From a bacterium (GTDB lineage: Bacteria; Patescibacteriota; Minisyncoccia; Phycocordibacterales; Phycocordibacteraceae): DNA of 64,000 bases. The position numbers and the translations under genes are program-made. This document shows positions 1 through 64,000 of the stretch, piece by piece. Position 1 is the stretch's first letter. Each line of letters opens with the position of its first letter. A model generated the notes under the pieces. That model was given only the letters and a program-made list of their open reading frames with translations. It had not been told where the DNA came from and did not search any database. The DNA lies in contig JAHFML010000001.1 of assembly GCA_023269085.1 (NCBI GenBank), positions 11,966 through 75,965 on the forward strand. The letters run 5' to 3'.

Positions 1-1723
1 CGGGGGAGGAAGAGGTGGTCGTCGCGGCCTTGGGCCAGGCCTTGGCCGCGACGCCGTGCCCGCCGACATAGGGAGAGTCTTCCGCCTTGAGTGAGTCGAA
101 GAGTGCGCGCATCACGTTCACCGACTGCTCCCCCGCCCCTGACGGCCCGCGCTCAAGCACGACCGCGAAGGCGTACTGTGGGTGCTCGTAGGGAAAGAAT
201 CCTTCGACCCAGGAGTTGTCGTACTGATTGTGCACGCCGGTCTGCGCCGTGCCAGTCTTCGCGGCGACGCTCACATACGGCAGACTGATCGCTTGCGAGA
301 GCGCGCTCACGACGCCCCGCCGCATCCCCGCGCGCACCGTCGCGAGTGCCGACGGGGCGACCGGCACCTTCACTCCGATCGGCGTCTCATTCGCGATAAG
401 CGTCGGTGTGAAGAGCGTTCCGCCGTTCGCAATCGCGGCCGTCGCGCAGGCCATCTGGATCGGCGTCACCTGCATCGAATATTGTCCGATGGCGGTGAAG
501 TAGGTATCGCCCAAGTACCACGATTCGTTGAAGACGGCCTTCTTCCACGCGGGCGTCGGGAGGTTCCCTGCCGCTTCACCGGGCAGGTCGATACTGGTCG
601 TCGTGCCAAGACCGAATTGCCGATACCAATAATTGAGCCGGTCGATACCGAGCCCTTTCTGGCCTTGGAATCCGCCACCGACTTGATAGAAAAAGACATC
701 AGATGACCATGCGATCGCCTTCTCGACGTCGACCGGACCGAGGGCTTTCCATCCGCGATAGATAAAGGTCTTCCCTGGATGATACGGGTCAGGGAGTGAA
801 AGCGAGCCCGGATCGTTGATAACCGTCGCGGGCGTGATGATGCCATCAGTAAGCGCGCCCGCCGCGACAAAAGGCTTCACGATCGATCCTGGCGCATACA
901 CGCCCTGTATCGCGTGATCAAGAAACGGATGTCCTGTGTTAGTGTTGTAGGCCGCGATAGTGCCGGCCGGATTACCGCTCGCCATAACGTTCGCGTCATA
1001 GCTCGGATACGAGACGAGTGCGCGCACGGCACCCGTATTGACATCAAGGATGACACCGGCACCCGCGATAAAGCCGTGTCTGTTTGCGGTGTCGGCAATC
1101 GCCTTCGCGAGATTCTTCTGCAGACCAGCATCGATCGAGAGTGCGAGCGTCCCGCCGTTCTTCGCGGGAATGATCGTACCCGATGATCGCACCTTCCCAT
1201 TCACGTCCGTCTCGGTGAGCTGCTTGCCGTTCTCGCCGGTGAGGAGCGCGTTGTAGCGCGCTTCGAGACCGGTAATACCACGTTCGTCCATGTCATAATA
1301 GACACCATGCGCATCTTTCTTCGGATACGAGACATAGCCCGTCACCTGGCTCAATGACGGAATAGTATACTGTCGTTCTATCGAGCCATCTGCTTGTTCG
1401 ACATTCTCAGCAATAACGACACCCCGCATGTCAGTAATCACGCCGCGAGGCGCGAAGAGTGTCGTCACCGCGAGACTGTTGTGCGCGCTCTCGACGGCAT
1501 AGAGCGCACCATCACGCACTTCGATACTCCACGCACGAATGATAAGAATGCTGAACAGACCGATAAGCACGCCACCTACCATGAGATAAGCCTGCCGCGA
1601 GAGCGGCGTCTCGATACGCCCTTCAAACTGTTGCTGATTGAAGTCCGGCGTATTCGACGAATCGAGGAATATCTCGTCAGGAGCGATTTCTGGATCGTAC
1701 CGCCGCTTCTTCCGCCACATCAT
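1..1723 (-). CDS. mrdA: Penicillin-binding protein 2 (transpeptidase), appears to run off window start
   Basis: Not in the ORF track. Manual translation of segments gives MMWRKKRRYDPEIAPDEIFLDSSN, an SxxK motif (GVYAPGSIVKPF) and a KTG motif (VAAKTGTAQ). Lies downstream of mreBC. Confidence 0.9.
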   Translation of the reverse strand, partial: MMWRKKRRYDPEIAPDEIFLDSSNTPDFNQQQFEGRIETPLSRQAYLMVGGVLIGLFSILIIRAWSIEVRDGALYAVESAHNSLAVTTLFAPRGVITDMRGVVIAENVEQADGSIERQYTIPSLSQVTGYVSYPKKDAHGVYYDMDERGITGLEARYNALLTGENGKQLTETDVNGKVRSSGTIIPAKNGGTLALSIDAGLQKNLAKAIADTANRHGFIAGAGVILDVNTGAVRALVSYPSYDANVMASGNPAGTIAAYNTNTGHPFLDHAIQGVYAPGSIVKPFVAAGALTDGIITPATVINDPGSLSLPDPYHPGKTFIYRGWKALGPVDVEKAIAWSSDVFFYQVGGGFQGQKGLGIDRLNYWYRQFGLGTTTSIDLPGEAAGNLPTPAWKKAVFNESWYLGDTYFTAIGQYSMQVTPIQMACATAAIANGGTLFTPTLIANETPIGVKVPVAPSALATVRAGMRRGVVSALSQAISLPYVSVAAKTGTAQTGVHNQYDNSWVEGFFPYEHPQYAFAVVLERGPSGAGEQSVNVMRALFDSLKAEDSPYVGGHGVAAKAWPKAATTTSSSP

Positions 1724-1974
1724 CCCCTCATACTACTCGTCTGAAGCCGACTACGCACGAAGAGGACAGCGAGAGCCATCCCGAAACCGTATAGCGACCA
1801 CTGCGGCCAAGAACTCGCGTGAGGAGCGTAGTAGATTATGTCCATACCGACGCCGACGATCATCGGTAAGAACGGTTCGACGAAGGCAACGAACACTACG
1901 AGAAGCGCCGTAAATTGCCACGGGAAGACGACCATCGAAATGAGTGCCGCGGTAACAGAGATCGAACGTATCAT
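1720..1974 (-). CDS. Small membrane protein in the mreD position
   Basis: Hydrophobic 84 aa ORF with ATGA overlaps to both mreC and pbp2. Confidence 0.6.
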   Translation of the reverse strand: MIRSISVTAALISMVVFPWQFTALLVVFVAFVEPFLPMIVGVGMDIIYYAPHASSWPQWSLYGFGMALAVLFVRSRLQTSSMRG

Positions 1975-2795
1975 GGGTGCGTTGATGTCGCGAAGGAGAT
2001 CGGCGTGACACCGGTCGCGCGAAGAATGACCACGGTGAGCGCGAAGAGGTTGCTCGCCGGCTCGATGCGAAGTGTATCAGAGGGCGAGAGCGGATCGCTG
2101 TCGACACGTACCACGTTCCCCGCAGCGCGTGCGCCCGGGCCCGGAAGGAATATGGTATCCCCGATCACCACCACCGCCGCCTTCGCCATCGTCGCCTGCC
2201 ACGTGCCGCCGCCAGCCCCGACAAGCGTGACGGCCGTGTTCGCCTTACCGATCCAACCATTCATCGAGATGCCCGGTGCGGTAAAGAGCGTCACTCGGGA
2301 GAAGTCCATAAGCACTTCTGACACTATGCCGATCGGCACGCCCCCATTGCCAAACGCTTCCATACCGAGCGCAACACCGCTTGACGAACCCGCGGCGACC
2401 ACAAGCGTATCGTAGGGGCTCTCGGGCGGGCGCGCGACGACGCCTGCGACAATCCCTGGCTTCTCCTCCGGCGCTTCTCCGATGAGCGCCGTGAGATTCT
2501 CCACCTTAGCGAGCAGTGTCTTATTCTCTTGCACGAGCGTGAGGTTCTGCTCTCTCTGCGAGTCGCGTTCAGCAGAGAGCGCGACCGTATTGCCAAACGA
2601 GTTCAAGAATGAGTGCACCGCGATAACGGAAGCGTCTGCCGTGCGGAATATCGGCGCGGTCGCCTGCCAAAAGAAATTAGGCGTGAGAAATCGCAGGGCA
2701 ACGAACATGACAAAGACGAATCCGGCAAGCACGGCTCGAAAGGCGCTCTTCGATGAGAGCAGCGCGTTACGCTTCGCTAAGAATATCCTCTTCAT
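1971..2795 (-). CDS. mreC: Rod shape-determining protein MreC
   Basis: N-terminal TM, coiled coil, RPPESPYDTLVV...G..SGV..G motif; follows mreB. Confidence 0.9.
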   Translation of the reverse strand: MKRIFLAKRNALLSSKSAFRAVLAGFVFVMFVALRFLTPNFFWQATAPIFRTADASVIAVHSFLNSFGNTVALSAERDSQREQNLTLVQENKTLLAKVENLTALIGEAPEEKPGIVAGVVARPPESPYDTLVVAAGSSSGVALGMEAFGNGGVPIGIVSEVLMDFSRVTLFTAPGISMNGWIGKANTAVTLVGAGGGTWQATMAKAAVVVIGDTIFLPGPGARAAGNVVRVDSDPLSPSDTLRIEPASNLFALTVVILRATGVTPISFATSTHP

Positions 2796-3819
2796 CGATG
2801 AAAAATTCTTCGTAGGGCTCGGGGTTCTCGGTCACGATGCCCGCGCCGCGCACAACCGCGGTGAGCGGGTCGGGAGCGACATGCACGGGGACCCCGAGCA
2901 TCTTCGCGAGCATCTCGGGGAGGCCGCGCAAGAGCGCCCCGCCGCCGAAGACCGTCACGCCGTGCTGGAGCACGTCTGAGAGGAGCTCGGGTGGCGTCGC
3001 CTCGATGACCTCTTTCATCGCGTCCATGAGCGCGTCGAGCGAGGGCGTGAGCGCGTCGCGGATATGCGCGTCGGTGAGCACGACCTCGCGCGGGAGACCG
3101 GTCGCGAGATCGCGGCCGCGGATACTCCGAGTGAGCGTCTCGCCAAGCGGCATCACCGAACCGATATCGATCTTGACCTCCTCGGCGGTCCGCTCGCCGA
3201 TGCCGAGCTTAAACTCGCTCCGCACATAGTCGATAATATTTTCATTGAAGCGATCGCCCGCGACCTGCGAGCTCTTCGAGGCGACGACGCCCTTGAGCGC
3301 GATGACGGCGATGTCGGTCGTCCCGCCGCCGATGTCGAGCACCATGGTGCCGACCGCCTCCGCCACCGGCAGCTTCGCGCCGATAGCGCCCGCAACCGGC
3401 TCTTCGAGAATGATAGCCTCTCGCGCACCCGCGTTCTTGGCGGCATCGCGCACCGCGCGGCTCTGCACGTTGGTCACGCCGGTCGGCACGCCGATCACGA
3501 TACGCGGGCCGAAGAGCCGCGTGCGGCCGCCCTGCGCTTTGTTGATGAGATACGAGAGCAACTCCTCGGTCACTTCGAAGTCAGAGATGACGCCGTGAGA
3601 GAGCGGCCGCACGGCGCGGATATGCGCAGGCGTCTTCCCCGACATTATCTTCGCCTCCTTCCCCACCGCGACCACTTGGTGCGTCTTGTCGTTGACCGCG
3701 ACAACCGAAGGTTCGTTGATCACGACGCCCTTCCCGCGCACATAGACGAGCGTATTCGCGGTCCCGAGATCGATCGCGATATCGTTGCTGAAGAAGGTGC
3801 TCTTCGAGAATCGGGCCAT
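2767..3819 (-). CDS. mreB: Rod shape-determining protein MreB
   Basis: IAIDLGTANT, EPSVVA, DIGGGTTD, GGGALL motifs. Confidence 0.97.
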   Translation of the reverse strand: MARFSKSTFFSNDIAIDLGTANTLVYVRGKGVVINEPSVVAVNDKTHQVVAVGKEAKIMSGKTPAHIRAVRPLSHGVISDFEVTEELLSYLINKAQGGRTRLFGPRIVIGVPTGVTNVQSRAVRDAAKNAGAREAIILEEPVAGAIGAKLPVAEAVGTMVLDIGGGTTDIAVIALKGVVASKSSQVAGDRFNENIIDYVRSEFKLGIGERTAEEVKIDIGSVMPLGETLTRSIRGRDLATGLPREVVLTDAHIRDALTPSLDALMDAMKEVIEATPPELLSDVLQHGVTVFGGGALLRGLPEMLAKMLGVPVHVAPDPLTAVVRGAGIVTENPEPYEEFFIDEEDILSEA

Positions 3820-3830
3820 AAAAATAGGCG

Positions 3831-5075
3831 CTAGGCGCTAGGCGCTAATAACGCCTCACGTGATTTCTTTTCAACTTTTCCCGTCGCCCGATCGACCACC
3901 TCGAAGACGCCACTCGCGACCGCCTCGCGACCGACGATGACGCGCTTCGGGATGCCGAGTAGATCGCTCTCGGCAAATTTCTCGCCCGCGCGCAGGTCGC
4001 GATCATCGTACAAGACCTCGACACCGGCTTTTTGCAAATCGACATACAGCGCCTCAGCGACTTTTGAGATTTCATCATCACCCTTACCGAGGGAGACGAG
4101 ATGCACCGCAAAGGGCGCGACGCTCAGGGACCAGACGAGGCCTTTTTCGTCGCCAAATGTTTCTGCGATGACACCCATGAGGCGCGAGATGCCGATGCCG
4201 AAACAGCCCATGATCGGGAGTTGGTCCTTCCCCTCCCTATCTTTATACGTGAACGAAAAATCTTTGGCATATTTTGTACCAAGATCAAAAATGTTGCCTA
4301 CCTCGGAAGCCTTCGCGCGCGAAAGTTCTCCCGCGTTACAACGGGTGCAAGCGTTGCCTTCTTTCTGATCGCTGATCTCAGCGTTGACGCAATAGGAGCA
4401 GTGATTGCAATACAAAATGTCATCTTCACCCGCGTCGGTGAGCACCATGAATTCATACGAGAGCTTCGTCGTGAACGCGCCTCCTGACGCTTCGGTCGCC
4501 TTCGCAATTAGGCCGAGGCGTGAGTATATTTTCAAATAGGCTTCTTTCACCTCTGCATAGAACCGATCGAAATCTTCTTGTGTCTCGTGGAAGGAGTACA
4601 TGTCCTTCATCGTGAACTCGCGACCGCGCATGATGCCGCTCTTGGCGCGGAGCTCATCGCGGTATTTCTGCCCGATCTGATAGATGGCAACGGGCAGATC
4701 TTTATACGAAGTGAGATATTCGCGCGCGATCGGCGTCACTATTTCTTCTTCGCTCTGGCCGACTGTGTACTCCTTTTCAGTTCGACTCATGAGTTTGAAC
4801 ACGACATCGACTGAATCCCACGCGCCCGTCTGCTTCCACGGCTCGCTCGGGTGCAGAGTCGCCATGCGAATCTCTTGTCCTCCAACCGCATCCATCTCTT
4901 CGCGCACGACACGCTCAATCTTTTCGAGCACGCGGCGACCAAGCGGCAGATACGAATAGACACCCGCCATCTCCTTGTGCACGAAGCCCGCGCGCACGAG
5001 GAGCTGGGCGTTCTTCGAGACTTCGTCGGCGGGTGCCTCCCGCCGCGCCTTGGTGAAGAGCTGTGATTGTCGCAT
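3831..5075 (-). CDS. proS: Prolyl-tRNA synthetase (short form without editing domain)
   Basis: MRQSQLF start, MRGREFTMKDMYSF, MGCFGIGISR, anticodon domain DDRDLRAGEKF; start placed at ATG 5075. Confidence 0.95.
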   Translation of the reverse strand: MRQSQLFTKARREAPADEVSKNAQLLVRAGFVHKEMAGVYSYLPLGRRVLEKIERVVREEMDAVGGQEIRMATLHPSEPWKQTGAWDSVDVVFKLMSRTEKEYTVGQSEEEIVTPIAREYLTSYKDLPVAIYQIGQKYRDELRAKSGIMRGREFTMKDMYSFHETQEDFDRFYAEVKEAYLKIYSRLGLIAKATEASGGAFTTKLSYEFMVLTDAGEDDILYCNHCSYCVNAEISDQKEGNACTRCNAGELSRAKASEVGNIFDLGTKYAKDFSFTYKDREGKDQLPIMGCFGIGISRLMGVIAETFGDEKGLVWSLSVAPFAVHLVSLGKGDDEISKVAEALYVDLQKAGVEVLYDDRDLRAGEKFAESDLLGIPKRVIVGREAVASGVFEVVDRATGKVEKKSREALLAPSA

Positions 5076-5105
5076 GCTCTGTAGTATACGCCCGCTTAGT
5101 GCGCA

Positions 5106-5163
5106 GAGCAAAACAAGGTCGAACCTTAAATCCGAATCCTCAAGGTTCGACCTTGTTTTGCTC
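5106..5163. repeat. Palindromic element family B (paired AAGGTCGAACCTT / AAGGTTCGACCTT), intergenic copy
   Basis: 22-bp perfect inverted repeat; same unit at 10228 and 63732. Confidence 0.85.
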
Positions 5164-6259
5164 ACCCAACAATCTTGAAAATGTCGTGGGCGGTGATGAC
5201 GAGCATGAGGAGGATGAGGAAGGCGAAACTCACGGCATTTACATTTTGTGCGATGCGCGCTTTGATCGGGCATCGGGTGATACCTTCGATAATCACGAAG
5301 AGGAGACGACCGCCGTCGAGTGCAGGGATAGGGATGAGGTTGATGAGGGCGAGATTAATCGAGATAATAGCCATGATTGAAAGGAGATCGCCGATACCTT
5401 GTGCCGACGCGTTCCCGACGACGCCCGCGATGCCGACCGGCCCCGAGACCTGCGAGAGATCAGCCGAGAAGGTGAAGACGCCGTAGAAGAAATGCGCGAG
5501 CCCGGTCGCGGTGAGCACCGTCGCGCCCCACGTGAGCGACGCGCCTTGCACGAGTGACTCGGTGAAGGAGAGCGGCACGACCCCGATGGTCGCCACCGAG
5601 ACCCCGAGCGCGTAGCGCGAGGGGTCAGCGGGAACGACGCCCGCCGCGGGCGCCGCGACGACACTCTTCTCTTGCCCGTTACGCTTCACCTCAAGCGTGA
5701 CCTCGTGCCCGTCGCTCGCGGCGATGAAGGTCGAGAAGCTCTTCGGGTCGGCGGCATGCCACGCTCCCAGCATGTCCGGCGTGTTCACCACCACTTTAAG
5801 AATCGAGTCGCCCGGGAGAAGCCCAGCGCGCGCGGCGGGAGAACCGGGGAGCACGTCGGCGACCGCGAGCTCTGTGTGCGTCGCGGTCGCGACCTCGCTC
5901 TCGTCGAGCGCGCGCGGCGTGCCCGCGACAAGCGCGCCCGTGATGAGCACATACGCGAAGAGCATGTTCATCGCGATGCCAGCGACCAGCACGACGGCTT
6001 GCAAGATACGCGGCTTTGACGTGAACGAACGTTCGCCCTCTGCGCCGTCTTCGCCATATATCCGCACGAAGCCGCCGAAGGGCAGCCAGTTGAGCGTGTA
6101 CTCGGTCCCGCCCCACTTCCCTATCGTGAGAGCCTTCGGCGGGTAGCCAAGGCCGAACTCGTCGACGCGCATGCCCGAGAGCTTCGCGGCGATGAAGTGC
6201 CCGAGCTCATGCACCACGATGAGCGCAACGATGACAATGACAAAAATGAGGATATGCAT
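5162..6259 (-). CDS. rseP: RIP metalloprotease RseP (M50, PDZ)
   Basis: HELGH, NLIPIPALDGG, PDZ-like SPAARAGL. Confidence 0.95.
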   Translation of the reverse strand: MHILIFVIVIVALIVVHELGHFIAAKLSGMRVDEFGLGYPPKALTIGKWGGTEYTLNWLPFGGFVRIYGEDGAEGERSFTSKPRILQAVVLVAGIAMNMLFAYVLITGALVAGTPRALDESEVATATHTELAVADVLPGSPAARAGLLPGDSILKVVVNTPDMLGAWHAADPKSFSTFIAASDGHEVTLEVKRNGQEKSVVAAPAAGVVPADPSRYALGVSVATIGVVPLSFTESLVQGASLTWGATVLTATGLAHFFYGVFTFSADLSQVSGPVGIAGVVGNASAQGIGDLLSIMAIISINLALINLIPIPALDGGRLLFVIIEGITRCPIKARIAQNVNAVSFAFLILLMLVITAHDIFKIVG

Positions 6260-6265
6260 TATTTA

Positions 6266-6817
6266 TTACTGTGCTATTTCGGTCTCCTTTTTCTCCAGAT
6301 GCTTGGCGAAGGAGTCGTTGCCAAGGTCGATGAGCTTCTGCACCTCGGTCTTGAGCCGTGCGACTTCGTCCTTGCCCATGCCGCCCTCCTTCTCGGCGGC
6401 GTCGAGCGCCTTGATAGCGTCGGTGCGATGTCCGCGGAGCGTCACGCGCGCCTGTTCGGTGCGGTCGCCCGCGATCTTCGAGAGCTGGGTGCGTCGTTCG
6501 CTCGTGAGCTCGGGGAATGAGACTCGCAAGCCCTGATCGTCCGTCGAGACACCGACGCCGAGATCTGCTTCGACAATCGCCTTCTCGACTGCTTTGGTAA
6601 GTGACTTGTCCCACGGGACGATGCGGAGCGTGCGGGCGTCTTCGACCGAGATCGCCGCGATATCGCGAAGCGGCGAGCGCGTGCCATAGGCCTCGGCCTT
6701 GACCCCGTCGAGCAGGGTCGGCGTCGCGCGGCCCGTGCGCACGCCCGAGAGCTCGCGCCCGAGCCACTCCTCGGTTTCGCTAATCTGCTCCTTCAATTTT
6801 GAAAAGTCGTATGCCAT
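6266..6817 (-). CDS. frr: Ribosome recycling factor
   Basis: RTGRATP, FPELTSERR motifs. Confidence 0.96.
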   Translation of the reverse strand: MAYDFSKLKEQISETEEWLGRELSGVRTGRATPTLLDGVKAEAYGTRSPLRDIAAISVEDARTLRIVPWDKSLTKAVEKAIVEADLGVGVSTDDQGLRVSFPELTSERRTQLSKIAGDRTEQARVTLRGHRTDAIKALDAAEKEGGMGKDEVARLKTEVQKLIDLGNDSFAKHLEKKETEIAQ

Positions 6818-6826
6818 ATGTGTGGA

Positions 6827-7528
6827 TTATAGCAGACCCTGCGGCGTCACGAGCGAGAGGTGTTCGAGAATCATCTTGACCGGCGCCGAACGGTCGTAGA
6901 GATACCCGCGCAGAGTTGCGATGTCGGACAAAAGCGCCGTGTGTCTTTGTATCGAAGTCTGACTTCGATACGCGGCCACCTCGATACCGTTCAGGAGCGC
7001 GATAGCCTCGTCGCGGTGCGCGCGACGCTCATCGTCATCCTTCCCACTCGCAAGCTTCTTCGCGATAGTGGTGCGCTTTTCTTTTGTCGCGGTGATGAAT
7101 TCTCGCGCGATCTCGGGAATAATGTGGGACATCGTAAGTCCCACATTGGATGTAGGACTTACGATGTCCGACATTGAGAGCACCTGCACGCGGGAGCGAA
7201 GCGTCGGCAAGAGCCCGCCGAGTGTCGGGAAGATGAGGAAGAGATGCGTGCCAAAAGGCGGCTCCTCGAAGACTTTGAGGAGCGCATTTTGCGCTTCGTG
7301 ATAGGCACGCGAAGCCGCGATGATAATCACGCGATGCTCACCCGCGAATGCCGCCCCCGCGGCGAGCTCCGTTACTCGCCGCGCATCTGCGACCGAGAAG
7401 AGACCGTACTGCAAAACGACTACATCGGGATTCCCCTCCGCTTTCATGCCCAAGTCGCGCTCGGCAAAGCCGAGCGCGACTGCTATCCCTTCCTCTGCCT
7501 CTCCCTCTATGACAAACGCGTGGTGCAT
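6827..7528 (-). CDS. holB: DNA polymerase III delta-prime-like protein
   Basis: EAQNALLKVFEEPP and LLPTLRSR motifs; carries an in-frame palindromic insert. Confidence 0.75.
   Translation of the reverse strand: MHHAFVIEGEAEEGIAVALGFAERDLGMKAEGNPDVVVLQYGLFSVADARRVTELAAGAAFAGEHRVIIIAASRAYHEAQNALLKVFEEPPFGTHLFLIFPTLGGLLPTLRSRVQVLSMSDIVSPTSNVGLTMSHIIPEIAREFITATKEKRTTIAKKLASGKDDDERRAHRDEAIALLNGIEVAAYRSQTSIQRHTALLSDIATLRGYLYDRSAPVKMILEHLSLVTPQGLL
7121..7174. repeat. REP-like inverted doublet inside the holB-like CDS
   Basis: AATGTGGGAC-ATCGTAA-GTCCCACATT followed by ATGTAGGAC-TTACGAT-GTCCGACAT. Confidence 0.75.
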
Positions 7529-7568
7529 CTGTCGATTATAGCTTGCTTTCCCCCACCCGCGTGGCGCT

Positions 7569-7597
7569 TGACTTTTTGTAGTGAGTGTGGTAGCTTA
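7569..7597 (+). promoter_or_regulatory. Sigma70-like promoter
   Basis: TTGACT-17 bp-TAGCTT upstream of ORF 7643. Confidence 0.5.
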
Positions 7598-7642
7598 TCC
7601 TCACGGACTAATGTTGGTCCGTGCAACCGAATGGAGTCAATC

Positions 7643-7873
7643 ATGTTGACCGAAGAGAGAAAAGGCCAAATCGCTCTGTTGTTCCTGAAAGACAAGATCC
7701 GTAACGAGGGTCTCAAGTTAAGTAAGGACAATAAGCGTCAAATCGGTAATACCGCCAAGTCGCTCGGCATCAATCCCGAAGAGGCAACGGAATTCGCCGA
7801 ATTGTTGGTGCGGGAATTCGTGGACGAAGTCTTTCCGCCAAAGGAAATGACTTGCAATAAGGTCCGGACATAA
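7643..7873 (+). CDS. Small hypothetical protein
   Basis: GGAG Shine-Dalgarno before ATG; own promoter and downstream terminator. Confidence 0.65.
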   Translation: MLTEERKGQIALLFLKDKIRNEGLKLSKDNKRQIGNTAKSLGINPEEATEFAELLVREFVDEVFPPKEMTCNKVRT

Positions 7874-7972
7874 TCTGTCAGCGACAGGGTGAGCCATGAG
7901 GCTCCTAAACGGGTAATTGTACCTCCTCTCTTTTGAGAGCAAGGACAGAACAAGAACCGCGCCCCTCGCTTT

Positions 7973-8001
7973 AGGCCGCTCGCTTGCGAGCGGCCTTTTT
8001 C
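7973..8001. terminator. Intrinsic terminator between convergent genes
   Basis: AGGCCGCTCGC-TT-GCGAGCGGCCT plus T tract. Confidence 0.7.
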
Positions 8002-8005
8002 GTTC

Positions 8006-9031
8006 TTACTGCTTCGCCAAGATGCTTTTTTGATAGGTGTTCAAATGCTTGAGCGCAATGCCGGTACCGCGCGCGACGCAGTAGTAGGGGTCTACAGCAA
8101 GCTTCGCGATGACGCCCGTGCGGCGGAACATGAGCTCGGGCATCTGGCGCAATTGCGACGAGCCGCCCGTGAGGATGATGCCGTTGTCGATGATGTCGGC
8201 CGCGAGCTCGGGCGGCGTATCTTGAAGCACTTTGCGCACCGCGTGCGTCATCTCGCGGAGCTCGCGCGCCATCGCCTGCACGATGTCGTTGCTCGAGATC
8301 TCGACCGTGCGCGGGAGGCCCGAGATCATGTCGCGCCCTTTGACCGCCATCGTGAGCTCTTCGGTCAAGGGCACCGCCGCGCCGATAGTTATCTTCACCT
8401 CCTCGGCCGTCTTGTCGCCGATCGAGAGATTGTGATGCTTCTTCACATGGTCGACGATGGCGCGATCGAGCCTATTCCCCGCACACTTCACGCTGGTCGA
8501 GGCGACGATACCGCCGAGCGAGATCACCGCGACATCGATCGTCCCGCCGCCGATGTCCGCGACCATGCGCCCCATCGGCTCGTGAATAGGGATGCCCGCA
8601 CCGATAGCCGCGAGGATAGGCTCCTTGACCACATACGCATTCTTCGCCCCCGCCTTGAGCGCCGCTTCGATGACCGCCCGCTTCTCGGTCGAGGTGACGC
8701 CTGCCGGCACCGAGACGAGCACCGTCGGCTTGAAAGGATTCATTCCGAGCGCGCGCCGCATGAAGTAGCGCAACATCGCCTCGGTCACGCGATAGTCCGC
8801 GATAACGCCGTCCTTCATCGGGCGATAGGCGATGATGTCCTCGTGCGTGCGGCCGATCATCTTCTTGGCTTCGAGGCCAATGGCGAGGATCTTGTTCTTG
8901 CCGCGGAGCCCGCGCTCGCGCGAGACTGCAACAACCGAGGGCTCGTTGATCACCACCCCCTTGCCGGGGACGAAAACGAGGACATTCGTTGTGCCAAGAT
9001 CGATACCAAGCTTTGGGGAAAACCAACTCAT
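8006..9031 (-). CDS. mreB: MreB/Mbl paralog
   Basis: LGIDLGTTN, RPMKDGVIADY, DIGGGT, TGGSSQL. Confidence 0.95.
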   Translation of the reverse strand: MSWFSPKLGIDLGTTNVLVFVPGKGVVINEPSVVAVSRERGLRGKNKILAIGLEAKKMIGRTHEDIIAYRPMKDGVIADYRVTEAMLRYFMRRALGMNPFKPTVLVSVPAGVTSTEKRAVIEAALKAGAKNAYVVKEPILAAIGAGIPIHEPMGRMVADIGGGTIDVAVISLGGIVASTSVKCAGNRLDRAIVDHVKKHHNLSIGDKTAEEVKITIGAAVPLTEELTMAVKGRDMISGLPRTVEISSNDIVQAMARELREMTHAVRKVLQDTPPELAADIIDNGIILTGGSSQLRQMPELMFRRTGVIAKLAVDPYYCVARGTGIALKHLNTYQKSILAKQ

Positions 9032-9174
9032 TGCGGTAATGGTACACTACTCCTCATGCAAGGCGAAATGAACTTCAGCATCGAGGGCGGGTTGTCGCTC
9101 TCCGGTACGATGGCGCTACGGTATGACGCAAAACGAAACCGACTGTCTCCAGCCGGTTTATTTCGTCTTTAGTT

Positions 9175-9396
9175 TCAGTTCCTCCTTCTTGCTTCTTCCC
9201 GGAGGGCTTCTACCCTGTCTTCGGCAATATCGAAATCTTTAGTCGCCTCCGCAAGCTTAGAAACTTCGTGACCGACACCTTCATGGATGAGCCTCGCGAC
9301 CTGTTCTGAGCATCTTTTTGCTTCAGAAACAGCTTGGCCCAAGCGCGTCATGAGATTATCTTCCTTCAGCAACAAGTCTTTCATAATGAACTCCAA
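9175..9396 (-). CDS. Small coiled-coil hypothetical protein
   Basis: 73 aa ORF; GGAG SD before an internal ATG; structured upstream region. Confidence 0.5.
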   Translation of the reverse strand: MEFIMKDLLLKEDNLMTRLGQAVSEAKRCSEQVARLIHEGVGHEVSKLAEATKDFDIAEDRVEALREEARRRN

Positions 9397-9619
9397 AGAA
9401 CTAACCGTTTTCAGACTACCCTTCTAGGAAGGGATTCGCAATACGCACAGCGCGAGACTTTGGTAGTTATGTCCTCGCCAAGCAAGTCATCGAAGACCTC
9501 GTTGCCGCTCGAGTGATTGGTCTCGGATCCGCGAGCTGATGCTCGCCCGAATACCGGCGACCCTTCCCAGGGTCGCCGGAGTTGTTTTTATCCTGCGCCG
9601 ATGCGAGTACAATGAGCCT

Positions 9620-9904
9620 ATGAAATCCATCGGCGAGATGATGCCGGAGTTTGAGCGAAGACAGACGGCCGCGCCGAAGGGGCGGAAGCGTCTCACCGAG
9701 CGCGGTGAGCTGATGAAGTTTTTTTTACGCCATGTGAATCACGCCCGAGCGCGCGACGGCCTTGAGCCGATGACCATGGCGCACATGGGCGTCACGCTCG
9801 AGCAGATCCCGACGGCCGATCTCTATTATCTGAAAAGCGTTTGCAGTCAGGCTAAAGATTTCTCCAAGCGCTTCTGGTGGGAGCTCGACCCCGACAAACA
9901 CTAA
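9620..9904 (+). CDS. Hypothetical protein
   Basis: TACAAT 6 nt before ATG; LYYLKSVC...FSKRFWW C-terminus. Confidence 0.7.
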   Translation: MKSIGEMMPEFERRQTAAPKGRKRLTERGELMKFFLRHVNHARARDGLEPMTMAHMGVTLEQIPTADLYYLKSVCSQAKDFSKRFWWELDPDKH

Positions 9905-9913
9905 CCTTGGCAA

Positions 9914-9959
9914 CGGGTGGACACCTAGTGTCCACCCGAGTTGGACATCGGATGTCCAA
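9914..9959. repeat. REP family A palindrome plus adjacent GGACATCGGATGTCC palindrome
   Basis: CGGGTGGACACCTAGTGTCCACCCG identical to the copies flanking the RAYT gene. Confidence 0.9.
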
Positions 9960-9999
9960 GTTAGTGCGACCGTGCCGTTTTCTGCTACAATCACGAGAC

Positions 10000-10566
10000 A
10001 TGAAAGAAATCGTGCAAGACGGAGCACCGGTGCTCCGCGATATCGCGAGTCTCGTCCCCGAGGACATGTTCGGCGGCCATGAGCTCGCGCAGATTATCGC
10101 CGACATGAAGACCGCCCTCGACCCCGAGCTCGAGGGCGTCGCTATCGCCGCACCGCAGATAGGCGTCTCGTATCGCATCTTCGTCGTGCGCAAGGATCGT
10201 ACCGTGACCCCTCCGCCGATGGACGACCAAGGTTCGACCTTAGCCCGAGATTCTCAAGGTCGAACCTTGAATGCGCCAAGCTACGAAGTCTACATCAATC
10301 CTGAAATTATAAAGACCTCGCGACGGCGCGCGAGCGTCGACGAAGGATGTCTCTCGGTGCGCGGTATCTACGGCTCGACACGGCGACATGAGCGCGTCAC
10401 CGTTCGCGCGCGGAATAGTGATGGCTCCCGCTTCGAGCGCGGCGGCGGCGGCATCATGGCGCAGATATTCGAACACGAGGTCGACCATTTGAACGGCATC
10501 CTCTTCACCGACCATGCCGAGCGTCTTGTCCACATCGAACATGAACCAAATGAGCGTATCACCTAA
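10000..10566 (+). CDS. def: Peptide deformylase
   Basis: GVAIAAPQIG, EGCLS, HEVDHLNG motifs; in-frame palindromic insertion. Confidence 0.96.
   Translation: MKEIVQDGAPVLRDIASLVPEDMFGGHELAQIIADMKTALDPELEGVAIAAPQIGVSYRIFVVRKDRTVTPPPMDDQGSTLARDSQGRTLNAPSYEVYINPEIIKTSRRRASVDEGCLSVRGIYGSTRRHERVTVRARNSDGSRFERGGGGIMAQIFEHEVDHLNGILFTDHAERLVHIEHEPNERIT
10228..10269. repeat. Palindromic element family B inside def
   Basis: CAAGGTTCGACCTT-spacer-CAAGGTCGAACCTTG, 42 bp, in frame. Confidence 0.85.
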
Positions 10567-11377
10567 GTTTGCCTTCTTCGGCACGCCGGCTGTTGCGGCG
10601 ACAACGCTTGCACATCTTATTGAAAACGATTTTATCCCAACACTCGTCGTCACCTCGCCCGACGCACCGCGCGGGCGTGGCCTTGTCCTAACTCCGTCGC
10701 CGACCAAGGTGCTCGCGCTCGAAAACAGCATCCCCGTCATGACACCGAGCGTGCTCGACGAAAGTGCTATTGCTGATATTAAAAAATATACTTGCGAATA
10801 CGCCGTCGTGGTCGCCTACGGCAAGATATTCCCCGACGCGTTCTTCACTGTGTTTCCTCGAGGCATGTTGAATGTGCACTACTCTCTCTTGCCGAAATAT
10901 CGCGGCGCGACGCCGCTCGAAACCGCACTCTTGCGGGGCGAAAAGGAAACTGGTGTGACAGTACAGAAGGTCGTGTGCGAGGTGGACGCGGGTGATATTC
11001 TCGCACAAGAAGCGATTCAAATTGGTGCGGGAGAAACTGCGCGCACTCTCCGACCGCGACTCATCGAGATGGGCGCTGAGCTCCTCGTCGCGACGCTTCC
11101 GGCATTTGAGCGTGGCGAGGTCCGCGCCGTGCCGCAAGACTCCTCTCGCGCCACGCGCGCCTACAAGATAAAAAAAGAAGACGGCCTCCTCGACCTCGCG
11201 GGAGATGCACGAGAGAATTGGAACAAGTATCGCGCCTACGCCGACTCTATCGGCACATATTTTATGAAAGAGGGGAAACGAGTGAAGATTACGGACGCGG
11301 AATTTGTCCGTCAGCCGACGGACAAATTCCGCGTCCTGCGCATCATCCCCGAGGGCAAGCGCGAGCAAGACTTCTAA
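10550..11377 (+). CDS. fmt: Methionyl-tRNA formyltransferase
   Basis: FFGTP, PDAPRGRG, NVHYSLLPKYRGATP. Confidence 0.96.
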   Translation: MSVSPKFAFFGTPAVAATTLAHLIENDFIPTLVVTSPDAPRGRGLVLTPSPTKVLALENSIPVMTPSVLDESAIADIKKYTCEYAVVVAYGKIFPDAFFTVFPRGMLNVHYSLLPKYRGATPLETALLRGEKETGVTVQKVVCEVDAGDILAQEAIQIGAGETARTLRPRLIEMGAELLVATLPAFERGEVRAVPQDSSRATRAYKIKKEDGLLDLAGDARENWNKYRAYADSIGTYFMKEGKRVKITDAEFVRQPTDKFRVLRIIPEGKREQDF

Positions 11378-11724
11378 CGGCCGAAGCGCAGCATCCGCTT
11401 GAGCGCTGCGCCGCCGCGCCGCACGAAGCCGCGCTTCTTCCCTTGCGAGTTCTGCACCTCGCGCACGAGGTCATCACGCACCCGATCGACCGCACCCTCT
11501 AGGGTCGAGCTCTCGGCCTCGGCACGGAAGAGCTTCCCCTGCAGCGAGAGATTCCCCTCGGCATGATACTTCGCACCCGCGCGCTCGACCGCGATCGACT
11601 GCTCGATCTCACAGGTGAGCGCGCCGTCACCGGCAAACTTCTCAAGCGCTGAAAACTTCTCTTCGATAAGCTCCCGCATCGAGAGCGGCAGTTCGTGATT
11701 CGTTGCTTTGATAGTGATATTCAT
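11374..11724 (-). CDS. hpf: Ribosome hibernation factor HPF/RaiA family
   Basis: MNITIKATN...FRAEAESSTLEGAVD pattern. Confidence 0.85.
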   Translation of the reverse strand: MNITIKATNHELPLSMRELIEEKFSALEKFAGDGALTCEIEQSIAVERAGAKYHAEGNLSLQGKLFRAEAESSTLEGAVDRVRDDLVREVQNSQGKKRGFVRRGGAALKRMLRFGR

Positions 11725-11735
11725 AGTGCAGAATC

Positions 11736-11954
11736 TTAGTTGCTAACCCCTACCATTTTACCTCGAGAACGGTGTCCTGTCAGGATATGCACATCCTCAA
11801 CCCGTGCGCCGAATCGGAGCGCGACGAGCTCGCAGACCCGCCTATTCGCATGGTTCCCGCTCGCCGGCTCTCGCACGGCAATAAGGAGCGTGTCGCCCTT
11901 TTCTTCGACACTCTCCCGCCGCGCCCCCGGCGTCACGAATACTTTGAGGTACAT
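11736..11954 (-). CDS. DUF167/YggU family protein
   Basis: VFVTPGAR, EPASGNHAN, GHRSRGK. Confidence 0.85.
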   Translation of the reverse strand: MYLKVFVTPGARRESVEEKGDTLLIAVREPASGNHANRRVCELVALRFGARVEDVHILTGHRSRGKMVGVSN

Positions 11955-11973
11955 AGGCGCATGATAGCAAACA

Positions 11974-12010
11974 ACAACGCGCGCCGCAGAGCGGCGCGCG
12001 TTGTGCTTTT
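11974..12010. terminator. Intrinsic terminator after csp
   Basis: ACAACGCGCGCCGC...GCGGCGCGCGTTGT hairpin. Confidence 0.65.
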
Positions 12011-12018
12011 TGATCTCG

Positions 12019-12228
12019 TTAGATCTTGCTTGCGTTGAGAGCGTTCTTGCCCTTCGGGCTGTCACCGATCTCGAACGAAAGCCTGTCCCCTTCGCGAAGC
12101 TCGTCGAACGAAATGTTCTGGAGCTCGTTGGAGTGGAAGAAGAGGTCCTTGTCACCGGCGGCGGCACCATCAATCTTGATGAAGCCGAAGCCGTTGTCAT
12201 TCTTCTTGACGACTGTTCCTTGTGTCAT
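12019..12228 (-). CDS. Cold-shock domain protein
   Basis: GFGFI and DLFFH RNP motifs. Confidence 0.95.
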   Translation of the reverse strand: MTQGTVVKKNDNGFGFIKIDGAAAGDKDLFFHSNELQNISFDELREGDRLSFEIGDSPKGKNALNASKI

Positions 12229-12349
12229 GCTGTGAAATGAAATATTCGACTAAAGTATCAATTCAGGCGCCGAAGATAGAAGCTCGATCCCACTTCTCTG
12301 GATCCAACTCTGGTTGATGTATTGAGCCTATCATGCCTCAATTATTTTG

Positions 12350-13342
12350 TCAAATCGCATTCAACGCGGTGCGGGTGCGCGGGCCGACCGAGCCGACCAC
12401 TTCGAGCCCGTGCGCTTTTTGAAAGTTCTTCACCGCGGCGGCCGTGAGCGTGCCATAGTAGCCGGTTATGGGGCCGGCGTAGACACCAAGCGTCGTGAGC
12501 TTGTTCTGGAGCGCCGTCACGGCCGCGCCGCGCGAGCCGAGAGCGAGATAGGTGGTGAAGCGGTAGGCGCTCGTGTTCGCGCTCGGAGTTGCCGGCGCCG
12601 TACTCGGCGCCGGAGTGGTTGGCGCGGGCGCTGTCGTTGCCACCGCGCTCGTGGTCGTCGCGACGTTTGGCGTCGTCGACGCGACAGGATTGATCACCGT
12701 CACCGGCACGATCGTCTGCGCGCTGTGCCCCTGAGAGTCCCACGCGCGCACCGTGAGCGCATGCGTCCCCAAGTCATCGGTGGTCGGCTTCCATGAAAAC
12801 GCACCGTTCGCATCGACATTGCTCTGTACGAGCGTCGTCATCGCCGTCGCATCATAGACGCCATAACTCGGCATGACGAAGCCGGGCGCCACAATACTGA
12901 AGGTGACAGGACTGCGCACCACGACCGTCCCGCTCGTTGGCAACAAATTAGACACGACAACGGTCTTACTCGTGACGATAATCGTCACGGTCGACGATGC
13001 GGCGTGCGTATAGGCATCGCTCACCGAGACCATAATAACGTGCCTCCCTGCGTCCCCCGACGCGGGCGTCCATGTGAAGAACCCGATGTTGTCGATATGC
13101 CCGCCCGGCCCAGCGGCTATCGCGGCAGTCGGCGCGAAGGCGTCGGCGATCTGGTAGACCGGATCGATGAACCCTGACGCGAGCGCTGAAAACGAGACTG
13201 GAGTCCCCGGATCAATCGCACCCATGGGCGACACCCCGGCGATATAGACTGATCCGCCCGCCGCGTGCGCTCGCGCAGTAACGCCGACACAAGAAATAAG
13301 TATACAGAGACTGAAAACAAGCCCGCATGATATATATTTCAT
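12350..13342 (-). CDS. Secreted protein with two Ig/cadherin-like repeats, Thr/Pro linker and C-terminal peptidoglycan-binding domain
   Basis: Signal peptide, two G.F.W.P...D.G.H repeats, GSRGAAVTALQ...VKNFQ...VGPRT. Confidence 0.85.
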   Translation of the reverse strand: MKYISCGLVFSLCILISCVGVTARAHAAGGSVYIAGVSPMGAIDPGTPVSFSALASGFIDPVYQIADAFAPTAAIAAGPGGHIDNIGFFTWTPASGDAGRHVIMVSVSDAYTHAASSTVTIIVTSKTVVVSNLLPTSGTVVVRSPVTFSIVAPGFVMPSYGVYDATAMTTLVQSNVDANGAFSWKPTTDDLGTHALTVRAWDSQGHSAQTIVPVTVINPVASTTPNVATTTSAVATTAPAPTTPAPSTAPATPSANTSAYRFTTYLALGSRGAAVTALQNKLTTLGVYAGPITGYYGTLTAAAVKNFQKAHGLEVVGSVGPRTRTALNAI

Positions 13343-13371
13343 GCTCCTATTCTACAACAAAGAATCCCTGA

Positions 13372-14364
13372 TTAGGACTTCAGCCCGTCAATAACTTCCA
13401 CACTTTCCTTCGCGTCGGTAAGGAACTTCTTAACAATCTCGAGATTCGCATTGTCCTCTTCACTCGGCGTCTCACCGCTCGCGAGCAGATGGCCCTCGTA
13501 TTCGGCGAGATCGTCCGTGAGCCAGAGGTACGCCGCGAATAGCAAGTCTTCGTTCTTCTTGGTCTCGTCGACGATAATCACCATCATCTCGGGCACGGTG
13601 AATGCTTTCTTATACGGTCGGTCGGCAGAAAGCAGAGCTTGTTCTATATCGGCGAGATGCAACATATCTTCAAGGACGCTGATATGAAGCGCGCCTATGG
13701 TCGCAGAATATTTCTCTAGTTTTTTATTGCCGTAATTGTGATGGTGTGCGGCGATATATGCCTCAACGAAAAGCCCCGCTTTCTCAAGAATTTCTCCTGA
13801 AAATCTCTCGTGTTCCTTCATAATTTCCATAAGAGTTTCGTCGCCGGTGAATCCGAGACCTTGCACTCTTGTGAGATCCTCGGGTGAGAGCACTTCACGT
13901 GCCGGGCTACGATACTTTTTGCGATCGGTCTCATGGAGAATCGAAAGCGGCAGCAAGATCTTGCCGAAGTCATGACCAATACATCCATTCTCGAATTCGT
14001 CTTCGGACACTCCCTCATTTTTCGAAAGGCGCCTGAAAGAGGTTCCCGCGATAATCTTATCCATCTTCATCTGTGCGATTCGGTAGGTCTCGCGACTATG
14101 CCGTGCGGTACCGGGATCGTACAGATCCTCAAGCGTGAATATCGCGCGCACCGTCTCATTCTTAAGATTGATCCCGTCGAGATCATACTCTTTGCTCACG
14201 CGCTTTTCTTCTTCTTCGAGCAATCCCTCCTGCTGGAGCATCTCGAGAGCTTTCCCCGGGTAGATTCCCATTCGTGCAATCGCTTCGGCGCGCAGATGAT
14301 GAGCGTTTTCGAGCGACTCCCTTCCCGCAGGGTGCGGCTTCTCGGCGGTCTCTGGGCGGTGCAT
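13372..14364 (-). CDS. HD-domain phosphohydrolase (HD-GYP-like)
   Basis: RHS, GHDFGK, HHH, ADIEQAL, RPYKKA motifs. Confidence 0.75.
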   Translation of the reverse strand: MHRPETAEKPHPAGRESLENAHHLRAEAIARMGIYPGKALEMLQQEGLLEEEEKRVSKEYDLDGINLKNETVRAIFTLEDLYDPGTARHSRETYRIAQMKMDKIIAGTSFRRLSKNEGVSEDEFENGCIGHDFGKILLPLSILHETDRKKYRSPAREVLSPEDLTRVQGLGFTGDETLMEIMKEHERFSGEILEKAGLFVEAYIAAHHHNYGNKKLEKYSATIGALHISVLEDMLHLADIEQALLSADRPYKKAFTVPEMMVIIVDETKKNEDLLFAAYLWLTDDLAEYEGHLLASGETPSEEDNANLEIVKKFLTDAKESVEVIDGLKS

Positions 14365-14437
14365 AGATCTTTTACGTGTCCTTTAGATTATACATCGGGA
14401 AATGATGTATGGGAAGTTATGCACTCTGTGCTCGAGA

Positions 14438-14908
14438 TTAGTTCCCCGAGAGTTCAGGGACCGAGGTGGCGCTGTCGCCGGTACCGGCGGGTGCCTTACA
14501 GGCGACCGCAGATGTCCGATACTGGTTCCATGCGGCGACCTGTGCGGTCTGCCACGACTTCTTCGCTATCTTCATCGACGCGGTGAAGGTCGACCATGCG
14601 GTCTTGACTGACGACTTCATTGCGGCGAGCGTCGTCTGCGTGTACGCCTGTTTGAGCGCCGCGGCACGAGCGCTATGCGCCGTATTCACTGACTGCGTAT
14701 ACGCCATCATGGCCACCCCGATCGCCGCCTCGCGCGCGTTCACTGCCGCACCGACACATACAATCTTGGCAGCTGCCGATGCTGTCGTCGTTGCTGTCGC
14801 GTTAGCTGTTGCCGAGACTGTCCCAGGTGTCACCATCGCAAAAGCAGGGAGAGCTGCGGCCAATAAGCTGATTGCTACTGTCGCACCCATAAGTATCTTG
14901 CGTGTCAT
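14438..14908 (-). CDS. Secreted Ala/Thr-rich hypothetical protein
   Basis: Signal peptide, helical Ala-rich body. Confidence 0.7.
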   Translation of the reverse strand: MTRKILMGATVAISLLAAALPAFAMVTPGTVSATANATATTTASAAAKIVCVGAAVNAREAAIGVAMMAYTQSVNTAHSARAAALKQAYTQTTLAAMKSSVKTAWSTFTASMKIAKKSWQTAQVAAWNQYRTSAVACKAPAGTGDSATSVPELSGN

Positions 14909-15049
14909 AGATTCTTAAATTATTTTGCTACTAAAAAATTGATCCCTACCTTACTAGTGTACCATGACACACTCACTGTCAGTGACTTCCCCGTCACGAG
15001 TAATGAAAGCCCCGCGGAGCGCATGGCTTCCACGGGGTTATAGACTTCT

Positions 15050-15346
15050 TTAATATTTGCTTTCCTGCAGTTTTTTTTCTAGCTGTCTTTTCCGAGACAG
15101 CGCCTCTTTGTTATCGGGATCCAGCGACAGCGCAATCCGATACGCCTCGAGCGCGTCCTCGGGTTTGAGACGAAACTCATCAAGAAGTCCGTTCAGGACA
15201 TACATGTGAGCACGGAACTGCGCTTCCTGTTCGCCGCATTGAATTCGTGCATCGACGTCAACATCAGACCATCGTGACAAATCTTGCGCTACCGTCAACA
15301 ACGAAAACAGACTCAAAAGAACTGCAACGAACGACTTTTTCATCAC
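15050..15346 (-). CDS. Small secreted TPR protein
   Basis: Signal peptide; ALEAYRIALSLDPDN TPR pattern; SD and terminator. Confidence 0.65.
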   Translation of the reverse strand: MMKKSFVAVLLSLFSLLTVAQDLSRWSDVDVDARIQCGEQEAQFRAHMYVLNGLLDEFRLKPEDALEAYRIALSLDPDNKEALSRKRQLEKKLQESKY

Positions 15347-15428
15347 GAATCTCCTTACAGAAGTGATGTATGTGGTTGGACTTCAATCTTTAATATATAA
15401 CTGTAGCTAAGCCGTGTCAACACACTCT

Positions 15429-16421
15429 TTATTTCCCTCGACCGAAATACTTTTTCAAGAGCGCGACATGCTGTCCGTAGGTGTCCGAGCAGTGGAGCGT
15501 CTTCGCGTTATCGTGAAAGTAGAAGAGGCAGGTCGTCTGCTTCGGGTTGAGCGCCGCGAGCACCGCCGCAATACTCGGGCTCGCTATAGGGCCGGGCGGC
15601 AGCCCTTCGTTCACATAGGTATTGTAGGGCGACTTGAGCGACAGATCTCGCGGGCGCACGGAAGGCCACCACCCCGTCTTCCCTTCTCTCGCATCAGCCT
15701 TCGCATACTGAACCGTCGCGTCGAGCTGCAGTCGCATATTGGTAAAGAGCCGGTTCCATATGATCCCCGATACAATCCTCATATCATTTTTGTCGCTCGT
15801 CTCTCGCTCGATCATCGACGCGATGGTGAGTGCGTCGTCGAGCGGGACGACTGCCGCGACCGAGGCGGGATAGTGCGCGATGATGTCATCGTCAAATCGC
15901 TGTCGCAACAGTATCCGCACCTGTGCCGGCGTCGTGCGCGGCGCGACGACATATGCCCCCGGGAGGAATTCACCTTCGGCGAGGGTGGTGCTCTCCGTCG
16001 AAGCGAGGAATGTCTGCTGATCCTCTTTACTCCAGCCAAGCGTGGTGCCGAAGGCAGCGGCTGCCTGCTCTCGGCGATATCCGGGATCAATCACGACAAC
16101 GCGCGAGCTCCCTATCGGTATCGCCGCGGCGAGCGACTCGTACCACGGCGTCTCCATGAGAGCGGCGGCGATGCTCGCGAAGAGATCCCCCGCCCCGCCG
16201 ACTGCCGCCATGAGGAATGGTTTGGCACTCGTCAGCTGTTCATTCACAACAGAACTTTCGGTAATAGTCTTGTCCTTCGGGTGCACCGTGACGGGGAATG
16301 GCTGGATCGTCGTCAGAGCGGGCGGCGCAGGCTGCTCCCACGATACAACGCTCGGCAGGGAGAAGAAAATCGCCGCGGCGCCGATGAGCCCGACACCGAG
16401 ATATGAGAGAACGCGTTGCAT
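15429..16421 (-). CDS. mltG: Endolytic transglycosylase MltG (YceG)
   Basis: IASMIERE, LQLDAT, SPYNTY..GLPPGPI. Confidence 0.93.
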   Translation of the reverse strand: MQRVLSYLGVGLIGAAAIFFSLPSVVSWEQPAPPALTTIQPFPVTVHPKDKTITESSVVNEQLTSAKPFLMAAVGGAGDLFASIAAALMETPWYESLAAAIPIGSSRVVVIDPGYRREQAAAAFGTTLGWSKEDQQTFLASTESTTLAEGEFLPGAYVVAPRTTPAQVRILLRQRFDDDIIAHYPASVAAVVPLDDALTIASMIERETSDKNDMRIVSGIIWNRLFTNMRLQLDATVQYAKADAREGKTGWWPSVRPRDLSLKSPYNTYVNEGLPPGPIASPSIAAVLAALNPKQTTCLFYFHDNAKTLHCSDTYGQHVALLKKYFGRGK

Positions 16422-16461
16422 AGTGCCATAGTAGCACCAAACTTTTTTCTTATCGCGATTC

Positions 16462-16490
16462 TTGACAGATAACACTTTCAGGACGATACT
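16462..16490 (+). promoter_or_regulatory. Sigma70 promoter
   Basis: TTGACA-17 bp-GATACT. Confidence 0.55.
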
Positions 16491-16520
16491 GCTGGCGGCG
16501 CATTAGAAAAGGAGATTGCC

Positions 16521-16928
16521 ATGTCAGCGTCAGCAGTGCTTAATGTTGAATTGGGCAACGAGATGGTCCGCACCGACTCTCCTGAATTTGCCCTCGCTCA
16601 ATACGTCGTTCTTTACAGTATGAAGCTCGTCAAGGAGGAGTTTCGGGCAGTGCATCCTGAAGTCCCCGATTATGCCATCGAGTGTCGAGAAGTCGCTTTC
16701 GCTTGGGCTCCCGGGGCACGGATCTTGCCTATCGAGCGATACGGCGTGGTCCCCACGCAAGCAACCGGGCTCTGCGACAAAACGCTTGCCGAGCTTGGGG
16801 TTGAAAAAGGGATGGTGATCATCCTCGACGGCGTGCAGATGGACAACAAGTCGCGCGCGTTCGTCTGCACTATGGTCTTGGTGTCGACCTACAATCGGCA
16901 ACTATCACCCAACGACCTCCCCAATTGA
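16521..16928 (+). CDS. Hypothetical protein
   Basis: AAGGAG SD, promoter and terminator. Confidence 0.65.
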   Translation: MSASAVLNVELGNEMVRTDSPEFALAQYVVLYSMKLVKEEFRAVHPEVPDYAIECREVAFAWAPGARILPIERYGVVPTQATGLCDKTLAELGVEKGMVIILDGVQMDNKSRAFVCTMVLVSTYNRQLSPNDLPN

Positions 16929-16943
16929 AATGGGGAGTCGGGA

Positions 16944-16988
16944 CAAGAAAAGAGCGTCTGCGGTATGACCGCGACGCTCTTCTTTTTA
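16944..16988. terminator. Bidirectional terminator
   Basis: AAGAGCGTC...GACGCTCTT with flanking A/T tracts. Confidence 0.7.
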
Positions 16989-17000
16989 TCCCCGCTTCAC

Positions 17001-17804
17001 TCAAGCGAAATCCGCGAATCGCTGATAGAAACGGTAGCGCTCCTTCGCTTTGGCGATGCGTGCCATGATCTCCTGCTGGCGTAATGCTGTCGTCCGATCC
17101 AAGACGGACTGCAATACATACTCCCGCAAATCTGCCTGCGCAGTCTTCAGCAAAGTCTCAACGCCTGAACAATATTTACCGCAGACCGCACTCGCCGAAG
17201 AGACTTCGCGCAAGAGATGTTCCATCTTCGACGCTTCGAGGAGCTGAAGCACCGTGTCGACGCCCGAGCTCCACGCAGGAACATCCCCCGAAAGCTCTGT
17301 TGTGAACAACTTATCGAGGAAGACAGTCGCGACCGCTCCGACATACAAGAAACGTCGCCGTGGCTGAGCAGAACCCCAGAGAAGCAGAGCGTCATCAAAC
17401 GAGACAACCTCTTCCTTCCGCTTCGAGGCAATGATATGGCCATGATAATTCCCTTCGTTCTCATCGGGCTTTCGTGCAAACGAAAACATCGAAAGTACGA
17501 CACCGCCATTCGCATCCTCCGTTTCTCCGAAACGACCAATGCCAATTGCCTCGAAGAGGTGTACGAAACGAAGTATGTTGATCGTCCCGACGGAAAAGGG
17601 CTTCCTGTCCCGCGCCACCTTGAGCGACACAAAACACTTCCCTTTCAGGTTCTCTGCCATTTCTGCAATTTCGACTAACTGCTCAGGAACCGGATTGCCA
17701 TCTTCACCAATGCTGCAGGTAAGAAATGTTTCTCCGTTCTTTGATTTCGTCACGGCATAGGTCCCTTCCGGAATCGGTGCCAAGAGATTTCTGATTTCGC
17801 ACAT
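17001..17804 (-). CDS. Hypothetical protein
   Basis: GGAGG SD before ATG 17804; 267 aa. Confidence 0.6.
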   Translation of the reverse strand: MCEIRNLLAPIPEGTYAVTKSKNGETFLTCSIGEDGNPVPEQLVEIAEMAENLKGKCFVSLKVARDRKPFSVGTINILRFVHLFEAIGIGRFGETEDANGGVVLSMFSFARKPDENEGNYHGHIIASKRKEEVVSFDDALLLWGSAQPRRRFLYVGAVATVFLDKLFTTELSGDVPAWSSGVDTVLQLLEASKMEHLLREVSSASAVCGKYCSGVETLLKTAQADLREYVLQSVLDRTTALRQQEIMARIAKAKERYRFYQRFADFA

Positions 17805-17900
17805 AATTATCCTCCAAAAAATAAATGAACTACTTGGAACATATAACCACAAATATCCTACTCGTACAAGAAACCGCCCGCTCGCTTCGCTGAAGGTCTA

Positions 17901-18182
17901 TTACGCGATGAGCCCAGGATACCGCTTGTCGATATCTGTTTGAATCTCTTTGGCTTCACGAAGAAGCTCGGCGTCTTTTACCGATGCTAAAATCTCGAAT
18001 ACGATATCGAGCTTTGCGATGATCGCGACACCCTCTTCATGAGATTGGATATTCCCATCAAGATCTTGATGCATCTCTGAGACAAGGCGCGTGGCGTGGT
18101 TGCGTGGTGACTCTCGTTCGATACAAGCATCGTGACGCACACCCTGCATGAACGATGCAAACCCCTGGCTCCATTTTTCCAT
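17901..18182 (-). CDS. Hypothetical protein
   Basis: ORF with -10-like TACTAT 8 nt before ATG. Confidence 0.55.
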   Translation of the reverse strand: MEKWSQGFASFMQGVRHDACIERESPRNHATRLVSEMHQDLDGNIQSHEEGVAIIAKLDIVFEILASVKDAELLREAKEIQTDIDKRYPGLIA

Positions 18183-18318
18183 ATACTCATATAGTAGCAC
18201 CCAAAGCGAAACCATAGGCCCCTCACCGCGACCCTACCACCAACCGAGCCCTGCGCTCGGTTTTTTATTTCATCTGGTGCTTTGTACCAAGAGTAAGAGT
18301 TTGCGTGGGACGATTTGC

Positions 18319-18795
18319 TTAATTAAGCATCCAGATCGAGAAGTTGAGATACGCCGCGAAGCTCACCCAGAGAATATATGGCACCAGAAGCCAAGCGGCT
18401 GGTTTGGAGATTTTAGCGAAAGCGATGATCGTGGCGAGAATGGCAAGCCAGAGGAAAATAATCTCAACAAGCGCACCGCCGGGAGAATGCAGACCGAAAA
18501 AGATAATTGACCAGAGCGTGTTCAACGCCAGCTGGCCGATAAATATGCCGAGAGCTATTTTCACATCTCTGCGCCCTACCCCCTTTCTCCAGACCAAGAA
18601 CGCCGCGATACCCATGAGCGCAAAGAGTGTCGTCCAAACCGGACCGAATACCCATGCTGGAGGATTGAGCGCCGGCCGAGCGAGCGTGGAATACCAGCCG
18701 GCAATGGATGGAGTTGTAAAGACCGAACCGATGATGCCGGCAAGCTCGGAAACGACAATGGCGATAATGAGTTTAAAGGTGTTGTTTATTTTCAT
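18319..18795 (-). CDS. tspO: TspO/MBR family membrane protein
   Basis: WY..L.RP..NPP.WVFGPVWT, LLVPYILWVSFA. Confidence 0.95.
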   Translation of the reverse strand: MKINNTFKLIIAIVVSELAGIIGSVFTTPSIAGWYSTLARPALNPPAWVFGPVWTTLFALMGIAAFLVWRKGVGRRDVKIALGIFIGQLALNTLWSIIFFGLHSPGGALVEIIFLWLAILATIIAFAKISKPAAWLLVPYILWVSFAAYLNFSIWMLN

Positions 18796-18859
18796 ATTTT
18801 TATTTTACAAACGCATCAGAAAAAATCATCTGCTCTTTGCCCTTTCTTGATTTATAAGC

Positions 18860-18899
18860 GGGTCTGTCCACTTTCGGAATATCCTTAATTTTTTGTCAT
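18860..18899 (-). pseudogene. Frameshifted, truncated 5' remnant of a radC-like gene
   Basis: Removing one A from an A6 run gives MTKIKDIPKVDRP, resembling the RadC N-terminus. Confidence 0.45.
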
Positions 18900-19063
18900 G
18901 ATTGTTTTAATAAGTTCATCATAACAAACTGTCGGGCTCTTTTTCTGAAGGTATATTATCAAGCACTCTGCTCCGCATGGTCCGGGCGGTCAGGATAGCT
19001 TCGTGATGGCTATCATTGGAATTAGCAACGAGCTAATTCCAATCGGTTAGAGTTAGGGTAATT

Positions 19064-19810
19064 TCAGGTAGCGCTTCCCGTCGCAAGACTGGATTTGAAA
19101 TCAGTAAACAGCGCGTCGGGGCCGATTCCAAGAACAGATTCATACTGCCACCCGTTCTCGTCTGGCGTCGCGCCACGTTGCAACGCTGTGTAGAATTTGA
19201 AGTATGCTTCTTTGCCAAACCGAGTGATGAGGTAATCGGAAAAGAGCGCGGCGAGCGCGTAGTACTGGCGGGCAAAGTCGTCGGGCGTATCGAGCCACGC
19301 TTGATGCGAGACGAGAAGATCAGGCGAAAAAGTGAAGTGCTGATCGCTCATCGCCTCACGCACCGTACCGGTAAATGAATTGCCAAACCAGTCGTGCCCT
19401 ACCATTCGCTCGGCGAGCCCTTCTTGGATGAAGCCGACGGCTAAGCCGAGCGGCAGCGAGAGGAGATGCATATCTTCGTGCGGACCGATGATGCGATGTT
19501 CTTCGGTATAGAGCGCGTGCACGGCGAAATCGGCATAGACGGATTGCGCGAACCATGGATTCCCCATCAGTCGCTTCTTTGTATCGGCGTCTGGATAGAA
19601 ATAATAGGAAATGCTACGTTCGGGTGCCGGCAGATTGAGAAAGTCGAGAATATCGACACATGCCTTCTCTTGCGTCTCTACGATATAGTCAATCTCTTTC
19701 TCAGCAAGTGAACCGGCAACGTAGTGGGAGCGGTAGTGCGGCGATTCGCGCACGATCCACGGCGCGGTCTTGAACGCTTCGATGTAGCCGGGCAGATGTT
19801 GCTCAAACAT
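19064..19810 (-). CDS. Putative zinc metallopeptidase (gluzincin-like)
   Basis: HEDMH followed by FIQEGLAE. Confidence 0.65.
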   Translation of the reverse strand: MFEQHLPGYIEAFKTAPWIVRESPHYRSHYVAGSLAEKEIDYIVETQEKACVDILDFLNLPAPERSISYYFYPDADTKKRLMGNPWFAQSVYADFAVHALYTEEHRIIGPHEDMHLLSLPLGLAVGFIQEGLAERMVGHDWFGNSFTGTVREAMSDQHFTFSPDLLVSHQAWLDTPDDFARQYYALAALFSDYLITRFGKEAYFKFYTALQRGATPDENGWQYESVLGIGPDALFTDFKSSLATGSAT

Positions 19811-20159
19811 GAAAAGACTCTGGCATAGAGAACGGCCGCACCCGTATCGCCAACACGCCCTGCTTCTGCTCATCTTCGCGTGAATAGTATTGGTACATGG
19901 CCGAATACTCTTCTCTGCTCGCGCGTCCATACTGCTCGGGCGGGAATGCCGCATAGAGTTCTTGGAAGGTTGCAAATTGCAGGAGCTCCGATACTTCTGT
20001 CTCAATCTTTTGCTCTGGATCAGTCGCGAGTGAGAATTCTATCTCGTCGCCCACCTTCAGGAGCTGGCGCTTCTCGTCGTTGAGCCGAGCTTCAATCGTC
20101 TTACTCCCCTCTCGCATCTTCTCAAACTGATCGGGCTGTAATTTCATTTGGTGCTTCAT
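19803..20159 (-). CDS. ASCH domain protein
   Basis: GSKTIEARLNDEKR..LKVGD.I.F. Confidence 0.9.
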   Translation of the reverse strand: MKHQMKLQPDQFEKMREGSKTIEARLNDEKRQLLKVGDEIEFSLATDPEQKIETEVSELLQFATFQELYAAFPPEQYGRASREEYSAMYQYYSREDEQKQGVLAIRVRPFSMPESFHV

Positions 20160-20222
20160 GTTGCGACTATTCTATATCAAAACCTGATCCCCGCCTCACC
20201 AACATAGTGGACGGGGACAAGA

Positions 20223-20789
20223 TTAAATATTCATACTTTGGTTGCGGAGATTCGTTTTAACTTCCTTATAGTTAGGAAGCATCTTGCCAACAAGACTCCA
20301 AAACTTCTTTGAATGATTGAATTCGCGCAGATGGCATAACTCATGGACGATCACATAGTCACGAGCGTCCATGGGCAGAAAGAGTATCTTGTAATTGAAA
20401 TTAAGATTCCCTCTCTTTGAGCAACTTCCCCACCGAGTCTTCTGATTTTTAATGTTGATCTGACTGAAGCTGAACTGGTAGATAGTATTAAAGTAATTTA
20501 CTCGTTCTACTGCGAGCGCATATGCTTCGTCCTTATATTTCAAGTAATCAGCCTTGCTATGACGAGCGACCGCCTTCCCGCTGAACTGTTTGAAGAACGC
20601 AATCTTTTTGAAAAGCCAGTCTGTCTTCTCTCGAATAAACTTTTCGACAACCGTCTCCTTGAGATCAAAGGGCGACGTGACCACAATCGTACCGTCACAA
20701 TATACTGCGAGACGCATCCTGCGAGCGCGATGACTTTTCCGAAGTGTATAGGTGATCTTTTTATCCTGAAGAGCTATTTGTTTCTCCAT
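20223..20789 (-). CDS. YgjP/SprT-like zinc metalloprotease associated with type I RM
   Basis: TRWGSCS, YVIVHELCHL..NHS..FW; immediately after hsdR. Confidence 0.9.
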   Translation of the reverse strand: MEKQIALQDKKITYTLRKSHRARRMRLAVYCDGTIVVTSPFDLKETVVEKFIREKTDWLFKKIAFFKQFSGKAVARHSKADYLKYKDEAYALAVERVNYFNTIYQFSFSQINIKNQKTRWGSCSKRGNLNFNYKILFLPMDARDYVIVHELCHLREFNHSKKFWSLVGKMLPNYKEVKTNLRNQSMNI

Positions 20790-20791
20790 GA

Positions 20792-23698
20792 TTAGAATTT
20801 CTTCATTACAATATCGACCAAACGATTGAGATATTTGTGGAAGTCACTGACCTGAATACGATCCCGATACTCCTTAAGAACCAGCTCCTGCACGATGCGC
20901 TTCACCTCTTTCAAGAATTCATCGCGCTTGGATGACTCCTGCCATCCCTCGTCGAGAATATTTTCGAGACGATTGGTCATGTCCTTGATGAATTCACGAA
21001 CAATATCTTTATCTCCCCCAACGAACTCCGTCGAAACGACATAGAGACCGTACTCCTTGAGTGAATACCCGAGCTCTTTAGCTTCATCGCCTTTCTTCTT
21101 TATGTCGGCAAGGAGCTCCTGATACCGCTTGATGCGTTCCGAGAGATCAATCTGGTGCTGCTCGAATTCTTTGCGGATTAATCCCAGACGCTCACTGAAC
21201 TTTTTATACGCCGGATTCGTGTCTATGTTGATTGAGATCTCTTGTTTGAGCATCTTCTCGAGATTGAGTGCTTTCTCTTCGTCATCCATCTTGTTGAGCC
21301 GCTCCATGACATAGAGATCATTCACATTGAGCTCGCGGAAGTTCTTGGTGATACCTTCGTAATCAACGCGTTGCTGTATGAGTAGCTTCACCTTCTCCCC
21401 ATACTCCGCGAGAAGTTCAGCATCTGACATCTTCTCGCTGTACTCCTTTTCGAAGGCGAGATAAACGCTCGTAAGCCACTCGAATGTTCGCACAGACTCT
21501 TTCAAGAAAGGATCCGGCGAAAGAATCTCAAACAGAAGTTTGAGCCGTGCATATTTGCCCCGGAAGAACTTCTGCTTGTCGAGATTCTCTGCAAAGATCT
21601 TGAGACATCGACGCAAGTTATCAATAGACGGATCTTCGATATTAATGCCCGTAAAGATATCCATGGTCTCTCTAAGCACCTCGATAAATTCTTCTTTGAG
21701 TTTATCGATATTGAGCATCGCCGAATCAACGATACTCTCGTCAAAATTGAGTGCTTGATAGAGACTCTTGGTAATGCCGTAATAGTCGATGACCTTCCCT
21801 GCCCCCTTGTTTGGATAGACCCGATTGGTGCGCGCAATCGCTTGGAGCAGATTGTGATCCCAAAGCGGCTTGTCGAGATACATCACTTGTTCAACTGGCG
21901 CGTCAAAACCAGTCAGAAGCATGTCGCAGACGAGCAAGAATTTGAGTGAGCTGGTTGGGTTCTTGAATTCGTTGATTATCTTCTCACGCTTCGCCTTTGT
22001 CGTATTGTACTTACGCAAGTCCTCTGAATCCGTATTCGGGTCACCCGGCGAATAAACCACTTCTGACCATTCCTTCGGTACCAGTTGGTCGAATAACTTT
22101 TTATACTTTGCGACTGCCTCGCGGTCATAACAAACAACCTGCGCTTTGAATCCAGACGGCTCTACATACAGACGGTAATGCTCGACAATGTCCCGAGCCA
22201 CCGCCTCCATACGTCGGTCGAGCTTCACGATTGCTTCTTTCTTTCCATACTTCTTTGCCACCACATCACGCTCCTTATCTGAAAGGTCGGTCGTTAGCTC
22301 TTCGAACTGCTTATCGAGCTTCTCGTCATCAATAAAGAATTTAGAAAGCCGCGCTTCGTAGGTCACAGGGAGCGTTGCGCCATCATCGATAGCTTGTTGG
22401 ATGGAATAGTAATCCAAGTATCGCTCTCCTTCTTCTCCGAAGTTGCGGTGCGTATTGAGAGTAACTCGATCGATCGGAGTACCAGTGAAGCCAAAGAAGA
22501 ACGCATTCTTCATCGCGCTTCGCAGATTGATAGCCGACACGCCCTCGTTGTCGCGATGCGCTTCATCCGAGAGCACGATGACATTCTCATCGAGATTCTC
22601 GATATCCTTACCAAGTTCCGAGAACTTCTGGATAGTCGTGATGAAAACTCCACGCTCCGGTGACTGTATTTTCTTCTCCAAATCAGCTCGCGACTCCACC
22701 CGAACCACATTTTTACCGCCGCAATTGACGAAGGTCTCATATATCTGGTCATCAAGATCAATGCGGTCGACGAGAATGAATACCTTCGGATTCTTGAGCT
22801 CTTTGTTGTAGCGGAGCTTCCATGCGGTGAAGAACATGGTGAGCGACTTCCCCGAGCCTTGGGTATGCCAGATGAGCCCGCGCTTTTTATCTCCTTCAAG
22901 CACCCGCTCGACAATCTTGTTGGTAGCCCGCAATTGCTGATATCGCGCGATCTTCTTGATCGTCTGTTCCTTCTCCTTCTCGAAGAGAATAAAGTTCTGA
23001 ATGATATCCAGAAGTCGCTCCTTCTCAAGAAGCGAGACGAGTGTCGCCTCAAGATTCCCTTCTTCAGATTTCTCAAGTTCATCATCTTTCCATTCCAAGA
23101 AGTACTGCACTGGCGCATAAGTTGCTCCATACACTGTCTTCAATCCGTCAGTCGCTACATTGAAACAGTTTGGCCAAAAGAGTTTAAACGCGTTCCGCTC
23201 GTAACGCTTGATCTGTCCGACTGCGTTTGCATAATCCACATTAGTTGCAGCTGTAGGGCTCTTGGCCTCTATATCGACTACTGGCAAGCCGTTCAGAAAT
23301 ATCATTATGTCCGGGCGGATGTTTTCGGAATTACCCTCAAAATAGAACTGATTAGTGACGACGAAGTGATTATTGGCAGGAGTAGTAAAATCTACGATGA
23401 AGTAGTCGCGCATTTTGCCCGTCTGCGGATCCTTGAGATTTACCCCATTGCGCATGACATTCAAGAACGCCTCATTGTTATCGACCTTCTTCACCTCGCG
23501 CACTACCGAAAGTGCCTCGTCATCTTCAATTCCGTTTATCTTCTTCACCGCTTCGAGCAAAAGCGATGTAATGATGTATTCATTCTCAAACTCGCGCAAT
23601 TTCGCAAATTCCGTAGGCACAACATATTCGTATCCCAAACGCTCCCGAAGAAACTTCAGGATATGATTCTCGACCGTGTATTGTTCGTTGAATTTCAT
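20792..23698 (-). CDS. hsdR: Type I restriction subunit R
   Basis: RPD...IEAK nuclease motif, HTQGSGKS, DEAHR, FTGTP, MLLTGFDAP, QAIARTNR. Confidence 0.97.
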   Translation of the reverse strand: MKFNEQYTVENHILKFLRERLGYEYVVPTEFAKLREFENEYIITSLLLEAVKKINGIEDDEALSVVREVKKVDNNEAFLNVMRNGVNLKDPQTGKMRDYFIVDFTTPANNHFVVTNQFYFEGNSENIRPDIMIFLNGLPVVDIEAKSPTAATNVDYANAVGQIKRYERNAFKLFWPNCFNVATDGLKTVYGATYAPVQYFLEWKDDELEKSEEGNLEATLVSLLEKERLLDIIQNFILFEKEKEQTIKKIARYQQLRATNKIVERVLEGDKKRGLIWHTQGSGKSLTMFFTAWKLRYNKELKNPKVFILVDRIDLDDQIYETFVNCGGKNVVRVESRADLEKKIQSPERGVFITTIQKFSELGKDIENLDENVIVLSDEAHRDNEGVSAINLRSAMKNAFFFGFTGTPIDRVTLNTHRNFGEEGERYLDYYSIQQAIDDGATLPVTYEARLSKFFIDDEKLDKQFEELTTDLSDKERDVVAKKYGKKEAIVKLDRRMEAVARDIVEHYRLYVEPSGFKAQVVCYDREAVAKYKKLFDQLVPKEWSEVVYSPGDPNTDSEDLRKYNTTKAKREKIINEFKNPTSSLKFLLVCDMLLTGFDAPVEQVMYLDKPLWDHNLLQAIARTNRVYPNKGAGKVIDYYGITKSLYQALNFDESIVDSAMLNIDKLKEEFIEVLRETMDIFTGINIEDPSIDNLRRCLKIFAENLDKQKFFRGKYARLKLLFEILSPDPFLKESVRTFEWLTSVYLAFEKEYSEKMSDAELLAEYGEKVKLLIQQRVDYEGITKNFRELNVNDLYVMERLNKMDDEEKALNLEKMLKQEISINIDTNPAYKKFSERLGLIRKEFEQHQIDLSERIKRYQELLADIKKKGDEAKELGYSLKEYGLYVVSTEFVGGDKDIVREFIKDMTNRLENILDEGWQESSKRDEFLKEVKRIVQELVLKEYRDRIQVSDFHKYLNRLVDIVMKKF

Positions 23699-23704
23699 AT
23701 TCGT

Positions 23705-24595
23705 TTATTTCTTCTGTCCATTTCTTAAGATGACAAAACGTATTAGCGAGCCGGTCATGCTAACTACCATCTCCGAATCGTCTCTGTTAAATTCTTTGCA
23801 TGTACCGTGCTTTATTTCATCCATCCAGTTGCGTAAGTTTTTGAAAAGTTCTTTTTGATGACCATTCAATCCTAGAGCTTTTGAGTCGGTCTTGTCTGAT
23901 ATATGCTTAAAACCTTTTTCTCTTTTGCCAGATACTGATTTTACCAACTCATCGCAAGCCGTGTACATGTCCTCAATAACATCTTTGTAGTGCGCTTGTG
24001 TCTTCGCTGTCAAAAATTCCTTTAGCCCATTTTCAAAATGAGAAAGAACGTGTTCAAATCTTTCGTCCGTCTCTAGTAATCCAAGGGTATTTTTAATATC
24101 CGTCTCAAATTTCTTTGAAGTAGTTGGCAAGATCTGTGGCGCTTTTCGTTTATAGATCTTTATGGTCACCCCTAGCATAGGAAAATCATTGAGATATTTT
24201 TCTATACGTTTCGCAAGTTGATCTAATTCAGCTCGCACAAAATCATGTTCTGCTACAACATTCAGCAATACTTGTAATCGCAACAAATATTCTTCGAAAG
24301 ATCCTGAGAAACGGTCTGATATCTCACCGTCAATCATTCGCTTCAATCCAGATGAATAATCTGTGCCATACCAATCGTCGATATCAAAAAATAACTGGCG
24401 ACACACTTCATCTAATATAGCCGACTGAAGTTCCCAGAGTTTTGTACTGTCTTGATACACACTAGGAGAGATGATCGGCCCCAATGCATCGATGATTTCA
24501 CCCTTTAAATATTTCTTGCACCCGACTCGAACACTCTCAATATTGAGTTTGAGTCCAAAGCGGGAATATAAATCTTGATTTGTATTATTGTTCAT
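23705..24595 (-). CDS. Unknown AT-rich protein between hsdS and hsdR, possibly AbiJ/HEPN-like
   Basis: 296 aa, coupled to hsdS; helical C-terminus with RNWMDEIKHG. Confidence 0.7.
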   Translation of the reverse strand: MNNNTNQDLYSRFGLKLNIESVRVGCKKYLKGEIIDALGPIISPSVYQDSTKLWELQSAILDEVCRQLFFDIDDWYGTDYSSGLKRMIDGEISDRFSGSFEEYLLRLQVLLNVVAEHDFVRAELDQLAKRIEKYLNDFPMLGVTIKIYKRKAPQILPTTSKKFETDIKNTLGLLETDERFEHVLSHFENGLKEFLTAKTQAHYKDVIEDMYTACDELVKSVSGKREKGFKHISDKTDSKALGLNGHQKELFKNLRNWMDEIKHGTCKEFNRDDSEMVVSMTGSLIRFVILRNGQKK

Positions 24596-25809
24596 ACTTT
24601 TACTCTTTGCTTTCCACTCAACAAATCCTGCATCAGACCTTTTTTCAGTCCTGTGAGTTTTTCCTTCAACTCCTGATTGATCGTCATTTTATCGTCAACC
24701 GATGAAAGCACTTCGGAGATTTTCTTAATCTCATCAATGTTTGATGGCTTCGGAATTGGAATGGAGAACAGCCTATCCTTGTTGAGTTTTGGTTGAGCCA
24801 TGCCAGTTAGAAAAGGCTCGAGATTGATCATATTCAGATAGTCTTGTATATACTTCTGAAGAAATCGATCTTCAAACCTTTGAAGGTGTGCATGATTATT
24901 TACCCAATATTTTCCAATAGCAGTAAAAGCAATCGGGTAATTCCTATCTTTTAGATTCGCGCCATCTTCTGAAATCAAGAGCAACTCTTCATCAAATATA
25001 TAGTCGCCAACATAATCCACAATTCCTGTTGCCCCATAATAAGGATAAGATCCTGATTCACGCTTTGATTTGGTAATAGGAATTCGCTTGTTATCTAGAT
25101 TAGATGAAATATCATTTAGGTTCACAATTTCCCAATCTCTTGGAATCTCACCGATCTCAGTTTTCTTATATTTTGTATGGCCAATGCCTTTGGTAAAAAG
25201 TTGCTGTGTCAGTCCGTGCTTGAGCTTTTTGGTCATAGCAATAATCTCGTCAGTTTTCTGAATTTCTTCATCGACAGAGGTGAGAATCTCAGCAATCTTC
25301 TTTTGTTCCTGCTTGGACTCTGGGAAGAGTATGCTTACTCCCAGAAAATCGTGCTTGGATAGATTAAAACGTGTACTACCTTTTGCATGCGCAGCAATTT
25401 CTTTCCTGAAGACAGACCCTCTGAAAAGGTAGCCTCCGAAAGTTGGATCGAGCAGGTCCTTCTCGGGACGGAATATGAAACAGAAACTGTTCAAATACAA
25501 TTCCACTGGGTCCGAGACCACAGCGGAAGACATTCCGACCTCCTCCGGAGTTTCAGAGCTGGTCGTAAAAATATAGTCCCCATACCGTATCTGATTTTGT
25601 CTCTCTCCATCTTTTATCTCCACGAGGTTAGTAAAATCTTTGTCAAGATGAGGATTACGAAAGACATTCATGTATGGAATGAATGGTCTTCCACTACCAA
25701 AATCTTTCTTAGATTTCCCAGTAAGACCTCCTAAGGTATTACCTAGATCCTCAAGCTTTACTCGTTTCCACTGTGGAGGAACGTTGCGTTGTGAAAGTTT
25801 ACTACTCAT
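24592..25809 (-). CDS. hsdS: Type I specificity subunit S
   Basis: Two TRDs with conserved EQKKIAEIL...LKHGLTQQL and LKKGLMQDLL repeats. Confidence 0.95.
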   Translation of the reverse strand: MSSKLSQRNVPPQWKRVKLEDLGNTLGGLTGKSKKDFGSGRPFIPYMNVFRNPHLDKDFTNLVEIKDGERQNQIRYGDYIFTTSSETPEEVGMSSAVVSDPVELYLNSFCFIFRPEKDLLDPTFGGYLFRGSVFRKEIAAHAKGSTRFNLSKHDFLGVSILFPESKQEQKKIAEILTSVDEEIQKTDEIIAMTKKLKHGLTQQLFTKGIGHTKYKKTEIGEIPRDWEIVNLNDISSNLDNKRIPITKSKRESGSYPYYGATGIVDYVGDYIFDEELLLISEDGANLKDRNYPIAFTAIGKYWVNNHAHLQRFEDRFLQKYIQDYLNMINLEPFLTGMAQPKLNKDRLFSIPIPKPSNIDEIKKISEVLSSVDDKMTINQELKEKLTGLKKGLMQDLLSGKQRVKV

Positions 25810-27616
25810 CTTTAAATTCAATCTCGGTGAAGAGCGCCTTGATGTTCGCTTTTGTGCCATCACTCAACGTAACTTCCCCGGCCCTTGCCTTCTGAAGAAA
25901 CTTGCGTGCAAGCAAAACCTTATCGGGCTTCGGGTTCAGATTCTTGATGTATTCAGAATTTGCGGAAGTATAGACCAGAGACTCGTCTTCCATAACATAA
26001 TTCTTAAAATCCTCTGGGCTGAATATGTCCGCAATGGTTGATCCGTCTTTTTTGAGAACCGTCTTGATGGCATCAGGCAGAACTTTCCATGCCTTCAAGT
26101 TTTTGACCCCATCTTTCTTCCCTTGATCATTATCAAAAAGATAATGTACATCTGCGCCCCACCCCTCCAATATTGTTCCCACGATGCCCATGTTTGGAGC
26201 ACCACCACCATTTATAAAGTTGGTTTTAAGATCTTTCTTTTCAAGCTCCTTGAAAGCACGAAGAAAGAATACATCCTCTGGACCTTCTACGACCACGTTG
26301 TCCTTCTGATCGAGATTGGTGATCGAGTCATTAATGCCGAGGCCGATTGCAGTAAGGATAGGAGTGAGTGTTTCCTTATCAGCAGTCGGGTGTGCATGTA
26401 TCTTCCCCAAGATCTTAGTGCCCGTCCCATCTGAAGGCTTCTCGACGAGCCTGATGTTCTCGAGGTTGTCTTCGGTAATAAGGTAAGGGGAATGTGTGGA
26501 GAAGACGACTGGATTTTCATTCGTGTGTGCCAACAAAACCTGAAGAAGGTCTTTCTGTGCTTTTGCATGCAGGTAAAGTCCCGGTTCATCAATTAGTATG
26601 ACGTTGGGTTTATCTTCCTGAAGCCTTGCAACAATCTTCACGTAAAATGACAAGTACCACTGCTGACCCTTACTTCGTTGTGACGGATAGTAAAGTTTGT
26701 TATTTTCAACGATCCAGAAGTTTATGTCGGTGCCGTCTTTCTTCACCTGTAACTTTATCTTGTCTTGAGTCCAATATTTATCGAACTTCTCCGAGAAGTC
26801 GACGTTTACGGAAGTCTCGTGATTTACTTGCTCTTGTTGATTGGTCGAGGCCATCTTTGCGGTCGAGAAATTACTGACATGCTCAAGATCTTGAGCCCAT
26901 TCATTCGATGTAAGTGAGGCGATTGGGATTGATTTCGGGAACTCATCATCAAAAGATGAGAAGAGAACAAAATATGGCAACTGTGATTTTACAAACTCTG
27001 CAACAAAATCTGTCACGAGCTTCTCCTGAGCGTAGTAATCGTCAGACATTTTTTCTATCATGATCACTTCGGCGACTACATCTGTAAGGCCCGCATTCTG
27101 GGACTTAAAAGTTACAACTTCTGTCTTAAAATCACTAAGTTTCTTTTTTTCGAGGTTTGGAAACTTAACACCGGCTCCTGAGGATTTGATCAGAGCATCT
27201 ATCTTCTTGATAGACTCTTGGATCTGTTTCTTGGAGATTTCATAAATATTTGGGAGATTAATTTGCTTACGTGACTCTGGATCAACGATATACGTCGTGA
27301 CTCCGAATTTCTTGGTTAATGTAATTACTGCATCCTTTGTAACGGTTTTATCAGTACCGATAGCCTTAAGAATTTCATTCGTCTCAGAGTCCGGAAGAAC
27401 AAAAGTGATGGATATCTCTGGAACACCTTCGCCATCTATTGGTTTGGCTTCCTGTCTGATAGTTTTATCTTGATGGAAATCCTCCAATGCTTCCAAAACA
27501 GATGTCTTTCCGGATTCATTCTTACCGGCAAGAATGGTCAGTTTCTCGCTGAAATAACAGTCGCCTGAATCAACAATAGACTTATAGTGCTTGATTCTAA
27601 ATTTGGTGAGTTTCAT
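25802..27616 (-). CDS. OLD-family ABC ATPase-TOPRIM nuclease
   Basis: Walker A GKNESGKT, Walker B LIDEP, STHS, TOPRIM VVEG..D and DND. Confidence 0.85.
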   Translation of the reverse strand: MKLTKFRIKHYKSIVDSGDCYFSEKLTILAGKNESGKTSVLEALEDFHQDKTIRQEAKPIDGEGVPEISITFVLPDSETNEILKAIGTDKTVTKDAVITLTKKFGVTTYIVDPESRKQINLPNIYEISKKQIQESIKKIDALIKSSGAGVKFPNLEKKKLSDFKTEVVTFKSQNAGLTDVVAEVIMIEKMSDDYYAQEKLVTDFVAEFVKSQLPYFVLFSSFDDEFPKSIPIASLTSNEWAQDLEHVSNFSTAKMASTNQQEQVNHETSVNVDFSEKFDKYWTQDKIKLQVKKDGTDINFWIVENNKLYYPSQRSKGQQWYLSFYVKIVARLQEDKPNVILIDEPGLYLHAKAQKDLLQVLLAHTNENPVVFSTHSPYLITEDNLENIRLVEKPSDGTGTKILGKIHAHPTADKETLTPILTAIGLGINDSITNLDQKDNVVVEGPEDVFFLRAFKELEKKDLKTNFINGGGAPNMGIVGTILEGWGADVHYLFDNDQGKKDGVKNLKAWKVLPDAIKTVLKKDGSTIADIFSPEDFKNYVMEDESLVYTSANSEYIKNLNPKPDKVLLARKFLQKARAGEVTLSDGTKANIKALFTEIEFKDE

Positions 27617-27623
27617 AGACGCA

Positions 27624-29309
27624 TCAATAATTCAATTCGTTAAGAAAGCCCTCGACCTTTTTATCTATTTCCGCTCGTTCTTTCTCCAGCGCCACGAGCT
27701 CCTTACGCACCGCAGACACATCGATCTCTTCCTCCTTGTCGCCATTCTCGATATAGCGACGAACATTGAGATTGAATTCGTTCTCTTCGATTTCTTTGAG
27801 ATCTATTACGCGAGCATAGTTCTCGACATCAGCGTAGTTGTCGTAGGCGCGGATAATCTTCTGAATGTCTTGCACGCGAAGCGAGTTCTGATTCTTCCCT
27901 TCGGAGAAGTCCTTTTCGGCATCAATGACAAGCACCTTGTCCTTGCGATTCTCTGGTTTGTTCTTGTTGAAAATGAGAATGGCCGCTGGGATGCTGGTGC
28001 CGTAGAAGAGTTTGGACGGGAGTGCGATTACCGCTTCAAGAAGGTCGTTCTTGAGCAGTTGCTCGCGGATACGCCCCTCTGCGCCACCACGGAAGAGGAC
28101 ACCATGCGGGAGCACAATGCCCGCGCGACCATTTGAATTCATCGACTTGATGATGTGGAGGACAAAAGCATAGTCGGCGTTCTTGTCCGGTGGCATATCA
28201 TAGCCATCGACGCGACCGTATTTGTCGAATTTGAAGAGTTCGTATTCCCAATCCTTGATTGAGTAGGGTGGGTTCGCAACCACAATATCAAAAGTCTTGA
28301 GCGAACCGTTTGGATTGAGGAATTGCGGATTCACGAGTGTATCGCCGCGCTGTATGTCAGCACTGTCGAGTCCGTGCAGGAACATGTTGATCTTGGCAAT
28401 GGCGTAGGTCCCGATGTTGAGCTCCTGACCATAGAGATAAAGAGTGCGGGCAACTGACTCACCCTCTTTCTCTTTCAAGTGATGAAAGGCCTCGAGAAGG
28501 AAACCGCCCGATCCGACCGTCGGGTCATAGATATGGTCCTTCTTGTGCGGTTTAAGAATCTGAATGATCACACCTTCTACTTCGCGTGGGGTATAAAATT
28601 CTCCGCCTTTCTTGCCTGCGTCAGCCGCGAATTGCTTAATGAGATATTCATAGGCATCGCCGAGCAGATCGGAATTGATATAGGTATCACCGAAGTTGTA
28701 CTGCGAGAAATGATTGAGAAGACGCTGAAGCGTCTCATTCGGGAAGCGATCCTTATTAGCAAAATCGAGATCGTCAAAAATCTTATCAAGCTTCGGGCTA
28801 TTGGCATTCGCAAGCTTCTCGAAGACCTCGTTGAGCTTCACGCCGATGTTTTCTGCGCGTTCCTCGATAACTGACCAACGACACTCCTTGGGGACCTGGA
28901 AGCGATGATTATAATCGGCGCGGGCGATCGTTTCATCCTTGAATTCATCCATTACCCGCGCGTACTCCTCGTCCCACACGTCGCTGATGCGCTTATAGAA
29001 AAGAAGTCCGAAGATGTATTTCTTGTAATCCGAGCTGTCGATCTTACCACGAAGGATGTCGGCGCTCTTCCAGAGAAATTGTTCGAGCTGTGGCAGAGTA
29101 AGTTTGCTCCCCATCTTGTCGACGATCGTCTGAATGTCCTGTGGGCGATACTTACGATCGCCGCGCTTACCAGCACGAAGAGGCACCAAGATCCCATCTT
29201 TCTCCCAATTGCGAAGAGTATCGGGGTGGATATTAAAAATTTCGGCTACCTGGCCGATAGAGAGCAAATCTGGCATGTCTTTAAGCTTTGCTTGAATATC
29301 TTTTCGCAT
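27624..29309 (-). CDS. hsdM: Type I methyltransferase subunit M with N-terminal MerR/excisionase-like HTH
   Basis: LSIGQVAEIFNIHPDTLRNWEKDG HTH, then LWKSADILRG, GEFYTP, DPTVGSGG, NPPY. Confidence 0.95.
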   Translation of the reverse strand: MRKDIQAKLKDMPDLLSIGQVAEIFNIHPDTLRNWEKDGILVPLRAGKRGDRKYRPQDIQTIVDKMGSKLTLPQLEQFLWKSADILRGKIDSSDYKKYIFGLLFYKRISDVWDEEYARVMDEFKDETIARADYNHRFQVPKECRWSVIEERAENIGVKLNEVFEKLANANSPKLDKIFDDLDFANKDRFPNETLQRLLNHFSQYNFGDTYINSDLLGDAYEYLIKQFAADAGKKGGEFYTPREVEGVIIQILKPHKKDHIYDPTVGSGGFLLEAFHHLKEKEGESVARTLYLYGQELNIGTYAIAKINMFLHGLDSADIQRGDTLVNPQFLNPNGSLKTFDIVVANPPYSIKDWEYELFKFDKYGRVDGYDMPPDKNADYAFVLHIIKSMNSNGRAGIVLPHGVLFRGGAEGRIREQLLKNDLLEAVIALPSKLFYGTSIPAAILIFNKNKPENRKDKVLVIDAEKDFSEGKNQNSLRVQDIQKIIRAYDNYADVENYARVIDLKEIEENEFNLNVRRYIENGDKEEEIDVSAVRKELVALEKERAEIDKKVEGFLNELNY

Positions 29310-29322
29310 ATCTATACGCCTC

Positions 29323-29374
29323 ATCCTATCGCCGCACAAATATAATGTCAAGCGTTCATAGGTCTTCATAGGTC
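29323..29374 (-). promoter_or_regulatory. hsdM promoter with tandem 10-bp direct repeats
   Basis: TTGACA-17 bp-TAGGAT on the minus strand; TTCATAGGTC x2 at 29355-29374. Confidence 0.55.
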
Positions 29375-29475
29375 TGCATCCTAACTTACGGCTTAAAATA
29401 AGGATAATCTGGTTACCAACAGCTCGGATTTGTGCTCTGGACTTCAAAGACGGTCTGCGTCATTCATTGGGTTAT

Positions 29476-30804
29476 ATGGAAACAGCCGCAATTCGCACCC
29501 CAATGACATTCGAGCAAGCCGTTACAAGCCCCGTTCGATACTGCCTCTATGCCCGCAAGAGCACCGAACAGGACGAGCTTCAAGCCGACTCGCAGATCAA
29601 GGAGATGAGCGAGGCGGCCATCAGAGACGGATTGGAGATAGCTGAAGTCAGAAAAGAATCGCACTCGGCCAAGGAGTCTGGCCAGCGACCGGTCTTCAAG
29701 AAGATGCTCGAAGATATACGCAGAGGTATGTTCAACGGCATCATCGCGTGGGATCCATCCCGTATAAGCCGCAACGCTGGAGACCTCGGATCAGTCGTCG
29801 ATCTAATGGACCAGAAGCTTATCGTCGATATCCGAACGCATGGGCAACGATTTACCAACTCGCCGAATGAGAAATTCCTCTTGATGATTCTCTGTAGCCA
29901 GGCGAAGCTCGAGAATGATCATAAGGGAGAGAACGTGAAGCGCGGTCTCCGAGCGAAGTGCGACATGGGATATCGACCCGGCGTCTCGCCGATCGGTTAC
30001 ATCCATGACAAATATGCTGACAAAGGACAAAAGCGCGTTCTCGTCGATCCTAAGCGTGCGCCGATTGTCAAGCAGATGTTCGAGAAGGTCGCGTACGAAG
30101 ATTGGAGCGGTCGCGACTTGCATGAATGGTTTGTGCAAACCGGCTTCATGACCCGATCTGGCAAACGTGTGGCGCTCTCGGGCATCTACAGGATGCTCAA
30201 GGATACTTTCTATTACGGGGAGTTCGAATATCCTGAAGGGAGCGGAAAAATCTACCGAAGTGCCGTCGAGTCAATTATAACGAAGGAGCTATTCCTCAAG
30301 GCCCAAGCAAATCTGCAGGCTCCCCCACGCAGACATCCCGGCACCAACGAGTTCGGATTCACCCGCCTCTTCATCTGTGGCGCGTGCGGCTCCGGTATCA
30401 CTGCCGAAGAAAAGTTCAAGAACCTCAAGAATGGTGCTCGCAATCGGTATGTTTATTATCACTGCACTCGGTATAACGATAAACGCTGTAAAGAGAAACC
30501 GATTCGTGAAGAAAACCTTGTTGAGCAATTGCTGCGGATTATCGACAAGGTCGATAACAATGAGATTGGTGCCCGTGCGCAGATCGGTAAAGAGGTCGCG
30601 CGATATCGTCAGATTGCTTATGGCGTCCTCGGTTACGAACCAGAGCTTGTTCGAGTACCGCCTGAAGCCGATGTGAGACAGTACACGAAGCACGTACTCA
30701 AGTACGGCACCAAGGAAGAGCGGCGGGAGATAATTGGGTGTCTCGATGGAAGAATTGAACTCAAGAGCAAGAATCTTGGTATACGAATCTTTGCAGAATG
30801 CTAA
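29476..30804 (+). CDS. Large serine recombinase
   Basis: YARKS catalytic motif, SRISRN, recombinase domain, CGACG zinc ribbon. Confidence 0.93.
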   Translation: METAAIRTPMTFEQAVTSPVRYCLYARKSTEQDELQADSQIKEMSEAAIRDGLEIAEVRKESHSAKESGQRPVFKKMLEDIRRGMFNGIIAWDPSRISRNAGDLGSVVDLMDQKLIVDIRTHGQRFTNSPNEKFLLMILCSQAKLENDHKGENVKRGLRAKCDMGYRPGVSPIGYIHDKYADKGQKRVLVDPKRAPIVKQMFEKVAYEDWSGRDLHEWFVQTGFMTRSGKRVALSGIYRMLKDTFYYGEFEYPEGSGKIYRSAVESIITKELFLKAQANLQAPPRRHPGTNEFGFTRLFICGACGSGITAEEKFKNLKNGARNRYVYYHCTRYNDKRCKEKPIREENLVEQLLRIIDKVDNNEIGARAQIGKEVARYRQIAYGVLGYEPELVRVPPEADVRQYTKHVLKYGTKEERREIIGCLDGRIELKSKNLGIRIFAEC

Positions 30805-30813
30805 GATTCGGTA

Positions 30814-31347
30814 ATGACATACGCTCAAGCCGAAGCTTCATTTGGACGCTTCAAAGAGAGATTGCGCGAGCGTCTTGGTCTTAAAAAAGTCAAGAAACAA
30901 GTGCACGATCAGCGAACCAAAGATACTTTCGCAAAATCAGATCCTGACACCAAGATGAAAGTAATTGGGCCGCAGTTGGAATTCTTCACATCCTCCGTGT
31001 CGCGGAAGTCTGATCTACTCCCGACAATAGCAACACTTGTAGCTACTTTGATAGTTGTTGCTACTTTGAATCATGATTTGGTACCTCTACAGCCAAAAGA
31101 GACGAAAACGATTTTGACTCTATTCCTCATACTTATTCCAAGCACTCTGCATTACTACATAAAGCTTATGGAACGTACTGCCAGACAAGCTGTCGATGTA
31201 ATCGATTCATATCAAGGATTTAACGCCTTTGATAAACTTGGGCCGATTTCTTTCTTGCAATACCTAAGTTCCGATATTCCGATAATTATTGTCTATATTC
31301 TCTATGGGGTCGTCGGGCTTATAATCTTTAGAGTTTGGTTCGGATAG
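30814..31347 (+). CDS. Hypothetical membrane protein
   Basis: Three hydrophobic segments; AT-rich. Confidence 0.65.
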   Translation: MTYAQAEASFGRFKERLRERLGLKKVKKQVHDQRTKDTFAKSDPDTKMKVIGPQLEFFTSSVSRKSDLLPTIATLVATLIVVATLNHDLVPLQPKETKTILTLFLILIPSTLHYYIKLMERTARQAVDVIDSYQGFNAFDKLGPISFLQYLSSDIPIIIVYILYGVVGLIIFRVWFG

Positions 31348-31360
31348 GTGCTTCCATAAC

Positions 31361-31394
31361 GACCCATCCCCGGCCTTTCGGACGGGGATGGGTC
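31361..31394. terminator. Hairpin between the convergent gene and tRNA
   Basis: GACCCATCCCCG...CGGGGATGGGTC. Confidence 0.55.
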
Positions 31395-31452
31395 GGTTGC
31401 ACAGGATTCATCTGCTCCGCGGGTAGGATTCGAACCTACGACCAACTCGTTA

Positions 31453-32029
31453 CACGTTGCCTCTTGTTACCAAGAGAGTGGACTATATCATCACCCGTAT
31501 CTGTTCTCACAGATCGAGGGTGCGAGGCGCTTCGTCCTTCGATTATTCTCAGGACTACTCCCTTGCGGGATAGTCTCTACACCTTCCTCTCGACATGCGC
31601 CGAGAGACTTGGCTCGGGATTGCCCACAGCATTTCCTCTGTTAGGGGTTCCCCGAATTCACCTCGTGTTCGACCTGAATCTCTTCAGGAAGCTGCGTAAT
31701 GCCTGCGTGCACTTCACGGTGACAATTCGCACAAACAAGAGCGCATTTATCGATTTCTTCTTTGATTTTTTCCCATGATCTCGTGAGCCCTTTTGTCGAG
31801 AGACCGAAGTCTTTCTTCGTAGGATCTTTATGGTGAAAATCAAGCGCTCCTGAATAACGATCGTAACCGCAAATAATGCACTTCCCGCCTTTGTACTCAC
31901 GCGCCATTTCTCGAAGTTTTTTACGACGTTCAGTAACAGCTTTGCGCAAATACTCTGCACGGTCGGCATAAGTCCTTTTTTCTTTTGGCATACTCAGATA
32001 AGTATACCATTGGGTTTCGGACTTGAACC
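31453..32029 (-). ncRNA. Group I self-splicing intron
   Basis: Exon ends in U and intron ends in G; IGS GCAGC pairs with exon GCUGU; P AATTCGGGGAA, Q AATCCCGAGC, R GTAGAGACTA, S GATATAGTCC; P3 and P7 pairings present. Confidence 0.9.
31641..31991 (-). CDS. Intron-encoded HNH endonuclease
   Basis: CIICGY...LDFHH...CANCHREVH zinc-finger HNH motif. Confidence 0.88.
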   Translation of the reverse strand: MPKEKRTYADRAEYLRKAVTERRKKLREMAREYKGGKCIICGYDRYSGALDFHHKDPTKKDFGLSTKGLTRSWEKIKEEIDKCALVCANCHREVHAGITQLPEEIQVEHEVNSGNP

Positions 32030-32150
32030 ACAGCGAGCCGCTCTACCACTGAGCTACCGCGGAATATTTTTAGCACCAGAACACTCACCCACCTCGCTAT
32101 GAGGCGGTGTTCATAGTCTACCTGAAAAATCGCGAGCCGCAACAGCGACA

Positions 32151-32498
32151 CTAGGAAGCGACGGGGAGGCCAGCGGCAACCCAGGCGAGGAGGCCGCCCG
32201 AGACGCTTCGTGCCTGCGGCACGCCGTGCGCGTGGAGAATATCGACCGCGTGCGCGCTCCGTGCGCCCGAGCGGCAGATGACATCGATTGTCTCGTAGGC
32301 ATTCAATTCGCCTACCTTGTCTTCGATCTCATCGAGCGGGATATTGAGCGCGCCCTCGATGCCCTGTTCTCTGACCTCCGCGGGTGTGCGGACATCGAGC
32401 AAGAGGCCGCCCGGCTTCCCGAGGCGTGCGAAAGCCTCAGCGGGAGCGATGCTGGGCGTCGAGGGGAAGAATCCAAACATATGCAGAAAGGATAGCAT
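32151..32498 (-). CDS. Rhodanese-like protein
   Basis: LLDVRTP.E, CRSGARS, GGLLAW. Confidence 0.9.
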   Translation of the reverse strand: MLSFLHMFGFFPSTPSIAPAEAFARLGKPGGLLLDVRTPAEVREQGIEGALNIPLDEIEDKVGELNAYETIDVICRSGARSAHAVDILHAHGVPQARSVSGGLLAWVAAGLPVAS

Positions 32499-32519
32499 TC
32501 CGCTATACTGCGAACAATC

Positions 32520-33413
32520 ATGCCGAAGAGCCGCCGCGCACAGAAAATTTTTTATCTCGTCTATGCCGTTATGCTCGTCAGCGGCGTGTTCCTTGTCGCG
32601 CAATCAGCAGTACCAATAAACGGGCGTGAGAAGAACGACGAAACTCGCTATGCTGAGACCCCCGCCACCGCGACTATCCCCGCGAAGGCGGCGAGCGGCT
32701 CGTCGCAGGACGAGGCGCTCGCCGTACCGATCTTGGTTTATCATATCGTGCGGCCATCCTACCCGAGCGATAGTACGGAGGTGAAAAAGCTCGCTCATAC
32801 TCCCGAAATCTTCGACGCGGAGCTCTCCTATCTCGCCGCCGCGGGGTACCACATCGTGCCCCTCGCGGCGCTCGTGAGCCATATCACGCGCGAGACACCG
32901 CTTCCCCCGCACTCCATCGTTATCACCTTCGACGACGGCTGGCGCGACCAGTTTGAATACGCCTTCCCTATTTTGAAAAAATATCACGCCACCGCAACCT
33001 TCTTCATCTTCACCAACGCCATCGGCCGGCACGCGTTCATCTCGTGGGACAATCTGCGCGAGATGCTCGCCGCGGGCATGACGGTCGGTGCGCATTCGCG
33101 CTCGCACCCCTTCCTCACCAAGATCACCGATCCCTCGAAGCTCTGGGACGAGATTAGCGGAAGCAAAGTGATCATTGAGAAGAACCTCGGTGTGCCGGTC
33201 ACCGCCTTCGCCTACCCCTTCGGCCAATACAACGCGAGCTCAACCACGCTCGTCGAGAAAGCCGGCTATACGGCCGCGCGCGGCGATTACGTGAACAAGA
33301 AGATACCGCAGTCGTTCTCAAATAGATACATTCTCAACGCGCTCAACGCACCTGTCACGCTCGATCGCTTCGAATACGCCTTCCCCGCTCCAGCTACGAC
33401 GACGGCTCGATGA
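32520..33413 (+). CDS. Polysaccharide deacetylase
   Basis: PILVYH, ITFDDG, HSRSH, FAYPFG. Confidence 0.93.
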   Translation: MPKSRRAQKIFYLVYAVMLVSGVFLVAQSAVPINGREKNDETRYAETPATATIPAKAASGSSQDEALAVPILVYHIVRPSYPSDSTEVKKLAHTPEIFDAELSYLAAAGYHIVPLAALVSHITRETPLPPHSIVITFDDGWRDQFEYAFPILKKYHATATFFIFTNAIGRHAFISWDNLREMLAAGMTVGAHSRSHPFLTKITDPSKLWDEISGSKVIIEKNLGVPVTAFAYPFGQYNASSTTLVEKAGYTAARGDYVNKKIPQSFSNRYILNALNAPVTLDRFEYAFPAPATTTAR

Positions 33414-34056
33414 GCTTGTAGTCGTGCGGGAAGAGCTTCTTCGAGACGATAAACACGCCATACGCCATGAAGGGCGCCGCGAAGACGTCGATCGAGTAGT
33501 GCACATGCGCGAGCAGGACCGCTGTGCCGAACACCGCCGATACGAGGAGGAACATGAAGCGAGCGCGCTTCTCCCTCCAGAAGACAAGGGCGAGGAGGAA
33601 TGGCAGACCCGTGTGACCGGAGAAGAAGAGTCCTGTTTGGAAATTGAGATATCGATAGATCGTGTCGAAGAGACCAAGATCGAGAATCATATGATCAGGA
33701 TAGATCCCGACATGAGTAAGAGAGGTACAGAGCGCACGCACCGAGACGAAGAGCGCAAGCGCCTTCAACGCGAAGAGGGCGTGCCGTGGCCGTCGCAGGA
33801 CGAAGAGCGTCCCGACGATGATAGCGACGAACGCCATCTCGACGATGATGAAGTTCAGGTCGATAGCAGGAATGTTGTCGAGGATAATGTCGCCGACCGG
33901 GACCGTCGTCGGGCGGAGCATGTAGGTGAAAGCGTAGACATTCGCGAAATGTTCGAGCAGATATGAGACGAAGAGTAGGACACCGGCCGCGATGAGCGAG
34001 TCGCGCCACTTCGCCGTGAAGAGATCCCGTATCCTCATCGGGTGCGTAGATTCCAT
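33394..34056 (-). CDS. PAP2-superfamily membrane protein
   Basis: FFSGHT and HYSIDV motifs. Confidence 0.8.
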   Translation of the reverse strand: MESTHPMRIRDLFTAKWRDSLIAAGVLLFVSYLLEHFANVYAFTYMLRPTTVPVGDIILDNIPAIDLNFIIVEMAFVAIIVGTLFVLRRPRHALFALKALALFVSVRALCTSLTHVGIYPDHMILDLGLFDTIYRYLNFQTGLFFSGHTGLPFLLALVFWREKRARFMFLLVSAVFGTAVLLAHVHYSIDVFAAPFMAYGVFIVSKKLFPHDYKLIEPSS

Positions 34057-34057
34057 A

Positions 34058-34480
34058 TTATTTCACCGCCTTCGCGGCGCAGGTCGCACACTTACAGCCG
34101 AAGGGCTTGATGTGCTCGTTCACATACTCCTCGCCGTAGTCATAGGTGAGCTCGTCGCCCAGCTTGATGCTTTTGATCGCGTCGATCCAGACCTTCCCGC
34201 GCACGACGTTCGGTTCGCAGTTCGGCTTGCAGGCACAATTGATATAGCGGGCGAAGTTGCCGCGCTCTGCCCCATCGATCGTCTTGCGGTTCGACACTTC
34301 AAAAAGATATTTGCTCTTGCTCGAATATTCCTCCTCCTTGGATATCTCGCGGCCGAAGTATTCGATGATGCGCTCGCCCTTCTTGAAGGCGCGCGTCGCG
34401 AAGAGCCCGAGGCCCGCGCTCGACTTCCCCACCCGAAGCCCCGCGGGGCATACCGGCTTCTTTTCTGTTTTCGTTTCCAT
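34058..34480 (-). CDS. SET domain protein
   Basis: GLGLFA, ARYINC..KPNC, ELTYDYG, post-SET CKCATC. Confidence 0.92.
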   Translation of the reverse strand: METKTEKKPVCPAGLRVGKSSAGLGLFATRAFKKGERIIEYFGREISKEEEYSSKSKYLFEVSNRKTIDGAERGNFARYINCACKPNCEPNVVRGKVWIDAIKSIKLGDELTYDYGEEYVNEHIKPFGCKCATCAAKAVK

Positions 34481-34508
34481 ATCGCTCTACTCTACTGTAT
34501 CCCGCGCG

Positions 34509-35171
34509 TCATTCCAAATTTATTGAAGTCGGCCACTCGGGGACAGAGCCGGCAGAGCGCTCCATGGCGTCGGCTCTTCGTACAAAGCGCCAGTTGCCTC
34601 TCGGCACGAGGTCGTAGTGCTGTGCCGATGCGAGCGCATCGGCAATATGCCAGAGATTCTCTCCTGAGGTAATCCAGTCTGTGCCGTAGCGGCGTAGGTC
34701 GAGCGGCCGGCTATAGCACTCAAGCGTCTTCTCGCCCGAGGGGAGGAACCACTCGTTGAAGTAGGAGGCCGCGAGCTCGCGCGGCGAGCGGTAGATCGGG
34801 TCGCGGAAGCGGAGCACCGCGTGATTCGTCTTGCTCACGGCGCCCCACGCACCATTGCGCTCATAGAGCGCGACGACATGGTCAACATCGCCTCGGCCCA
34901 TCCTCGCTGAGAGGTCCATGATGAGCGGCTTCTCGCCTCTGATCCAGAGCGCGGCGGCGGCGAGGAGCGCGCCCTCGATGCAGTGGCACTCCCGCGCGCG
35001 GAGGACCGCGCGCGGCGACCTCTGCGTATCGCCTTCCCTCTCAAAATTCATCGGGAGCGCGTCGATGAAGTCTTGGATCTGTATCGGTGTCTTGAGCGCG
35101 GCGAGCGTCGCAAACTCCTCGCGGGTGAGGCCCGACATCGCGCGCAGGAGGCGCTCAATCTTTTGCATCAT
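34509..35171 (-). CDS. Transglutaminase-like hypothetical protein
   Basis: HCIEGALLAA and DHVVAL suggest a Cys-His catalytic pair. Confidence 0.65.
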   Translation of the reverse strand: MMQKIERLLRAMSGLTREEFATLAALKTPIQIQDFIDALPMNFEREGDTQRSPRAVLRARECHCIEGALLAAAALWIRGEKPLIMDLSARMGRGDVDHVVALYERNGAWGAVSKTNHAVLRFRDPIYRSPRELAASYFNEWFLPSGEKTLECYSRPLDLRRYGTDWITSGENLWHIADALASAQHYDLVPRGNWRFVRRADAMERSAGSVPEWPTSINLE

Positions 35172-35189
35172 GCCCTAAGCATAGCGCAT

Positions 35190-35226
35190 AAAAAAGCCGC
35201 CGCCCGGGAGGGCGGCGGCTTCTTCT
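35190..35226. terminator. Intrinsic terminator
   Basis: AAAGCCGCCGCCC...GGGCGGCGGCTTT. Confidence 0.7.
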
Positions 35227-35231
35227 ATTTA

Positions 35232-35843
35232 TTATCTGACCGCGAGCGACGTACTCTGCTTCTCTACGAGTGCCGCAAGCTCCTCTTGCGTCTTCGGGAG
35301 ATACTTCATGCCGACATGCCCGACAACGCGATAGGTCACGCCGTGACAATTGCCGAGGACATCCGCGGCATTCCGCGCATGACCGTTCGGGCTCACGAAA
35401 TTCGCGTCGGTCGGCAATAGGACATCGAGCCGGTTGCTGTAGCGCGCGTTCATCGTATCTTCGATGACGCGATACCCGATGAGTGGCACGACGACGCTAT
35501 AGCCGCAGTCATCCTTTGACGACGTGATATTCGCGCCGTCGAGCTCGATAATCGTACCGAAGGGCAATTCGCCGCCGAGGTCCTGCGAGCGCGCCGCGAC
35601 AATCTCTGGATTCGAATACGCGCCCGAGGCGGTCTCGAAGGGGTTGTCGTCGGTCTGCTCGACCACGGCGTTATAGCCCGTGAGGGCAATAGTGCGGCTC
35701 GGGCCGGCCGCGGGAGCGGTAACGGCGACTGGCGCGACCAGAGCGGTCTGCGCATGTGCCGGTGTTGCGGGCGCGTTCACCAAGGGGAACGCGGTTGCAC
35801 CGACCAAAAGCGAAAAGCCCATCAGGGCTCCTAATATTGGCAT
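35232..35843 (-). CDS. Secreted 3D-domain-like protein
   Basis: TGYN...QTD..P..TASG, LPFGT, EDTMN.RY..RLD. Confidence 0.75.
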   Translation of the reverse strand: MPILGALMGFSLLVGATAFPLVNAPATPAHAQTALVAPVAVTAPAAGPSRTIALTGYNAVVEQTDDNPFETASGAYSNPEIVAARSQDLGGELPFGTIIELDGANITSSKDDCGYSVVVPLIGYRVIEDTMNARYSNRLDVLLPTDANFVSPNGHARNAADVLGNCHGVTYRVVGHVGMKYLPKTQEELAALVEKQSTSLAVR

Positions 35844-35925
35844 AGGATGTGATTACCGAAATAGTCAATAACTACCTCGTATCCCGAGCTTAGCATATTG
35901 ACATTTTATTGTCAAGGTATTGTGC

Positions 35926-36468
35926 TCAGCTTTTTTGGACGACTTTCACTATGAAAAAACGGTGCGCAAGGTAGTGTGTGCCATAGGCGATGGCGACGCC
36001 GAGGAGCGCGCCGCCGAGGATGTCAGAGGGATAGTGCACGCCGGCGATCACGCGGCTCACGGCCACGATCGTCGCGGCGACGAAGAAGCCGATGCCCCAC
36101 TTCTTATTATAGAGATAGACCGCCATCGCGAGCGCGAAGAAGAAGGTCGCGTGGCCCGAGGGGAATGACCACGACGACTCGCTCAAGAGCTGGTGCGCGT
36201 GGAGCGTGAGGAACGGCCGCGGTCGATGATAGAAGAAGCGGATGATCTCGACTGCGCCGAAGCGCGCGAGGAGGCCGGCGATGCCCGTGACTACCAGCAT
36301 CTCCCATTTCTCTCGTTTCGATTTATCCGAGAAGAATACGAGTACGAGAAGCGCGACGACGATCAGATACGGGAGATACGCGGCGAAGAATACGATACTG
36401 CTGTCAGCGAGGCGCGACTGCCCTGCGAGCAAATTCAATGCAAAGAAAAGTTGGGTGTCGAGAGTCAT
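35926..36468 (-). CDS. PAP2 phosphatase (BcrC-like undecaprenyl-diphosphatase)
   Basis: RPRPF, SFPSGHA, SRVIAGVHYPSD. Confidence 0.9.
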   Translation of the reverse strand: MTLDTQLFFALNLLAGQSRLADSSIVFFAAYLPYLIVVALLVLVFFSDKSKREKWEMLVVTGIAGLLARFGAVEIIRFFYHRPRPFLTLHAHQLLSESSWSFPSGHATFFFALAMAVYLYNKKWGIGFFVAATIVAVSRVIAGVHYPSDILGGALLGVAIAYGTHYLAHRFFIVKVVQKS

Positions 36469-36498
36469 GCTTCATACTATATACTATCTCTACCCCTC

Positions 36499-38154
36499 AT
36501 GCCGCGCCCTACCCTCTCCTCACTTTTATCATTCGACTATATCGCCTTCCTCGCGATGGCTGTTGCGCTCTTGACCCACGAGTGGCTCGCGGGCGGCGTT
36601 GTCGCACTTATGTATGTGAGCGGCCACACGCTCGAACGCTATGCCTCGCGACGCGCTGAAGCTTCGCTCAAAGGGCTTCTCTCGCGCATACCGAAGACTG
36701 CGCTGGTGAAAGATGCCGCTAACAAGATTGTCGAGACGCCGCTCGCCGAGGTGACTGTCGGCGCGACGATCGTCGTGCGCGACGGCGAGCTCGTGCCGCT
36801 CGACGGCCTGCTCGCCTCGAGCGCCGCCACGCTCGACCTCGCGAACCTCACGGGCGAATCTATCCCTGAGTCGATCACGCAAGGCGCGGTCGTGAAGAGT
36901 GGCTCGGTGAATGTGGGCGAAGCCTTCGATCTCACGGTGTCGGGGACGCTCGCGACCTCGACCTATGCGCGCATCGTCGATCTCGTGCGCGAAGCGAAGA
37001 TGCACGAGCCGCCCTTCGTCCGCCTCGCGGCGAAGGCGAACGCTCCCTTCACCCTCATCACGCTCGTGCTCGCGGGTGGCGTCTATCTCGCGACCGGCGA
37101 CCTCACGCGCCTGCTCGCGGTGCTCGTCATCGCGACGCCCTGCCCGCTCCTCATCAGCGCGCCGGTCGCCTTCATCGGCGGGCTCTCGCGCGCCGCGAGC
37201 CGGAACATCATCGTGAAGACGCCCGCGACGCTCGAGGCGCTCGCGCGTGTCACGACTATCTTCTTCGATAAGACGGGGACGCTCACTATCGGCGCACCGC
37301 GTCTCGTCGATATCACGCTCATGGCCGATGGCGCGACCGAGCTCCAAGCGCTCTCGCACGCCGCGGCGCTCGAGTTCCATTCTATCCACCCGCTCGCACG
37401 CGCAGTGATCATAGCGGCACGCGCGCATCGCCTCACGCCGGCTCCCGCGCGCGAGGTCGTCGAGACGGTCGGCACGGGCATCATCGGTGTCGTCGACGGT
37501 TATCGCCTCTCGATCGAACAAGCACCCGCCGACGCGCGACGCGTCGGCGGTATCTCGCTCTTACTCAAGAAGGATGACACGCCCTTCGCGCTACTCCACT
37601 TCACCGACGAGCTCAAGGACCACGCGAAGGGCTTGCTCGCCCTGCTCGCCCGCCAAGGCTACACGATCGCGATACTCACGGGCGACCGCAAGGAGCACGC
37701 GCTCGCGATATTCGCCGGATCGCGGCTCACTATTCACGCCGGATGCACTCCCGAGGACAAATATCGCTATGTCGAGGAGGCGCGAGCACGCGGCGAAGTG
37801 GTCGCGATGGTCGGCGACGGGTTGAACGATGCGCCCGCACTCGCTTCGGCTGATGTCGGCATCGTCTTCTCGGGCACCGAGAACAGCGCCTCGATCGAGG
37901 CGGCTGATGTCGCGATACTCGGCCATGACGTCAGCACCTTGCACGAGCTCTTCGCGCTCGCACGCCGCTCGGTGCGTGTCGCGAACGAGAGCGTCTACAG
38001 CGGCATCAGCCTCTCGGTCATCGGCATGCTCGCCGCCGCGCTCGGCCATATCCCGCCGGTTACCGGCGCGATCCTGCAAGAAGGCATTGATGTCGTCGCT
38101 ATCACGAACGCACTCCGCGCGGCCTTCCGGCCGCGCGGAGAATCTGCGCTATAA
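36499..38154 (+). CDS. Heavy-metal P1B-type ATPase
   Basis: LTGES, TPCP, DKTGTLT, GDGLNDAP. Confidence 0.93.
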   Translation: MPRPTLSSLLSFDYIAFLAMAVALLTHEWLAGGVVALMYVSGHTLERYASRRAEASLKGLLSRIPKTALVKDAANKIVETPLAEVTVGATIVVRDGELVPLDGLLASSAATLDLANLTGESIPESITQGAVVKSGSVNVGEAFDLTVSGTLATSTYARIVDLVREAKMHEPPFVRLAAKANAPFTLITLVLAGGVYLATGDLTRLLAVLVIATPCPLLISAPVAFIGGLSRAASRNIIVKTPATLEALARVTTIFFDKTGTLTIGAPRLVDITLMADGATELQALSHAAALEFHSIHPLARAVIIAARAHRLTPAPAREVVETVGTGIIGVVDGYRLSIEQAPADARRVGGISLLLKKDDTPFALLHFTDELKDHAKGLLALLARQGYTIAILTGDRKEHALAIFAGSRLTIHAGCTPEDKYRYVEEARARGEVVAMVGDGLNDAPALASADVGIVFSGTENSASIEAADVAILGHDVSTLHELFALARRSVRVANESVYSGISLSVIGMLAAALGHIPPVTGAILQEGIDVVAITNALRAAFRPRGESAL

Positions 38155-38163
38155 TCAGAATAT

Positions 38164-38862
38164 ATGAACGACCTCACCCCGAACGCCGGTAAAAAATTGA
38201 CCATCGAGACCTTGCAGGGAAGCTACGCGCGTCTGCCCGTGAAGACGCACACAATCACCGCCGACGACGACATAATTGCCGTCGCGAAGAAGTACGCCGC
38301 GCCCTATCTGCAAGCCGGTGATCAACTCTTCATGAGCGAGCGCATCGTCGCTATCAGCCAAGGCCGCGCCTATCCGATCAAAGATATTCATCCGTCATGG
38401 CTCGCGAAGCTCCTCGTGCGCTTCGTGCATAAGTCGCCCTACGGCATCGGACTCGGGAGCCCGTGGACCATGGAGCTCGCCCTGTGTGAGGCGGGCGCGC
38501 CGCGCATGCTCCTCGCTGCGGCCGCCTCGGCGCTCACCAAGCCCTTCGGCATGCGCGGCATTTTCTATAAAGTAGTCGGCAACAACATCAACGCCATCGA
38601 CGGCCCGTGCTCGTATACCCTCCCTCCTTACAACGAATATGCGAAACTCGGCCCCGCGAAGCCCGACAAGGTCGCGCGCGAGATCTCGGCGACCATCGGC
38701 TGCCCTGTCGTCATCATCGACGCGAACGATCTCGGCGTGGTCGTGCTCGGCAAGTCTGACGCGAGCATCTCAAGCGCTCTCTGCGGTGAAATATTCAAAG
38801 ATAATCCACTCGGACAATCTACCGAGCAGACGCCGCTGTGTATTGTGCGCAAGACAAGCTGA
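38164..38862 (+). CDS. CofE-like (F420-0:glutamate ligase family) protein
   Basis: SERIVAISQGR, AIDG, IIDANDLG, NPLGQ..EQTP. Confidence 0.75.
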   Translation: MNDLTPNAGKKLTIETLQGSYARLPVKTHTITADDDIIAVAKKYAAPYLQAGDQLFMSERIVAISQGRAYPIKDIHPSWLAKLLVRFVHKSPYGIGLGSPWTMELALCEAGAPRMLLAAAASALTKPFGMRGIFYKVVGNNINAIDGPCSYTLPPYNEYAKLGPAKPDKVAREISATIGCPVVIIDANDLGVVVLGKSDASISSALCGEIFKDNPLGQSTEQTPLCIVRKTS

Positions 38863-38894
38863 CCCTGATGCTATTATAAAGGAAATCTCTTGAT

Positions 38895-40322
38895 ATGAGC
38901 TTTCCTTTCATAGCGAATATCACCGCACTGCTCTTTTCGCTCTTTGTCGGCGGACTCTTGCTCGGCACGCTCTTCGCCCATATGAAGGGTCGTGACGTCA
39001 AAGCGAAGTTCTCAATCTCACCCGCGCCAAAGCCGCGATTGCAGAAGCTCCGTCGACGGTTCCGCATGCTCATGTTCGGCTGGGAGTTCCCGCCCTTCAA
39101 TAGCGGTGGGCTCGGCGTCGCCTGTCTCGGCCTCGTGCATGCGCTCGCCGAGAAGGATCTCGATATTACCTTCGTCATGCCGAAGCGGCTGCCCTCGGGC
39201 GTACCCTTCGCGAGAATGGTCTCGGCCGACATCGACGCGATGAAGTCGCTCGCTGGCATTGAGGGTGTCACTATCCACGCTATCAACTCGCCGGTCACGC
39301 CCTATCTCACGAACGAAACCTATCTCTATCAGGCGCAATATGCGGATGGTACGCCGGTCTATGGGAGCGACCTCGTGAGCGAGGCGCGGCGCTACGCCTA
39401 CCTCGGCGGCCGCCTCGCCGCCGAAGAGCCGCACGACATCATCTACGCGCACGACTGGCTCACCTTCGGCGCGGGCCGCGAAGCGAAACGCGTCTCGGGG
39501 AAGCCGCTCGCGGTGCAGGTGCATTCGACCGAATTTGATCGCGCCGGCGGCGAGAATATCGACCAGCGCATCTACGATCTCGAGCGCGCTGGCATGCACG
39601 CCGCTGATAAGATCGTTACGGTCTCTAATCGAACGAGGCAGATCGTCGCCGAGCGCTACGGCGTCGCGATGCACAAGATACACACGGTCTGGAACGGCAT
39701 CGACGACCTCACCGCGCCGACCGCCAGCCCGACAATGACTACAGCGCGTCTCGCCGCGCTCAAAGCGGCTGGCTACAAGATCGTTCTCTTCATGGGCCGC
39801 ATCACGATTCAGAAGGGCCCTGATTATTTCGTCCGCGCCGCGCGACGAGTTCTCGACCGCGATCCGAATGTCCTCTTCATCCTCGCGGGCTCGGGCGATA
39901 TGGAACGCCAGATGATGCATCTCGCCGCATCGCTCGACATCGCCGACAAGATGCTCTTCCCCGGCTTCCTCCGCGGCCACGACCAGTACGAGGCCTACAA
40001 GCTCGCAGACCTCTTCGTGATGCCCTCCGTCTCTGAGCCTTTCGGTCTCACCGCACTCGAGGCGATGCGCCTCGGCACGCCCGTCATCGTCTCGAAGCAG
40101 TCCGGCGTCGCCGAGGCTATCAGCCAAGACCTGCAGGTCGACTTCTGGGACGTCGATCGGATGTCCGAGCTTATGATTTCTATTCTTGAATCTCCCACCA
40201 TTCACGCTGGGGCAGTGAAGCGCGGTCAGAACGAGGCGGCGGCGCTCACGTGGGAGCGTGCGGCCGAGAATATCCGTGAGAACATCGTCGACCTGCTTCT
40301 CCCCGCCCATTCTTTCGCATGA
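38895..40322 (+). CDS. GT4 glycosyltransferase (glycogen synthase-like)
   Basis: WEFPP..SGGLG, HDW, HSTEFDR, SEPFGLTALEA. Confidence 0.9.
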   Translation: MSFPFIANITALLFSLFVGGLLLGTLFAHMKGRDVKAKFSISPAPKPRLQKLRRRFRMLMFGWEFPPFNSGGLGVACLGLVHALAEKDLDITFVMPKRLPSGVPFARMVSADIDAMKSLAGIEGVTIHAINSPVTPYLTNETYLYQAQYADGTPVYGSDLVSEARRYAYLGGRLAAEEPHDIIYAHDWLTFGAGREAKRVSGKPLAVQVHSTEFDRAGGENIDQRIYDLERAGMHAADKIVTVSNRTRQIVAERYGVAMHKIHTVWNGIDDLTAPTASPTMTTARLAALKAAGYKIVLFMGRITIQKGPDYFVRAARRVLDRDPNVLFILAGSGDMERQMMHLAASLDIADKMLFPGFLRGHDQYEAYKLADLFVMPSVSEPFGLTALEAMRLGTPVIVSKQSGVAEAISQDLQVDFWDVDRMSELMISILESPTIHAGAVKRGQNEAAALTWERAAENIRENIVDLLLPAHSFA

Positions 40323-41512
40323 AATCCATCTGCCTTTATCTCCAGATCCATCAACCCTATCGCGTGAAGCGTTATGGGCTCTTCGACATCGGCCACGATC
40401 ATGACTACTTCAACGACGCAGGCGAGGGCGACTTGAACAACAGCCGCATCCTGCGCAAGGTCGCGGGCAAGTCCTATCGCCCGACCGCTGAGCTCCTGCT
40501 CGCGCTCCTCGAACGCCACCACGAGTTCAAAGTGTCACTCTCCTTCTCCGGCATCGTGCTCGAGCAGCTCGCCCTTGACGCGCCCGAGGTGCTCGACCTC
40601 TTCAAGCGCATGGCCGCGACCGGCCGCGTCGAGATCCTCGCCGAGACGTATTACCACTCGCTCGCATTCTTCTATTCACGCGCCGAGTTCGAACGCCAAG
40701 TCGAGAAGCACGCGGATCTCGTGAAGCGACTCTTCGGCGTAACCCCGCGCGTCTTCCGCAATACCGAGCTCTCCTACCGCAACGATCTCGGCCTCTGGGC
40801 CGACGAGCAGGGCTACGCGGGCATCATCACCGAGGGCTGGGACCCGGTCTTGGGCTGGCGCAGCCCCAACTATGTCTATCGCCCGCGCGGCGCCAAGGGC
40901 GCGCGTCTTCTCCTTAAGAATTATCGCCTCTCCGACGACGTCGCCTTCCGCTTCTCCTCGCGCTCATGGGCCGGCTGGCCACTCACCACCGAGAAGTTCG
41001 GCCAATGGGTCGCCGAGGCCGAGGGTGACACGGTCAACCTCTTCATGGACTACGAGACCTTCGGCGAACATCAGTGGGAGGACACCGGCATCTTCAACTT
41101 CCTCGAGCACTTGCCTGCTGAATTACTCAAGAACCAAGGTCTCGATTTCAAAACCCCATCCGAAGTCATTGCTTCTTACGAGGCACGGGACGAGGTCGAC
41201 GTGCCGCACACCCTCACCTGGGCCGACACCGACCGCGACCTCACCGCATGGGTCGGCAACGATCTCCAGCGTTCGGCTATCGACGCGGTGTATCGGCTCG
41301 AGCCGGCTGTTCTCGCATCGGGAGATGTCGGTATTACTGAAGATTGGCGACGTCTCCAGACCTCTGATCACTTCTATTATATGTGTACCAAGTGGTTCGC
41401 CGACGGCGACGTTCACGCCTACTTCTCGCCCTACGCGTCGCCCTATGACGCCTTCAACGCCTACATGCACGCCTACAAAGATCTCGAATGGCGTCTGCGC
41501 ACGGCGCCCTGA
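40319..41512 (+). CDS. GH57 alpha-amylase
   Basis: HQP, ETYYHSL, FRNTEL, DYETFGEH, QTSDHFYYM. Confidence 0.93.
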   Translation: MKSICLYLQIHQPYRVKRYGLFDIGHDHDYFNDAGEGDLNNSRILRKVAGKSYRPTAELLLALLERHHEFKVSLSFSGIVLEQLALDAPEVLDLFKRMAATGRVEILAETYYHSLAFFYSRAEFERQVEKHADLVKRLFGVTPRVFRNTELSYRNDLGLWADEQGYAGIITEGWDPVLGWRSPNYVYRPRGAKGARLLLKNYRLSDDVAFRFSSRSWAGWPLTTEKFGQWVAEAEGDTVNLFMDYETFGEHQWEDTGIFNFLEHLPAELLKNQGLDFKTPSEVIASYEARDEVDVPHTLTWADTDRDLTAWVGNDLQRSAIDAVYRLEPAVLASGDVGITEDWRRLQTSDHFYYMCTKWFADGDVHAYFSPYASPYDAFNAYMHAYKDLEWRLRTAP

Positions 41513-41517
41513 TTATC

Positions 41518-43482
41518 ATGCGCTCCCTCGTCCTCGGCAACGGCTCGCTCCTCGTCACGCTCGATTCGAGAGGCGAGGTGCGCGACCTCTACTTCCCCAA
41601 CATCGGTCTTGAGAATCATGTCGGCGGGAGCCTGCGCCACCGCATCGGCGTCTATGTCGACGGCGCGCTCTCCTGGCTCTCAGACGAGCCGCGCTGGGAA
41701 ATCGAGGTTGGCTGTGAAGAAGATTCGCTCGAGAGCCGCATCAGGGCGTCGAATCCGGCGCTCGAGGTTAGCCTCGACTTCAGAGATGTCGTCTACAACG
41801 AGAGCGACATCTTTCTCCGCCACGTTGTCGTCACCAATCTCGCCACGCGCGAGCGCGAGATAAAAATATATTTCGGACACGAATTCGAAATTCATCGCTC
41901 CGTCGGCGGCGACACCGCCTACTTCGACCCTGAGTCGGGCACTATCATTCACTACAAAGGCAAGCGCGTCTTCCTCGTCAATGGGACCTGCGACCAAGAG
42001 CGCTTTTCTGATTATGCGGTCGGCTTCCTCCACTCTGAAGGCCGGCAGGGCACCTACCGCGACGCCGAAGATGGCGCGCTCTCCAAGAATCCTATCGAGC
42101 ATGGCCTCGTCGATTCGGTCATCGGCTTCTATCATCATTACGGCCCGGGCGCCGAGAAAACGATCCACTACTGGCTCGCGGCGAGCGACTCGATCGCGCG
42201 CGCGCACGAGCTCGACGCCTACGTCTTGCGCAAGACGCCGGAGCACTTGCTCAAGACCGCCGGCAACTATTGGCGCGCATGGGTCAACAAATATCCGTGG
42301 AGCTTCTACGGTATGTCGCGAGAGATGATCGTGCTCTTCAAGCGCTCGCTCATGTTCATGCGCGCGCACGTCGACAACGGCGGCGGCATCATCGCCTCTT
42401 CTGACGCCGAGATTCTCCAGTATGGCGAAGACACCTACGCCTATGTCTGGCCGCGCGACGCCTCCTATGCGGCGCTCGCGCTCGATCACGCGGGCGATGT
42501 CAACGTCGCCGAACGCTTCTTCAATTTCTGCAATGCCGTCATCAGCAAAGACGGCTACTTCATGCACAAATATCTGCCCGACCAGTCGCTCGGCTCCTCC
42601 TGGCACCCGTGGATCCGGAACGGCGAGCTCCAGCTCCCTATCCAAGAAGACGAGACCGCGCTCGTCATCTGGTCGCTCGCGAAGCATTATGAGCACAGCC
42701 GCGACCTCGAGTTCATCGAGCGGCTTTATAATTCGCTCATCGAGAAAGGCGCGAATTTCATGGCGGCGTATCGCGACCCGACGACTGGCCTGCCGAAGCC
42801 GTCCTACGATTTGTGGGAGGAGCGGCACGGCGTCTCGACCTATACCGCCGCCGCCGTCTTCGGCGCGCTCTCTGCTGCGGCTGATATCGCGAAGATGCTG
42901 GGCAAAGAGGACCGCGAGCAATTCTATCGTGCGACCGCGGGTGAAGTCCGCGAGGGCATCTTGAAGCATCTCGTCGGCGGCGAGTGCGGCTTCGTGAAGA
43001 TGCTCGAGACGAGCGGCGCGACGGCGGTCTGTAATCAGACCGCCGACATGTCGAGCGCGTACGGGCTCTTCTCCTTCGGAGTACTCGCGCCTGACGATCC
43101 GCGGCTCACGAGCGCCTTCGCCGATACCGTCGCGAAGCTCAGCGTGCAAGGCGGCATCGGGCGCTATGAGCACGATCGCTACTATGCAGTGAGCGATGTC
43201 GGCAATCCATGGTTCATCTGCACGCTCTGGCAGGCGGAATATCTGATTGCCCGCGCGAAGAGCGAGGAGGACCTCGCACCAGTCTTGGCGATATTCGACT
43301 GGGTCACCAAGCGCGCGCTCCCCTCCGGCGTGCTCTCTGAGCAGATCCGTGCGACCGACGGCGCGCCCTGCTCGGTCGCGCCCCTCATGTGGAGCCACGC
43401 GGGCTATGTGAACGCCGTCTTGCAATATCTCGACAAACTCGCCGAGCTCGGCGTCTGCCCGAACTGCAATCCCGCGCCATAA
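41518..43482 (+). CDS. GH15 glucoamylase-like protein
   Basis: Y.YVWPRD, QEDET, YDLWEE, LSEQ...PLMWSH. Confidence 0.92.
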   Translation: MRSLVLGNGSLLVTLDSRGEVRDLYFPNIGLENHVGGSLRHRIGVYVDGALSWLSDEPRWEIEVGCEEDSLESRIRASNPALEVSLDFRDVVYNESDIFLRHVVVTNLATREREIKIYFGHEFEIHRSVGGDTAYFDPESGTIIHYKGKRVFLVNGTCDQERFSDYAVGFLHSEGRQGTYRDAEDGALSKNPIEHGLVDSVIGFYHHYGPGAEKTIHYWLAASDSIARAHELDAYVLRKTPEHLLKTAGNYWRAWVNKYPWSFYGMSREMIVLFKRSLMFMRAHVDNGGGIIASSDAEILQYGEDTYAYVWPRDASYAALALDHAGDVNVAERFFNFCNAVISKDGYFMHKYLPDQSLGSSWHPWIRNGELQLPIQEDETALVIWSLAKHYEHSRDLEFIERLYNSLIEKGANFMAAYRDPTTGLPKPSYDLWEERHGVSTYTAAAVFGALSAAADIAKMLGKEDREQFYRATAGEVREGILKHLVGGECGFVKMLETSGATAVCNQTADMSSAYGLFSFGVLAPDDPRLTSAFADTVAKLSVQGGIGRYEHDRYYAVSDVGNPWFICTLWQAEYLIARAKSEEDLAPVLAIFDWVTKRALPSGVLSEQIRATDGAPCSVAPLMWSHAGYVNAVLQYLDKLAELGVCPNCNPAP

Positions 43483-43499
43483 GCGCTATACTGTTTGAT

Positions 43500-44477
43500 A
43501 TGGAAGACCAGATTCTGAATTTCAATACTCAATTCGCGTGGGAGCCGGAGATAGAGAACGAGGGACGATTGCCCGAGACTTTTTCGCACCTGATCGTCTG
43601 CGGGATGGGCGGCTCGCACCTCGGCGCGCGACTGCTCATGGGCGCTGACTCGACGCTCCCGCTCACCATCCACAGCGACTACGGCCTCCCGCGCGAGCCG
43701 GATGAGCGCTTGCAGAGCGCCCTCATCGTCGCGAGCTCCTATTCGGGCGAGACCGAAGAGACGCTCGATGCGGCGCGCGCCGCCGCGGCGCGCGGTCTCT
43801 CGGTCGCCTGTGTCACGACCGGCGGTGCGCTCGCCGCGCTTGCCCGCGAACAAAACTTGCCGTTCATTCTTATACCGAAAGATGGTATCGAGCCGCGCAT
43901 GGCGGTTGGCGCGTCGATGCTCGCGCTCGCACGGCTCCTGCGTAATGCCGATCTCGAGCGCGCGATTCGCGAGGCTGGTACGCGCGTCGATGTGATGGCC
44001 GGAAAAGAAGTCGGCGCCAATCTCGCGCGGAGCATCGCCGAGCGCATCCCCGTCGTCTATGCCTCGACAGCGAACGCTGGCCTCGCCTACTTCTTGAAGA
44101 TTGCGCTCAACGAGACCGGCAAGCTCCCCGCCTTCTCTAATCTCTTCCCCGAGCTCTGCCACAACGAGCTCTCGGGCTTCGACACCACGCCGCTCGCGCG
44201 CCCGCTCGCCGAACATCTCCACGCTATCATCCTCGCCGACCCGAGCGACCACCCGCGCATAGGGAAGCGCCAACAGATCGTGCGCGCGATGCTCGAAGAG
44301 CGCGGCGTCACCGTGTCGGTCATCGAAATCGCGGGAGCGATGCCACTCGACAAGGCGTTCTCAACTATTCTCACCGGCGTCTGGGCCGCCATCGCGCTCG
44401 CCGCGCGCTATCAGGTGCCCGACGACGCCGCGACGCCGATTATCGCGGACTTCAAAGCGAAGATGCTCGAATCATGA
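43500..44477 (+). CDS. Bifunctional phosphoglucose/phosphomannose isomerase (SIS)
   Basis: GMGGS, SSYSGETEET, NETGK, PELCHNE. Confidence 0.9.
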   Translation: MEDQILNFNTQFAWEPEIENEGRLPETFSHLIVCGMGGSHLGARLLMGADSTLPLTIHSDYGLPREPDERLQSALIVASSYSGETEETLDAARAAAARGLSVACVTTGGALAALAREQNLPFILIPKDGIEPRMAVGASMLALARLLRNADLERAIREAGTRVDVMAGKEVGANLARSIAERIPVVYASTANAGLAYFLKIALNETGKLPAFSNLFPELCHNELSGFDTTPLARPLAEHLHAIILADPSDHPRIGKRQQIVRAMLEERGVTVSVIEIAGAMPLDKAFSTILTGVWAAIALAARYQVPDDAATPIIADFKAKMLES

Positions 44478-45283
44478 TTATCGTTGCTGACATTGGCGGG
44501 ACCCACCTGCGCATCGCGGCGAGCGACACGCCTGACACGTTCGAAGAGCCGGTCGTCGTCGACACGCCGGTCGCCTTCGATGAGGGTGTTGCGGCCTTTG
44601 CCGCAGCCGTACGCACCGCCGCCAAAGATCGCCCCGTTACTGGCGCGGTCGCTGGCATCGCGGGAGTCTTTTCGCGTGATCGTCACATGCTCCTCATCTC
44701 TCCGCACTTGCCCGAATGGTGCGGCCGCGATATTGCAGGCGCCTTCAGCGCGGCTATCAGCGCACCGGTCGAGGTCGAGAACGATGTCGTGCTCGGCGCT
44801 CTTGGCGAAGCGCATCACGGCGCTGGTAGGGGTGCCGCGATTGTCGTCTATGTCGCGGTCGGCACCGGCGTGGGCGGCGCACGCGTCTCTCACGGCGCCG
44901 TTGAGCCTGCGACCTTCGGCTTCGAGATCGGTCACCAGCTCCTCGGCACGGGCGAGGGCGCACCCGAGTGGGAGTCGCTGATCTCGGGCACTGGGATCGA
45001 GAATCGTTATAACGCGCCCGCCGCCGAGATCACCGATCCGGCCGTGTGGGAGCGGTGCGCTGACGATTTCGCCTATGGGCTCTACAACACGCTTCTGCAT
45101 TGGTCGCCCGAGCGTGTCGTCCTCGGTGGGTCGGCCTTCAAAGGCACCGCTGCAATCCCGCTCGAACGCGTCCGCACGACGCTTGGCGCTATCAATCAAT
45201 ACCTGCCCGAGCTGCCCGAGCTCTGTCTTGCCGAGCTCGACTACCCCGGCCTCTACGGCGCCCTCGTCAGGAGCGCCTCCTAA
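44474..45283 (+). CDS. ROK family sugar kinase
   Basis: DIGGT, END...ALGE, GTGVGG, EIGH. Confidence 0.92.
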   Translation: MIIVADIGGTHLRIAASDTPDTFEEPVVVDTPVAFDEGVAAFAAAVRTAAKDRPVTGAVAGIAGVFSRDRHMLLISPHLPEWCGRDIAGAFSAAISAPVEVENDVVLGALGEAHHGAGRGAAIVVYVAVGTGVGGARVSHGAVEPATFGFEIGHQLLGTGEGAPEWESLISGTGIENRYNAPAAEITDPAVWERCADDFAYGLYNTLLHWSPERVVLGGSAFKGTAAIPLERVRTTLGAINQYLPELPELCLAELDYPGLYGALVRSAS

Positions 45284-45286
45284 GCG

Positions 45287-45311
45287 CGGGTGGACACCTA
45301 GTGTCCACCCG
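45287..45311. repeat. REP family A palindrome
   Basis: CGGGTGGACACCTAGTGTCCACCCG. Confidence 0.9.
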
Positions 45312-45318
45312 TTAGGCA

Positions 45319-45346
45319 TAAAAAAGAGCCACCGAAGTGGCTCTTG
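45319..45346 (-). terminator. Intrinsic terminator
   Basis: AAGAGCCAC-TTCG-GTGGCTCTTTTTT on the minus strand. Confidence 0.75.
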
Positions 45347-45368
45347 AAGGCGGCGAGACTTGGTAGCC

Positions 45369-46010
45369 CTAGCTGTCGATACTTTTCTGCGCTTGGGCGA
45401 ACAGGGCGCGTTGTTCAATGGGAAGATCGAGGTCATCCTTTGCCACGCGGAGCGCGGCGTTGAATGCTGCTCGTGCGGTCAGGACATTTCTTGCTGTCCT
45501 GATGACAGCCTCCTCCGATATCGCAATATTCAGACGCTTTTTCAGAAACTCGGCTTCGGCACGCAACACGGCATTGGCGAGACCAACGAGCACCATCTCG
45601 ACGAATGCCACATTGCACAACCAATTTTTGTCGTCTTGGCTGGAATAAAGCACCTCGACCTTCTGGCGGAACTCTTCGAGTTGTCCACTGACAACGGCAA
45701 ATTGATCACTAAACTTCATAGAGCGCAATATCGCGAAGGAAGATATTGCCACTACGACACACCCCATGATTACGAGAAGTATTGGACTTAACTGCTTACA
45801 TTTGGGAGCAATAACCACAGTCAAAACAAAGATATTTAGAAGAAGGAAACCGAAACCAAGGAAATACCAGAATTTCTTTCCTTCTTGCAGAAGATCAAGT
45901 TGTGTAGCCTTCTCCTTCAGCGAACCAACCTCGGGATGCCGGCGTTCGTAGCCGGCGATGAGATCGTCATGGACATGCTCGATGAGAGCACTGATGTCTT
46001 TCGTTTTCAT
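45369..46010 (-). CDS. Hypothetical two-TM membrane protein
   Basis: 213 aa, two hydrophobic segments, own terminator. Confidence 0.65.
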   Translation of the reverse strand: MKTKDISALIEHVHDDLIAGYERRHPEVGSLKEKATQLDLLQEGKKFWYFLGFGFLLLNIFVLTVVIAPKCKQLSPILLVIMGCVVVAISSFAILRSMKFSDQFAVVSGQLEEFRQKVEVLYSSQDDKNWLCNVAFVEMVLVGLANAVLRAEAEFLKKRLNIAISEEAVIRTARNVLTARAAFNAALRVAKDDLDLPIEQRALFAQAQKSIDS

Positions 46011-46039
46011 TTCGAACCCCTTTTCAAGGTGCCTTTGGC

Positions 46040-46133
46040 GGCCACGGTCTTTCGGACACGCTTGCGAGCTTTCGACCCGCGAGCGTAGGGCCTCTCGGCC
46101 GTCGTGTAGCCCAAAATAGCCCAGGCGACTATT
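46040..46133 (-). ncRNA. Candidate structured RNA (four-way junction) upstream of ORF 46010
   Basis: Closing stem GGCUAC/GUGGCC encloses three hairpins with GAGA or GAAA-containing loops. Confidence 0.4.
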
Positions 46134-46173
46134 CCGTGCATATTAGAGCACTTACCTACTATTTATGCAAGAG

Positions 46174-46223
46174 CACCCTGCGGGTGGACACCGGGTGGAC
46201 ACCTAGTGTCCACCCGCAGGGTG
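46174..46223. repeat. Extended REP family A palindrome with duplicated arm, 5' of RAYT
   Basis: CACCCTGCGGGTGGACAC-CGGGTGGACAC-CTA-GTGTCCACCCGCAGGGTG. Confidence 0.9.
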
Positions 46224-46230
46224 TATACTG

Positions 46231-46932
46231 ATGCGTATGGGATATCGAGAATCGGTTACTGACTCCTATGTGCATGTCTATAATCGCGGCGCGAAGAAGC
46301 TTGATATATTTCGTGAACATGCCGACCTCTTTCGTCTTATGTACGGCCTCTACTATTTCAACAACGAAAATCCGATGTCCGCTTCGTGGGTGCGCGATGT
46401 TGAACGCGCAGGAGGCATGCACACTTTCGCATGGCCGGAACATTGGGAACCGCGCGCGCCGCTCGTCTCAATACTCGCATTCACCATCATGCCGAACCAT
46501 TTTCATATCGTCTTGAAGGAGATTGTTGACGGCGGTGTCGGGAAGTTTATGCATCGGGTCAGCATGAGTTATTCAAAATTCATCAACGAAAAATATGCTG
46601 AGAACGGTAGCTTATTCCAGGGCACGTATAAAGCTCGGCGTATTGACGACGAAACAGATCTCCACAATTTATTGGTCTACACGATGATCAAGAACCCTTT
46701 TGAACTATACCCGAGCGGCCTGCGGCACGCGTGCCAGAATTTTGATCAAGCGTACGATCATGCTCTTGCGTATCCTCTCACGAGTCTCGCCGAATACGTA
46801 GAGCATACGAGCCCCGCAATACTTGATCATGGCCTGCTACGCGACATCGGCGAGGACCGGAGTGCTTTCAAAGAATTTGCCCGAGAGAGCATGGCGCATC
46901 ATCTCGATCAGATGAACATATTCGATTTCTAG
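46231..46932 (+). CDS. REP-associated tyrosine transposase (RAYT, IS200-like Y1 HUH)
   Basis: YVHVYNRG, MPNHFH (HUH), SLFQG.YK, Y...NP; flanked by palindromes; true start may be 46237. Confidence 0.9.
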   Translation: MRMGYRESVTDSYVHVYNRGAKKLDIFREHADLFRLMYGLYYFNNENPMSASWVRDVERAGGMHTFAWPEHWEPRAPLVSILAFTIMPNHFHIVLKEIVDGGVGKFMHRVSMSYSKFINEKYAENGSLFQGTYKARRIDDETDLHNLLVYTMIKNPFELYPSGLRHACQNFDQAYDHALAYPLTSLAEYVEHTSPAILDHGLLRDIGEDRSAFKEFARESMAHHLDQMNIFDF

Positions 46933-46946
46933 CCGTAGCGAACTCG

Positions 46947-46975
46947 GACGGGTGGACACCTAGTGTCCACCCGTC
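46947..46975. repeat. REP family A palindrome 3' of RAYT
   Basis: GACGGGTGGACACCTAGTGTCCACCCGTC. Confidence 0.9.
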
Positions 46976-46978
46976 TGG

Positions 46979-48676
46979 TTATTTCCTGTCGAGGAGCCGC
47001 ACGAGGCGGATGACTTCAAATGAATATTTGCCGCGGAGAGCATGGAAGACGGGCGCGAGCTTGTCGTCCTTCTCTTCTGCGAGCGCGAGCTGTATCTCTT
47101 CGACAATCTCGGGAGCCGGCAAGAGATGACGGAAGTCTTCGGGCGCGAGGCGTTCGAGCTCAGCGAGCTCTTCGAGATGATGCACAATAGTCGAGACGAC
47201 GAAGCCACGCGCCTTGGCGACGGCCGCGAGCCCGGTCGCCTCGCGGGCGGCCTGCAGAGTCTCGGCGAGGCGGCCGGGGAGTGCGTCTGAACGCGCGCCG
47301 CTCTGCAGCGCGCGTTTCCCCTTCCCTTTTTCCCGCATCTTCTTCTCTTCACCCGGTGTGAGCCACGCGCCGCCCATCGCGGTGACGAATTTCTTCTGCA
47401 TTCCCTCGACCTCCTTCTCCGGCATCTCGGTGAACGCCTCGCGCGCCGCATCGCTCGCGGCTCTGAAATCCCCGTCCTTCTTCAAAATCTCTGGGTGGAC
47501 CTCAAGCGCGCGCTCGTTCAAGCCGGTGAGGTAGAGGCCGCTCAAGCGCCGCACACGCGAGAGTGCGACATACCCTTGCCCATATTCAAAGGCGCGAGAG
47601 AGATCGATGATCGCCGCGTCCATGCTCATCCCCTGGCTCTTGTGCACCGTCATCGCATAGGCGAGGCGGAGCGGGATCTGCGCGACGCTCGCCTTCACCT
47701 TCCCCTGCTCCTCGACCTGCCACTCCATCGGCTCGGTGTGCACCCGCACACCCTCCTTCGTCTTCACGACTGGCGTGCCGTCGTCACCCCAACCCGTCAC
47801 GACACCGAGCGTGCCATTCACGAACCTCCCTTGCGGCGAGTTCTTGGTGAACATCACCGCGGCGCCTTCTTTGAGCTCGAGAATCTCGGGCGAGAGACAG
47901 CCGCGCTTCAGCCCTTCGACCAAGCTATCCTTGCCCTTTGAGCTCATATAAAACTTCTTCACGACGCCCGTGATCGCGGCGAGCGCGGCGGTGTTTATTC
48001 TATCGACATCGACATTATGCGAGAAGAGCTGGGGCGTGCCCGCTGGCGCGTCGATCCCCGCGCGCCGCGCGTCGAGGTGTCCGCGATGCTCTTCGATGAC
48101 TTCGCCGCGCCGGATAGCCGAGAGCACGCTGAGGAAGTCGGCGTCATCCTGCCGATACTGCTCGGTCAGGTAGCAGGTGATAAGATTCAAGTCGCGCCAC
48201 ACGCTCGAGGTATAGCAGAAGATCGATTCTTTATTCCGCGATATGGGCGGCAGCTGGAAGAAGTCTCCGACGAGGATCACGGTGAGCCCGCCAAAGGGCA
48301 GGTCGACCCGCCGCACCTCGCGACACACTGCGTCCGCCATCGCGAGGGTCGCGGCCGAGAGCATCGAAACCTCTTCGATAATAAGCACCTTCGCCTTCCC
48401 GATGCGCTTCGCGACATGCTCTTTGGTCGCGATGCGGTCGATGTCGGCCGGAGAGAGCGACTCGCTGATGCCGATGCCGCTCCACGAGTGCAGGGTCATC
48501 CCGCCCACGTGCGTCGCCGCGATGCCGGTCGCCGCCGTGACCGCGGACTCGATACCCGAGGCGCGGAGCCAGTCGACAAAGGCGTTGACTGTGTGCGTCT
48601 TACCGCTCCCCGGCTCGCCCGTGAGGAAGACGTTCGCACCGGTCTTCAATATCTTGAGCGCTTCGCCTTGAGTCAT
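46979..48676 (-). CDS. PIF1-family helicase with C-terminal HTH
   Basis: GEPGSGKT, GDFFQLPP, TVHKSQG, YVALSR. Confidence 0.93.
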   Translation of the reverse strand: MTQGEALKILKTGANVFLTGEPGSGKTHTVNAFVDWLRASGIESAVTAATGIAATHVGGMTLHSWSGIGISESLSPADIDRIATKEHVAKRIGKAKVLIIEEVSMLSAATLAMADAVCREVRRVDLPFGGLTVILVGDFFQLPPISRNKESIFCYTSSVWRDLNLITCYLTEQYRQDDADFLSVLSAIRRGEVIEEHRGHLDARRAGIDAPAGTPQLFSHNVDVDRINTAALAAITGVVKKFYMSSKGKDSLVEGLKRGCLSPEILELKEGAAVMFTKNSPQGRFVNGTLGVVTGWGDDGTPVVKTKEGVRVHTEPMEWQVEEQGKVKASVAQIPLRLAYAMTVHKSQGMSMDAAIIDLSRAFEYGQGYVALSRVRRLSGLYLTGLNERALEVHPEILKKDGDFRAASDAAREAFTEMPEKEVEGMQKKFVTAMGGAWLTPGEEKKMREKGKGKRALQSGARSDALPGRLAETLQAAREATGLAAVAKARGFVVSTIVHHLEELAELERLAPEDFRHLLPAPEIVEEIQLALAEEKDDKLAPVFHALRGKYSFEVIRLVRLLDRK

Positions 48677-49158
48677 GAGGGCACAGTCGCACTGGCCTGC
48701 AAGCGGCGCGTCGCGACGAGCGAGGTTATATACGCGAGGATGAAGAAGATCATGCCGGTGAAGCAGGGGCTCGCGAGCGGCGAGAGGCCCGGCGTGCAGG
48801 AGACCGAGATCGCACCCGCGATGACCTTGTAGTAGATCAGCACCTCATACGCGACGACCGTCGCCGCGAAGACAGAACAGCAGAGCAAGAAGATGCTCAA
48901 ACGCTTCTCGCGCAGATACGTCGTCGTCTGATAGACCGAGAGCGACCACACCAAGGCGACGATGAAGCCGAGAGAGCCGTAGAGGCAGGCCGTCTTGAGC
49001 GGATTCGGCACGGTGCACCCGACGAAGTGGAAGAAGGTGTGATAGGTCGCGTAGAAGGTCGTCACTTGCGGCACGAGCTTTGACCACGCGAACATCGAGC
49101 CGACTAAGAGGAACACGGTCTGGAGGGCGACGAGCCCGCGCGCTTGGGTGGTAGGCAT
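48673..49158 (-). CDS. Cys-containing membrane protein (VKOR/DsbB-like)
   Basis: Four TMs with paired cysteines. Confidence 0.6.
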   Translation of the reverse strand: MPTTQARGLVALQTVFLLVGSMFAWSKLVPQVTTFYATYHTFFHFVGCTVPNPLKTACLYGSLGFIVALVWSLSVYQTTTYLREKRLSIFLLCCSVFAATVVAYEVLIYYKVIAGAISVSCTPGLSPLASPCFTGMIFFILAYITSLVATRRLQASATVPS

Positions 49159-49171
49159 GTGAGATGATGTG

Positions 49172-49354
49172 CTAATTGGTTTCGCGACACTCTTGCACTA
49201 CTCTACGCTGTTCTGCATTCGCTTCACGCAATACCTGACGAATGACCTTTGCTTTGTGACCAGAAGATTTGCTAAAGAAATCCGAAAAATCGCTAGAGGT
49301 TTTCTTCCCTCCGCTCCGGAAAGCACCGAAAAATCCTTTTATTTCATTGGTCAT
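49172..49354 (-). CDS. Small protein coupled to the zeta toxin gene
   Basis: ATGA overlap with the zeta-like ORF. Confidence 0.6.
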   Translation of the reverse strand: MTNEIKGFFGAFRSGGKKTSSDFSDFFSKSSGHKAKVIRQVLREANAEQRRVVQECRETN

Positions 49355-50055
49355 ACAAGTATCTCAGTGAGTACATCTACAGAGTAGCGGTCATCTGCCA
49401 GACGGTCAAGCTCATTTGCAGGAACATTCAATCGCACTTCTCCCTCGTTCGCCGCATAATTTTTGATGAGAATGTTCAGTTCAATATTCTTACCAAACAT
49501 ATCCTTTACGATTCGGACATTGGCACGCGACTCAAAGAATGCATTGATGAAGACTTCTTTGGAGATTCGACGCGCTTCGCGTACCTCACGTGCTTTGGTA
49601 AACTCCCAAGCACGTATCGGATCTTGATATATAAACCAAATCTCGATCTTTCGTCCGTGTTTTAACGACCTTTCAATATTCTCAGAAGCTCCCGCATAGA
49701 TAAACGTGCTATCCATAATGCAGTTTATCTCTTTATCGAGAGCATAATCGTACAAGAAGTTAACCCCCTTGTTTGCCGCCTTTTGGAAGAGGTGCGCGTT
49801 ACCCCCAAGATAGCTGGGGCATAAACTTCGTATTTCATCCGCGTCTATGCGTACGGGCGTATCTCTAAATCTTCTGACCAGACCCTTCGACACTTCCGTC
49901 TTACCTGCTCCGGGAGAACCCGCCATAAAGAGCGAGACCGGATTGGTGACGGCATGGCAGAGAGAGGGCGGACAAAACGTGTCGAGAACAAGCTTTTTAT
50001 TATGTTTGATGAATTCGAGTGCCTCATCCTCAATACGCTTTTCTTCTTCAGTCAT
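49351..50055 (-). CDS. Zeta toxin family P-loop kinase
   Basis: MAGSPGAGKT, IDADEIR, MDST. Confidence 0.85.
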   Translation of the reverse strand: MTEEEKRIEDEALEFIKHNKKLVLDTFCPPSLCHAVTNPVSLFMAGSPGAGKTEVSKGLVRRFRDTPVRIDADEIRSLCPSYLGGNAHLFQKAANKGVNFLYDYALDKEINCIMDSTFIYAGASENIERSLKHGRKIEIWFIYQDPIRAWEFTKAREVREARRISKEVFINAFFESRANVRIVKDMFGKNIELNILIKNYAANEGEVRLNVPANELDRLADDRYSVDVLTEILV

Positions 50056-50087
50056 GTCTCCATTCTACCTCGCGCCGGCCGCAGTTT

Positions 50088-51311
50088 CTATGAAAATCCC
50101 TCGTTATACTCCTTCAAGCGTTCGGCAGGATCGCAGAATTCGACACCCACAGGATCGAACTCCTTCGGATCAAATTCTTCTCCCTCCTCGAGCATGAGCC
50201 ACTCGCGCATATCGGCATATTCTCCATGCGTGGGATTCTTAAGAATTCTTTGCAAGTCGTCATATCCGCCAACGCCGCCGCAATCTTCTGGCGGGCAGGC
50301 ATTCTTACCGCCGGTGCATTGCGGGTAGGTTGATCCATTTTCGCGTGAGGCCTCGCCTTCAAAGAGCACGGTGTGATCCCATCCGTCGCCAAAGTCGTAC
50401 TCATAGACGCACTGTTGCATGCGTGATCCGAACCAATTCGCGACGCATTCTTTTCGTTCATCAAAAGTCTCACCCGGTTCTCTCTCTGCTTCTGCATTTG
50501 GGAACTCGATATACAAAGTCTCGCCCCGCGCACCATTTCGCTTCGATTTCGTCTGACTACGCGTGTCAATGCGAAAGGCGTGCAAATGGCTGTCCGTCCA
50601 GCCCATCGCATCTTGAATAGCACAGTGTAGATCAAAAAAGGTGTATGCCGCCGGCACGACTATTCGCCGCCACACCTTGGGCGTGCTGTCATTAAGCGTT
50701 ACCTTGAAGGTCATCACGCGAGAACCATCGGCGCGATGCTTCACTTGTCGTTCAACATTCTGCATAACCTCTTCCGTCTTGAACGCATCCATGAGCTTCT
50801 CGTGATCACCGCCCTCTCCCTTGCGGATAAGATCGCAGACCGCGCAATTATCGCACCCTTCAAACTCGGCTTTGATAGAAACATACGGATTCTCAATGAG
50901 CCAGTGGTGTAGATACTTCCCCGCCTCGTCATCAACATATTGCTCCCACGCGTCGATCCACCCATCGCCATGCTCCTCGAGAAATTCTTCCATTGCTCGC
51001 CATCCGCCCGTAACGAGGATAGGGCGTGCGCGCGACGCCTCGCTTGGCGCCATAACTTCTAGGATAGAATCGATGAAATCACGAGCCATGCTACCACGCT
51101 CCGCATCAGTAAACCGTTCAACCGAAAGATAGCGCTTCGTCGCTCCGATCTCCTTGACCCAGCATTCGAGACTTTTTGCTGAGGAGATCTCGATGAGCGC
51201 TCCTGTCTCGGTATCCAGATACACCCGTGGATATTCGCCGTCAAAAAGCATCGCGTCTGCCAATCGTTCTACATCGACAGGCACGCCGTTCGGCAATAGG
51301 TATTCGTACAT
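50088..51311 (-). CDS. pRiA4b ORF-3 family protein with N-terminal extension (UPF0158-like)
   Basis: VWRRIVVP, LHCAIQDAMGW...HLH.F, YEYDFGDGW.H, CPPEDCGG. Confidence 0.88.
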   Translation of the reverse strand: MYEYLLPNGVPVDVERLADAMLFDGEYPRVYLDTETGALIEISSAKSLECWVKEIGATKRYLSVERFTDAERGSMARDFIDSILEVMAPSEASRARPILVTGGWRAMEEFLEEHGDGWIDAWEQYVDDEAGKYLHHWLIENPYVSIKAEFEGCDNCAVCDLIRKGEGGDHEKLMDAFKTEEVMQNVERQVKHRADGSRVMTFKVTLNDSTPKVWRRIVVPAAYTFFDLHCAIQDAMGWTDSHLHAFRIDTRSQTKSKRNGARGETLYIEFPNAEAEREPGETFDERKECVANWFGSRMQQCVYEYDFGDGWDHTVLFEGEASRENGSTYPQCTGGKNACPPEDCGGVGGYDDLQRILKNPTHGEYADMREWLMLEEGEEFDPKEFDPVGVEFCDPAERLKEYNEGFS

Positions 51312-51395
51312 ACCCTGTCAGAATATGCTTTCCCTACCTTTCTCGCAACTGCGCCATGCGGTGTCTTTCTGTGTTTGTTTTGATATACTGGAGCT

Positions 51396-52433
51396 ATGGA
51401 CAAAAAATCACTCATTTCGGGAATAGAGAGGCAACGCGGCTCGCAGGTTATCACCTATATAACGAGCGACCGCCCGGGGCCAGTCGGTGCGCGCGTCGCG
51501 CCAGACATCATCCCGCTTTTCAGCAAGCAACTGCGCGAGATCGCTCCCGCCGGCAAGGTGCCCAAGATTGATCTCTTCATCTACAGCGCGGGTGGCGACA
51601 CGATGGTCCCCTGGCGGCTCGTCTCGATGATCCGTGAACACTGCGATCAGTTCTCGGTACTCGTCCCCTACAAGGCGCACAGCGCGGCGACGATGATCGC
51701 GCTCGGCGCGGACGAGATAGTGATGAGCGACCTCTCGGAGATCTCGCCCATCGACCCTTCGACCGCGAATGTCTTCAACCCGCCCGAGCCCGGCAATCCG
51801 CAAGGGCGCATCCCCATCTCGGTCGAGGATGTCATCGCCTACTTCGACCTCGCCAAGAATAAGTTCGGCATCAAGAGCGACGAAGATCTGACCAAGATCT
51901 TTGTGCAATTCATCGAGGCGAGCCCCGAGGTGCACCCGCTCGCGCTCGGCAACGTCAACCGCACGCACAATCTCATCCGCCTTATCGCCAAGCGCCTCTT
52001 GAAGAGTCACAACAAGCCGCTTCGCGACGATGAGATCGAGAAGGTCGTCGAATACTTCACCGAGAAGCTCTACAGCCACCAATACTTCATCGGCCGAAAG
52101 GAGGCGCGCGAGGAGCTCGGCGTGAAGTCGGTCATCGATGCTCCCGCTGAGCTCGCTACAGCAATGAACGATCTTTATGAAGTCTATCGCGAAGAGATGG
52201 GCCTCGGCGCGACCGTCTGGAACCCCGAGTTCGAGCTCGGCGCGAACACGAGCCAGAAGCAGGTAACCTATCCAATAGCGATTATTGAGAGCACTACACT
52301 CGCGAACCGCTTCGAGACGACAATCGAATTCAAGCGCCAGCAGGCGATGGTCCAACAACAGACCCCCGCCGGTATGATGCAAGTCCCGCAAGAGCAGGTC
52401 GGCTTCCGCGTCCTCGAGCAGGGGTGGAGGTAA
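51396..52433 (+). CDS. SDH/ClpP-like serine protease
   Basis: S.GGD, KAHSAATMIALGADEI.M...S.I.PIDP, YSH. Confidence 0.85.
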   Translation: MDKKSLISGIERQRGSQVITYITSDRPGPVGARVAPDIIPLFSKQLREIAPAGKVPKIDLFIYSAGGDTMVPWRLVSMIREHCDQFSVLVPYKAHSAATMIALGADEIVMSDLSEISPIDPSTANVFNPPEPGNPQGRIPISVEDVIAYFDLAKNKFGIKSDEDLTKIFVQFIEASPEVHPLALGNVNRTHNLIRLIAKRLLKSHNKPLRDDEIEKVVEYFTEKLYSHQYFIGRKEAREELGVKSVIDAPAELATAMNDLYEVYREEMGLGATVWNPEFELGANTSQKQVTYPIAIIESTTLANRFETTIEFKRQQAMVQQQTPAGMMQVPQEQVGFRVLEQGWR

Positions 52434-52451
52434 TTTTTGTTTGTTCACGAC

Positions 52452-53168
52452 ATGCTGGTTTTTATCGACGAAACGGGAGATCATGATTTGGTAAAGATCG
52501 ACCCGCAATATCCGCTCTTTGGTCTCGGCGCGCTTTTGATAGATGAAAAAGAATACGCCAGACTCGACGCGAAAATTCGAGCGCTGAAAGAAGAATATTT
52601 CGAGAGCGCCGACTTCATACTCCATTCATCCGAACTTAAGCGCCCTACAGACAAGCGGAGTGATCCACGCAACGCGGTGATGCTCGACGCGACAATCAGA
52701 CGACGATTTTATGAAGCGTTCGATGCGCAAATTATTTCCGCCTTCAATTTCAAGCTTGTCGCCTGCTTCATCCACAAGCCGACAATGGTTGGCACCTACA
52801 AATTCCCCGCCGATCCATATTATTTCTCATTTGAGAATCTGCTCAATCGTATCTTGCGTCATGGCGGAGAGAAAAATCTAATCCGTGCGGAGAAGAGAGG
52901 CGACCGGCTCGACACGGAGCTCATCGCAGAATATGAGCGGCTCTTGAAGGTCGGCCTGCGTTTCTATCCTGCAGACACACTCGCAAAGCGCACGACACTG
53001 GAGCTTGTCGCGAAAAAGGATTGTGTGAATGGTTTGCAGATCATAGACCTCATACTCGCCTCTCTCGCGCGGGACTTTCTCGGGAAGACTGCGAAAATGG
53101 TAGGGAACGATCCGTCCCCCACCTTGCTCAAAAAGAAATACGCCTGCCCGTCGACCGTCTTCCCCTAG
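52452..53168 (+). CDS. DUF3800 family protein (RNase H-like fold)
   Basis: FIDETG N-terminal motif, LHSSE, GLQIID C-terminal motif. Confidence 0.85.
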   Translation: MLVFIDETGDHDLVKIDPQYPLFGLGALLIDEKEYARLDAKIRALKEEYFESADFILHSSELKRPTDKRSDPRNAVMLDATIRRRFYEAFDAQIISAFNFKLVACFIHKPTMVGTYKFPADPYYFSFENLLNRILRHGGEKNLIRAEKRGDRLDTELIAEYERLLKVGLRFYPADTLAKRTTLELVAKKDCVNGLQIIDLILASLARDFLGKTAKMVGNDPSPTLLKKKYACPSTVFP

Positions 53169-53184
53169 TTCTATCCCTTGTATG

Positions 53185-53233
53185 AAAAGGGGCAAGGGAG
53201 CCCCCCGCATACGCAGTGAGCTCCCTCTGCCTT
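53185..53233 (-). ncRNA. Candidate DUF3800-associated small hairpin RNA, convergent with the gene
   Basis: GGCAGAGGGAGCUC-A-CUGC-GUAU-GCGG-GGGGCUCCCUUGCC then UUUU; extended -10 TGCTATATT just upstream. Confidence 0.55.
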
Positions 53234-53399
53234 ATTCCCAATATAGCACATCTTCTGCGGTCAAGCGAATGTTGTGGAAACCACCGCCCGTCCTCGCATC
53301 TCCAATTTCAACTTGCGTGCCTACTGTGCAGGAGTAGAATGAGCGCATGAGCACCCTACACGCGTTCGCTTTATATATTTTTGAGCAAGATAAAAAATT

Positions 53400-53777
53400 A
53401 TGAGACAGGAATTTGTGATAGTTTGTGAGTCGGCCATTGTCGCAAAAGATACCGGGAATCTTTACATCCTCGGTATTTTCGAAAATGTTTCCGTACCGGG
53501 CGTTCCAGTTCTGCAACCAAAATTAGTTGTAGTTACTCGCTTTAGTGAAGCAACAGGAGAACATAAACATGAGATAGTTATACGTCACGACTCTGGCATA
53601 GAAACAGCCCGTTTGCAGGGAAAAATAAATTTTGGCACAAACAATAAAGCCCAATATATCGGGACTTTTATTGGTCTTACCTTCCCTAAGATAGGGATGT
53701 ACTATATCGAAATCTATGCTGATGGCATACTACAGCCGATGAAAGGAGAGTTTAATGTCAATATCGTCCATCAATAA
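53400..53777 (+). CDS. DUF6941-like beta-sandwich protein
   Basis: VCE.A..D.GNL.ILGIFE and F...G.Y.I pattern. Confidence 0.7.
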   Translation: MRQEFVIVCESAIVAKDTGNLYILGIFENVSVPGVPVLQPKLVVVTRFSEATGEHKHEIVIRHDSGIETARLQGKINFGTNNKAQYIGTFIGLTFPKIGMYYIEIYADGILQPMKGEFNVNIVHQ

Positions 53778-53778
53778 A

Positions 53779-54084
53779 ATGCCTGTAACAAATACCAGTC
53801 AAAATGAAGACACTGTAGAGCCGCAGTCAAAATTAGGGTCAGAAACTGGAACAAGCGGTACAGAAGGGGACAGTAAAGACCTAACACGAGACCTCGCTGA
53901 AGTGTTTGCCAAGATTCCACTACCGAGACTGTTCCTATTATTAATGTTTCTTTCCTATATGGTAGTTGCTTTTAGTAAGGGCCAACAAGGTATTGGGTAT
54001 CGAGACTTTTTTCTCTTGATTGGTTTTACACTAATTGCTTCAATATTTCATTTTTTCCTTAAGCGGTGGCTCGGGAGCAGATAA
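53779..54084 (+). CDS. Small two-TM hypothetical protein
   Basis: Follows the previous ORF directly. Confidence 0.55.
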   Translation: MPVTNTSQNEDTVEPQSKLGSETGTSGTEGDSKDLTRDLAEVFAKIPLPRLFLLLMFLSYMVVAFSKGQQGIGYRDFFLLIGFTLIASIFHFFLKRWLGSR

Positions 54085-54108
54085 TATCTTGTTGTTATCT
54101 GATCAATC

Positions 54109-54160
54109 TCCCGCATAACCCGCCCCGTCTCGGCGAGAGCGACGATGATTTGCTGATAAT
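54109..54160 (-). repeat. Repeat copy 1: orphan 3' tail resembling the type ISP RM C-terminus
   Basis: Encodes YYQQIIVALAETGRVMREIDQ; near-identical to 54642-54690. Confidence 0.65.
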
Positions 54161-54183
54161 ACTCGAGGTCAGCAACAACTTGC

Positions 54184-54594
54184 TTATGAATGGCGGATTC
54201 CGAAATGCTGTAAGAACTCAAGAGTCGTTGTCGAATAGCCACTTGGCACTATGGAAACCGTAAAACCAGACATCTCTAACGCATTCGCCACAGATACGGT
54301 AGCTGTTTGATTTTCTATCAACAAAGAGTCCATTAGGCGGTAGCGAAAGAAATGTCCGTCTTCACCCTGATTCACGTATAGAGGATCAACGGTAAACGAT
54401 GATAGCGGCTTGAAAATATCCTGAAGGATCATCTGTCCGGTGTTTGACTGTTGTATAGCTCGCGCTTCCACATACACTTGCCCGCCTGACATAAATGCCT
54501 CCGCCAAAGTTATTGAGGAAGAAGAATCAGAAACGGAAAACGTCCCGCTTCCAAAGGAACCTTCTGCACCGAGAATTACAACAGACGTTGTCAT
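54184..54594 (-). CDS. Hypothetical protein
   Basis: 136 aa; TGGTATACT 5 nt before ATG. Confidence 0.55.
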   Translation of the reverse strand: MTTSVVILGAEGSFGSGTFSVSDSSSSITLAEAFMSGGQVYVEARAIQQSNTGQMILQDIFKPLSSFTVDPLYVNQGEDGHFFRYRLMDSLLIENQTATVSVANALEMSGFTVSIVPSGYSTTTLEFLQHFGIRHS

Positions 54595-54641
54595 ATGAAC
54601 AGTATACCATAACGAGATTCTACTGCACGATTTTATTTATT

Positions 54642-54690
54642 TCCCGCATCACCCGCCCCGTCTCGGCGAGGGCGATGATTATTTTGTCGA
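54642..54690 (-). repeat. Repeat copy 2 of the same tail
   Basis: Encodes KIIIALAETGRVMREINKI then stop. Confidence 0.65.
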
Positions 54691-54699
54691 ATATTTTAC

Positions 54700-54927
54700 T
54701 TATCGTGGCGTAAGCCCAATCTCATATTCACCACCAGCACTATCCCAAGCACTTGAAATCTGATAAATACCAATAATGTGTTCAGTATTTATTTCATATT
54801 GGTAAGTCTTTTTGAAGAATTTCTTAAATGCGTCCACTTGATTTTCTTCATTTGAAATAACTATGACATCTGCGTCATTGCTATTTTCCATTTCATTGAA
54901 ATATTGAGCCAGATAAAGTTCGTGCAT
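54700..54927 (-). CDS. Small acidic hypothetical protein
   Basis: Directly downstream of the Mrr-like gene. Confidence 0.55.
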   Translation of the reverse strand: MHELYLAQYFNEMENSNDADVIVISNEENQVDAFKKFFKKTYQYEINTEHIIGIYQISSAWDSAGGEYEIGLTPR

Positions 54928-54936
54928 ATTAATTCA

Positions 54937-55947
54937 TTATAGAACATATCGTTCAACAGGAAAACTTGTTTCTCCGATAATATGATGGAGTTCATTTATA
55001 CCAATTAGATTAATCGGCGTCTTGTATTCGGAACCTGCCTCTCGAATAGCGCTAGCGGTAAAGTGACTCGTTGAAATAATTACTCCTTGCGTATTCAATC
55101 CCATACTCCCTCGCAAATTAGCGACTTCGTTTCTTCCTACGGAATGCTTCCATCTCTTGACTTGGAACGAGTACTGCAGATTTATTGAGACAGGATTTCT
55201 AAGTGTAGCGTTTACATCAACCCCATCATCTCCACTCTTTTTTGTAACGCGCACATCAGAAAAACCAACATGACTTATGAGATTACTCACAACCACTTCA
55301 AACCTATATGGATCTACCGTCATAAATTTCAGTTTCATCTTTTCAACATCTCTTAGTCTTTCTACCTCATGTGCGTCTATTGTCTCTGTTTCGGCAGCTT
55401 CTTTTGCTATGGAGGTATCACCTTCAAATGTATTCTCTTTAATCTTATTGAAAATGGGAGTGAACGGGTCTGTAAATTCTCCGATTTTAAGAGACGGGAT
55501 TTCTGATATTATTTTGAATTCAAAAACAAGGACTTTTCGCATAGATCCTTCATGATCAAGCTGATAATCCTCGTAGTGTCTCAACAGGTATAGGAATCCT
55601 ATAAATTTATATTTGTTTGTATCTTCTTTTATAAAACCTAGAATTGGTATTGGCTTGTCTATTTGTTCCAAAAGTCTTTTGTTTACACCGGAAATATGCT
55701 GTTCTCCTTTTAGTCCAGCGCCCGTGTATGTAAGAATATCTTCTTCGATACGATCTGCGTATGGATTTCTGATAGCATCTTTGTCTGCTTCTGTAGAAGT
55801 TATGAGAACAACGAAGTCCAATTCTTTTTGGGAGTTTAATTTTGGCCTTATCCCTCCAAGATTGGCAACGTCAAGCGCGTAATGAATTTGGTCATTTGTA
55901 TAATACTTACCGACTTCAAGTATCGTTGGTGTTACGAGTTGTCTCAT
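54937..55947 (-). CDS. Mrr-family restriction endonuclease with N-terminal SRA-like domain
   Basis: NPYAD...LTYTGAG..G.Q....N; C-terminal FE..V..L, SGDDGVD, QVKRW, FT..A. Confidence 0.8.
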   Translation of the reverse strand: MRQLVTPTILEVGKYYTNDQIHYALDVANLGGIRPKLNSQKELDFVVLITSTEADKDAIRNPYADRIEEDILTYTGAGLKGEQHISGVNKRLLEQIDKPIPILGFIKEDTNKYKFIGFLYLLRHYEDYQLDHEGSMRKVLVFEFKIISEIPSLKIGEFTDPFTPIFNKIKENTFEGDTSIAKEAAETETIDAHEVERLRDVEKMKLKFMTVDPYRFEVVVSNLISHVGFSDVRVTKKSGDDGVDVNATLRNPVSINLQYSFQVKRWKHSVGRNEVANLRGSMGLNTQGVIISTSHFTASAIREAGSEYKTPINLIGINELHHIIGETSFPVERYVL

Positions 55948-56063
55948 ATACAAAAAGAAACTTGCCTTCTGCTTTCAGAGAAGAGACGCGAGAGCGAACC
56001 CACGATCTTGAGCATCTCTTGATAGTAACCAACGCGTTCTGTGTCTTGATTGTTCAGAAACAT
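55944..56063 (-). pseudogene. Truncated 5' fragment resembling NgoFVII-family restriction endonucleases
   Basis: 39 aa MFLNNQ...YYQEMLKIVGSLSRLFSES then diverges. Confidence 0.4.
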
Positions 56064-56120
56064 GATTGAATCATACCAGAAATTCCTTTAAATCGCTTTA
56101 TGAAAAAGGAAGGACTGGTT

Positions 56121-56142
56121 TGTAGACACCTAGTGTCCTACA
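56121..56142. repeat. REP family A variant
   Basis: TGTAGACACCTAGTGTCCTACA shares the GACACCTAGTGTC core. Confidence 0.8.
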
Positions 56143-56512
56143 CTTCGGTGGGAACGGGCGCGGGCGCGGAGGAGCTTGAAGACTATGAGGAGCGCGCTGA
56201 TGACAGAGAAGACTTCGCCCATGAGGCGGGCGGCGTCGTCGCGATATACAGGAAGGCGAGCGGCAGAGCCCACACCACGAACTTGAGCCACGACTTGAAG
56301 ATCTCGCGCGGTACGAAAACGAGGATGATGGTGATGGGGAGGGTGTAGAGGGCGAAGAAATATAAAGGATATGTTATTTCTGGAATAATTTGCTCTATTA
56401 TTGTTCGATAACACATATGGTCAATACTTACACACCACTGACTAAAATTACCGAACCCGACAGCTATCAAAGCAACTACAGCAGGCACAAATTGCATCAT
56501 TCTTGATTTCAT
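56130..56512 (-). pseudogene. Frameshifted membrane protein, paralog of 56597-57025
   Basis: The last TM (LMGEVFSVISALLIVFKLLRAR...GH) lies in a different frame from the N-terminal part. Confidence 0.55.
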
Positions 56513-56587
56513 AATTTAGAAAAAGTTTATGAGAGCGGCCCAGAGCCTATGCAGGTTAGTATAAACCCCGCTCGCCAAATTCTAATT

Positions 56588-56609
56588 TGTAGACACCTAG
56601 TGTCCTATA
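56588..56609. repeat. REP family A variant
   Basis: TGTAGACACCTAGTGTCCTATA. Confidence 0.8.
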
Positions 56610-57025
56610 TTTCTGCGAGCACGGAGGAGGATGACAAGTGTGGTGATGATATAGACGATGCCAAGGAGCTGGGTCATCGCTTCGTAGTCCGGATGGCTCG
56701 ACGAGAGGAGCGAGAGGATGGATGTCGGGGAGAAGAAGATGACGGCAATAAGAGCGATCGGGAGGAACCAGCGGCTCATGCGCCACCACGCACGGAGGCC
56801 CGCCTCATTCGCAAAGAGGAGGATCACACCCGCGACCGCGAGCATCTCTCCCGCGGCGATGAGTGGCCAACCAATACTTACAGCAGCATCGGCTAAACAA
56901 ATATAATTCTGGTCTGCTTGTCTTGTACAGAAACCAAAAACAGTTGGGTCGCTTAAGAATTCACCAACTAAATACATAACCCCCGCAAGAGTCAGAAAAG
57001 ATAATTTCGGTTTCCAATTTTTCAT
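56597..57025 (-). CDS. Four-TM hypothetical membrane protein
   Basis: Cys pair loop, W...S.W.LP motif; ATGA overlap with the upstream ORF. Confidence 0.7.
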   Translation of the reverse strand: MKNWKPKLSFLTLAGVMYLVGEFLSDPTVFGFCTRQADQNYICLADAAVSIGWPLIAAGEMLAVAGVILLFANEAGLRAWWRMSRWFLPIALIAVIFFSPTSILSLLSSSHPDYEAMTQLLGIVYIITTLVILLRARRNIGH

Positions 57026-57687
57026 AAGATATGCGTGAGTGCGCTCCAGAGACGGCTCCACGCGCCCTGCCACCAATGATACACCGGCACGGTCGTTGTC
57101 GCTGAGTGCGAATCTGATAACGCCGCGGCGGCGGTCTGCGAAATAGCCGGCATCGATGACTTTTTGGGTGTGGCGAGAGTCGGGCGCGCTCTCATGATCG
57201 AAGCCGCATTGTGTGTCGAGCTCGCAGTGAGAAGCTGCTTGACTGGGACAACGCTTGCTGATACTGGCGCGCTCGTTGCAACTGGCGCAGAGCTATGAGT
57301 GGTGATAGGTACCGAGATGCTCCCCGGTGAAGAAGCCGCCACGGCGCGAGCCGGAGGAGCGGGTGGCTGATACGCGACGAGCGCCCCCGCCTTGGGCGTC
57401 ATGACACTGTCGGGCGTGCCGTCACCATTCAGATCGAGCGAGAGCGGCGAGAGTGTTTGTGTCGCGTCGAGTGAGAAGGTCGCCTGCGTGTTCGCGGTGA
57501 CGGGAATGTCGGCGAGCGTTGTCTCCCCCGTCACACCGCCGTCTGCATCGAGGCTCTGCACCTGGATATTCGCGAGCCCCGTGCCCGAGCCGCTCACTCG
57601 CACCGAGTAGGGCGCGCCCTGCGGCAGATAGATGAACTTCTCGTCGCCCGAGGTGGGGATAAAATAAAGAAGGTATACTGCGAGCAT
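57022..57687 (-). pseudogene. C-terminal fragment of a surface protein
   Basis: DLNGDGTPD motif and Pro/Ser/Thr linker; no signal peptide and no room for an N-terminus before the divergent gene. Confidence 0.5.
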
Positions 57688-59380
57688 GATGACCACCGAT
57701 GCATTGAAAAGCGCGCTGACCAAAGTGATGAAGGGCGAGGTGAGCGATGATGAAGGCGCGCGACGCAGAGCGTCGCGCGACACCTCCCTCTTCACCCGCA
57801 CACCTTCGCTCGTCGTGTACCCCAAGAACGCCGCAGACGTGAGTGCCGCGGTGAAAGAGGTAGCCCGCGCCCGCTCCGCGGGCGCGGAAGTCTCTCTCAC
57901 CGCTCGCGCCGCGGGCACCGACATGTCGGGCGGCCCGCTCACGACCAGCGTCGTGATCTCCTTCACCGAACACATGAATCATATGGGCACTGTTGAACCT
58001 GGGACACGGATGTCCAAGTTGAGTGCCGGCTATGCCGTGTGCGAGCCCGGCGTCCTCTATCGCGACTTCGAGAAAGCGACCCTCGCGAAGAATCTCATCC
58101 TCCCCTCTTACCCCGCATCACGCGAGCTCGCGGCGATGGGCGGCATCGTCGGCAACGACTCGGGCGGCGAACGCACCCTCGCCTACGGCAAGACCGCCCG
58201 CTATGTCGAGGAGCTCGAGGTCGTCCTCTCGGACGGCTCACTCGCGACTTTCAAATCGCTCACGCCAGAAGAGGTCGAGGATAAAAAGAAATTGCAAACG
58301 CTCGAGGGCACTATCTATCGCGATATGGACGCGCTTCTCTCTAAGAACGCCGCGCTCATCGAGGCGCATCGCCCGAAGGTGTCGAAGAATGCCGCCGGCT
58401 ACGCGTTGTGGGACATCCGCGACGAGCGCACCGGCGCGACCAATCTCGCGAAGCTCATCACCGGCTCGCAGGGGACGCTCGCACTCTGGCACCATGCGAG
58501 GCTCGGCCTCGTCACACCGAAGGAGCATCGTGCGATGCTCGTCATCTTCTTGAACGACCTCGCTATCCTCCCCGAGATAGTTGCGCGGGTCCTCAAAGAA
58601 AATCCCGAATCCTTTGAGAGCTATGACGATCACACCTTCTCGCTCGCGGTGAAGTTCATGCCGCAGATGCTCGCGCAGATGGGCTTCACCAAGGCCGCAC
58701 GGCTCGGGGTGAGCTTCATCCCCGAGGCCTTCATGGTCGCGACCGGCGGCGTGCCGAAGCTCATCCTCATGGCCGAGTTCGCTGAAGCGACAATCGAAGA
58801 AGCGGATCGCCGCGCCACTGCCGCCCGCGCCGCGCTTGCCGATCTCAATCTGCAAACGAAAATCGAGAAGAACGAAAAAGAATCGGAGAAGTACTGGATC
58901 GTCCGTCGCGAGAGCTTCAATCTCTTGCGTAAGAACATGCACGGTCTTCACACCGCGCCCTTCATCGACGACTTCGTGGTCCCGCCCGCGAGCTATCCGG
59001 AGTTCTTGCCGAAGCTCGACGCGCTCCTTGCAAAATATTCGACGCACTTCATCTACACCATCGCGGGTCACATCGGCAACGGCAACTTCCACATCATCCC
59101 GCTCATGGATATCAGCAACCCAGAGAATCGTCAGGTCGTCCTCGACCTCGCGCCCGAAGTCTATCGGCTCGTCATATCGGTTGGTGGTACCACGACCGGC
59201 GAGCACAACGACGGCATTGTCCGCACGCCGTATCTCCCGATGCTCTATGGCAACGAGATGATTGCGCTCTTCGCGCAGACGAAAAATATCTTCGACCCGC
59301 AAAATATTTTCAATCCGGGTAAAAAAGTCGGCGGCACCTTCGACGACATCAAGCGCGACATGATCACCGAGAATACATAA
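57686..59380 (+). CDS. FAD-binding oxidoreductase (GlcD/D-lactate dehydrogenase family)
   Basis: RAAGT..SGG, GSQGTL, GHIGNGNFH, GEHNDG, IFNPGK. Confidence 0.92.
   Translation: MMTTDALKSALTKVMKGEVSDDEGARRRASRDTSLFTRTPSLVVYPKNAADVSAAVKEVARARSAGAEVSLTARAAGTDMSGGPLTTSVVISFTEHMNHMGTVEPGTRMSKLSAGYAVCEPGVLYRDFEKATLAKNLILPSYPASRELAAMGGIVGNDSGGERTLAYGKTARYVEELEVVLSDGSLATFKSLTPEEVEDKKKLQTLEGTIYRDMDALLSKNAALIEAHRPKVSKNAAGYALWDIRDERTGATNLAKLITGSQGTLALWHHARLGLVTPKEHRAMLVIFLNDLAILPEIVARVLKENPESFESYDDHTFSLAVKFMPQMLAQMGFTKAARLGVSFIPEAFMVATGGVPKLILMAEFAEATIEEADRRATAARAALADLNLQTKIEKNEKESEKYWIVRRESFNLLRKNMHGLHTAPFIDDFVVPPASYPEFLPKLDALLAKYSTHFIYTIAGHIGNGNFHIIPLMDISNPENRQVVLDLAPEVYRLVISVGGTTTGEHNDGIVRTPYLPMLYGNEMIALFAQTKNIFDPQNIFNPGKKVGGTFDDIKRDMITENT
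57996..58020. repeat. Degenerate GGACA..GATGTCCAAGTT palindrome inside the CDS
   Basis: Shares CGGATGTCCAAGTT with the intergenic copy at 9941-9962. Confidence 0.55.
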
Positions 59381-59402
59381 CAGAGCGCCGCATGAAGCGG
59401 CG

Positions 59403-59717
59403 CTAAGGGATAACTGTGTGGGCTCTTTCTGTTTCAGAAAAGATTCGGAGGATAACCTCCGCGAGTTCGTTATATCTTGCTTCAAGCCGCACCCTGACCC
59501 TTTCGATCTCCTCAAGACACAAGACTTCTTGAGCAAGAAGCTCATTTAGCTCTTCTGTGAGTCCTCTTATCTGATTGTCATTTGCGTTGAACATCTGGCG
59601 AGATCCTTTGCAGTCACGAAGAACAATCGTCGCTAACTTTCTCAGATCCACCATGCCTTCACATATCCCGCCAAGACGACGAGCAATTCTCTTCTTCTGT
59701 TCCCACTCCTTTTCCAT
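59403..59717 (-). CDS. Hypothetical coiled-coil protein
   Basis: GGAG SD before ATG 59717. Confidence 0.5.
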   Translation of the reverse strand: MEKEWEQKKRIARRLGGICEGMVDLRKLATIVLRDCKGSRQMFNANDNQIRGLTEELNELLAQEVLCLEEIERVRVRLEARYNELAEVILRIFSETERAHTVIP

Positions 59718-59873
59718 CACACGACTCCGAAGCTGCTCCTCTCCTACCCTATCACGCGATCGGGGCGACAGTTGGTCATTCAGAATGAAATGTGGGGACA
59801 GGCGCGTAGTAAGCGGTAGCACGCTATACTGATCGGCGTACTCGTTATCTCCTTATTTCTTTACCCTTTTTCC

Positions 59874-61667
59874 ATGATCACGCTTCCCGCTCCTGTTCGC
59901 GTCGTTTGGCAGAAGATACAAGGCTACGCACTCGCGCACAAAGCCATAGCGACTATTATCGCGCTCGTCCTTCTCTATGGCGGTTGGTCGCTCTATGGCC
60001 GACTCACCGCGCCCTCGACCGCGACGCGTTACGTGACCGCCACGGCAGCGACCGGCACCGTCGTCGCGACGATGAGCGAGACCGGCCAAGTCTCGGCGAG
60101 CTCGAACATCGATATTCTCGCGAAGTCTTCGGGCGAGGTGCTCTCACTCCCGGTCGTACCGGGCACCCATGTCGACGCCGGTTCAGCACTCGCGAGCATT
60201 GACCCGACGACCGCCCTCCAGAATGTGACCAGCGCGCGTCAAGCGCTCCAGTCGGCGCAGATCGCGCTCGCGAAGCTCCAAGAACCCGCCGCCACCTCGA
60301 CGCGCACGGGGGCTGAGAATGCGAGCGCGGCCGCAGCGGCCGCGCTCGTCCAGACGCACCAGACCGGCTATAACGACATCTCGACCGCCTTCCTCACTTT
60401 ACCGAACGTCATCACGAGCCTCGACACCGTCCTCCACGGTACGACGGTCCCGGGCCGCACGAGCGAGCAGAACGAGAATGCCTATAGCGACATGGTCGAG
60501 TCGCTTGACCCGAGCGTCGTGCAATATCGAACCGCGGCAGAGAGCGCCTACCAGAAAGCGTATGCCGCCTACACCAAAGCGCTCGCCGACTTCAAAGCGA
60601 CACCGCGCAACGCGAGTGATACGGCAATCGAGTCGCTCTTGACCGAATCCTATGCCGCGGCGGCCGATCTCTCTGATGCGCTCAAGGCTTCGACCAACTT
60701 CCTCAACTTCGTGAACACCACGCTCACGAGCCACACGCTCGCGCTCCCCACAACACTCGCTCCGCATATCGCGACGCTCACGGCGAACACCACGACGACC
60801 AACACCTCCGTCGCCGCGCTCTCGAGTGATGTCGCGAACGTGACCAGCGGCGAGCGTGCGGTCGCCGCAGCCAAGGCGTCGCTCGATGCGACGATCGCCG
60901 GCGCTGACCCGCTCGATGTGCAATCGTCGCAGCTCTCGCTCCAGATGAAGCAGGATGCTCTTGAAATTGCACAGCAGGCGCTCGCCGATACGATCGTGCG
61001 TGCGCCCTTCAGCGGTACCGTCGCCAAAGTGAATGTGCAGAAGTACGCAACGATCGGCTCGGGCACGTCGGTCGCCACGCTCGTGAGCGATAACCAGAGC
61101 GTTGATATCTCGGTCAACGAAGTCGACGCCGCGAAGCTCAAGGTCGGGGAGAAGGCGACGATCACCTTCGACGCGCTCGCGAACATTTCTATCGCGGGCA
61201 CCGTCGCGACAGTGAATACTATCGGCACCGCCTCTTCGGGCGTCGTCTCCTATGCGGCGATGATCACCTTCGATACGCCGAACCAGGACGTGAAGCCCGG
61301 CATGAGCGCGACCGTCAGCATCATCACCGGCACCGCGACGGGTATCACTATCCCGAGCGCCGCCGTGAAGGGTGCGACCGGACAGAGCTATGTCCAAGTC
61401 TTCAATCCACCGCTCGCCAATTCTGCGACGAGCCCCGGAGCGACCTCGACGACACCGCCCGTGCGCACCCCCGTCATTCTCGGGCTCTCGGGCGACACCG
61501 AGGTTATCGTCGAACGCGGTCTCGTCGCCGGCGATCAGGTCGTGACGCAGACCACCGCCGGAGCGACCGCGGCAACCGCCGCCTCTTCTGCCGCACGCAA
61601 CACCTCGGTCTTCGGCGGCGGCAGTACGCGCCCTAGCGGTGGCGGCGCAGTCCTCCGCGGACTCTAA
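59874..61667 (+). CDS. MacA/HlyD-like membrane fusion protein
   Basis: N-terminal TM, long coiled coil, VRAPFSGTV, VNEVD, KPGMSA. Confidence 0.9.
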   Translation: MITLPAPVRVVWQKIQGYALAHKAIATIIALVLLYGGWSLYGRLTAPSTATRYVTATAATGTVVATMSETGQVSASSNIDILAKSSGEVLSLPVVPGTHVDAGSALASIDPTTALQNVTSARQALQSAQIALAKLQEPAATSTRTGAENASAAAAAALVQTHQTGYNDISTAFLTLPNVITSLDTVLHGTTVPGRTSEQNENAYSDMVESLDPSVVQYRTAAESAYQKAYAAYTKALADFKATPRNASDTAIESLLTESYAAAADLSDALKASTNFLNFVNTTLTSHTLALPTTLAPHIATLTANTTTTNTSVAALSSDVANVTSGERAVAAAKASLDATIAGADPLDVQSSQLSLQMKQDALEIAQQALADTIVRAPFSGTVAKVNVQKYATIGSGTSVATLVSDNQSVDISVNEVDAAKLKVGEKATITFDALANISIAGTVATVNTIGTASSGVVSYAAMITFDTPNQDVKPGMSATVSIITGTATGITIPSAAVKGATGQSYVQVFNPPLANSATSPGATSTTPPVRTPVILGLSGDTEVIVERGLVAGDQVVTQTTAGATAATAASSAARNTSVFGGGSTRPSGGGAVLRGL

Positions 61668-61673
61668 CCTGCC

Positions 61674-62411
61674 ATGATCGATCTCCGCAATATCACGAAG
61701 ACCTACGGCTCGGGCCCCGAGGCCTACACCGCCCTCCGCAGCATCACCTTCTCGATCGACGAAGGCGAGTTCGTCGCTATTATGGGCCCCTCGGGCTCGG
61801 GCAAGTCGACCCTCATGCACATTCTCGGCTGTCTCGACACGCCGAGCCAAGGGACCTTCTCGCTTGATGGCCGCGATGTGTCGACGATGACCGACGACGA
61901 ACTCGCCGAGGTGCGCAAGGACAAAATAGGCTTCGTCTTCCAATCCTTCAATCTCCTCCCGCGCACGACCGTCCTGCGCAATGTCCTGCTCCCGCTCGTG
62001 TACGCCGGCATCGACCACGCCGAACGCGAAGATCGCGCCGAGCAGGCGCTTCTCGCCGCCGGGCTCACGCCAGAATATTTCTCGCACCTCTCCAATCAGC
62101 TCTCAGGTGGCCAGATCCAGCGCGTCGCTATCGCCCGCGCGCTCGTGAACGATCCGGCGCTCATCCTCGCCGATGAGCCGACCGGAAACCTCGATTCGCG
62201 TACGAGCCTTATCGTGCTCGGCACGCTCCAAGAGCTGAACCGCGCGCATGGCCGCACGATTATCCTCATCACCCACGAGCCCGACATCGCCGAGCACGCC
62301 GACCGCATCATCCGCCTCCGCGATGGCGAGATTGTCTCTGACGAGAAAAATAAAAAGGTTCGCGACGCAGTCGGCGAGACGCAATTATATGACGATAAAA
62401 ATACGGTATGA
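61674..62411 (+). CDS. ABC transporter ATP-binding protein (MacB/LolD-like)
   Basis: GPSGSGKST, LSGGQ, ADEPTGNLD. Confidence 0.95.
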   Translation: MIDLRNITKTYGSGPEAYTALRSITFSIDEGEFVAIMGPSGSGKSTLMHILGCLDTPSQGTFSLDGRDVSTMTDDELAEVRKDKIGFVFQSFNLLPRTTVLRNVLLPLVYAGIDHAEREDRAEQALLAAGLTPEYFSHLSNQLSGGQIQRVAIARALVNDPALILADEPTGNLDSRTSLIVLGTLQELNRAHGRTIILITHEPDIAEHADRIIRLRDGEIVSDEKNKKVRDAVGETQLYDDKNTV

Positions 62412-63643
62412 AAAATCGCGACCTCATTGACGAAACCTACGCCGCCCTCTCGGCGAACAAATCGCGCTCGGCGCTCACTATTCTCGGCATCGTGATAGGC
62501 ATCGCCTCGGTCATTGCGCTCACTGCTATCGGCCAGGGCGCGCAGAATTCTATCCAGTCCTCGATCCAATCGATCGGCTCGAACCTTATCGAGGTCTTGC
62601 CGGGCGCGGCGCGACAAATAGGCTTCGGCGCTTCGGGCGGCCGCGGCACCGCACGCTCGCTCACGAATGCGGACAAAACAGCGGTCGCGAATGTTGCAAA
62701 TATCGCGGCGATCTCGGGCGAATATTCGAGCCGCTTCCAGGTCGCCGCGGCAGGAGCGAACACGAACACCTCCGTCGATGGCGTCGACGCGGCGTATGCA
62801 AGCATCCGCAATCTCGTGATCGATCAGGGGACGTTCATCACTGATGTACAATCTTCTTCGCTCGCTCGCGTCGCGGTCGTCGGGCCCACCGTCGTCACCG
62901 ATCTCTTCGGCGCTTCTGCGGTCGCGAGCGACGCTATCGGGGCTCGTATCCGCATCAATAATTTACAATTCACTATTCAAGGCGTCACGAAGACGAAGGG
63001 CGGCTCGGGCTTCGGCAATCAGGACACGATGATCTATATCCCGATCGGCACCGCGCTCCAGTACTTCGCCGGCGCGAGCAACCAGTATCTCTCGACTATC
63101 GACATCCAAGCAGCCGATCAGACCAGCATGACGCAGGTACAAAATGACGTGACAAGCCTGCTCCTCACGCGGCACAATATCACCGACTCGACCAAAGCCG
63201 ACTTCAGCATCTTGAATCAGGCCGACATCGTCTCGACCGCCTCGAGCATCACCTCGACCTTCACCACGCTCCTCGCGGCGGTCGCGGGCATCTCGCTCAT
63301 CGTCGGCGGTATCGGTATCATGAACATGATGCTCACGACCGTCACCGAGCGCATGCGCGAGATCGGGCTCCGCAAGGCTATCGGCGCAACGCGAAGAGAT
63401 ATCAATATGCAATTCCTCGCTGAGGCGGTCGCGCTCACCTTCGTCGGCGGCGCGCTCGGCATCGCGCTCGGCTGGGGCGTCTCGTATCTCGTGTCATCGT
63501 TCGGCATCGTCCAAGCGCAAGTGACGCTCTCCTCCGTCCTGCTCGCCTTCGGCGTCTCGGCCGCGATCGGCATCGTCTTCGGCTGGTATCCGGCCCGCCG
63601 CGCCTCGAACCTGAACCCGATCGACGCGCTACGGTATGAATAA
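62408..63643 (+). CDS. ABC transporter permease (MacB/FtsX-like)
   Basis: RSALTILGIVIG, VGGIGIMN, EIGLRKAIGA, PIDALRYE. Confidence 0.95.
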   Translation: MKNRDLIDETYAALSANKSRSALTILGIVIGIASVIALTAIGQGAQNSIQSSIQSIGSNLIEVLPGAARQIGFGASGGRGTARSLTNADKTAVANVANIAAISGEYSSRFQVAAAGANTNTSVDGVDAAYASIRNLVIDQGTFITDVQSSSLARVAVVGPTVVTDLFGASAVASDAIGARIRINNLQFTIQGVTKTKGGSGFGNQDTMIYIPIGTALQYFAGASNQYLSTIDIQAADQTSMTQVQNDVTSLLLTRHNITDSTKADFSILNQADIVSTASSITSTFTTLLAAVAGISLIVGGIGIMNMMLTTVTERMREIGLRKAIGATRRDINMQFLAEAVALTFVGGALGIALGWGVSYLVSSFGIVQAQVTLSSVLLAFGVSAAIGIVFGWYPARRASNLNPIDALRYE

Positions 63644-63731
63644 AAAATATTCGAGAGGCGTACTAGACGCAAGTCTCGAAAAGTGTGAGTGGCACGCTTG
63701 ACGATGCCGACACCGACCGCCCAATAACTCG

Positions 63732-63774
63732 CAAGGTTCGACCTTTGGCCCAAAATCTTCAAGGTCGAACCTTG
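63732..63774. repeat. Palindromic element family B, intergenic copy
   Basis: CAAGGTTCGACCTT...CAAGGTCGAACCTTG. Confidence 0.85.
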
Positions 63775-63898
63775 AATACCGTTATCCACAGTTGGCTTGC
63801 GTTTCGCGCACATTTCTGGCATATTATAGGTACTCGCAGAGTATCCGAGCTCCGATAGGTGTTCAGTTTCGGCGAGATTAACCGGTTTAGATCTACAC

Positions 63899-64000
63899 AT
63901 GGATAATCCTCAGGCAGCAGCAGTACAAGGGAACAAGCTTTACGTAGGCGGCATTCCCTATCGCTCAACCGAAGATGATATGAAGAAGGCCTTTAGCGAG
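63899..64000 (+). CDS. RRM RNA-binding protein, partial
   Basis: MDNPQAAAVQGNKLYVGGIPYRSTEDD, RNP2 motif. Confidence 0.85.
   Translation, partial: MDNPQAAAVQGNKLYVGGIPYRSTEDDMKKAFSE

Follow-up and report, generated by a model that had tools for sequence, protein, structure and literature searches.

A group I intron with a putative HNH homing endonuclease splits the sole tRNA-Asn gene of a Patescibacteria genome and is very likely excised in nature

Group I introns leave their host RNA by two-step transesterification, an established chemistry (reviewed in PMC3984707). For bacterial tRNA genes 21 classes of such introns were described with tFind, the four classical tRNA classes being of type IC3, and introns longer than about 400 bp may hold genes (Williams 2020, bioRxiv 10.1101/2020.01.27.920355). 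The word "Asn" does not occur in the text of that paper, whose class table is an image. Like the introns described there, the intron analysed here lies in the anticodon loop and is bounded by U-1 and omega-G; the classical classes are labelled IC3 there, and 44 of the 47 related introns compared here possess P7.1/P7.2. A 2025 preprint by Nakagawa, Amikura, Omae and Suzuki (bioRxiv 10.1101/2025.07.03.662931, cited in PMC12641178) deals with tRNA genes of Patescibacteria that have group I introns at a "novel insertion site". As far as its title tells, host group and kind of element are the same as here, and the title matches what an earlier reading of this DNA, made from the letters alone (the sequence-only reading), had said of reports on tRNA introns in Patescibacteria. 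The site is reportedly 35/36 in tRNA-Asn and tRNA-Asp, and to judge from what is accessible of that work the 35/36 insertion site appears to be already published.

A cyanobacterial tRNA-fMet intron with its own endonuclease was described by Bonocora and Shub (2001, cited in PMC3984707). Both that intron and ours, as far as the citing review goes, are chromosomal group I introns in a tRNA anticodon loop that encode an endonuclease for the anticodon region, putatively so in our case; they differ in the tRNA and the site, and the nuclease here is an HNH protein of about 105 aa. The cyanobacterial enzyme is said to be I-Ssp6803I, with a PD-(D/E)xK fold. In collaborative (trans) and intronless homing a single target is shared by a free-standing nuclease and an ORF-less intron, and the gene of the nuclease may enter the intron afterwards; the review's cases are two phage systems (PMC3984707), whereas here one family occurs in three arrangements on bacterial chromosomes, with relatives in phages. 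T4 SegB, a GIY-YIG nuclease, homes from a tRNA cluster and recognises a T-arm motif (PMC2330249); the tRNA-cluster setting is common to both, whereas the nuclease here is of HNH type. A group I intron database paper (PMC11835236) mentions neither HNH nor Patescibacteria in the accessible portion of its main text, and within the running texts covered by our literature search we found no study of HNH genes in tRNA-Asn introns or of a tRNA-Asn-linked HNH family.

By the window we mean the whole stretch of DNA analysed, 64,000 nucleotides in length. It belongs to a genome assembly of 710,721 bases (0.71 Mb) in 14 contigs that is rated 100% complete. The tRNA gene consists of the following parts:

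32063-32030, minus strand: 5' exon of tRNA-Asn(GUU), 34 nt, ending in CUGU (G34-U35), U35 being the U-1 of the splice site
32029-31453, minus strand: 577-nt group I intron separating tRNA positions 35 and 36, with its terminal omega-G at 31453
31452-31415, minus strand: 3' exon of tRNA-Asn, 38 nt, from U36 to the discriminator G; CCA is not encoded

When the exons are joined in silico, ARAGORN recognises a cloverleaf of tRNA-Asn(GTT) with the loop CUGUUAA restored, which bears out the sequence-only reading in its claim of a split tRNA-Asn that rejoins to a complete tRNA. Of the 151 genus genomes searched, 17 have an unsplit gene that matches the spliced product at 100% identity, and the unsplit relatives carry CTGTTAA at the junction. 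No Asn isotype is among the 49 unsplit tRNA calls that ARAGORN makes in the assembly, and BLAST across the assembly found no second copy of tRNA-Asn. The split gene is the sole tRNA-Asn of the assembly, so that decoding of Asn would need splicing.

A second group I intron was observed in the same genome outside the window (L032, G000:C9:111901-112117). It is 217 nt long, ORF-less and bounded by U-1 and omega-G, and it matches Rfam with 56.2 bits. Its removal restores a tRNA-Met(CAT) that is split before the anticodon and that ARAGORN mislabels Ser(TGA). One other Met tRNA is called in the genome, and the split gene probably encodes the initiator tRNA.

The 3' end of the tRNA-Asn gene abuts an island of low GC content at about 17000-31400 (0.38-0.53 vs 0.57-0.67 on the opposite side), with genes for a large serine recombinase (29467-30804), type I restriction-modification M/S/R, an OLD-like ATPase and a YgjP-like peptidase. 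A search of the genome for a duplicated, attR-like tRNA 3' end belonging to this island gave none. At 18 of 132 loci, some of which are duplicates, a related recombinase is located close to tRNA-Asn, suggesting that tRNA-Asn may be an integration hotspot. Just past the tRNA, at 31394-31361 on the minus strand, there is a 12-bp GC-rich hairpin (-35 kcal/mol for the region, no U tract, no terminator call) that could be a terminator or a REP-like palindrome.

We compared the intron with 60 related loci, which were fetched by similarity and form a non-random sample. Four were omitted as their exons remained unpaired, and the 56 settled loci comprise 8 unsplit and 48 split genes. The split loci represent 47 distinct introns, 28 with HNH and 19 ORF-less, extracted under the requirement of a terminal G. 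Covariation was assessed with all 47 introns anchored and 500 shuffles per helix. The elements of the ribozyme are as follows:

31695-31691, minus strand: internal guide sequence (IGS) GCAGC, pairing with GCUGU of the exon end, the U.G pair lying at the 5' splice site; G+1 of the intron is paired to C31696
31688-31453, minus strand: ribozyme core, P2-P9 including P6/P6a, with P9.0 before omega-G
31688-31673, minus strand: P2, 277 of 282 cells paired
31665-31659/31529-31523, minus strand: P3, 315 of 329 cells paired
31656-31651/31618-31613, minus strand: P4, 276 of 282 cells paired
position within the core, minus strand: P6a, 250 of 285 cells paired
31577-31571/31485-31480, minus strand: P7, invariant, 282 of 282 cells paired
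31570-31559, minus strand: P7.1, 155 of 156 cells paired
31555-31534, minus strand: P7.2, 166 of 196 cells paired
31522-31492, minus strand: P8, 216 of 227 cells paired
31476-31461, minus strand: P9, 195 of 282 cells paired

Judged by sequence and pairing, the insert is a group I intron. The Rfam model RF00028, whose gathering score is 50, reaches 67.5 bits at 31749-31460 (E 5.7e-15), the core covaries over the 47 introns and P7, home of the G-binding G-C pair, is invariant, in agreement with the group I identity and P/Q/R/S elements proposed by the sequence-only reading. The position that it gave for the IGS and the U.G pair also held, as did the terminal G of the 577-nt insert. The U.G, G-C, U-A and C-G pairs between IGS and exon are present in 47 of 47 introns, and the first intron base covaries with the base preceding the IGS (GC 36, CG 8, AT 2, TA 1). 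In P2, P3, P4, P6, P6a, P7.1, P7.2, P8 and P9 the pairing exceeds all 500 shuffles, with many double changes; the latter weigh more, since sequences of common descent can outscore shuffles without any structure. The second pair of P9.0, adjoining omega-G, is C-G in 25 and T-A in 20 of the 47 introns. P5 as drawn showed no covariation (88 of 141 paired, which 191 of 500 shuffles equal). P7.1/P7.2 are a feature of IA-type group I introns; they are present here, and an insert of at least 31 nt is found in 44 of the 47. In the ORF-less introns 5-11 nt (32 nt in one case) separate the splice site from the IGS, so that the ORF of the others lies in loop L1.

A P10-like TTA/TAA pairing, also proposed earlier, exists in this intron; TTA is shared by 16 of the 28 HNH-bearing introns and by 1 of the 19 ORF-less ones, so it may simply reflect codons of the HNH gene. 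These counts do not support P10 as a conserved helix and we dropped it; P9.0 is conserved instead. Apart from P10, all features examined fit membership in group I. As a separate observation, two introns (L003 in G016 and L071 in G049) share a similar long insertion of 127-129 nt in P7.2. An HNH gene is present in L1 of one of them, whereas the other is ORF-less; the host tree does not place their hosts as sisters, so that transfer or recombination between introns is possible.

The sequence occurs in two groundwater metatranscriptomes (RNA runs X3 and X4) and two DNA runs (X1 and X2); one study supplied the two samples behind all four runs. We mapped the contigs to window positions 30400-33400 in 30 bins; strand, level and true ends are beyond the reach of assembled contigs. 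Both RNA runs have depth in 7 of the 30 bins, all at the gene, and the absence of RNA cover on the flanks is no argument for silence there. The five records of X3 together span exactly 31453-32029. Record 21 of this run matches from its second base at 32029 and thus has one non-genomic base ahead of intron +1, which fits the addition of guanosine at step 1 of splicing (the letter of the base is not displayed). Record 17 (173 nt, depth 7.66) runs from 31595 to 31453 and continues from 31929 to 31900, joining omega-G to an internal position; the numbering convention behind this reading is the one that records 2 and 8 of X1 solely fit. The joint defines one further feature:

31930/31929, minus strand: omega-G back-joint site, cut after CUGA in the register of the IGS, a likely circularisation site that would remove the first 100 intron bases

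This site is one of three CUG-N sites within the 334-nt loop. Its mimic of the exon pairs with the IGS at -2.5 kcal/mol, and a stronger mimic, GCUGU at 31936 (-8.0), lies 6 nt upstream. Use of the weaker mimic could reflect circularisation in two steps, a route reported for the Azoarcus intron (PMC13168695), or a library chimera of true RNA ends. Neither of the two mimics in L1 is a conserved feature: GCTGT, which falls on Ala-Val codons, recurs in 11 of the 28 intronic genes and in 4 of the 13 free-standing ones, and the joint site after CUGA is confined to this genome among the relatives compared. From the single contig, the joint between omega-G and 31929 is likely a circularisation site.

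RNA run X4 contributed one contig of 526 nt that lies wholly inside the intron. In the DNA, X1 holds a contig across both exon-intron junctions; no contig over the middle of the intron was seen in the roughly 78% of X2 examined, a gap to which we give no weight. A ligated tRNA junction of the split gene was not seen in the RNA contigs; the joints of spliced type that the contigs do contain have other anticodon stems and come from tRNA-Asn of other organisms. In the two DNA runs alike, the loose ends found at 31452 read as junctions of unsplit tRNA-Asn. The longer of them differs by one base from the 3' exon, and these junctions are therefore likely to stem from other organisms in the water. 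In summary, cover restricted to the intron, exact ends, the extra 5' base and the back-joint at omega-G make it very likely that the intron is excised in nature, and splicing itself we regard as nearly certain.

The protein-coding part of the intron comprises an ORF and a motif in front of it:

31991-31641, minus strand: HNH ORF, 116 aa, starting in L1 and reading through the IGS, P2, P3 and P4, with its stop in P5
32009-32001, minus strand: extended -10-like motif TGGTATACT in loop L1, 9 nt before the HNH ATG

The ORF matches Pfam HNH with 22.7 bits (cut-off 21.4) and PHROG HNH families with E 1.8e-31. The PHROG HNH families are likewise matched by 30 of 30 aligned members, in which C38, C41, H53, H54, C87, N89, C90 and H91 are invariant; the HNH assignment of the sequence-only reading is upheld by these matches. 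The zinc cysteines C38/C41/C87/C90 together with H53/H54 and H91 produce a CxxC...HH...CxxCH layout like that of McrA, Gme HNH, Cap5, IscB and group II maturase HNH domains. In contrast to these zinc HNH nucleases, the protein opens with an N-terminal helix of 26 residues, carries Lys in the Asn position and lacks a separate DNA-binding domain. The place of the middle Asn is taken by a nearly invariant K82, giving an H-K-H variant, and we therefore file the protein as HNH-like by profile and fold, the strict motif being absent. The AlphaFold2 model (mean pLDDT 86) comprises the N-terminal helix, the HNH core and a low-confidence tail at residues 105-116. This tail is read-through into the ribozyme, many relatives having their stop codon in P2. 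The best PDB sequence match is maturase 6me0_C (E 0.0006). Fold searches returned HNH nucleases at the top, none of them significant (no Foldseek hit at E<=0.001; best Z 4.5, rmsd 4.8, 72 aligned), and such insignificant matches speak neither for a new nor for a different fold. A homodimer is predicted, scoring 0.64 against 0.00 for the best control, with 100% contact agreement between runs and pLDDT of at least 81. Of proteins with solved structures, 20 of 30 homodimers attain the mark it passes, as does 1 of 23 single chains; these counts apply only roughly to a prediction made from our own alignment and for a zinc protein.

Among the 28 HNH introns, 22 show the -10-like motif in their first 60 nt, compared with 0 of the 222 control windows. 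A sigma-70 scan that requires a -35 box does not list it. It is predicted to be an internal promoter giving a near-leaderless HNH mRNA. The ratio dN/dS is 0.04-0.12 in 10 of 10 intronic HNH pairs and 27 of 28 intronic ORFs are full-length, the remaining one being truncated; by these measures the HNH gene is under purifying selection. A search of the genome assembly gave no second copy of the HNH gene. A second subfamily was also observed (L163-L171, L064, L065, L067), in which an N-terminal CxxHG...RCGKC segment resembling a zinc finger replaces the RTYADR start; in the genus its members are transcribed divergently, 160-210 nt upstream of tRNA-Asn.

Within the genus the nuclease is tied to tRNA-Asn. 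HNH matches occur in 40 of 151 genomes, 23 of them with E<1e-18. Twelve of these strong matches lie inside tRNA-Asn introns, ten are free-standing (at a distance of about 200 nt or less) and one is at a contig end, so that 22 of 23 are at tRNA-Asn. The ten free-standing genes adjoin either unsplit tRNA-Asn or ORF-less introns. Among seven weaker matches inspected, four adjoin tRNA-Arg or tRNA-Pro: these distant relatives of 36-48% identity directly adjoin tRNA-Arg(TCT) at L172, L173 and L178 and tRNA-Pro at L177, which suggests sister families with other tRNA targets.

In a sample of the phylum, 47 of 401 genomes have a match at E<=1e-15. The best loci besides the window are all at tRNA-Asn (29 of 29), 26 within an intron, with one ambiguous junction, and 3 directly upstream. 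Adding three loci from a pattern search and the window, at least 30 of the 401 genomes carry the HNH-bearing intron. The sequence-only reading had called ORFs rare in classical bacterial tRNA introns; at the 35/36 site an ORF-bearing copy is not rare in view of this number. The pattern survey of the phylum is insensitive, as most of the 401 genomes show neither pattern and the unsplit one appears in 139; its 25 split-junction matches comprise 22 split tRNA-Asn, 2 tRNA-Thr and 1 unclassed. Named records with close HNH relatives are mostly of Patescibacteria type (Kaiserbacteria, Paceibacterota, Nomurabacteria, Doudnabacteria, Collierbacteria and others). Phage records with an HNH match number 488. 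The six inspected all place it in tRNA clusters, five directly beside tRNA-Asn. In Bacillus phage Bastille (L236, NC_018856.1) the homolog is flanked on one side by a full tRNA-Asn and on the other by a second, shorter one that is annotated as tRNA-Asn, goes uncalled by ARAGORN and is possibly a remnant of the insertion event.

We related the distribution of the intron to host descent with a ribosomal protein tree of 57 genomes, 54 of them with an intron state and a Kaiserbacteria record as nearest named outgroup. Together with the named records that hold close HNH relatives, this outgroup makes it likely that the host belongs to the Parcubacteria-type Patescibacteria. The states unsplit, ORF-less and HNH-bearing require 16 changes on this tree (minimum 2, shuffled mean 22.4), and presence of the ORF requires 8 changes on the tree of intron cores. 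HNH identity hardly follows the identity of host ribosomal proteins (rho 0.16 over 26 genomes): it reaches 78% between hosts of 46-49% identity, yet 67% between hosts of 82%. The AU test did not reject a tree that unites the 12 HNHs from the host clade in one group, as vertical descent would have it (p=0.079), and synonymous sites of distant-host pairs are near saturation (pS 0.65-0.70), leaving a recent long-range jump unproven. Beside free-standing homologs, 12 of 12 unsplit tRNA-Asn genes have an intact GTTAA anticodon loop, one of them being identical to the spliced tRNA of the window. A model in which the insertion protects the nuclease's own genome is thus inadequate for the free-standing copies. 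The active homing suggested by the sequence-only reading is likely in view of purifying selection, patchy spread and the tie to tRNA-Asn; the AU test is the part that does not favour it. Overall, the comparisons make it quite probable that the HNH protein is a homing endonuclease acting on tRNA-Asn genes.

The reading we prefer, at a probability of about 0.72, is a self-spliced 577-nt intron in the sole tRNA-Asn(GUU) gene whose loop L1 encodes a zinc HNH dimer that homes on tRNA-Asn. As sequence and comparison show, the IGS GCAGC pairs with the exon end GCUGU and the core folds into P2-P9, the spliced product being the same as naturally unsplit genes. From group I chemistry, guanosine would attack after U35 and be added to the intron's 5' end, and exon ligation at omega-G would restore CUGUUAA. 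The free intron would then circularise by attack of omega-G on the internal IGS-pairing site 31930/31929. The HNH gene would be transcribed from the extended -10 promoter within L1, its dimer would cut or nick the DNA of unsplit tRNA-Asn, and repair off the intron-bearing copy would transfer the intron. The nuclease may descend from free-standing genes beside tRNA-Asn in phages and bacteria, of which one would have entered L1 of an ORF-less intron at tRNA-Asn, with repeated gain or loss since then.

Competing explanations concern both the tRNA and the nuclease. U-1 and omega-G alone do not fix the junction, since among the nine cut pairs of equal length two combine a U ahead of the cut with a G closing the intron: the Asn junction at 35/36 and one 2 nt upstream, which has a 7-nt loop as well and would give tRNA-Thr(UGU). 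Default ARAGORN finds no tRNA in the 64-kb window and, with its intron search, mislabels the split gene Thr(TGT), much as the sequence-only reading had expected of standard scanners. The Thr label was dropped, because the genome has a separate Thr(TGT) gene of its own and no other Asn gene, the unsplit relatives have CTGTTAA, the IGS pairs with GCUGU in the 35/36 register (positions -1 to -4) in 47 of 47 introns, and the RNA pieces terminate at 32029 and 31453. These lines, which also secure the 35/36 site given earlier, largely refute a spliced tRNA-Thr or a dead tRNA broken by the insertion, and we regard either as extremely improbable. For the nuclease, a different proposal accepts the intron as real and spliced and makes the HNH protein a passenger that is kept at tRNA-Asn for reasons other than homing, be it to aid intron folding, to defend against competing phage DNA or to ride on islands that integrate at this tRNA. 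The free-standing homologs beside unsplit tRNA-Asn with intact loops, the serine recombinase beside tRNA-Asn at 18 of 132 loci and the Lys in place of the canonical Asn would suit it, and strong purifying selection is compatible with any useful function. Against it, the ORF is absent in 19 of the 47 related introns, from which it follows that the HNH protein is dispensable for splicing. The tie to a single isotype in bacteria and unrelated phages is moreover as expected of a site-specific selfish nuclease, and with T4 SegB (PMC2330249) there is already one homing nuclease that is free-standing within a tRNA cluster. We consider such a passenger unlikely.

Less probable still is a former homing enzyme, for which the patchwork would stem from an old acquisition followed by vertical descent and repeated loss of ORF or intron, with little homing now. 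The AU result (p=0.079) and the clustering of states on the host tree (16 changes against a shuffled mean of 22.4) agree with such a history, as do the one truncated ORF and the ORF-less introns with remnants of L1. Decay would however be expected once new targets are lacking, yet dN/dS stays at 0.04-0.12 with 27 of 28 ORFs intact, and precise intron loss would have to recur, the 8 unsplit genomes amounting to 8 changes. The preferred reading, a spliced intron whose nuclease homes on tRNA-Asn, can be extended tentatively, at somewhat less than even odds: a family of very small homodimeric HNH-type enzymes of about 105 aa would target tRNA-Asn in phages as well as Patescibacteria and present all stages in the proposed birth of a mobile intron on bacterial chromosomes, the excised intron would persist in the wild as stable linear and circular RNA, and circularisation within the ORF would silence the nuclease message. 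The stages of this extension are a nuclease gene free beside an unsplit gene, free beside an ORF-less intron, fused in L1 with a tail encoded by the IGS, and lost.

Novelty is tempered by the insertion site being apparently in print and by an element that is common in the phylum sample. With the anticodon split, decoding of Asn in this organism hinges on splicing. Default scans miss such genes or call them Thr, which bears on claims that the tiny genomes of CPR bacteria are poor in tRNAs. The metatranscriptome contigs give a view of excision in nature, and of likely circularisation, in an uncultured bacterium. If site-specific, the HNH protein would be an unusually small DNA-cutting enzyme, and its family is a chromosomal example in which the collaborative-homing route to mobile introns can be tested.
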